Below the pieces are notes generated by a model. It was not told the origin of the DNA. It was given only the letters and a program-made list of their open reading frames with translations, and made no database searches. Positions 1-32,000 of a DNA stretch of 32,000 bases are shown piece by piece. The DNA lies in the NCBI GenBank assembly GCA_965219535.1, contig CBDCNV010000002.1, positions 420,001 through 452,000 of the forward strand, written 5' to 3'. The translations under genes were made by a program, and so were the position numbers. The DNA comes from Opitutales bacterium (lineage in GTDB: Bacteria; Verrucomicrobiota; Verrucomicrobiia; Opitutales; PNEW01). Every line of letters begins with the position of its first letter. The stretch's first letter is position 1.

Positions 1-1
1 C

Positions 2-343
2 GCTGTAACATTACTGCAAATAGACTCCGGTCGAGGGAGGAAGGTATATAATACCTACACCCTATTGACCCCAGCAGCGCAGGTGAGAGAAAGATCCTTT
101 CCTCAACCCCGTCCTCTCCCGAAAAATTACGATGAGTTCATGGATATTTGCAGCGATGAGGATATTGACGATAGATCTGCTGAATCATTCTGGGACCTTC
201 AGGAGAAGAATAACTGGAAAAGAGAAAATCCCTCTACCGGCCAATGGGAGCCGCTCTATGACTGGATAGCGGCGTTAATTAAGTTCAATGAGAAAGTGGA
301 AGATGATCTCGAATACTCAAATACAATTAAGCATAGGCATTAG
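2..343 (+). CDS. C-terminal part of a hypothetical mobile-element (replication-organizer-like) protein; ORF open to the left window edge
   Basis: The frame of the listed ORF 65..343 has no stop back to position 2. The tail ...PKNYDEFMDICSDEDIDDRSAESFWDLQEKNNWKRENPSTGQWEPLYDWIAAL resembles the short 'cost/ability + W...W' C-terminal motif recalled from phage and plasmid replication-associated proteins. It is followed directly by iteron-like repeats. Confidence 0.35.
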   Translation, partial: AVTLLQIDSGRGRKVYNTYTLLTPAAQVRERSFPQPRPLPKNYDEFMDICSDEDIDDRSAESFWDLQEKNNWKRENPSTGQWEPLYDWIAALIKFNEKVEDDLEYSNTIKHRH

Positions 344-397
344 CAGTCTATTGACGCGTGATCAACAGTCTATTTACGTCTATTGACGCGTTTACGG
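344..397 (+). repeat. Cluster of short direct repeats (iteron/operator-like)
   Basis: CAGTCTATTGACGCG at 344-358, CAGTCTATTTACG at 366-378, GTCTATTGACGCGTTTACGG at 378-397. GTCTATTGACGCG recurs exactly with a 32-bp period. A related GTCTATTTGCAG lies on the opposite strand at 14-25. Confidence 0.5.
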
Positions 398-437
398 AAT
401 GAAATCTTTATTCCCGGGTAAAATCATTAAATAGGCT

Positions 438-485
438 CATGGTGCATCTATTAGGATATAAACATGCACCATGTTCCTTTTTTCA
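438..485 (+). terminator. Rho-independent terminator candidate
   Basis: Perfect 10-bp stem CATGGTGCAT (438-447) / ATGCACCATG (464-473) with a 16-nt loop, followed by TTCCTTTTTTC. Confidence 0.55.
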
Positions 486-556
486 CTCCTAAAACAGGCA
501 CCGGGTGCAGACAGGTATTAAGAACATGATTTTATAAGAACAAAGATATATAAAAA

Positions 557-605
557 CTCTCGGGTAACCAAAGTTTAATTTGGTTACCCGAGAGGGTATT
601 TTTTT
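557..605 (+). terminator. Strong hairpin terminator, possibly bidirectional
   Basis: Perfect 16-bp stem CTCTCGGGTAACCAAA (557-572) / TTTGGTTACCCGAGAG (579-594) with a 6-nt loop. A T-run follows on the + strand (598-605) and an A-run precedes it (552-556), which reads as a T-run on the - strand. Confidence 0.65.
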
Positions 606-615
606 GTATATAAAT

Positions 616-1110
616 TTATAAATTAACTTTCAATGCTGACAAATTCTTTTGTATGGTATATACGTTAATTTCTGTACGGTAATTTTCTTTAAGGTACAGG
701 TATAAGATACAGCCTTCGTACACGTGATTGAATGTTTTCCAGAATCCTGCAGGAGTTTTTGAAGTTTCAAGTCTGATGTAATTTGCCGGTACAGGGGAGG
801 AGGGATATTTCCGGGTATAGCGACTCGACGGGTTTTTTTCATTGCGCTTTCTGTAAATGAACCAAAGGCGGTCTTTCTTGCGCCCTGTAGCGATTGCCCA
901 GTTTCCAAGCAAAGCGCTGTTTAGGTCGGACCCGGCCGTGCACCCTCATTCACCTGACCTCGCTCATCACCTGCTGCAGGGATGATGGCAGTAAGGTGAC
1001 ATTCGGTCAACGCTTCGTAAAAAGTTTCAGAGGCAATCTCTGTATCAACTTTGCAGATCAAGTCTACGCTTGCGCTGGCGTTTAACCCGTCATGCGTGAA
1101 TTAGCACCGG
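616..1110 (-). pseudogene. Frameshifted remnant of an IS5/IS4-type (DDE_Tnp_1-like) transposase C-terminus
   Basis: The overlapping - strand frames 616..912 and 630..908 read together give WFIYRKRNE / SAMKKTRRVA / SRYTRKY...PANYIRL. This fits the recalled IS5-family C-terminal pattern Y-x-R-N-x-E..F..K..RR-x-A-x-RY-x-K...NY. An unlisted frame upstream (about 915-1095) reads VDLICKVDTEIASETFYEALTECHLTAIIPA. Confidence 0.4.
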
Positions 1111-1301
1111 TTGTCATCGCCGCACAGTCGCCCTCCTATAAATACTTTAATTATTTTAAAGGAGCTGTCCTAAGCAGACAATGGTTTTATGGGACGGATT
1201 GGACTGCGGGGAAACAGATTAAGGGGATAAGTAGTCTGTTGCCTGTCGGAATTAAAAGGGAATTATAAACATAAGTGACCATTAATTATTATAACTTTAC
1301 C

Positions 1302-2225
1302 ATGAAAGCACGAGGAAAATATAATAGAAAAGGGTTGTCTCTCGTCGAGGTATTCGAGCTATTCCCTGACGATGAAACAGCGGAGCAATGGTTTATAAAA
1401 ACGCGCTGGAACGGTGATGTAAATTGTCCTCATTGTGGCAGTAGCCGGATCCGCTATAGGACGAAGCATGAGACAATGCCCTTCCGGTGTCGAGACTGTC
1501 GCAAGCATTTCTCGGTCAGAACAGGGACAATTATGCAGGTTTCCAAATTGGGGTATCAGGTATGGGCCTTGGCTACCTACCTATTGACGATAGGCATAAA
1601 AGGGACTTCGAGCATGAAACTGCATCGAGACCTGAGCATAACCCAGAAAAGCGCATGGCATTTATCTCATCGGATACGGGAATCATGAAGCGATAAGCGC
1701 GAAAGGTTTAGCGGGCCGGTAGAAGTAGATGAAGCTTATATTGGCGTAACTGAGAAGAATAAACACGAATTTAAAAAACAGCATTTAGGCCGTGGTGGAA
1801 TAGTAAAGACAGCCGTTGTTGGTGTTAAAGACAGGTCAACTAAACAGATTTCGGCTGCCGTGGCGCACTCACAGGACAAAAAGACCCTGCAAAAATTCGT
1901 TTTAAGTAAGGTCTCCGGTAAAGTAAAAATCTACTCTGACGATAGCAGGGCTTATGAAGGATTGGATCGCGAAGCGGTCCGCCACAGCCTTGGTGAATAC
2001 GTTAGGGGACAGGTTCACATCAACGGGATAGAATCGTTCTGGGTGATGCTTAAACGGGGCTTGTACGGCACGTATCACCGTATCTCCCCAAAACACCTGA
2101 ATCGCTACGTACAAGAATTTTCAGGACGGCACAACAACCGTCGAAATGATACCATTGACCAGATGTCAGCGATGGTCAGTGGTATGTGCAATAAAACGCT
2201 GACCTATAAGGAATTAATACAATGA
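1302..2225 (+). pseudogene. IS1595-family transposase interrupted by a single in-frame TGA (1686-1688)
   Basis: The N-terminal zinc ribbon (CPHCGS...CRDCRK) lies in ORF 1275..1688 and the DDE C-terminal part (NGIESFW...KRG..GTYH..S.KHL.RY..EF..R.N) in ORF 1860..2225. Both are in the same frame. The 1689-1859 stretch translates without stops as SDKRERFSGPVEVDEAYIGVTEKNKHEFKK..., the expected central region. ATG 1302 is preferred over the GTG at 1275, which lies inside the IR. Confidence 0.85.
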
Positions 2226-2569
2226 TAGAAAAAAATGAATCAACTACTGTTTTGGACGAAGGAGCGCCTCAATCCTATGAAGAACTTGAAGAACCTGATC
2301 TTGTCCAGTTGGCTGGTGCTGTAATTGAAGACCTCTTAAAATTCCGTGAAACTTTTCGTAAGAGGCTTGAAATCCAAAAGAACGAGGAGCAAGAGATTGA
2401 TCATCGCTTCCGGAACTCTTTATTTCCAGAACAAATTGATGAGAATTCTCCTCTTCTTGTAGAGCAGGAGGAAGCTTGTGGACCTTTATCTCTTGCAGAT
2501 GTCGGATATAGCCCTTCTCAGTCCGTAAGGTTGGCAATAAAGCTTTCAGGTCAGATTCGTCGTCGTTAG
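2222..2569 (+). CDS. Hypothetical acidic protein, ATGA-coupled to the transposase stop
   Basis: Its start overlaps the transposase TGA (ATGA at 2222-2225). The product is Glu-rich with no recognisable motif. It competes with a fully antisense ORF, 2244..2588 (-). Confidence 0.35.
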   Translation: MIEKNESTTVLDEGAPQSYEELEEPDLVQLAGAVIEDLLKFRETFRKRLEIQKNEEQEIDHRFRNSLFPEQIDENSPLLVEQEEACGPLSLADVGYSPSQSVRLAIKLSGQIRRR

Positions 2570-2584
2570 TGGTTCTCTCATCAT

Positions 2585-3073
2585 TCATTTTAACAGTTCC
2601 TCTAATTTATCTAGTTTCATTAATATGTTAATATGCTTTATATCCCCACCACCGAGGTCAATGTAGGTTTTAAGCATTTTGCCTTCATCGCCTTTCAGCG
2701 CGGTTCTAAATGCAAAACGATCATCATCAGCTCTTTGTAATTCAGGGTTTTTCCCTTTTCCAATGGTTTGTGCGCGGCTTCTTGCAGTATGTTCGACATA
2801 CGCATAATGGCTGCGCAATTCATTTAAGGAACACTTGTCCAGAACCTCACGCTTATACCCAGCCGCTTTCAACCTACCATACAGGATCGCCCTCTCCTTG
2901 TTTAATTTCGCGATCTCTGCTTCTCGCCATTGGCGATGTTCAGGTTTCTCAAGTGCTAGGGCCAGAGAATCCAAGAAGCTTTTTGCACCTTGTGCAGTCG
3001 GTAAATGAAATATGGGCAATAAAAAAATTAAGGGAATTAATCTCTTTATTATTTGTTTTGATCTCTTATGCAT
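2585..3073 (-). CDS. Hypothetical secreted protein (passenger of IS1595 element 1)
   Basis: 162-aa ORF with an N-terminal signal-peptide-like segment (KRLIPLIFLLPIFHLPTAQG/AK). No family recognised. Confidence 0.5.
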   Translation of the reverse strand: MHKRSKQIIKRLIPLIFLLPIFHLPTAQGAKSFLDSLALALEKPEHRQWREAEIAKLNKERAILYGRLKAAGYKREVLDKCSLNELRSHYAYVEHTARSRAQTIGKGKNPELQRADDDRFAFRTALKGDEGKMLKTYIDLGGGDIKHINILMKLDKLEELLK

Positions 3074-3308
3074 TGTGATTCCTTTCCAGTTTATTTTTTG
3101 TTGTTTACCCCGACTACGGGAGTCGGGCTGAACAAGCTATAACTGGATACAACTCCCACCTATTTGCCTGGAAAGGGAGCTACCCTTCCCATTTACTGAC
3201 TGTTTTATTAAATGGGCAACCCGACAGGTCGAGTGTATCCAGATTAACGCTTGTGGCCCTTAAAATTTTCTCTATAGTAATGTAAGTCAATAAAAATAAG
3301 GATACATA

Positions 3309-3437
3309 ATGACCAAAAAGAGAGAGAAAAGAGTAATGCCTGAGAGAATACCAGACACACCAAAAAATGTGGCTGCTGCTATTCTGAGTTCACCACCCAG
3401 AAAACCGGACCAATGGAAGTATCTTAAAAGTAAATAA
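3309..3437 (+). CDS. Small ORF (42 aa), hypothetical
   Basis: ATG 3309 to TAA 3435-3437, reading MTKKREKRVMPERIPDTPKNVAAAILSSPPRKPDQWKYLKSK. The IPDTP.NVA...PP.K motif resembles small conserved hypothetical proteins recalled from mobile contexts. It ends 4 nt before the right IR. Confidence 0.3.
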   Translation: MTKKREKRVMPERIPDTPKNVAAAILSSPPRKPDQWKYLKSK

Positions 3438-3963
3438 TTCTATGGTCACTTATGTATATAATTCCCATCTTTTGGGTATGATATGCATCGCTAGCCAATG
3501 GTGGCTTCGGTAAAGGATAAGATAGAAAGAGCCATCTCTGTCCAATTGAAAAACTCGCTCCTCAATACCACACGCTTGTCTTTATCTATGCGCTCTTCAA
3601 TAACTGCAAGGTCCTCTCAACCTTAAGAATTACTCATTTATATTTTCGCGGTCAGCCGCTGTATTTCAAGAACAGGGGATGGATCTCAAGCCGCTACTGG
3701 AAGTTGAGCCGCAAAAATCGATGGCTGCTTCGTAACAAATATAATTTCCCCTATTTATCACGTATTGATTACGCGTCTGGTGGAGGACAAACGTTTCTTC
3801 GAATACTCTTACCTTTTGAAACATCATTGTTATTGTTGACTAAGAAAAAGCGTTAAAGGTACGCTAGCAATGTATAACATTCTCTTTTTGAGATTATTGA
3901 CAAATATGATAAATCATCCCATTTGACCTTTCCAAAGCAAAGAATCCCAGATATTAAAAACTT

Positions 3964-4944
3964 ATGAAACACAACCTCTATCCATTCTTGATTCCCTTAA
4001 TCTCAATGTGCGCCGTGCTGCCGATGTTCGGTGATGATGAACCTCCGACTTGTGCAGAGCACTCCATCGTGGCCAGTGCGGTGCGCACACAGATGGACAT
4101 ACAGGCATTCGTTCAGTGCGCCTACGAGTACGTCCAGGAAGAGGGTTCCAGTGAGGCACGCAGGGCCTTTAACGAGGACGAGCGTTGGAAAAGCGGACAG
4201 TTTTATGTCTTTGTCGACGAAGTGACATCAATGACCGATATGGCGCGAGCGTTAGTCTACCCGCCCGCCCCTTCAAGGGAAGGGGAACCGTGGGGACTGT
4301 TTGTCGACTCCTTCGGCAACGACTTCTACAGGGAACTATATCGTATCATGAGCATCGTCGAAGAGGGTTGGATCTACTACTCCATAACAAATCCAGCGAC
4401 GGACAGGGAGGAGCCGAAGGCTTCATACGTCAAGAGCATCGACTGGGACGGGACTCCGGCCGCGATTGGCGCGGGGATCTACCAGCGCGACATCCCGGGC
4501 ACGTGCTGGAGTGAAGAGGTCAATGCCATGTTGCTAGATGACGATCCTTCCAACGAGAGGCTCAAGGAGTTTGTCCGTTGCGCTGCGATGGAGCTTGAAA
4601 TGAAAGGCTACTTTGCGATCAACACTTTGACCACGGACCCGCGATGGAAACACGGATCAATCTACTTGTTTGCCATCGATACTTATGGCTACACGCTGTT
4701 CAGTGGCGATTCATACAGCGAGCCGGATGATATAATGTCCGAGTTGGTAGGCCCGGTCGAAGATCAGGATCTTGTGAGCGTAGCGGACGCCTTCGGAGAG
4801 AGCTTCCTGTATTACACGATACGCAATCCGTCGAGTGAGATGGAGGAGCGCAAGGTGTCATTCGTCAAGAGGGTAGTGTCCTTTGGACTGCCAATTCTGA
4901 TTGGCGCCGGCTATTATCTGGAGGACATGGAGGAGAGTCCGTAA
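3964..4944 (+). CDS. Secreted protein with two tandem Cache-like (sCache_2-type) domains, paralog 1
   Basis: Signal peptide MKHNLYPFLIPLISMCAVLPMFG. Two internally repeated modules of about 145 aa each carry a Cys pair (TCAEHS...VQCAYEY and TCWSEEV...VRCAAMEL). Each ends in the Cache_2-like motif G(W/F)(I/L)YY..(T/R)NP........K.S(Y/F)VK........IGAG(I/Y)Y. There is no TM or output domain. Confidence 0.8.
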   Translation: MKHNLYPFLIPLISMCAVLPMFGDDEPPTCAEHSIVASAVRTQMDIQAFVQCAYEYVQEEGSSEARRAFNEDERWKSGQFYVFVDEVTSMTDMARALVYPPAPSREGEPWGLFVDSFGNDFYRELYRIMSIVEEGWIYYSITNPATDREEPKASYVKSIDWDGTPAAIGAGIYQRDIPGTCWSEEVNAMLLDDDPSNERLKEFVRCAAMELEMKGYFAINTLTTDPRWKHGSIYLFAIDTYGYTLFSGDSYSEPDDIMSELVGPVEDQDLVSVADAFGESFLYYTIRNPSSEMEERKVSFVKRVVSFGLPILIGAGYYLEDMEESP

Positions 4945-5049
4945 GCCGGGCAGAGCTCGCGCAGAACACATGGTAGGAGCACCTGTCCTTGTGGGGGATG
5001 ACATAAGGGGGACTCATAAACTTGTGCTCCGAATGATGTAGAGTTGCTT

Positions 5050-5160
5050 ATGATGAGTATAATTGAACTATTAGAGTCTTTCCGAACCAAAGAACGAGCC
5101 ATTGAATACCTGGGGTGCACAAGGGGGGAAAGGCTCCCAACGCAAACTATACTTCCCTAA
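5050..5160 (+). pseudogene. Short remnant resembling the N-terminus of an IS1595-type transposase
   Basis: The 36-aa ORF MMSIIELLESFRTKERAIEYLGCTRGERLPTQTILP matches the recalled N-terminal pattern (L.ELL..F.TEE.A..YL...RW) found just upstream of the zinc ribbon. It breaks off before the CxxC. Confidence 0.3.
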
Positions 5161-5193
5161 ATTCCAAAAGCAAAGAATCCCGAACATTTACAA

Positions 5194-6171
5194 ATGATGA
5201 AAAACCACCTCTGCCCATCATTCTTGATTTCCTTAATCTCAACGTTCGCTGTGCTGCCGATGTCAGGTGCTGATGAAGCTGTGTCTTGCACGGAGCACTC
5301 CATCGCCGCCCGCGCGGTGCGCACCCCTGAGGACATACAGGCGTTCGTTCAGTGCGCCTACGAGTATGTCCGCGCAAAGGGCTTCAGTGAGGCACGCAGG
5401 GCATTTCACGAAGACGAGCGCTGGAGATACGGCCAAATCTATGTCTTCGTCGCCGATGCGACAGACATGACTCAACGATTGGTCGTCTTCCCACCCGACC
5501 CCTCGAGAGAAGGGAAACCGTTGGGACCGCTGGTCGATGCCTTCGGCAACGAATTCTTCAGTGAAGGGCAGCGCACCCTGAGTATCGTCGATGAAGGCTG
5601 GCTCTATTACTCGTTCCCAAATCCAGCGACGGGCAGGGACGAGCCGAAGGCTTCCTATGTTAAAATCATCGACTGGGACGGGACTCCATCCGCGATTGGC
5701 GCGGGGATCTACCGCCGTGACATCCCTGGCGCATGCAACAGTGAAGAAGTCAGTGCCCTGTTGCTAGATGACGATCCGTCCAACGAGAGGCTCAAGGAGT
5801 TTGTCCGTTGCGCTGCGATGGAACTTGAAATGAAAGGCTACTTTGCGATCAACACTTTGACCACGGACCCGCGATGGAAACACGGATCAATCTACTTGTT
5901 TGCCATCGATACTTATGGCTACACGCTGTTCAGTGGCGATTCATACAGTGAGCCGGATACAATGTCCGAGTTGGTAGGACCGATCGAAGACCAGGATCTT
6001 GTGAGCGTAGCGGACGCCTTCGGAGAGAGCTTCCTGTATTACACGATGCGCAATCCGTCGAGTGGAATGGAGGAGCGCAAGGTGTCATTCGTCAAGCGGG
6101 TAGTGTCCTTTGGACTGCCGATTCTGATCGGCGCCGGCTATTATCTGGAGGATATGGAAGAGAGTCCGTAA
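5194..6171 (+). CDS. Secreted tandem Cache-like protein, paralog 2
   Basis: Colinear with 3964..4944. The second ATG (5197) aligns with the paralog 1 start. The N-terminal domain is about 75-80 percent identical at nucleotide level and the C-terminal domain about 96 percent. Confidence 0.8.
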   Translation: MMKNHLCPSFLISLISTFAVLPMSGADEAVSCTEHSIAARAVRTPEDIQAFVQCAYEYVRAKGFSEARRAFHEDERWRYGQIYVFVADATDMTQRLVVFPPDPSREGKPLGPLVDAFGNEFFSEGQRTLSIVDEGWLYYSFPNPATGRDEPKASYVKIIDWDGTPSAIGAGIYRRDIPGACNSEEVSALLLDDDPSNERLKEFVRCAAMELEMKGYFAINTLTTDPRWKHGSIYLFAIDTYGYTLFSGDSYSEPDTMSELVGPIEDQDLVSVADAFGESFLYYTMRNPSSGMEERKVSFVKRVVSFGLPILIGAGYYLEDMEESP

Positions 6172-6638
6172 GCCGGGTAAAGCTCGCGCAGAACACATAG
6201 TAAGAGCAGTTGCCTTGTGGGGGGATGACACGGAAGGGTCTCATAAACTTTACAGGGGAACAATTGAGAGTCCTGCCATGGAGTAGGTTGTTTTGCTCTA
6301 TGCGGTTTGAAGTATATAATCCCAAAGACTTATCTAGCCTATAAAGGAGCCCATGCTGTAGGTGGATGGATCGTTATGATGCTCGGACCAGGATGCGATT
6401 CAGGCCCGACGATTACCTTAAGATCACTGATCTCCACGCCACACTTAGATAGTTCGGTATCGATTTTCTTAGTTTGGAAGAATTCAACCCTCATCTCCTC
6501 GATAAACGAGAAATCTGGCACCGATATTTTAAAAAATTGTCCACATACTCTCAAACAGGTGACTCAATCATCCATTTAGCCTGAGCCTTTGTCGGCGGTT
6601 TCAGGATCGGATGATTCTTGTAATAGGGTTTTACAAGC

Positions 6639-6992
6639 TTAGCTGTTAAAGGCATACAGCTTAATTTCAGAGTCTTTATTTGCTCTGAGAATTTTAAAAT
6701 TCGTCCGGTTCAATTTAATGACACTCATAATACGATTATAAACATGTTTTTCTTTACTCCCCAAAGGCACGAATATTTCGACTGCCTCCAAATGAGCAAC
6801 TATCATTCTAATAAATCTCACTCCTATTTTCATTTTAGGTTTTACTATAATTTCCCCTGTGTAGGCATGTATGAAAGCGCACTCAAATCTTTGCCCAAAC
6901 ATGATCGCGGAAAGCTCATCGTAGCATTTCTGGCGCTTCTTGTAAATCGCCACTTTATGTTTATCGTCGGTCTCTTTACTTAATACCGTCAT
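6639..6992 (-). CDS. Hypothetical protein
   Basis: 117-aa ORF starting 19 nt downstream of the stop of the PAPS-reductase-like stub on the same strand. No motif recognised. Confidence 0.4.
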   Translation of the reverse strand: MTVLSKETDDKHKVAIYKKRQKCYDELSAIMFGQRFECAFIHAYTGEIIVKPKMKIGVRFIRMIVAHLEAVEIFVPLGSKEKHVYNRIMSVIKLNRTNFKILRANKDSEIKLYAFNS

Positions 6993-7010
6993 TGTTTTTG
7001 AAATGGGAAA

Positions 7011-7263
7011 TTATACTCCGCAATATCCATCGCACTCATTTTTAAACATATCCAACTGGCTCCTGTCGGCATCGGTCGATAAAGCAACATCCCTTAGCGG
7101 GGTAAAGCTCTTATGTAAATACAATTTCTGAGTGGTTCCCCTGACGCCGTTGCGGATTGCGTCGTCTATCTCAACCGCATCCGCCCATTCTTTAGGTCGT
7201 TTCTTTATTTCTCGCCAGGAATTATCACTTTTATATGGACACCCAATACAGGTGGATTTACCA
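7011..7263 (-). pseudogene. 3' stub of a phage-type PAPS-reductase-like gene, truncated by IS insertion
   Basis: An unlisted - strand frame reads GKSTCIGCPYKSDNSWREIKKRPKEWADAVEIDDAIRNGVRGTTQKLYLHKSFTPLRDVALSTDADRSQLDMFKNECDGYCGV and then stops at 7011-7013. The C.GCP...S, YLH.S..PL and terminal E-C-x-G-x-CGV motifs resemble phage/plasmid PAPS reductase family proteins as recalled. The frame is cut at the IS end at 7264. Confidence 0.45.
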
Positions 7264-7277
7264 TGACCTGCTCCCGT

Positions 7278-8144
7278 TTACTGTACCAGAGCAAGTGTTA
7301 GTTCCGGCAGGGTGGTATGGGTTTTAACTTTCTTAGACATGGCTCTCTGGGCGTATTCGGCCGGAGGCCGATAGCCCAGAGAACTGTGTGGTCTTTGAGT
7401 ATTATAATCAAGCCGCCAGGCTTCAAGTTTTTCTTTCGCTTCAGCGAGCGTACAAAATAGCTCGGTGTTAAGAAGTTCATCTCGTAAGCGTCCATTGAAG
7501 CTCTCAATATAACCATTCTCTACGGGTTTACCTGGCCGGATAAAATCCAGCTTGATGCCATGGCCATAAGCCCATTCATCCAGTACTTTGCCGGAAAACT
7601 CGGGCCCATTATCGACGGTAATGGTTTGGGGAAGACCGATTCCTGCAGCGGCTTTCATAAGTGCTGCAGCGACTTTGTGCCCACCGATGGACGTATCGAC
7701 CAAAAGCAGTGGGCAAGCTCGGGTGTATTGATCGACAACGGTGAGTATGCGGAAGGGGCGGCCGTTGGTCAGCCGATCGCTCATAAAGTCCATCGACCAG
7801 CGCTCCTGGGCTGCTGAAGCCGCGGGCAGTGAGACCCGTCTTTGCGCGGCACGCTTCTTTCGTTTCTTCGTGCGCACTTCCAGCCCTTCGGCCTTGTAGA
7901 TACGATAAACGCGTTTCTTTCCTACCGTCCAGCCTTCCCGCTTTAATAACACCGTGATTCGCCGATACCCGTAGCGCACGCGCGCTGCGGCGAGGTCACG
8001 GATGCGCATGATCAGCGCACGTTCGTCCTTCTTCACCGGCTGGTAGTTATAACTCGACCAATACAACTTCATCAGCCTGCACGCGCGGCGTTTGCTCACC
8101 TCATAAGCTTCCACTAACCAGTCAGCAATCACCTTCTTGCGCAC
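7278..8144 (-). CDS. IS3-family transposase OrfB (DDE integrase core)
   Basis: 288 aa with the rve-type core (WSMDF...D..TR......S......A....A.......P....DNGPEF........GI......[18 protein letters not shown]). The upstream frame is open to the A7 site, consistent with an OrfAB fusion. Confidence 0.9.
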
Positions 8145-8149
8145 AGGCT

Positions 8150-8422
8150 TTATAATTTTTTTGCGATTACTTCCTGCAGCATGTGCTTGTCCAGGCTCAG
8201 ATCAGCTACCAGCTTCTTCAAACTGGCGTTCTCTTCATCGAGTTGCTTCAGCCGTCTTAATTCGCTCATTCCCATGCCCGCGTATTTACCCTTCCATCGG
8301 TGGTAGGTCTGTTCGCTCACGCCTAACTCTCGGCACACTTCGGCAATCCTTCGTCCGCCTTCTACCTGCCTTAGGGCATAGATGATTTGTTCTTTATTAT
8401 ATCGTTTTCCTTTATTTTTCAT
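8150..8422 (-). CDS. IS3-family transposase OrfA (HTH)
   Basis: 90 aa. [40 protein letters not shown] followed by a leucine-zipper-like [18 protein letters not shown]. Confidence 0.9.
8156..8162 (-). promoter_or_regulatory. Programmed -1 ribosomal frameshift heptamer A-AAA-AAA
   Basis: The - strand reads GCA AAA AAA TTA TAA in the orfA frame. A -1 slip gives [15 protein letters not shown], which continues into OrfB. Confidence 0.75.
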
Positions 8423-8508
8423 GGGTGGTTCTTTCTCCTATTTTTTATTAGGTTTTCCACCCATGCCAGACTAAATCTTTGCTGGTCCAGTTTTATGGGG
8501 ACAGGTCA

Positions 8509-9093
8509 TCTCGTCGCCGACAGAGACGACGAGGGCACTCTACTGGGCTCCCTACCCAAGCAGTAAAGCCGAACCATGTATGGAGTTTGGATTTTGTTGC
8601 CGGCCGCACCGATTGCGGAGGACAACTGCGGATGATGACTTTAATCGATGAGCAGACTCGTCAATGCCTGGCCATAAAGGTATCTCGTTCGCTCAAAAGC
8701 GAAGACGTGGTGGAAGTCTTAGTCGAAGCTATTGAAGAGTATGGCAGACCCCAATGCATCCGCTCCGATAACGGTTCGCAGTTCGTAGCACAAAAAGTCA
8801 GAGAAGCACTCCTCAAGTGCCAGATCGACATTATCTACATCGACCCTGGCAGTCCTTGGCAAAACGGCCATGTTGAATCCTTTCACAATCGACTGCGTGA
8901 CGTACCGAGGAACGTAGTGACGACATAGCGAAGCACTCATGCTTAAACCAAGAGTGGTTTCTAAGCGTTACCGAAGCGCGTGTTGTCATCCATGCGTGGA
9001 AGCAAAAATACAATACCCATCACCCTCATAGTCGTTTAGGCTTTCTCTCTCTAAACGCTTTTGCCAAACTCTGGCAGGAACTCAATCCAACAG
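8509..9093 (+). pseudogene. Fragment of a second IS3-lineage transposase OrfB (copy C), cut at both sides
   Basis: ...NHVWSLDFVAGRTDCGGQLRMMTLIDEQTRQCLAIKV...IRSDNGSQFVAQ...DPGSPWQNGHVESFHNRLRD, then a 37-nt insertion, then (frame shifted) CLNQEWFLSVTEARVVIHAWKQKYNTHHPHSRLGF. The 5' end abuts the IS407-like end at 8508. The 3' end abuts the decayed IS407-like copy. Confidence 0.75.
8903..8939 (+). repeat. Short insertion, family member 4 (37 nt)
   Basis: TACCGAGGAACGTAGTGACGACATAGCGAAGCACTCA lies between RLRD and CLN of copy C. It is absent at the homologous site of the copies at 14741-14760 and 11190-11200. Confidence 0.6.
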
Positions 9094-9765
9094 GTGCTGA
9101 TCGTGCGTATCCGTGATATCGTCGCAGTCCGCGCGCGCTACGGGCATAAGCTGAATCACGCTGTTATTAAATGGGGGAAGTTAGCTTATCGGAAAGAAAC
9201 GGAAGAAGCATGCCGCGAAATAGGCGGATCTCACTGCCCGAGGCTTAGCTGCCCAGGAGTGTTGGTCAATGGACTTTATGAGCGATCGTTTGACCAATGG
9301 TCTCCCCCTTGTGCATGCTTACCATTGTCGATCAGTATCCCCGAGCTTGCCCACTGCTTGTGGTCGATACGTCCATCGGTGGACGCAAAGTCGCTGCAAC
9401 ACTTATGAAAGCCTCTGAAGGAATCGAACTTCCCCAAATCAGTACTGTCGATAATGGTCCCGAGTTTGCAGCCAAAGTACTGGATCAGAAGGCTTATGGC
9501 CACAGCCTCGAACTGGATTTTATCAAGCTAGTCATATCCTTAGAAAATGGCTATATTGAGAGATTCAATGGACGCTTAGGAGATGAACTTCTTAACACCG
9601 AGATATTTTGCATGTCGACTGAAGTTAAAGAATAAAAAAAAGTTGAATCCTGGCGGCTTGATTATAATGTCCAAAGATCACAGTTCTTTGGGCTAATCAA
9701 ATCAAAACTCTTACCATCCTGCCGGATCTAACACTGGCTCTGGTACAGTAAACGGGAGCAGGTCA
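9094..9765 (+). pseudogene. Decayed, 5'-truncated IS407-like copy in inverted orientation
   Basis: Nucleotide-level colinearity with the reverse complement of 7264-8040, with deletions and frameshifts. It ends in the same IR (...CAGTAAACGGGAGCAGGTCA, 9746-9765). ORFs 9061..9408 and 9297..9635 are its broken frames. Confidence 0.8.
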
Positions 9766-9841
9766 ATATATAAATGAAACCATGCACAGCAGTATTTCGC
9801 TATTTTTGAGAAAATAACGTTATTAAAGAATATGATCCTCA

Positions 9842-11095
9842 ATGAAACTGATCGCATTAAAATGTATGTGGCTTAACAGGTTTTTAATTACCACCGGACT
9901 TTTCAACCTGTTCGCATTTTATTGTGAGGCACAAGAAGGACTTGAATTAGGGCGAATTTTACAAAAAGAGATGCCCCCTTTGCTCAAGGAGAGCAAAATT
10001 ATTCTAAATGTCCGCCCGCGCTATGAAACTTCCGATCAGGATGGCCGTGATGATTCTAACGCTGTAACGTTACGTACGCGGTTGGGCTTTAAAACTGGTA
10101 GTTTTAACGGAATTTCTGCCTTGATAGAAATGGAGGATATTCGGGTGATTGGATCGGAGGGTCATTTTAATCCCTACCCACAACCAGGCCGAACGGTAAT
10201 TGCCGATCCTGAAGGAACTGAATTAAATCGAGCTCAAGTTAGTATTACAGGATTTGATACGACAACAATAATTGGTCGACAACGGATCATCTTGGATAAT
10301 GCCCGTTTTATCGGCAATGTCGGATTCCGTCAAAATGAACAGACCTATGATGCGGTCACGGTAACAAATCAAAGTATACCCGATTTTATTTTTTATTATG
10401 GTTATATCGACACGGTGCATCGTATTTTTGGAGACGATGCTCCCCAACCCGCGCAACGGGAATTTAAATCTAGTTCACATTTGATCAAAATGGATTACAA
10501 GGGCCAGAAATCCACTAAACTTACCCTTTATGCCTATCTTCTGGATCTCAATAATGCTGCAGCTAATTCAAGCAATACCTATGGAATGCAGTATTCAGGT
10601 TCGCGCAAAAGCGAAAATGAAATGATCCTCAAATGGCATGTCGAGTTTGCACATCAGACAGATGCCAACAATAATCCATCAAATTACGAAGCCAATTATT
10701 TTCATGTTACCGCATCAACCTATAAGTGTTTTACATTGGGTGCCGGTTACGAACTTTTTGGTAGCGACAACAACCAGGGTTTTCGTACCCCATTAGCCAC
10801 TTTGCATAAATTTAATGGATGGAGTGATGTTTTTCTCTCTACCCCATCTCAAGGGCTGGAAGATATTTATTTGATGGCAGGAATTTCTTTAATGAAAGAT
10901 CTGCCAGCTAAAATTACTGGCCATTGGTTCACAGCTGAGGAAGGTAGTCAGGACTACGGCTATGAGATAGATGCTGTCATCTCCAGAAAGATGAATAAGC
11001 ACTGGTCAATACTGGCGAAATACAGTTATTTTAACGGTGAAAATGGTTTTGCCGATCGGCAGAAGTTCTGGCTGCAGACTGATATTAAATTCTAA
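9842..11095 (+). CDS. Outer-membrane beta-barrel porin, alginate-export-family-like
   Basis: Signal peptide. RPRYE...D......A.TLRTRLG...; GRQRIILDNARFIGNVGFRQNEQTYDA; alternating beta-strand pattern; C-terminal ...WLQTDIKF (terminal Phe). Confidence 0.65.
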   Translation: MKLIALKCMWLNRFLITTGLFNLFAFYCEAQEGLELGRILQKEMPPLLKESKIILNVRPRYETSDQDGRDDSNAVTLRTRLGFKTGSFNGISALIEMEDIRVIGSEGHFNPYPQPGRTVIADPEGTELNRAQVSITGFDTTTIIGRQRIILDNARFIGNVGFRQNEQTYDAVTVTNQSIPDFIFYYGYIDTVHRIFGDDAPQPAQREFKSSSHLIKMDYKGQKSTKLTLYAYLLDLNNAAANSSNTYGMQYSGSRKSENEMILKWHVEFAHQTDANNNPSNYEANYFHVTASTYKCFTLGAGYELFGSDNNQGFRTPLATLHKFNGWSDVFLSTPSQGLEDIYLMAGISLMKDLPAKITGHWFTAEEGSQDYGYEIDAVISRKMNKHWSILAKYSYFNGENGFADRQKFWLQTDIKF

Positions 11096-11230
11096 AATAG
11101 GGCTGTTCAAAGTTGTAGGTCTGACGCCATTGTTCGATTACCCCTTAGGCTTCAGCTACGCTGAGCAACACTTCACGGTTCAAACACTCATCGCGTAATC
11201 GATTGAGAAACGACTCGATGAAACCGTTTG

Positions 11231-11273
11231 TTATTCTCGCTATGGCTCGTTGAGGTGTCGCTTCGCTCGGTAG
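11231..11273 (-). repeat. Short insertion, family member 2 (about 42 nt, in frame)
   Basis: In IS orientation, CTACCGAGCGAAGCGACACCTCAACGAGCCATAGCGAGAATAA lies between ...GGCAGTCCCTGG and CAAACGGTTTCATCGAG. The full copy reads GGCAGTCCCTGGCAAAACGGTTTCATCGAG at 14702-14731. It is translated in frame as PW-LPSEATPQRAIARIT-NGF. Confidence 0.7.
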
Positions 11274-11352
11274 CCAGGGACTGCCCGGATCGCTATAGAT
11301 CGCCTTGATCTTTTTGTCGGACAACCACTGCTGCACCTGATGAGCAATGAAT

Positions 11353-11384
11353 GGCTTCGCATGTCGTCGCTTCGCTCCTCGGAA
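11353..11384 (-). repeat. Short insertion, family member 3 (about 32 nt)
   Basis: In IS orientation, TTCCGAGGAGCGAAGCGACGACATGCGAAGCC lies inside AGTGACAACGGCA..TTCATTGCTCAT, which is uninterrupted in the full copy at 14619-14648. Confidence 0.7.
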
Positions 11385-11648
11385 CATTGCCGTTGTCACT
11401 ACGGATATAGCTGGGAACACCCTCTTTTTCAATGGTCTTGCTGAGAACAGTGCGGATGTCCTTAGAGGTGAGTTGACGAGCTACCCGGATATCCAGACAT
11501 TGACGCGTGTATTCATCGATCCGCACTCCGCGACTACAATTGATGCTCTGTTTGTTTGCTTCAAGTCTCCTCCGGTGATGCGCAACCCTGGATTGCCTAC
11601 AGGCACAGTGAAGGAACCCATAACAAATAATAAATGCGGATGCGCATT

Positions 11649-11804
11649 TGATCGGACCCCGTTTTTCGTACCAATTTAAGTGAGAGAGTTACCGGGTGTT
11701 AATGGTTTTAGGATTGATGTATATGAGAGATCTTGGCGAAGTGAGGGCGTAGCCCGAACGCGGCCAAGATCGGAAAGGAATCTGACAAACTCTTGTGGGC
11801 TTTT
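11649..11804 (-). mobile_element. 156-bp terminal (IRR-side) fragment of the second IS3 lineage (copy B-frag)
   Basis: One mismatch against the reverse complement of 14864-15019. It starts with the IS tip TGATCGGACCCCG and ends 3 nt before the IS1595 element 2 terminal repeat. Confidence 0.85.
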
Positions 11805-11994
11805 AAAGGGAATTATATACAATTTTACCCATCAGGTATTAACCTGATTTATTCTTATACTTCCAATTCTTCTTAGGCGGTTTCATCATAATAGTCTTTG
11901 CTACACGTTCAGGTGTATCATTAATGACTAATATTTTATTCTTTACTGGCCTTCCAGCCTTGGACTTTTCATGTTGTTTATTCACTTCAACTTT

Positions 11995-12450
11995 TTAGTT
12001 TTTCTTTCCGAAACCCCATCCCGCTAAGAATCCCCCTGCTCCACTCACTAAACTTGAGATAATAGGTGTTAGTATATTTGGTTTATCTTTAAACATTACA
12101 ATTACAAATACAAATAGCGCAATAAATGTCATAAATATGCATAGCGCGTAGCGTCTTTTTGAAGAATTTTCTTCTTTATTATTCTGTTCCGCTGCAGCAT
12201 GGAGTGAAAATTCTCGTCCATCATGTTTTTCTGCTAAATCCAAGATTGATGAAATATGTTCAGCGTCCATTTTATGAACTAAAGGATTCCCGGTTTGTGT
12301 GATCCCCATTGACAATTCCATGAATTTCTCCGGCTGCTTATCAGCTAACTTTTTAAAGACACTTTCTAACTGAGGTTCTTCATCTTTTCGGTTGGAATCC
12401 CGATTTTTCTTTTCCGATGGATCTAACGGAAGTTGTGGTTCTTCACTCAT
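11995..12450 (-). CDS. Hypothetical membrane protein (helical N-part plus two C-terminal TM helices; DUF2335-like architecture)
   Basis: 151 aa. The TM segments are YALCIFMTFIALFVFVIVMF and ILTPIISSLVSGAGGFLAGWGFG. Its start overlaps the upstream stop (ATGA at 12447-12450). Confidence 0.5.
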   Translation of the reverse strand: MSEEPQLPLDPSEKKNRDSNRKDEEPQLESVFKKLADKQPEKFMELSMGITQTGNPLVHKMDAEHISSILDLAEKHDGREFSLHAAAEQNNKEENSSKRRYALCIFMTFIALFVFVIVMFKDKPNILTPIISSLVSGAGGFLAGWGFGKKN

Positions 12451-12872
12451 GTATATTTTTTAAAATATTCTAATGTCCACCTTGATGGATTTCTAAAATC
12501 CAATGTTTTGTTTAAAAGATTATTAAACCTTTTATTAATAAATTCTTGGAATGAGTAAGCCATAATTAACTCAGTCTCTTTTTCTGTAAGGGTTTTTTCT
12601 TCGAGTATATCAAGTAAGGTTTTTATGGATTTTTCCATAGATTTTAAATCTTCAGGGTAATTGCTGGATATTTCTTTCCTCTGACTTGATGATAAAGCTA
12701 CTAAAAAATTCTTTAAAAATTCATCTGTACTAAAGTGAATATCTTTTTGAGATTCTTCACGATTTCTATTTAGAGAAGCTAAACTTCCTGACTTAGATAT
12801 AGCGTATTTTGACTCAGCTTCCCTAGCTTCGCGATCAATGTCTTGGAGAATTAATTGTTCAGAGTTACTCAT
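12447..12872 (-). CDS. Hypothetical cytosolic helical protein
   Basis: 141 aa. The ATG lies 2 nt after the transposase stop. No motif recognised. Confidence 0.45.
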   Translation of the reverse strand: MSNSEQLILQDIDREAREAESKYAISKSGSLASLNRNREESQKDIHFSTDEFLKNFLVALSSSQRKEISSNYPEDLKSMEKSIKTLLDILEEKTLTEKETELIMAYSFQEFINKRFNNLLNKTLDFRNPSRWTLEYFKKYT

Positions 12873-12874
12873 AT

Positions 12875-13679
12875 TTATAATGTTAGATCCTTATATCGAA
12901 GTCGCATACCAATTAATCCTTTAGCAATGCGGGACATTTGATTAATAGTATCTAATTTGCGATCATTTGACCTTCCTGCAAACTCTTTTACATACCTTTT
13001 TAAGTGCTTGGCACTCATATGATGGTGTGTTCCATAATACCCGCGCTTCAATAGTGCCCAAAAACTTTCTATGCCATTTGTATGTGTTTGTCCTTGAACG
13101 TATTCCTTTATACTATGCTTAACAGAATAATGTATATTTCTCTTGCTAATCCCTAAGTAGCCTGGATGGTCATCAGTATAAACGATTGCTTTTGTATTCA
13201 CACTTTCCTTTACAAACTTAGTTAATGTCAAGCTGTCAGTAGAATCAATAATTTTCGCCTTGATTTTACCGCCTCTCTCTTTTGCACCAACTACGGCTTT
13301 CTTACCCACAGGCCCGCGTCCTTTATTACTGCGTTTGTTAAAATGTTTATTCTTCTCTTTTCCTCCCATAAAAGTCTCATCTACTTCACCATCTAAAAGA
13401 GAAACATTATCGCCATAAGTTTCACGGATACGCATTCCAAGATGCCAAGCGCTTTTTTGAGTGATGTTTAAATCACTGGCAAGTTTGGTACTCGCGATAC
13501 CTTTTAAGTTTGTTGTCAGTAGATAAATAGCAAAAGCCCAAGTGCGAAAACCTAAATTGCTTCCTTCCATTAATGTGCCTGTTTTCGTGCTAAAATCTTT
13601 ACGGCATGATTTACAACGCCATGACCTTTTTACCGTCTTGCGTTCGCTTACCCTTTCACAACCACAAAGAGGACTGGAG
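12875..13679 (-). pseudogene. IS1595-family transposase, N-terminally truncated
   Basis: The listed ORF 12875..13570 carries the DDE part (VDETFMGGKEKNKH...YTDDHPGY...TNGIESFWALLKRGYYGTHHHMSAKHLKRYVKEFAGRSN). The same frame is open upstream through the zinc ribbon PLCGCERVSERKTVKRSWRCKSCRKDF but has no start codon. The first 45 or so residues seen in copy 1 are missing. Confidence 0.8.
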
Positions 13680-13925
13680 TGACCCCCAAAAATCGTATCA
13701 TTTACAGAGAGAGGTTATCGGGATAAACAGATAACCTCAATGAAAAGAAAAAGATACACAACAGAACAGATTATAACAATATTGCGGCAAGCCGATACCG
13801 GTAAAACGGTACAGGAAATCTGCCGTGGAAACAACCTGAGCGAACAGACTTTCTATCGCTGGCGTAAAAAATATGGCAATTTAGAACTTGCCGATGCGAA
13901 GCGATTTAAAGAGCTGGAAAAAGAA

Positions 13926-13954
13926 TTCACGAGCGCAAGCGAGAAGGCCTGACA
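13926..13954 (+). repeat. Short insertion, family member 5 (27-29 nt, in frame, contains TGA)
   Basis: TTCACGAGCGCAAGCGAGAAGGCCTGACA splits the leucine-zipper segment ELEKE / TELKKLLAD of OrfA. It resembles member 2 (..CGAGCGAAGCGA..). Confidence 0.55.
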
Positions 13955-14020
13955 TACCGAGCTGAAGAAGCTGCTCGCAGATCAAATGCTCAAGAATCAG
14001 GTAATGGAGGAAACGCTGTC

Positions 14021-14027
14021 AAAAAAA
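14021..14027 (+). promoter_or_regulatory. Programmed -1 frameshift heptamer A-AAA-AAA
   Basis: TCA AAA AAA TGG TGA in the orfA frame. The -1 frame continues as KKMVSPKQKKRVVKAAAEKG, which is ORF 14027..14476. Confidence 0.7.
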
Positions 14028-14992
14028 TGGTGAGCCCAAAGCAGAAGAAACGAGTAGTAAAAGCTGCGGCTGAGAAAGGGTTGTGCTCGTTGCGGAGGGC
14101 TTGTGCTTATCTCAGCCTGAGTTGGTCAACGTTCAGTTACCGGCCCAAACAGGCCAGTGAGAAAGCTCAGCGGTTGGTCGAGCGGATTGTGAGCTTGTCC
14201 TGGAAACATCCCCGCTACGGTTACCGGCGCATCCGTGCCTTGCTGGTAAAGGAAGGCTGGACAACAAGCAGGAAGTTTGTCCAGGCGGTACGACGTTCAG
14301 AAGGGCTGCAGGTAAAGCCCCCGAAAAAGGGCAGACACCGTCAAGGAGTCTCTACGGGGTCACCTACTAAAGCAAAGGGTCGCAATCACGTTTGGTCCTG
14401 GGACTTTGTCCATGATCGTACAGACAACGGCGGTCCATTAAAGATGATGACTCTAATCGATGTACCGAGGAGCTGAAAGCGACGACACTCAAGCGAAGCG
14501 AAGACATATACGCGTAAATGCCTGGATATCCGGGTCGCTCGTCAACTCACCTCAACCGATGTCCTCTCTGTGCTTAGCGAGGCCATTGAAGAGGAGGGAC
14601 CTCCCAGCTATATCCGTAGTGACAACGGCAGTGAGTTCATTGCTCATCAAGTGCAGCAGTGGTTGTCCGGTAATAACATAAAGGCGATCTATATCGATCC
14701 GGGCAGTCCCTGGCAAAACGGTTTCATCGAGTCGTTTCACAACCGCTTACGCGATGAGTGTTTGAACCGTGAAGTGTTGCTCAGCGTGGCTGAAGCGCAA
14801 GTGGTAATCGAACAATGGCGTCAGACCTATAACCATGAACATCCCCACAGTCGTTTAGGCTTCAAAAGCCCACAAGAGTTTGTCAGATTCCTTTCCGATC
14901 TTGGCCGCGTTCGGGCTACGCCCTCACTTCGCCAAGATCTCTCATATACATCAATCCTAAAACCATTAACACCCGGTTACTCTCTCACTTAA
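14027..14992 (+). pseudogene. IS3-family OrfB interrupted only by an in-frame insertion carrying TGA (14474-14476)
   Basis: ORFs 14027..14476 and 14570..14992 share one frame. The gap between them translates without further stops (KRRHSSEAKTYTRKCLDIRVARQLTSTDVLSVLSEAIEEEG...). The DDE core is intact (WSWDF...LID...SDNGSEF...DPGSPWQNGFIESFHNRLRDE). Confidence 0.8.
14463..14506 (+). repeat. Short insertion, family member 1 (net +42 nt, in frame, contains TGA)
   Basis: ATCGATG-TACCGAGGAGCTGAAAGCGACGACACTCAAGCGAAGCGAAGACA-TATACGCGTAAATGCCTGGATATC, compared with the uninterrupted ATCGATGAATACACGCGTCAATGTCTGGATATC in copy A (reverse complement of 11488-11520). Confidence 0.75.
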
Positions 14993-15019
14993 ATTGGTAC
15001 GAAAAACGGGGTCCGATCA

Positions 15020-15921
15020 GTGTAGCTGAACCTCCGACTTGCGCGGATCACTCCATCGTGGCCAGCGCGGTGCGCACAACGGGGGACGTAGAAGCGTTCG
15101 TTCAGTGCGCCTACGAGTATGTCCAGGAAGAGGGCTTTGATGAGGCCCGCAGGGCCTTCAACGAAGACGAGCGTTGGAAAAGTGGCCCGATTTATGTCTT
15201 CGTCTCCGAAGCAACAACGATGAGTGATCAAGCGCGACTCTTCGTCTTCCCGCCCGACCGGCCCAAGGAAGGATCGTCGCTAGGGTTGGTGATCGATGCC
15301 TTCAGCAACGACTACTACAAGGAACAGCATCGTATCGTAAGCAGCGTCGGTGAGGGTTGGATTTACTACTCCTTTACAAACCCGGAGACGGGCAGGGATG
15401 AACCGAAGGTTACCTACCTCAAGAACATCGACTGGGACGGGACCCCCGCTGCGATCGGTGCGGGGATCTACCGCCGCGACATCCCCGGTACGTGCAACAG
15501 TGAAGAAGTCAACGCGATGTTGCTCGATGACGATCCTTCCAACGAGAGGCTCAAGGAGTTTGTCCGTTGCGCTGCGATGGAGCTTGAAATGAAGGGCTAC
15601 TTCGCGATCAACACATTGACGAAGGAGCCGCGATGGAAACACGAATCAATCTACTTGTTTGCAATCGATACTTATGGCTATACGCTGTTCAGCGGAGATC
15701 CATACAGCCATTGGTCGGGGGTATCCGAGTTGAAAGGAACGGTTGAAGAACATGATTTAGTGAGCGTTGCAGACGCTTTCGGAGAAAGCTTCCTGTATTA
15801 CACGAAACGCAATCCGGCGAGTGCAATGGAGGAGCGCAAGGTGACTTTCGTTAAAAGGATCGTATCCTTTGGACTGCCGATTCTGATCGGGGCGGGCTAT
15901 TACCTGGATGAGGGTCCGTAA
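15020..15921 (+). pseudogene. Tandem Cache-like protein, paralog 3, lacking start codon and signal peptide (abuts the IS end)
   Basis: Homology to paralog 1 begins at ...GAACCTCCGACTTG (EPPTCADHSIV), directly after the IS tip at 15019. The rest is colinear to the stop at 15919-15921. The listed ORF 15058..15921 starts at an internal GTG-type start. Confidence 0.8.
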
Positions 15922-16643
15922 GGCCGGGCAAAGCTTGCGCGATAACACCGGGAACTCATAAACTCTCCCTGGGAACAATTAAGAGCCCTGTCATAGTGCT
16001 GGCTGGTTTACTCTTCGTGGGGTGAATTTTTTGAAGCATCACCAATGATTTGATTTGCCCGTCAAGGGGTCTGAGCGCCTCGAGAAAGGGCGTTTGCATC
16101 TTAAGGCAGGATGTTTTTTACATAACAAAGGTGATCGTACATTTAAAAGCCAATTTAAGCAGGGTCTTTTTAAATTATTTTTGCTCCCAAACTTTGCCCT
16201 TTGCAAAAATATTTTCCGGTGAGTAAATCGATATATGGACTAAGGGTCGGTCTTCTGATCGCACCCCCCCCGCCCCCTGTAACCTGATTTGCTACCAGAT
16301 TGGTTTATTCCCAAATTAGCGGACATCGGCGATGTCAGACGGCGAACGTTTTCTTGATAGGGATACCCTGAATTATAGTGCGCAGTGCGTGTAGCAATAG
16401 TATGTCAACCTCGGCTTAATCAGGGTTTTAAACTGGGGCTTACTCCTTAATTAGCGTTTGTTTAAGAACGTTAGGAATTTTATGTATAAATTTAATATGT
16501 TGAATATCAATAACTTACAAATATACTAGACATAATAACGATTGTGCGGATCACCTTCTAAGATCTCCTTTTATGCCGTCCCCTTTTGGTCCGCGCACAC
16601 TGCCGCCAATAACGGTCTGCTCAAGCAATCTTCAAACTACCAG

Positions 16644-16773
16644 TCTCTCTTTTTTTATGTGTCCACAGGTTGGCCTTCATTGTGGACAAGCTAAAATAAC
16701 CTTTAATCAATGGGCTAATCCGGTAAGAGAGGGTCGACACGATCCTTCTCCTCTTTTTTAAGTGTGTCCACAG
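16644..16773 (+). repeat. Direct repeat pair ending in TGTGTCCACAG, plus an inverted copy
   Basis: TCTCTCTTTTTTTATGTGTCCACAG ends at 16668 and TCTCCTCTTTTTTAAGTGTGTCCACAG ends at 16773 (105-bp period). TGTGGACA at 16681-16688 forms a 7-bp hairpin with 16661-16667. Confidence 0.45.
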
Positions 16774-16900
16774 ATAAGATTAAGGTTCCCGTTTCTTACA
16801 ACTTGCGCGCGCATAGCAACAAACAGAAGAAAAGTTGTTAGTTATATATTGACCGCATCATGATGGCATCAACCTAGCGCAAAAAAAACGCCACCCCATA

Positions 16901-18862
16901 TTAACGGACTTGTAGAACTTCAATAACTCCCGACCTTTTTGCTGGCAGGTCAAAGCGCACCGATAATATGGAATATTTTAAATCGTCGCTGGAGATTTCA
17001 CTCTCAATATATCCTCCCACCGCACGGTAATTTCCCTCGGGAAGGATAAAAACTAAGCGAGCATTGGGAAAATGCTCTTCAAGGTCATTTTGATAATGTG
17101 CGGTTACCTGGCTATGCTTACCATCGTTTGCTGGTTCATAATTAACACGTACAGGCGTAGGGTCATCTCGATTAAATGGTATTGGTGCCACTTCGTCGCC
17201 TTTATAGGTATATGAAACAGGTTCGTAATCTTTAAACCTGACTATTCGAAAACTGGATTCGTTTACTTTACCAACACGAAGCGTAGGGGTGGCCCCAATT
17301 TTCATGATTTTGCGACCCGGGCCATGTGCATCGTGGATCATTTTAACATTATGCTGATCAAGGAAATCTTTAACGGGTGCATTGTGCTCAAACGCATTGA
17401 TAATCTTGCATGGTATCTCCTCTCGATCAGCAAGAAGACGATCCGCATGGGAAATATCAGCATCCCAGGAATGTCCGAAATTGAGAATGCTCAAATGAGG
17501 TCCAAAATCAACGATCCCTACGGGATCTCCGAACAACACTTCCTTGCCAGGTAATTGGTGATTACCGAAGGTTACTACAAACGGCATATCCAGACCATAT
17601 AGAGCGCCGGAAACATAGGCCGGGTTACATGCATTAGCTATAAGAACCATGTCCGGTGCGATGATGTTTGCTATTTCCACCATACGAGATAAATACTCCG
17701 CCTGATTCTGTCCCCATGTATTTAAGTGGCCGAAGGTCATAAAGGTCGGGTCCTTCGGATAGTCAGATACAATATAGACACTGCGGCGCAAGATTCTATC
17801 AAAAGATCTTCCACTGTCTGAGAAGGTGATTACTAGGTCATATAGGCCTGGGGGTAAATCATTGGGCATATTGACTGTCCCTTCTTTGTAATAATAAAAA
17901 CCCGCCGCTTCATCTTCTTCGAAATCGCAAGTACGGGATATTATCGCTGGACCTATTCGACGCAGTAGTCGGAATTCAATGATAGTATTAGAGTAGGATA
18001 GAAACCGCGTACGGAATTTATTGCTCGCTTTACTGACAATGGGATGACCCATCCTTGGAAATACATAATCCCAAAGCCAACGTACGTTATCCCATTTTCG
18101 ATGGAGATAAACTGGTTCGAGCTCTGTCTCTTGCCCGGGTTTAATAGAGATACCCTCTTTTTGCCAGCTCTTCCATCCCACTGCGCGCAACTCTAAAACG
18201 TAATCGTCACCTGGTGAAAGTCCAGCTAACCGACATTTACCCGTTAGCCAATTTCGAACCAATGTATTTCGGATAACGCTTCCATTTCGCATCAATACTG
18301 CTCGTGCGTCTATGAGCGAAATGTTATGATCGCCACTGATGGTAAAACTGAGATCACCTGTTTTCTCTGCTATAATCCAAAACCCGGAAATCGCGCATCC
18401 CGTCAATTCATCTTCACCACGATGGATTACGCGCACATAATGCTCCTTATCTAATAGGTTCCGTGCCAAAACAATCTCACGTGCAGTTGCTCGTGGGTAA
18501 ATAGTCTGAACTTTCTTTCCATCAATAAATATCTCCAGTTGTCCTGACTCTGGTTTGCTATAGTTGGGTGGTGTGAGAGTACTTAGTCTTAAAATCAGAC
18601 CAAGTCCGGAAAATGAAAACTCCAATGCAGCACCATCTTCATATGTGACCAAAGCGTCAGCTGGGGTATGGGCAAGCCATTGAAAATCCCATCTCCCAGA
18701 TCTTTTGATTCTTTTTCCGTCGACTACTGGCAACCATTGGACATGAGCATTATCTTCAGAAGGTATAGAAATAGAGTTTTCCCCCATACTAGAAATCGGC
18801 AGAAGTATGATTAACGCAGTTATATGACATCTAATCCAGATTGAACAATAAATATACTTCAA
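16901..18862 (-). CDS. Secreted multidomain protein with a degenerate metallophosphoesterase-like domain
   Basis: 653 aa with a TTG start and a signal-like N-terminus. The central segment resembles a carboxypeptidase-regulatory-like fold (LRAVGWKSWQKEGISIKPGQETELEPVYL). The C-terminal half carries calcineurin-type motif positions: FGHLNTW, MVLIANACN, TFGNHQ, AFEHNAP, HDAHGPG. Confidence 0.65.
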   Translation of the reverse strand: MKYIYCSIWIRCHITALIILLPISSMGENSISIPSEDNAHVQWLPVVDGKRIKRSGRWDFQWLAHTPADALVTYEDGAALEFSFSGLGLILRLSTLTPPNYSKPESGQLEIFIDGKKVQTIYPRATAREIVLARNLLDKEHYVRVIHRGEDELTGCAISGFWIIAEKTGDLSFTISGDHNISLIDARAVLMRNGSVIRNTLVRNWLTGKCRLAGLSPGDDYVLELRAVGWKSWQKEGISIKPGQETELEPVYLHRKWDNVRWLWDYVFPRMGHPIVSKASNKFRTRFLSYSNTIIEFRLLRRIGPAIISRTCDFEEDEAAGFYYYKEGTVNMPNDLPPGLYDLVITFSDSGRSFDRILRRSVYIVSDYPKDPTFMTFGHLNTWGQNQAEYLSRMVEIANIIAPDMVLIANACNPAYVSGALYGLDMPFVVTFGNHQLPGKEVLFGDPVGIVDFGPHLSILNFGHSWDADISHADRLLADREEIPCKIINAFEHNAPVKDFLDQHNVKMIHDAHGPGRKIMKIGATPTLRVGKVNESSFRIVRFKDYEPVSYTYKGDEVAPIPFNRDDPTPVRVNYEPANDGKHSQVTAHYQNDLEEHFPNARLVFILPEGNYRAVGGYIESEISSDDLKYSILSVRFDLPAKRSGVIEVLQVR

Positions 18863-18949
18863 ATAACAGATCTACAACTTAAATTCGAATAACCTAATTT
18901 AAAATGCTAGTGGTACAGTTTGAACATGGTGAATTTTAAGTTGCCCTTT

Positions 18950-19302
18950 CTATCTTTCCTTCTTTTCAAGAAGGGGAAAAATGTTCTCGATTTCCCAGAT
19001 GCGGTTAGTAATGCCAGATTCCATAACCGGTGTTAGCTTTAGTGTGTGTTCTATGCGGTAGAAATTTTAATGCATTAAGGGCAGGGCAACGGCATACTCC
19101 AAGTTCTCTAGCTTCTTTGAAAATGCCTGGGCAGATAGGCAAATCGCCGCATGTTCATTTTCATAGTAAGATTCTGGTGTTCGGCGATAGTGGTAGAAAC
19201 ATGGCAATGTTCCGGTTTTGCCGCCATGATTTTCACGAGTGAAGACCTAAATTCCAATATATTAGAATTTCCTAGCGCAGCTGACAAAGTCACTTCTTCC
19301 AT
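18950..19302 (-). pseudogene. Decayed C-terminal remnant of an IS1-family-like transposase
   Basis: ORF 19108..19302 contains KPEHCHVSTTIAEHQNLTMKMNMRRFAYL. Another frame continues KKLENLEYAVALPLMH*NFYRIEHTLKLTPVMESGITNRIWEIENI. The recalled family pattern is HVSTSxxERQNLTMRMxMRRFTRLTNAFSKKxENHxxAxALxFMxYNFxRIHxTLxxTPAMAAGxxxxxW. Confidence 0.45.
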
Positions 19303-19523
19303 CGACTAACTGTTGCTTTCCTCTTTATCTCCTCGCGCTGTTCTCGGGTTAGTTTTTTAGCCCTTGCTTTGCCACCCTTTTTATCGCCCAACGCTTCCTC
19401 GCTTAACGCCGCAGGGTTCTGATCTTTGTTTCGATCGGTTTTTTCTTTACCGGTCGCGATCTTTGTTATATCAACTATTGGTTTATTTATATAAGTCTGT
19501 AGGCATCTTGCTTACCCGTTTAT

Positions 19524-20084
19524 TCATATCAAGTCACTTTTGCCGATCGACACGAAATTGTCGACCAGACCGGCGGTTTCCTGGCGATAGGAAGCACGCA
19601 GATTGAAGGCAAAATCCCCATAGGGTGGTTCCCGTTGCGGTTGGGCGCCCGTAAACGGAAAGAACAGATAGGACTTCCTTTTCTGGAACTTTTTCAACAG
19701 GGGAAGAATACGCGTGACGGTTGGCGTGCCGACATAGCCGAACAGGGCAAACACCTGGTCTTCCAGCACCAAGGTCATGGTGTTCTTTACCGCGAGGTTC
19801 GGCTGATAACCATCGTCATACGTCTTGAGCACAACCTTGCGGCCTCGGATGCCGCCAGCCCGGTTGATGTGTTCGAAATAGGCATTGGCGCCTCGGTAAA
19901 GCTCAATGCCGAGACCTCGTGAGGGACCGGAAAACGCCGCCGACACACCGAGAACGATTTCAGTGTCAGTCAGTCCGATCGGTTCCGCCCGAGCGTTGGG
20001 ACAGGACAGCCATGGTAGGGCCATGAATCCGCCAAAACCGATACGTAGCGCCTCCCGCCTCGTCATCCACCGCATAGTAGGCAC
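19524..20084 (-). pseudogene. N-terminal fragment of a Leu/Ile/Val-type (PBP1) ABC substrate-binding protein with a Tat-like signal
   Basis: TRREALRIGFGG is twin-arginine-like. IVLGVSAAFSGPSRGLGIELYRGANAYFEHINRAGGIRGRKVVLKTYDDGYQP is typical of the family. Only 186 aa are present where about 400 are expected, and the frame leaves homology near 19540. Confidence 0.65.
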
Positions 20085-20126
20085 CTCACTTCAGATTCTC
20101 ACACAGATATAAATCCTCTTATAATT

Positions 20127-20233
20127 GGGGAATAATATACTTGATTCTCCACCTTTTGTTGTTGTTTTGCTAATCAACCTTAGTACCCATAATGCATATC
20201 TTTAACGTGGAGGTGTCAAGTATATTATTCCCC
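20127..20233. mobile_element. MITE-like element (107 bp) with IS1595-like termini
   Basis: Perfect 18-bp terminal inverted repeats, GGGGAATAATATACTTGA (20127-20144) and TCAAGTATATTATTCCCC (20216-20233), extended imperfectly by TCTCCAC/GTGGAG. The tip GGGAATAATATAC differs at one position from the IS1595 IR tip GGGAATTATATAC. Confidence 0.6.
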
Positions 20234-20507
20234 CCAAAAAAAGTTCTATCAAAGTCAGGGAAGTTTCAAGTAGATGTAATTTCTATAGTTATAACAAAAT
20301 ATCAACCCCTCCTCCCCTTTTCTCGGTTTTAATATCCCTATCTATTCCTTTCACATTACACGCATTTTAATTCCTAATCTTACCTTTGCATGCTAAATGA
20401 GGATTAGACATATCAATTATATTAACATAAGTATTTAGGGGACTATCTTATATAACTACAGTTTCAATTTGAACGACCGTGAATTAAAGATAAACAAATG
20501 GCTTCGC

Positions 20508-20587
20508 ATCTCCCTTTACTTAGGTAAGGGGAGCGGATTGAAACCAGAATATAAGCGTCGCTTTGGGTATCAGTTATAATCTCCCTT
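20508..20587 (+). CRISPR. Probable CRISPR array remnant: one 37-nt repeat, one 34-nt spacer, first 9 nt of a second repeat
   Basis: The repeat is ATCTCCCTTTACTTAGGTAAGGGGAGCGGATTGAAAC (20508-20544). It has a 10-bp stem CTCCCTTTAC/GTAAGGGGAG (one G-U pair), a 4-nt loop and a 3' ATTGAAAC tail. ATCTCCCTT recurs at 20579-20587, exactly 71 nt later, where the sequence switches to the IS630 remnant. About 270 bp of AT-rich non-coding, leader-like DNA lies upstream. No cas genes are present in the window. Confidence 0.4.
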
Positions 20588-20589
20588 AG

Positions 20590-20834
20590 TCTTCTATTTT
20601 ACCCCTACATACTCCTCATGGCTCAATCAGGTGGAATGTTGGTTTGGAATCATAACCCAGCGAGCCATCAGCAGAGGATCATTCGCCAGCACTAAACAAC
20701 TACGCGATAAGATCGAAACCTTCACAAAACATTACAACTACAACGCCGTCCCATTTCGCTGGAAGGCCACCGCCGATTCTATTCTTGAGAAAATCCACCA
20801 CCTGTGTGAGCGAATTATAGAGACACGACACTAG
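20590..20834 (+). pseudogene. C-terminal remnant of an IS630-family transposase
   Basis: The frame reads FYFTPTYSSWLNQVECWFGIITQRAISRGSFASTKQLRDKIETFTKHYNYNAVPFRWKATADSILEKI. The recalled family tail is HFTPT..SWLNQVE.WF......RG.F.S...L...I......N....PF.W..TAD.IL.K. Confidence 0.7.
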
Positions 20835-21255
20835 CGGCAAAGGAGGGGCCAAAAGAGAAATTAAATACGAGGATGTATTAAATAAGAAGAACCCTCAAAC
20901 CATCAATTAAATAGTGCATTTTTTTACCTGTACCCCGAATAACTAATCTCCAATTTGAGTTTCTGTGAACCTGCTTTATCGGGAATCCTGAGATGCCACT
21001 ACAGAGCCCGGTGCGATTAAACTTGTCTCTACCAAGCCCATAAATTTATTGTTTCCCATCACAAGAGTCATTTAATCGACATTACGTTATTAAATCCACT
21101 AAAAATTCTTGTCCGATTCCTGACAGAAGATCACCAATAAAGTATGGTTCCTGCCCATTCCTGCCAAATATTTTGAGGCAACGCCAGGAAATCAAAGGAA
21201 AACATAAGTTATTTTTGAATCACTATTTAAGTGTAACTTATTATTAATAAACAAT

Positions 21256-21552
21256 TTATGTGGCGTTACTAAGTCCCGTTCGTAGTCGATAGAGATCACC
21301 GTCTTGAAAGACGCTGTGAAATCCACTGCCGTTGCCTTCCCAGCGCTCGTCATGCACAATCGCCACCTCCTGCAGCGTGGGATGTTGCAGGATCAGTCGG
21401 GCGCCACCGGACATTTCGTCGATCAAGTAATCATCAACGAAGAGCTGTAATCGCGAACCTATGTCGATTACCTGTTGAGGCTCGATCTCTTTTTGAGAAG
21501 AGCTGCAACTGACGATAAATACGAGTAGACCTATTGCAGTTAAGCATTTCAT
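21256..21552 (-). pseudogene. Truncated N-terminal part of a lipoprotein (glycoside-hydrolase-like beta-propeller N-terminus)
   Basis: The likely start is M18, giving the lipobox MKCLTAIGLLVFIVSC. LQLFVDDYLIDEM....L.LH.P...EV....DE.WEG......SVFQDGDLYR is the usual beginning of much longer proteins. The ORF stops after about 100 aa. Confidence 0.4.
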
Positions 21553-21824
21553 CTCTGTATTTTTAAAAATCTGGGGAGTTAAAAGTCGAAGGTCAAAGGT
21601 CATAAGTCGCTATTGCCACTATATGTAATACTTTTGTATTCACATCATCTATTAACACTACCATAAACTTGACACGGTAAATATCAGTATTAAACTGGTA
21701 AGCAGTTGCTCAAAGGGAGCCTCCCGGTCCGCGGTAAGGGTTTAACCCACCTGATGGAGAAGTCACTTAACCTTCTTTCTGCCTGTCATGCGGACACCAG
21801 GCTCAACATAAGAGAGGAGGTCGT

Positions 21825-23015
21825 ATGACCAGGAAGCTACCCGATAAAGCCAATCTTGAGCATCTCAAGAAACAGGCAAAGCAGTTATTAAAAGACCACA
21901 AGGCAGGCGAGCAACAGTCCTGCAATCGAATCAAGGAGTATCATCCTCGATTCTCGAATCTGTCCGAGATGGATATCCGCGGGGCTAAATTCACCTTGCA
22001 GGATGCTCAACTCGCGATCGCAAACGAATACGGTTTTACCAGTTGGCCAAAACTGGTCGCCACAATAAATCCACCCGATAAGCAGCAGCTAATGTTTGAT
22101 GCCTCTAATCGTGGAGATCTCAGTGAAGTTAAGAGACTGATTAAATCCTACAACTTCACGAAAGGGGAACTGGACGAACCTTTAAGTCGTGCCACCTGTA
22201 ATATGAGGGGTGATAAAGAGGCTGAATTTCGCGCTTGCGCGGATTATCTCATTAACTGTGGTGCAGATGTCAATGGTGAGTATGGTAACAACGTCGGTCC
22301 TATTATTCTCGGATCGTGTGAGTTCCAGAATCCCGTAGGGCTGAAATACTTGATTGATCATGGGGCTAGTGTAAATGTGCCTGAGCGCATAACCAAGTAC
22401 CCGGCCACTAATACGCCGTTGAAAATGGTGATGGGTACTTATTCTCGGAAAACAACTGAAAAACACCGCTGTCTCGACCTGCTCATCGAAGCCGGAGCCC
22501 ACTACGAGGACGGCCCGGTTTTGGATATTCATCGCGGTAGATATAATGTTTTAAAAGAACGTCTAATTGAGAATCCCGATCTTCTACCCGCTAAATTCGA
22601 CCTTGAATATGGTAGTCAACTTACACTTTACGGTGTGAGCTTATTGCATATTGCGGTTGACTTTAATGAGAAAGAGTGTGTCGACGTACTTCTCAGTGAA
22701 GGGGCGGACATTAACACAAAGGCAAATATCGGAGAAAATGGAGTAGGTGGCCAAACGCCTCTTTACCATGTCATCGGTGGCAACCAGGGAAGTTGCTACC
22801 CGCTCTTTGAACACCTTATTGCGAAGGGGCCTGATTTAACGGTGATAGCCTCTATTCAAGGGGATGTGATTGCGCACCATGAGCAAGACCACACTTATGA
22901 TGAGGTACTGGAGCTTACTCCTTTAGGTTATGCTCTGAGATATGAGAACGAACCGTCATGGCGTGAAGCCTCTCGGGAAGTGGAGAAATTACGTGAACTC
23001 AGCGCACCGATGTAA
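21825..23015 (+). CDS. Ankyrin-repeat protein
   Basis: GGAGG lies 7 nt upstream of the ATG. ANK motifs include LLHIAVDFNEKECVDVLLSEGADINTKAN....GQTPLYHVI and CADYLINCGADVNG. A helical N-terminal module (LEHLKKQAKQLLKDHKAG...LQDAQLAIANEYGFTSWPKL) is often fused to ANK repeats. Confidence 0.8.
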   Translation: MTRKLPDKANLEHLKKQAKQLLKDHKAGEQQSCNRIKEYHPRFSNLSEMDIRGAKFTLQDAQLAIANEYGFTSWPKLVATINPPDKQQLMFDASNRGDLSEVKRLIKSYNFTKGELDEPLSRATCNMRGDKEAEFRACADYLINCGADVNGEYGNNVGPIILGSCEFQNPVGLKYLIDHGASVNVPERITKYPATNTPLKMVMGTYSRKTTEKHRCLDLLIEAGAHYEDGPVLDIHRGRYNVLKERLIENPDLLPAKFDLEYGSQLTLYGVSLLHIAVDFNEKECVDVLLSEGADINTKANIGENGVGGQTPLYHVIGGNQGSCYPLFEHLIAKGPDLTVIASIQGDVIAHHEQDHTYDEVLELTPLGYALRYENEPSWREASREVEKLRELSAPM

Positions 23016-23043
23016 TTCATAAAAGCATTCAGTCAGTCTACTA

Positions 23044-23640
23044 TCACTCTTGCTCCGCGTAACAGGATTCGACTACGGCTGGATTCAAGAGGGATATTTC
23101 CTTCGCGATCTCGTCGGTTGTATAGCGAGGGGTGATGTGCTGCGGGCAGTTCCAATCAAAGGCACGAATTTTCATAATAAAGATACGTTCGATCAGGGCT
23201 GTATAGTCAGGCATTTCAACGCTTTTTACCAGTTCGGGTTCTTCCGAGGCGTGATGTACTTCGCTCTCGGCCCAGATCTTCAGGCGTTGTTTAGTCGGAT
23301 AATCGATTAAAAACAACGACGTCTTTTTCGTGCTGATAATATTTCCTGCGCTGATGTACTGACGATTGCCCCTGAAATCAGCAAAGCCCAAAGTTGTATC
23401 GTCGATAATTTTCAAGAAGCCCTTCGGGCCCCCGCGAAACTGAACATAAGGCCAACCATTTTCGCCGACCGTAGCGAGGTAGAAACTATCGCGGTTTTCA
23501 ATAAAGGGCTTCTCGCGATCAGTAAGAACGTTGCGATCTCCAGACTGTTCCATTCTCGCATAGGAACTGCGTGAGCCATACTGCTCCTGAACTTTTTTAA
23601 CGCTCTCGGTAAATGTGAATTTAGTGAAATTTTCGTCCAT
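23044..23640 (-). CDS. Pyridoxamine 5'-phosphate oxidase-family (FMN-binding split barrel) protein
   Basis: 198 aa. SFYLATVGENGWPYVQFRGGPKGFLKIIDDTTLGFADFRGNRQYISAGNI. It ends in TGA. Confidence 0.75.
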   Translation of the reverse strand: MDENFTKFTFTESVKKVQEQYGSRSSYARMEQSGDRNVLTDREKPFIENRDSFYLATVGENGWPYVQFRGGPKGFLKIIDDTTLGFADFRGNRQYISAGNIISTKKTSLFLIDYPTKQRLKIWAESEVHHASEEPELVKSVEMPDYTALIERIFIMKIRAFDWNCPQHITPRYTTDEIAKEISLLNPAVVESCYAEQE

Positions 23641-23775
23641 TTATTTTCCTTTCTTCAGAATTAATCACGGGAAGATAGCTATCCAGCGTTTAATTGTCGA
23701 GGAATTGGGTTAGCTTGCAATAGTTCTGTATTTAAAATATTTAAAATGTAATTACTAGTTGCAGGGACATATTTA

Positions 23776-25848
23776 TTGCGAACATCTAAATTACCTAATG
23801 TGAACGCGTATAATCGGTATTGTAGAAGTATATTTATTCTCAAGACGATTATAGTCATCGTACTATGGGGCTGTTCTAGAAACAGTGACATCCCTTCTAC
23901 AAGCTTGATAGATGTAACGAATCGAGAATCAGCAAATCGTGAACCGGTAAACACAGAAGGGTTCAGTTTTATTTACACGGGCACGCCGCACACGTCTTTC
24001 AGCGAAGCACCAGAACTGGCGAATAAGGTTGCCGAGGGGAAGTTGCCGCCGGTTGAAGATCGTCTTCCGGAGGTCCCCCTGGTAATTCCCACAATCGAAC
24101 GGATCGGGCAGTATGGCGGCACCTGGAAGCGCGGATTTATAGGTCCTATTGACCGACAAAACATCGACCGGATTATGCATGACCATTTGATCTATTACGA
24201 TCTGGATGGGCATACGCTTATGCCCCACATTGCGAAAGGGTGGGAGATGAGCGAAGATGGAACTACCTTTACCTTCCATCTTCGCAAGGGGATGAAGTGG
24301 TCTGACGGAATGCCGTTTACCGCTGAAGATTTTATCTTCGCCTATGAAGACTTGACATTAAATGATGAGCTCAACCCGGCAAAAGCAGCTTTCATGAAAG
24401 TAACGGGAAAACTGTGCCAAATTTATAAGTTAGACAATTATACTATACGTTACACCTTTCATAAACCGAACTATTCCTTCATCGAGAAAGTAGCAAGTTT
24501 GACGGTGGGTGGTCAAAGTGCGCGTCAATATAACTGTCCATTATATGCGCCCCGGCATTATTTGAAGCAGTTTCTTCCGAAGTACATCTCACCGGTAGAA
24601 ATGGACCGTAAAGTTAAAGAATATGATGTGGAGAGTTGGGTCGCTTTATTCATCCGCATGTCGAGGCTGCATGAGAATCCGGATTTACCCGTTGTGGGGC
24701 CATGGAAAACAGTGACGCCAATGACCGGCGATGTATTTTCGCTCGAGCGCAACCCCTATTATTTTGCCGTCGATACGGAAGGGAATCAATTGCCCTACAT
24801 CGATCGTATAGAAATGAACCTCGTTGAAGACATTGAAGTATTCAACATGCGAGTCGTTTCCGGGGCAGTTGACATGCAGCACCGTCATGTCCTTCTCGAC
24901 AAAGTACCGGTCCTGAAAAGTGCGGCGGAGAAGGGCAACTACCGGGTACTCTTATGGCCGGGTTTGGGAGGATCTGATGCGGCAATTTTTGTCAATCAGA
25001 CGTGGCAAGGGGATCCGGAGATTGAAAAGTGGCTGCGAAATCGCGACTTTCGTATTGCGCTCTCTCTCGGTATTGATCGGGAAGAAATAAACGAGTCTAT
25101 TTTTTTAGGAATCGGTGAAGCGCGACCTTTCATTGCCCCTCCCGGAAACATGTTCTATCCCGGTCCGGAATACGAGAAGAAGTACGCCGAACGCGATCTT
25201 GCGAAAGCCAATGCGATCTTGGATCGAATCGGCTTAGAGAGGAGAAGCAAGAACGGATACCGATTGCGCACCGACAAAAAGGAACCGTTGACAATTACCC
25301 TGGCTGTGATGAGTCGAACCTTTCTCAATTGGGAAGGCATTGGCGAACTCGTGGTTAACCACTGGAAAGACATAGGTATTAATCTCCATTTGAAAGTTGA
25401 GGAACGTAGCCTGTTTTCTAGACGAACGCATGCTAACGAGCAGCAACTACAAATGTTTGGTCCCGCCGCGGTAAACCCGTGGGCCTATCCACGGATTACC
25501 GTTCCGATCACTAGAGAAGCGAATTTCGGACCGGAAATCGGAATCTGGTACGAGTCGGATGGTAAAAAAGGAATAGCTCCTACTGACGGTCTCAAGCAGC
25601 TGCTCGATATATTTGATCAAGGCAACAGTGTACCCTTAGAGCAGCGCATCGATCTGGGCAAAGAATTGTGGCGCATCCACGCGGATAATCTCTACGCCAT
25701 TGGAATCATTGGGAATTCAGCAGCCTATAACGGTGTGGTAGTAGTAAAGAATAATTTTCGTAATGTACCGGATATTGCTCCCAACAGCTCAGCTCATCAA
25801 AATCCTGGCATCGCTCGACCTGAACAGTTTTTCTTTGAGCAGAACTAA
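23776..25848 (+). CDS. ABC-type solute-binding lipoprotein, family 5 (peptide/nickel/oligosaccharide type)
   Basis: 690 aa with a TTG start. Lipobox VLWGCS. GGTWKRGF, KGWEMSEDGTTFTFHLRKGMKWSDG.PFTAEDF and ERNPYYF are family-5 hallmarks. No permease or ATPase genes are adjacent. Confidence 0.8.
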   Translation: MRTSKLPNVNAYNRYCRSIFILKTIIVIVLWGCSRNSDIPSTSLIDVTNRESANREPVNTEGFSFIYTGTPHTSFSEAPELANKVAEGKLPPVEDRLPEVPLVIPTIERIGQYGGTWKRGFIGPIDRQNIDRIMHDHLIYYDLDGHTLMPHIAKGWEMSEDGTTFTFHLRKGMKWSDGMPFTAEDFIFAYEDLTLNDELNPAKAAFMKVTGKLCQIYKLDNYTIRYTFHKPNYSFIEKVASLTVGGQSARQYNCPLYAPRHYLKQFLPKYISPVEMDRKVKEYDVESWVALFIRMSRLHENPDLPVVGPWKTVTPMTGDVFSLERNPYYFAVDTEGNQLPYIDRIEMNLVEDIEVFNMRVVSGAVDMQHRHVLLDKVPVLKSAAEKGNYRVLLWPGLGGSDAAIFVNQTWQGDPEIEKWLRNRDFRIALSLGIDREEINESIFLGIGEARPFIAPPGNMFYPGPEYEKKYAERDLAKANAILDRIGLERRSKNGYRLRTDKKEPLTITLAVMSRTFLNWEGIGELVVNHWKDIGINLHLKVEERSLFSRRTHANEQQLQMFGPAAVNPWAYPRITVPITREANFGPEIGIWYESDGKKGIAPTDGLKQLLDIFDQGNSVPLEQRIDLGKELWRIHADNLYAIGIIGNSAAYNGVVVVKNNFRNVPDIAPNSSAHQNPGIARPEQFFFEQN

Positions 25849-25909
25849 GAAAAGAATTCATTATACTACGCGTAATGAAGCAGGGGAAGAGTGAAGACGC
25901 TGCATCGCA

Positions 25910-28789
25910 ATGTGGCCTTCTCAGAAAGTTAACAGTAAAGATAATGGAATGACGCAAACAATCTCAATACCCGCGTTGAGTCCCTGTCGCAGATTAGTTT
26001 CGGCATTAATCGTAGTCGTCACGATGTTGGTCACAGCTAATGGAACGACCTTGAAAAATAAAGTTCTCGTTCATCGCGGCTTTGATGATTTTTCAAAGGG
26101 CCAATTCGATAACGGTGGAGCTAATCTTTATGTTAACGCAAATGGTATTATCGAAACCATCCACCGTTGGGATGTAAATAATGATGGCTACACCGATATT
26201 ATTTTTGCCAACTCTGAAGATCATAGTGAACGCGGACCAACCCGGGTATTCAGTGTAGATCCAGAGAAAAAAAGAGGCTGGGGCTACCAGGATCTCTCGG
26301 GGGACAGCGGCTACAGCTGCCAGATTGTCGACCTCGATAAGGATGGTTATAACGATTTAGTCGTAGCCAATGGGGACAATGGGATAAACAGTGAACTGTC
26401 TTCCTATGTCTATTGGGGCGGGCCGGAGGGTCCGGAATCTCAACGGTCCGATTTGCCTACGGTTGGCGCTTATGATGTTGCCATCTTTGATATCAACCGT
26501 GACGGCCAATTGGATTTAATCTTTCCCTCGTCATGGAAGGATAGCCATAACAATGCCGATCCCATTTTAGCGATTGTCTATTTAAGCGGACCCGACCGGC
26601 AATTTAAGGATGCGACAGAACAATACAAAATTGTATGTATCGGAACGATGGGTATCGCCTCGGGTGATCTAAATCGTGATGGTTTTACTGACTTGGTGTT
26701 GGCTAATCACCGAAATAAGTTCGATAAGGATACGGAATCGATTGTCTATTGGGGTAACGAAGAAGCCTTTAACCTGGAAGAACCATTGCGGCTTCCCACT
26801 TATGCGGCTGAAAATGTATTGCTCGCGGATTTAAATGATGACGGTAGAGAAGATATTATTTTTTCCGGGGGTGACGAAGCGAAAATATATTGGAATCGCG
26901 ATGGAAGGTTCAGTGTTGATGACACGATAAGTATCAATCCAGACGATAAAGATTCAGCTGCCGTGCGAGATATTGGCACTAACATTATGATTAGAGGAAA
27001 AGTGGCGCATGCTACGGTCGCGGATATATATGGTGAGGGTAAAATTAATTTAATTTTGGCGACAGCGAGCGGTATTGAAATTCGATCGAGTAGTGCGATT
27101 GATGAGGTCAAGATACAAATCCCACTAAGTAATCTCAGTCGCGTGAGCGCAGGTGATCTTAATGGAGACAGCCGACCGGACTTGATTGTCAGCCGCAGCA
27201 ACGATGGAGTGTCAGCTGACACGGAGTCGGCGATTTTCTGGAATCGAGCGAAGGGGTTCTCTCTGGATGAAGCTAGCTGGTTGTCTACCGGAAATCCTAT
27301 CGGCAACACCTATGGAGATTTAAACGGTGACGGATTTCCAGAAGTGGTAATCATCAACTGTGGGAGCGGCAGGATATCAAAGACCGATAGTTTTATTTAC
27401 CTGGGAAATAGTGAAGGTGAATACAGTGTAAAGCGACGTATAGATTTACCCCGGCATAAAACTTATCAAAGTTGTATGGTTGATTTCAACTTCGATGGGT
27501 TCACGGACATTATATTAACGGGCACTAATGGTGGCGTATCACGATTATTTTACGGCGGTCCGAACGGGCCCTCTCCATCAAATTTTGTCGATATAGAAAA
27601 TGTCAACAAAGGCATTAACTGTATGGAGGTAGCGGATATAAATCGTGATGGCTATCTTGATTTTTTGACCCTCGGAGGTGTCTACGATACAAAACCGGAA
27701 TCTCTCGCTAAATCATCTACCATCTTTTATGGTTCGAGGGATGGATTTTCCACCTCCCGTTCAGAAAGCATCGAGAATTATGGGTTCGGTGTTCATCTCG
27801 CGGATATTAACCGGGACGGGTTCATCGATGCCTTGTTCAGCGATAAACGTCATTTTATCCTTGTTTATCCGGGAAGCAAGGAAGGATTTTCAAAAGATAA
27901 CACGATAAAAATTCCTTGCCCCATTCCTGGACTCATAAATTCAGCGGACTTGAATAACGATGGCTGGCTCGACTTAATTATCAGCCAAATGTCGTCTCGA
28001 GTAAGACGGAAAGAGTCATACACTGTATTTTATAGTGACGAGGGTGAGTATTCGCTCGAAAATTCGCAAACTTTCGGACGCGGGATTTCGGTCAATGATA
28101 CGGCGGTTGCGGATTTTAATGGGGATGGCCATCTGGATGTAATGGCTACGGCTTATTCCTCGCCCACTTCACGCGTCTTACCCGCAACTTTACATTGGGG
28201 CAATGGTATGAGATTAGATCTGGATCATACCTATGAGTTACCGGCAAGTTCCTCTGCAGCACTTACGGCGATGGATTTTAATCGTGACGGATGGACCGAC
28301 ATTGCGATCGCAAATCATCGTGACGATGTAACCCATAGAACATTTTCCTTCATTTACTGGAATCAGGCAGAGGGATTCGACCCTGATCGAATTACACGAA
28401 TACCCGCATCGGGTCCCCATGGCATGACTTGCCGTGATTTTGGAAACGGCTATACCCGGAAACCTGAGGAATACTATATTTCACCAACTTTTAAGCTTAA
28501 AAAGAATACACCAAATAAAATTTACTGGGATGCTGATGTCTCGAAACCTGCGCGATTAAAATTTCAATTACGATCGGCTTCGACCGAGAAGCAGTTGCTC
28601 AATACACCATGGACGGGTCCAAAGGGGAGAGAGTCATATTACGAAAAAGAGGGTCAACGGATAGAAGGCATCAATAACGTGAATGCAAAGTGGTTTCAAT
28701 ATAAGGCAACATTCGTCTCTCCTTATGGATGTAGGTCTCCGAAGTTACGAGAGGTAAGCTTTGACTTAACGCCTTTGTCGTCCGGGTAG
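25910..28789 (+). CDS. FG-GAP/VCBS-repeat (integrin-alpha-like beta-propeller) secreted protein
   Basis: 959 aa. It has more than 12 copies of D(L/I/F)N(G/R/N)DG..D(L/I)(I/V) spaced about 55-65 aa apart. The likely true start is MTQTISIP... at 25949, which carries a signal/TM segment. Confidence 0.85.
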   Translation: MWPSQKVNSKDNGMTQTISIPALSPCRRLVSALIVVVTMLVTANGTTLKNKVLVHRGFDDFSKGQFDNGGANLYVNANGIIETIHRWDVNNDGYTDIIFANSEDHSERGPTRVFSVDPEKKRGWGYQDLSGDSGYSCQIVDLDKDGYNDLVVANGDNGINSELSSYVYWGGPEGPESQRSDLPTVGAYDVAIFDINRDGQLDLIFPSSWKDSHNNADPILAIVYLSGPDRQFKDATEQYKIVCIGTMGIASGDLNRDGFTDLVLANHRNKFDKDTESIVYWGNEEAFNLEEPLRLPTYAAENVLLADLNDDGREDIIFSGGDEAKIYWNRDGRFSVDDTISINPDDKDSAAVRDIGTNIMIRGKVAHATVADIYGEGKINLILATASGIEIRSSSAIDEVKIQIPLSNLSRVSAGDLNGDSRPDLIVSRSNDGVSADTESAIFWNRAKGFSLDEASWLSTGNPIGNTYGDLNGDGFPEVVIINCGSGRISKTDSFIYLGNSEGEYSVKRRIDLPRHKTYQSCMVDFNFDGFTDIILTGTNGGVSRLFYGGPNGPSPSNFVDIENVNKGINCMEVADINRDGYLDFLTLGGVYDTKPESLAKSSTIFYGSRDGFSTSRSESIENYGFGVHLADINRDGFIDALFSDKRHFILVYPGSKEGFSKDNTIKIPCPIPGLINSADLNNDGWLDLIISQMSSRVRRKESYTVFYSDEGEYSLENSQTFGRGISVNDTAVADFNGDGHLDVMATAYSSPTSRVLPATLHWGNGMRLDLDHTYELPASSSAALTAMDFNRDGWTDIAIANHRDDVTHRTFSFIYWNQAEGFDPDRITRIPASGPHGMTCRDFGNGYTRKPEEYYISPTFKLKKNTPNKIYWDADVSKPARLKFQLRSASTEKQLLNTPWTGPKGRESYYEKEGQRIEGINNVNAKWFQYKATFVSPYGCRSPKLREVSFDLTPLSSG

Positions 28790-28991
28790 TGACCACGGTT
28801 TCGTTATGTTCAACTAAAATCTCGGCAGTCGGTGAACGATACCGAATTGAATTAACCACTGGTCAATTGATCTTTACAAAGGATTGGTGGATACTCCACA
28901 ATCATCCTCAATCCATAATTTAACTGATACCGTGAGACGTCCGACATTCGTGCGCCTTGGGTAATCGAATCTAGATTAAGAAAGATAAAAC

Positions 28992-29714
28992 ATGGCGCAG
29001 AAAAGTTATAAGCAAAGAGTCACAGATTTAGATACCATTCTCGGAGCATCTATTCCATTAACAACAGAGCGGGATCAATTGGAGAAAATTCTTGAGAAAG
29101 GGCCCTACGACTTCGTCACTATCGACAGCCAGCATAATCCTCTAAACGAACCCCGACTCGTTGAATTTTGCGCGATGGCCAAAGAATTGGGGACGTTAGT
29201 TAACTTTCGGATCAAACACACCCGCCACACCTACTTAATTGGAAATTTCGTCGATCTCGGTCCTGCCGGCATCGAAGTGCCACAAGTTGAGACTGAAGCC
29301 ACGGTGGAAGAGGCAGTGGAAAATTTTTATTATCTCCCTCGGGGAAAACGCAGTGTCGGGGGAACGCCGCGTCTCAATATAGAAAGTTATCCCGATTCAT
29401 TTGATTACGCCGAATGGTGGAACGATAATGGGGTGCTCTGGATGCAAGTTGAATCCGTTGAGGCGGTAGAGCAAGTCTATGCGCTGGCGAAACCGGGAGT
29501 AGATTGCATCTCTTTTGGGCCCACCGATCTGAGTTTCAGTTTGAAATACAGTGATCATCCTCGCCTCAAGACAGTGGATGATTGTGTACGTCACGTGGTA
29601 AAGACACTGGAAGGGACCCATAAAGCGGTCTGTTTCCGAAGTATTTCACCCGATAACCGCCACAAATATATGGATATGGGCGTGACCGTCATTTTGGAGT
29701 CTCCTGGTTATTAG
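28992..29714 (+). CDS. HpcH/HpaI aldolase / citrate-lyase beta-like family protein
   Basis: YDFVTIDSQHNPLNE, VDLGPAGIEVPQVETEATVEEAV, YLPRGKRSVGG, MQVESVEAVEQV, GVDCISFGPTDLSFSL. Confidence 0.7.
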   Translation: MAQKSYKQRVTDLDTILGASIPLTTERDQLEKILEKGPYDFVTIDSQHNPLNEPRLVEFCAMAKELGTLVNFRIKHTRHTYLIGNFVDLGPAGIEVPQVETEATVEEAVENFYYLPRGKRSVGGTPRLNIESYPDSFDYAEWWNDNGVLWMQVESVEAVEQVYALAKPGVDCISFGPTDLSFSLKYSDHPRLKTVDDCVRHVVKTLEGTHKAVCFRSISPDNRHKYMDMGVTVILESPGY

Positions 29715-29807
29715 AGTTAACGGTTTGAATGTTTAGGGACAGGCTAGAGTGAGAAAAGTCAGCTCGTTCTTTTATCGAACGGATTTTACAGAAGTTGTGC
29801 ACACACA

Positions 29808-31139
29808 ATGAATTGTGAAGAATTAAAAGTAGCGATATGCGCGGCTATTGACCAGCGAAAAGATCGCATTGTCGAAGCCGGTGAAGCGATTATGGATGCG
29901 CCCGAGTTGGGTTTTAAGGAGTGGGCCACTGCGGATCGCGTTAAGGCTACATTCGACGAATTGGGATTGGATTATGAAGACAAGCTGGCGTTAACCGGAG
30001 TGAAAGCCAGGCTGAAAGGCGGTCGCCCGGGACCGACCCTGGCCCTCATGGGTGAACTCGATGCGTTGCTTGTGCCGGACCACCCACGAGCAAATGTGGA
30101 GACTGGTGCCGCTCACGCCTGTGGTCACAATGCTCAGATTGCCGGATTACTCGGCGCGGCCCGGGGGTTAGTAGATTCAGGTGCAGCTGAACATCTGGCG
30201 GGTGAGATAGTATTTTTTGCTGTGCCGGCTGAGGAATATGTAGAGTTGGAATACCGTTTAGGCCTGGTTAAAGAGGGCAAGACCACGTTTCTGGCGGGTA
30301 AACCAGAACTGGTTCAGCTCGGTCATTTCGATGATATCGATATGGCAATGATGATTCATAGCATCAACGCCGACCGAATGAATGGAGCGATGGGAGTTTC
30401 TGCTTCTTCAAATGGTTTTGTCGCAAAAAGTATTCGCTTTGTCGGTCAGGCCGCCCATGCAGGGGTTGAGCCTGAAAAAGGCGTTAACGCCTTAAACGCG
30501 GCCCAATTGGCAATTAGTGGAATCAATGCACAGCGAGAAACATTTCGCGATGAGGATTGTGTGCGGGTGCATCCGATTATTACTAAAGGTGGCGATCTTG
30601 TAAATATCGTCCCTGCTGAGGTGCGTATGGAAACTTATGTTCGCGCGCGTAGTCGGGAAGCCATCCTCGATGCCGATCTCAAAGTCGAACGCGCACTCAA
30701 AGGAGCCGCCCTGGCCATTGGTTGCCAGGTGGAAATTGAAACTGTGCCTGGTTATTTACCATTGAGAAACGATCCGGATATGACCCGTCTTTTCCGTGAA
30801 AATGCCGGCCGTCTCTTTGGCATCAATCAATACCGGGACTATCCGCATATAGGTGGTTCGACGGATGCGGGAGATTTAAGTCAGATAATGCCATTATTGC
30901 ACCCCTTCATGTCTGGAGCACGTGGCACAGTGCACAGTCCCGATTGGCATATCGCCGATACAAACGCCGGTTACATTGCGCCGGCCAAGACACTGGCAAT
31001 GATGGCCGTAGATCTTTTACACGAGGATAAAAATCTGGCACAGGATATTGTCACCAAGCACAAACCGGCTTTAACGAAGGAAGAGTATTTGAAGCAGCAG
31101 CGCGCAGTTTTTCGTAATGATGTTTTTACCGATGGGTAG
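29808..31139 (+). CDS. M20-family amidohydrolase / metallopeptidase
   Basis: 443 aa. GAAHACGHNAQIAGLLGAA matches the metal-binding ACGH(D/N) motif. Also VFFAVPAEE, GQAAHAG.EPEKGVNALNAA and GGSTDAGD. Confidence 0.8.
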   Translation: MNCEELKVAICAAIDQRKDRIVEAGEAIMDAPELGFKEWATADRVKATFDELGLDYEDKLALTGVKARLKGGRPGPTLALMGELDALLVPDHPRANVETGAAHACGHNAQIAGLLGAARGLVDSGAAEHLAGEIVFFAVPAEEYVELEYRLGLVKEGKTTFLAGKPELVQLGHFDDIDMAMMIHSINADRMNGAMGVSASSNGFVAKSIRFVGQAAHAGVEPEKGVNALNAAQLAISGINAQRETFRDEDCVRVHPIITKGGDLVNIVPAEVRMETYVRARSREAILDADLKVERALKGAALAIGCQVEIETVPGYLPLRNDPDMTRLFRENAGRLFGINQYRDYPHIGGSTDAGDLSQIMPLLHPFMSGARGTVHSPDWHIADTNAGYIAPAKTLAMMAVDLLHEDKNLAQDIVTKHKPALTKEEYLKQQRAVFRNDVFTDG

Positions 31140-31224
31140 AAAGCGGGAAAGCCGGGAGACCAGAAAACCAGATAGTCAGAAGGCGGGAAGACCGGGGTGA
31201 ATGCTAGTAGGGGTAATAATTTAA

Positions 31225-31833
31225 ATGAAGCAAGTAGAGGTTACTGTTTTTGTCGATTTCGTCTGCCCCTATTGCTATATTGGAGCGGAACGCGTGAGGC
31301 GGCTGGAGAACGAATTTGGAATTGAGGTTAAGTGGAAAAGTTTTGAGTTACATCCCGAGGCGCCTGATGGGGGCATTCCTCCCTCCATGTATTATGAGAA
31401 TAATTCTGGACTTAAAAGTATCTCCGAAAATGCGCGCATGCTCGCAAGGGAGGCCGCACTCACTTTAGGTACGCATGTTGTTTACTCGAATTCACGTCTG
31501 GCGCTGGAATTAGGAGTTTGGGCAGATGAGCAGGGGAGAGGGCCCGACTACCGGGACGCCCTATTTGATTCCTACTTTCATCGGCTTCAAGATATCGGGG
31601 ATGGAGAGGTGCTGTTAGCGATCGCGGAATCAATTCAAATGTCCAGAGAAGATGCCCATGGGTGCATCGATAGTCGTGCGAAGAAATCTACAGTTGATGC
31701 ACAAATAAATGAAGCGAGTCAGTTGGGTATCAGTGGTGTCCCTACCTATATCATTGGAAAAGAATACATCTCGGGTGCGCAGCCCTACGGATTAATCAGA
31801 GAAATTTATCAAAGAGCTGCGGCTGGCAAATAA
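31225..31833 (+). CDS. DsbA-family thiol oxidoreductase (FrnE-like)
   Basis: VFVDFVCPYCYIG carries the CPYC active site. LGISGVPTYIIG is the cis-Pro loop region. Confidence 0.8.
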   Translation: MKQVEVTVFVDFVCPYCYIGAERVRRLENEFGIEVKWKSFELHPEAPDGGIPPSMYYENNSGLKSISENARMLAREAALTLGTHVVYSNSRLALELGVWADEQGRGPDYRDALFDSYFHRLQDIGDGEVLLAIAESIQMSREDAHGCIDSRAKKSTVDAQINEASQLGISGVPTYIIGKEYISGAQPYGLIREIYQRAAAGK

Positions 31834-31867
31834 CCAGGATCCAAGCGGGTGATTATGAGAGGCTAAT

Positions 31868-32000
31868 ATGAGCATTAACAACATTGATAAATTCAAGGAA
31901 AAGATCCAACGCGGTGAACTCTGTATCGGTACGAGTGTAACTTTTACCGATTCGGCTATCAGTGAACTTCTAGGTGATGTTGGGTATGATTTCACCTGGA
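31868..32000 (+). CDS. HpcH/HpaI-type aldolase, N-terminal part (runs off the window)
   Basis: ATG 31868, reading MSINNIDKFKEKIQRGELCIGTSVTFTDSAISELLGDVGYDFTW with no stop before the window end. It is not in the ORF track because it is open-ended. The listed ORF 31792..31995 (-) is its shadow. Confidence 0.55.
   Translation, partial: MSINNIDKFKEKIQRGELCIGTSVTFTDSAISELLGDVGYDFTW

Follow-up and report, generated by a model that had tools for sequence, protein, structure and literature searches.

How do copies of a transposase gene come to be interrupted, at different positions, by short segments that resemble one another? In the window, which is the whole stretch of 32,000 nt from an Opitutales bacterium that was analysed, five related segments of 29-44 nt interrupt IS3-family copies (Table 1). 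An earlier note on this DNA had offered three explanations: a tiny non-autonomous element that strongly prefers this transposase, a means of silencing the transposase, or a gap in the coding sequence that is bypassed or taken out during expression. We consider it probable (roughly 70%) that the segments belong to a family of very small, structured, non-autonomous repeats that is endemic to Opitutales and is here simply disruptive in the IS3 copies. Our data establish the insertion polymorphism of the repeat, its ends, its target rule, its structure, and the breadth of its contexts.

Insertions in the IS3-family copies

The junctions were fixed by aligning the full-length copy with an intact relative (L003:9640-11060, 93.6% nucleotide identity) and with a copy containing four inserts, and the mutual alignment of three window copies gave the same junctions. 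All five sites are uninterrupted in intact relatives. The coordinates given earlier for inserts A, C, and E could be kept, whereas insert B had been ended 1 nt short and the frame of insert D had been set off by 1-2 nt. Each of the five inserts stands in place of one dinucleotide of the empty site. All are sense-oriented with the CCGAG core in one common codon phase, in agreement with the previous reading. A fuzzy search revealed no further insert copy in the rest of the window, as already noted, and a 21-mer motif with up to three mismatches matched twice in the window compared to no match in 100 shuffles, which is far more than chance would give.

Table 1. IS3-family copies in the window and the segments inserted into them. 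Square brackets mark the replaced dinucleotide, which belongs to the codon of the residue set between hyphens.
Feature	Position	Strand	Length (net) and effect	Empty site	Sequence or remarks
Full-length IS3-family element	13680-15019	+			TG...CA ends; inserts E and A
Insert E	13926-13954	+	29 nt (+27), in orfA; in-frame TGA	AAGAA[AA]CACC; Asn in LEKE-N-TELKK	TTCACGAGCGCAAGCGAGAAGGCCTGACA
Insert A	14463-14506	+	44 nt (+42), in orfB; in-frame TGA	GATG[AA]TATACG; Glu in LID-E-YTR	TACCGAGGAGCTGAAAGCGACGACACTCAAGCGAAGCGAAGACA
Truncated copy, same IS lineage	11100-11524	-			partial orfB, from about DEYTR almost to the C-terminus; inserts B and D, C absent
Insert B	11352-11384	-	33 nt (+31), frameshift	CAGTG[AG]TTCATT; Glu in SDNGS-E-F	TTCCGAGGAGCGAAGCGACGACATGCGAAGCCA
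Insert D	11229-11272	-	44 nt (+42), in frame, no stop	CTGGC[AA]AACGG; Gln in PW-Q-NGFIES	TACCGAGCGAAGCGACACCTCAACGAGCCATAGCGAGAATAACA
3'-terminal fragment (160 nt) of a further copy of the main IS	11649-11808	-			98.75% identity to 14860-15019; no insert
orfB fragment, more distant IS3 lineage	8500-9116	+			insert C
Insert C	8903-8939	+	37 nt (+35), frameshift, then stop	GA(T/C)G[AG]TG; last two bases of Glu in RLRD-E-CL	TACCGAGGAACGTAGTGACGACATAGCGAAGCACTCA

In the full-length copy, orfA starts at 13740, an A7 slippery site is located near 14022, and orfB ends at 14992; on its homologues the Pfam domains HTH_Tnp_1 and HTH_21-rve-rve_3 were found. The two inserts are the only lesions of this copy, as the earlier note had observed, and when they are taken out both orfA (88 aa) and orfB (307 aa) are open. 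A 2-nt gap at reference position 1280 is placed at or after the preserved TAA and was therefore not scored as a lesion. The truncated copy was delimited by a blastn search of the full copy against the window, by alignment, and by translation, and the orfB fragment by translation and alignment. This fragment had been regarded as a copy of the same IS lineage. However, its flanks are just 65-66% identical to the main lineage, and it therefore represents a distinct IS3 lineage.

Insert B is located three residues behind the second catalytic Asp of the transposase, and insert D, whose intact frame had been recognised correctly, introduces 14 extra residues a few positions upstream of the catalytic Glu. 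In the window the inserts are plain lesions: two of them carry an in-frame TGA, two shift the frame, and the remaining one places 14 residues beside the catalytic Glu. Insert D is also present in predicted proteins that are otherwise of full length, for example P0014 (321 aa). At least nine copies in related genomes contain the same insert A at the same site, and this insert is close to free-standing 46-nt modules of Pelagicoccus and strain DG1235, while insert E, which contains the GCGNNAGC mini-hairpin motif (GCGCAAGC), is absent from the about 17 other IS copies scored. Insert B comprises two GCGAAGC mini-hairpin motifs, and a second IS3 lineage, with flanks only 60-67% identical, has an identical insert (33/33) at the homologous codon. 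The first mini-hairpin of insert C has the compensated form ACGTAGT. The main lineage carries, at the homologous site, an insert 36/37 identical to insert C, and a closely similar copy is found inside an IS5-family transposase of Lentimonas.

Fate of the interrupted copies

Intact insert-free homologues of 306-307 aa are encoded on Mb-size contigs of related genomes, and all three insert-free copies compared are devoid of stops and frameshifts. In contrast, nine of the 13 insert-bearing copies elsewhere have acquired extra stops or frameshifts, and a tenth is 5'-truncated. Seven copies that carry inserts A and B share a TAG at OrfB codon 22 although they are located at different loci, and other insert-bearing copies contain additional frameshifts or a stop. 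Because most of these copies are further damaged and yet found at several loci, they are probably dead but mobilised in trans. The repeat has landed in IS3-family insertion sequences and broken the transposase, and the insert-bearing copies, dead or non-autonomous, are probably still copied to new loci by the transposase of intact copies. For the site pairs A/B, B/D, and D/C all four gametes are present. Either recombination or recurrent precise insertion has probably reshuffled the insert "alleles" among the IS copies.

If the ribosome bypassed the inserts as coding gaps, or if they were excised from the mRNA, the insert-bearing transposase genes would still be functional. The precedents named for such recoding are T4 gene 60 and the byp elements of yeast mitochondria. 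The uniform orientation and codon phase would fit, and so would the presence of insert-bearing copies at several loci and the full-length window copy, which is defective at its inserts alone, both being net multiples of three. Since it has no other lesion, this copy taken alone is compatible with tolerance of the inserts. However, the net gains of inserts B and C are not multiples of three, and reading the sequences revealed no identical or near-cognate pair of take-off and landing codons flanking any insert; the only potential landing site, a GAC in insert A, is out of frame. The RNA folds, whose computation had been proposed before, are no better than those of shuffled sequences (z from -1.35 to +0.9), and the inserts have no match in Rfam. 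In the absence of codon pairs, RNA family match, and fold signal, bypass or splicing is unsupported, and together with the additional damage of most copies and the behaviour of the repeat in other genes, where it is simply translated as a conserved peptide, and at its many non-coding places, this makes recoding very improbable.

A dispersed and structured mini-repeat

The Opitutales harbour a dispersed and structured mini-repeat, and the inserts represent short versions of it. Its canonical unit of about 50 nt, TTCCGAGGA-GCGNAGC-GACGACA-hairpin-CCGGAnCA, starts with the 5' box T(T/A)CCGAGGA, continues with a mini-hairpin of the type GCGNAGC or GCGNNAGC and with the spacer GACGACA(A/T), and closes with a second hairpin, which has a GNA-type loop and precedes a 3' end of the form ...C(C)A. 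The window inserts are shortened or variant units composed of the 5' half and a reduced second mini-hairpin. In the alignment 92.4% of the cells are paired compared to 82.9% in shuffles, with the observed value reached in none of 500 shuffles, while slid controls are paired to 17-37%. The covariation score is 0.353 compared to 0.167 for shuffled data. Covariation supports both hairpins: the outer pair of the mini-hairpin is GC in 17, AU in 11, and GU in one case, and hairpin 2 shows double-sided changes at five pairs. The consensus does not contain a stop codon in any frame, and the modal unit would add 48 nt net and can therefore persist as a translated loop of real proteins.

More than 118 genome matches were found, mainly in Opitutales, Puniceicoccaceae, Pelagicoccus, and Lentimonas, including the isolate genomes of Pelagicoccus mobilis and strain DG1235, and 74 matches in marine metagenomes represent at least 42 different contexts. 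The contexts include intergenic DNA, tandem hexamer repeats, hairpin loops, and the T-loops of tRNA 3'-end pseudo-copies. In other phyla the 20-nt core is also present, as the loop of unrelated hairpin repeats. Copies within coding regions are found in PolX, UvrA, PurL, a dehydratase, a molybdopterin oxidoreductase, the IS5-family transposase, and a 160-aa ORF on contigs of the IMG/VR viral collection; these are sense-oriented and read ..VPRSEATTRPGA.., and all coding-region copies except one or two share orientation and frame. Peptide selection and the Glu/Asp codons that match the target only partly account for this uniformity. Being scattered through Opitutales genomes and placed in frame in ordinary genes, the repeat is neither specific to transposases nor a skipped coding gap. 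Thus, of the first explanation of the earlier note the tiny non-autonomous element stands, and the strong preference for this transposase does not, many of the contexts being unrelated. A random phase in unrelated DNA had been named as a further sign against specificity; instead, the common codon phase of the window inserts recurs in unrelated genes.

It is hard to believe that a host or a competing element deliberately inactivates transposases and other genes of mobile elements by placing the inserts in them. Many matches are indeed related to mobile elements (three IS3 lineages, the IS5 transposase, group II intron remnants, and the tRNA 3'-end pseudo-copies, which are typical of island borders), and sites B and D are within the catalytic core. 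However, housekeeping genes and intergenic repeats equally carry the element, an effector gene associated with the repeat was not found beside it, and insert-bearing IS copies continue to proliferate. Mobile elements are multi-copy and dispensable, and retention and sampling are therefore biased towards them anyway. For the silencing device considered previously, nothing speaks except that the inserts disrupt.

Target choice and mobilisation

The repeat enters 5'-(T)G^AR in a single orientation, whereby the AR dinucleotide is replaced and a target duplication is absent from the junctions. Of the 42 metagenome contexts, 30 have TG as the left flank and 26 have a right flank that begins with A. 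Filled and empty sites could be compared for the IS3 sites A-E against an intact copy, for a tandem array that exists in both states (CACAGACAGG[AA]TGTCTGTG), for tRNA-Ser and tRNA-Arg genes and their downstream 3'-end pseudo-copies (TTCG[AA]TC), and for a PolX clade of 597 aa and its 580-aa orthologues (about 90% identity). In one tRNA-Ser case only a 1-nt replacement fits. To our knowledge, a 2-nt target replacement is not produced by any of the known DDE, HUH, or recombinase mechanisms. At homologous codons, IS lineages that have diverged by 33-40% contain the same insert variant with divergent bases at the very junction, which simple low-specificity transposition does not predict.

Such placement, the lack of target duplications, the loss of 1-2 nt at every junction, the four-gamete patterns, which indicate recombination or recurrence, and the 21-nt version in P0010, which ends in a duplicated AGTG, could be explained without transposition if a short abundant oligonucleotide or ectopic template was captured at breaks (by NHEJ or microhomology-mediated synthesis) and spread from one IS copy to another by short-patch gene conversion. 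We regard this origin as unlikely. The constant ends (TWCC...CA), the fixed orientation to the target, and the TG flank point to a specific reaction and not to random end-joining. Gene conversion would need to end precisely at the borders of the insert, since the 3-5 adjoining nt differ between the lineages, and the covariation reveals selection on the repeat's own structure.

The repeat could also be transcribed, typically within a host transcript, and re-inserted via a reverse-transcribed intermediate, and such RNA-mediated mobility has been speculated earlier for cyanobacterial small dispersed repeats. Copies in genes and tRNA-derived fragments are nearly always sense-oriented, intergenic copies lean towards sense (about 11 versus 6 in a rough, ORF-based and thus crude count), behind a helix the repeat often terminates in ...ACCA or CCA as tRNA acceptor ends do, the covarying mini-hairpin pair includes G-U and never A-C, and remnants of group II intron reverse transcriptases are close by at two loci. 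However, peptide selection could also yield the orientation bias within ORFs, and no reverse transcriptase is consistently linked to the repeat. In addition, GNA triloop mini-hairpins as present in the repeat are characteristic of DNA and not of RNA (PMC13037366). A route via RNA is therefore doubtful.

The mobile DNA repeat that we prefer would move in trans through a putative hairpin-recognising enzyme. A single-strand DNA transposase of the HUH/Y1 type is a possibility, given that GCGNAGC and GCGNNAGC belong to the classic, known DNA mini-hairpin motifs (PMC13037366). No protein family recurs beside the repeat across the loci, and the mobilising enzyme was not found. The nearest known kinds of elements are REP/RPE-like intragenic repeats and the cyanobacterial SDRs.

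Insertion sites in the IS3 copies

The five inserts of the window, related segments of 29-44 nt that interrupt IS3-family copies and are called A to E here, were placed by two sets of alignments. In one, the full-length copy at 13680-15019 was compared with L003:9640-11060, an intact relative found in a related metagenome-assembled genome, and with a four-insert copy; in the other, the three window copies were compared with each other. Each segment is missing from the other copies. The earlier note had proposed five such segments in one shared codon phase, two of which were the sole defects of the full-length copy, each with a TGA. Comparison with the intact homologues bears this out: the segments are insertions, their boundaries could be fixed with small corrections, and the filled/empty alignment revealed that at all five a dinucleotide of the empty site has been replaced (Table). 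Target duplication was found at none of the five aligned junctions. The inserts start with T(A/T)CC, or with TTCA in insert E, and all five end with CA. As translation confirmed, all are sense-oriented and have their CCGAG core in a single codon phase. Once inserts E and A, which both contain an in-frame TGA, are removed from the full-length copy, orfA (88 aa) and orfB (307 aa) are open. Motif and fuzzy searches found no further copy elsewhere in the window, as the note had stated. Its assignment of all copies to one IS3 lineage holds for the main-lineage copies but not for the orfB piece at 8500-9116, which carries insert C and belongs to a different lineage with flanks that are 65-66% identical. 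The five-insert observation is real and non-random.

Positions, empty sites and lengths of the five inserts; the replaced dinucleotide is bracketed
Insert	Position in the window	Strand	Empty site	Length (nt)	Net gain (nt)
E	13926-13954		AAGAA[AA]CACC	29	+27
A	14463-14506		GATG[AA]TATACG	44	+42
B	11352-11384	minus	CAGTG[AG]TTCATT	33	+31
D	11229-11272	minus	CTGGC[AA]AACGG	44	+42
C	8903-8939		GATG[AG]TGTTTG	37	+35

Sequence and structure of the element

A longer pattern scanned over metagenomes gave 74 matches in 42 different contexts, and the canonical unit is based on these. It is about 50 nt long and reads TTCCGAGGA-[R]CG[N]AG[Y]-GACGACA[W]-GACCGG-(3-5 bp stem, GNA-type loop)-CCGGAnCA, with the termini TTCCGAGG... 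and ...CCGGAnCA. TG precedes the unit in 30 of the 42 contexts, and in 26 of them the right flank begins with A. Many units sit within tandem hexamer- or heptamer-like repeats, (GAAAGTG)n, and the flanks there match GTG[AA]AGTG. The 3' half of the unit is a 7-8 bp hairpin, while the 5' 25 nt contain a 2-bp mini-hairpin only. Formal counting of pairs in 29 distinct units gave 92.4% paired cells, compared to 82.9% in 500 shuffles, none of which reached the observed value, and to 17-37% in slid controls. The covariation score was 0.353 for the units and 0.167 for the shuffles. Pair count and covariation thus support two hairpins. At the outer pair of the mini-hairpin 17 units have G-C, 11 have A-U, and one has G-U, and five pairs of the second hairpin have changed on both sides. 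Judged from the aligned units, the structure of the element is under selection.

The sequences GCGNAGC and GCGNNAGC are motifs of an extraordinarily stable DNA mini-hairpin (PMC13037366). Such motifs are present in the window inserts as GCGAAGC (A-D), ACGTAGT (C), and GCGCAAGC (E), and these inserts are shortened or variant units that combine the 5' half with a second mini-hairpin of reduced size. The consensus unit does not contain a stop codon in any of the six frames, and a unit of modal length adds a net 48 nt if inserted. Short-form units (CTACCGAGCG..GCGACATCTTCCAyTCCAGG) also make an inverted pair of about 100 nt resembling a miniature palindromic element (L043:5290-5410; L001:18215-18280), which adjoins GTCATTGCGAGGAGC..GCGACGAAGC, a type common in Alphaproteobacteria and Chloroflexi; the window units do not have this paired arrangement.

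Distribution of the element

In the collection of species-representative genomes more than 118 stretches matched the pattern CGAGGARCGNAGYGACGACA. The earlier note had considered a strong preference for this transposase, which does not withstand the search of other genomes: the element occurs in unrelated coding and non-coding DNA, comprising intergenic DNA, IS5, introns, tRNA pseudo-copies, and housekeeping genes. In Opitutales and relatives a second IS3 lineage carries it at the homologous site B, and in an IS5-family transposase (DEET[VPRNVVTTTAKRS]FQVMDRF) it splits the DUF772 domain in two. Further contexts there are remnants of group II intron reverse transcriptases, intergenic positions after stop codons, and free-standing 46-nt modules in Pelagicoccus and strain DG1235. 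A tandem array provides a filled/empty pair, in which the hairpin CACAGACAGG[AA]TGTCTGTG is present with and without a 35-nt unit. In 3'-end pseudo-copies of tRNA-Ser and tRNA-Arg, located downstream of intact genes, the element is in the T-loop, TTCG[AA]TC. Interruption of tRNA or tmRNA genes was dismissed, because these pseudo-copies lie beyond the intact tRNA genes and the functional tRNAs are free of the element. The arrangement of an intact gene followed by one or two 3'-end pseudo-copies with the element is as at the borders of integrated elements (L012:6740-7058(-), L080:1052-1331(-), L015:1-239(-), L058:370-450(-), L056, L098, L025). In Woeseiaceae loci the element is found in an apparent tmRNA or tRNA 3' end, terminating in ...CCCCTGGCCACCA. 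Among ten matches in the viral collection two are the real element, and this search gave no evidence for phages as the main carrier.

The core, a 20-mer part of the unit, is found identically as a loop between unrelated complementary arms in Planctomycetota, Chloroflexota, Alphaproteobacteria, Spirochaetota, Woeseiaceae, and DPANN archaea. The arms of one hairpin repeat of the PVC group match the Rfam family Acido-Lenti-1 weakly (26 bits, with a gathering score of 37), which was the sole weak hit in Rfam, and the core is a 19-nt insertion in the 4-nt loop of this family. Acido-Lenti-1-like hairpin repeats (GCCATTAGCCGGGGGT...ACCCCCGG), in which 19-20 nt of core replace the 4-nt loop, were seen in Planctomycetota, Verrucomicrobiota, and other phyla (L005:2034-2094(-) and 2195-2249; L027, L049, L065, L076, L077, L087, L088, L103, L119, L120) and come as inverted pairs about 120 nt apart, resembling REPINs. 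In archaea (Woesearchaeota, Nanoarchaeota, and a bin labelled Methanosarcinales; L007, L033, L061, L078, L084, L089, L101) the identical 20-nt core lies in a conserved sequence of about 70 nt, GCTGGTCGGnCGGGGGTTGnCCCnTACGGGGTGnCCGA[core]GCCGCC, between arms that pair with a G-U wobble. Metagenome-assembled genomes of Spirochaetales/Treponema (L019:40-110(-), L042, L108) contain a conserved, structured-looking region adjoining a gene start, CTTAACCTGCGAGGCG...GATTCTTGC[core]GCAAGAATCG...CGCCGAGTCAGGTTGAAG, in which a perfect 9-bp palindrome has the core as its loop and is surrounded by long-range pairing. Neither the archaeal sequence nor the Spirochaetales region has a match in Rfam.

Consequences for the IS3 transposases

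The host shows the features of the IS3 family: OrfA has an HTH and OrfB a DDE rve domain, an A6G/A7 frameshift site is present, and the ends are TG...CA. Intact homologues of the reconstructed OrfB, 306-307 aa long and 92-93% identical, were found on contigs of 2-2.9 Mb; they have HTH_21-rve-rve_3 domains and an 88-aa HTH_Tnp_1 OrfA upstream (Pfam). A genome scan placed the lineage in Opitutales (Verrucomicrobiota). The host is an ordinary IS3-family element of which insert-free and apparently active copies exist. The window inserts are lesions: the two of the full-length copy each bring an in-frame TGA, two others shift the frame, and one adds 14 residues. Sites B and D are located in what we take to be the DDE core of the transposase, and the 14-residue insertion at site D falls a few residues before the catalytic Glu. 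A device that silences the transposase, as the note had also suggested, is rejected, as the element is present in housekeeping genes and intergenic DNA too.

Same-site inserts were found in homologous proteins for site D (PW[LPSEATPQRAIARI]TNG), site B (DNGS[VPRSEATTCEA...), and site C (RLGD[VPRNVVTT). The scored copies have the combinations none, B, A+B, A+B+C, A+B+D+C, D+C, and C, in addition to E+A in the full-length window copy and B+D in the truncated one at 11100-11524. All four gametes are present for the site pairs A/B, B/D, and D/C, and the inserts therefore behave as alleles that are reshuffled by recombination or by recurrent precise gain. Additional stops or frameshifts are present in nine of the 13 insert-bearing IS copies and a tenth is 5'-truncated, whereas all three insert-free copies are intact, without extra stops or frameshifts. 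A TAG at codon 22 of OrfB is common to seven A+B-bearing copies at different loci. Because such defects occur in insert-bearing copies at several loci, the sublineage is defective yet still copied, presumably by transposase supplied in trans.

The same insert variants also occur at homologous codons of different IS3 lineages. The insert at L003:16511-16543 is identical in 33 of 33 nt to those at L066:936-968 and L004:2242-2274(-), and the window insert at 8903-8939 is identical in 36 of 37 nt to L003:16707-16743, although the flanking 100 nt are 60-67% identical and the three to five bases adjoining the insert differ. This implies either precise recurrent insertion with variant-specific target recognition, or transfer of a patch that ends exactly at the insert. 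An otherwise intact OrfB (P0010, a predicted protein of 313 aa with 42 member sequences; L122:3480-3670) has a 21-nt in-frame version of insert B, which reads AGTG|TTCCGAGGAGCGAAGCG|AGTG|AG. Either it is ancestral, with 4 nt duplicated, or it stems from a frame-restoring secondary deletion.

The slippery site between orfA and orfB reads A AAA AAA T in the window (14020-14030) and A AAA AAG T in L003:9990-10000; this G-to-A change falls within the programmed frameshift motif, where the intact relatives have G. The full-length IS3 copy is inserted directly upstream of, or in the 5' end of, the third of three paralogous Cache-domain genes in the window (3964-4944, 5194-6171, 15058-15921; compare 15027-15100 with 4038-4111 and 5274-5347). 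A split and an intact IS1595-family transposase (1275-2225, 12875-13570) and an intact-looking OrfB of 288 aa from another IS3 lineage (7278-8144) are also encoded there. The mini-element is absent from these transposases of the window.

Copies inside host genes

In a marine Opitutales metagenome-assembled genome a unit was found inside PolX of 590 aa. The PolX of T. thermophilus aligns to residues 2-281 and 309-589 (E = 3e-117), with 27 extra residues between the two parts. Orthologues are either 597-aa proteins, which form a clade and contain ..VPRSEATTRPGAERTG.., or 580-aa proteins that are about 90% identical and lack it, and DNA comparison placed the unit after CTG^A. More in-frame copies are present in UvrA, PurL, an RfbB-like dehydratase, a molybdopterin oxidoreductase, and a 160-aa ORF on contigs of the IMG/VR viral collection. 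Two orthologues of the dehydratase (loci L134 and L183) have the element in the same loop after ...YWRSLPEAG but in different frames, one read as ..CVPRSVATTRPDAKRTGTS.. and the other as ..GSEERSDDKTGRIADRTK.., with residues derived from hexamer repeats around it. The loop is apparently a hot spot of short repeats.

Nearly all coding copies are in sense orientation and are read in the frame that is used in the IS3 copies. This uniform frame is partly explained by the G^AR target, which is a Glu/Asp codon, together with selection on the peptide; as a rough estimate, about half of the (T)G^AR sites are in that phase. The regularity is real, but it is not decisive as proof of a translation-linked mechanism, because (T)G^AR favours Glu/Asp codons and peptide selection can add to this.

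Recoding and structured RNAs

The earlier note had also considered a coding gap that is bypassed or removed at the RNA or translation level. Translational bypassing is known from T4 gene 60 and from the byp elements of Magnusiomyces mitochondria, and like these the element comprises short (27-55 nt) related inserts at many coding positions, some with in-frame stops. Reading the sequence at the five sites, however, we found no in-frame matching take-off and landing codons; the contexts are, for example, GAT|GTA...ACA|TAT for insert A and GAA|TTC...CAT|ACC for insert E. Genes with a bypassed gap should stay functional, and the same nine of 13 insert-bearing copies are decayed while the insert-free ones are intact. 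Folding around the inserts, which the note had proposed, was no better than in shuffles (six inserts with flanks and two reverse complements; z -1.35 to +0.9), so that there is no stand-alone RNA fold. Rfam gave no match in the window part 8300-15300 at E <= 5 and, in 20 loci, nothing at the gathering score except tRNAs and a SAM riboswitch. With matched codons, fold signal, and RNA family lacking and the insert-bearing copies decaying, neither bypass nor splicing is supported. The element differs from byp also in lengths that are not always frame-neutral, in being common in non-coding DNA, and in being translated in host genes. The transposase copies of the window were broken in an ordinary way by a small repeat and are no example of recoding.

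Self-splicing introns and known structured RNAs were dropped as candidates, since no curated family matches and the units have just 29-50 nt. A CRISPR repeat or spacer, an intein, a group I or II intron, and a sequencing adapter were dismissed by reasoning on size, sequence, or presence in isolate genomes. A literature search by sequence words returned nothing relevant.

Probable mobility and possible mechanism

The first suggestion of the note, a tiny non-autonomous element, is borne out by filled and empty sites, dispersed copies, and constant ends. In five kinds of DNA homologous sites exist with and without the insertion, the ends of the element and its short target do not vary, and many near-identical copies are present at unrelated sites. 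We suppose that the element would be mobilised in trans by an enzyme recognising its hairpins. The DNA-type mini-hairpins and the missing duplication suggest a reaction on single-strand DNA (HUH/Y1-like), and the sense bias together with the CCA-like 3' end would be compatible with an RNA route. Neither of the two routes neatly accounts for the two target bases that are lost, and we know of no described transposition chemistry that performs a two-base replacement at the target. The DNA folds of the five empty IS3 sites have no consistent loop at the insertion point; targeting of hairpin loops is therefore valid for some contexts (hairpins, T-loops) but not for the IS sites. When 3,767 ORFs from 121 loci were clustered all against all, the contexts had no family in common except the IS3 transposase and generic families, and the window does not encode an HUH or RT protein.

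A tentative reading, to which we give a probability of roughly 0.3, is that the inserts belong to a still-active, trans-mobilised family of about 20-50 nt, with GNA mini-hairpins and a two-base replacement at (T)G^AR. Being frame-neutral, such a family could colonise protein loops as well as junk DNA, and its 20-nt core might have been passed on to the hairpin repeats found in several bacterial phyla and in DPANN archaea. The mobiliser would possibly be a new HUH-type or RT-linked enzyme, and target recognition extending beyond the dinucleotide could account for the same variant at homologous codons of diverged IS. If true, the family would count as one of the smallest known mobile DNAs.

How very short repeats (transposase-less REPs, SDRs, RPEs) originate and move is an old loose end of bacterial genome biology, and the family is unusually clean material for it. 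Filled and empty sites can be matched exactly in several kinds of DNA, target and ends are defined, covariation supports a structure with a classic DNA mini-hairpin, and abundant marine Opitutales have dozens of near-identical copies; these sites, ends, structure, and copy number make the mechanism testable. For annotation, the element creates false pseudogenes as well as loops of 16-17 residues in proteins such as PolX, UvrA, and PurL, and it marks a defective, still spreading IS3 sublineage.

Comparison with known short repeats

PATEs are miniature elements derived from IS200/IS605, whose HUH/Y1 systems act on single-strand DNA (PMC6006769). The element resembles them in having two hairpins near the ends, no target duplication, a fixed orientation beside a short motif, and, presumably, mobilisation in trans. 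It is far shorter than known PATEs, its target spans no more than about 2-3 nt, the junction loses bases, and neither a TnpA nor a RAYT was identified. The IS200/IS605 type would be expected to have subterminal hairpins, no duplication, insertion 3' of a fixed short motif, a replication-strand bias, and a TnpA in trans; of these, hairpins, lack of duplication, and a TG preference are seen in the element, and the loss of 2 nt is unexpected. A MITE does not fit, as the unit lacks a TIR, its insertion duplicates nothing, and the AR dinucleotide is lost.

The REP/REPIN and GTAG- or CGTC-tagged repeats (Di Nocera et al. 2013, PMC3733652; Bertels & Rainey 2011, PMC3116915; Quentin et al. 2018, PMC6006769) are, like the element, hairpin-forming sequences of 20-50 nt that are high-copy, dispersed, and mostly intergenic and downstream of genes. 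In both, stems change in a compensatory manner and a short 3' tail, often CCA, stays unpaired. REPs inside ORFs are commonest in the verrucomicrobium Opitutus terrae, often in DNA-repair genes such as uvrA (PMC3733652), and the element is likewise sometimes in ORFs, namely UvrA and PolX. Membership in the GTAG REPs of O. terrae was rejected, as their peptides GTGVPPV and VGPALAAG are unrelated to those of the element. In contrast to REPs, the 5' half of the element is non-palindromic, so that no imperfect palindrome with a 6-13 bp stem covers most of it, and its target is defined as (T)G^AR with the dinucleotide replaced. It has no GTAG/CGTC tag at the defining position; some short forms start with CTAC, which is the wrong side relative to the hairpin. 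Near the element no RAYT was found and no protein family recurs beside it (121 loci, 1.4-21 kb). In Alphaproteobacteria and Chloroflexi the 20-nt core is an enlarged loop in CGTC-type hairpins, GTCATTG[core]CAATCCA, which makes it a guest in such repeats rather than a member.

Rickettsia palindromic elements were reportedly described by Ogata et al. (2000) as selfish DNA in protein-coding genes. RPEs (referred to in PMC3733652) are like the element in being in-frame in unrelated functional host genes, where they are translated as extra surface loops without stops in the used frames, and PolX provides such an in-frame insertion in an intact gene, absent from close orthologues. RPE-1 elements are palindromes of 100-150 bp that are not known outside Rickettsia, whereas the element has 20-50 nt and its own conserved sequence, also disrupts genes such as the IS3 transposases, and is found across Verrucomicrobiota, with its core in other phyla.

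A further likeness concerns the small dispersed repeats (SDRs) of Nostocaceae, which according to Elhai et al. (2008) are said to have 21-27 nt, to be apparently mobile, and to have a conserved structure with compensatory changes. They are reportedly also embedded in heptamer-like repeats, palindrome centres (SDR5 in HIP1), and other mobile elements, and we know of no mobilising enzyme for them. SDRs, for which PMC5861425, PMC3116915, and PMC2884548 cite Elhai et al. (2008), were reported only in Nostocaceae. The behaviour is similar with respect to tandem repeats, palindromes, and structure, but the phylum differs, and the sequence presumably does. The element is best filed among the short structured dispersed repeats (REP-, RPE-, SDR-like), in which its mini-hairpin architecture, the dinucleotide replacement at (T)G^AR, and the frame-neutral colonisation of proteins are unusual.
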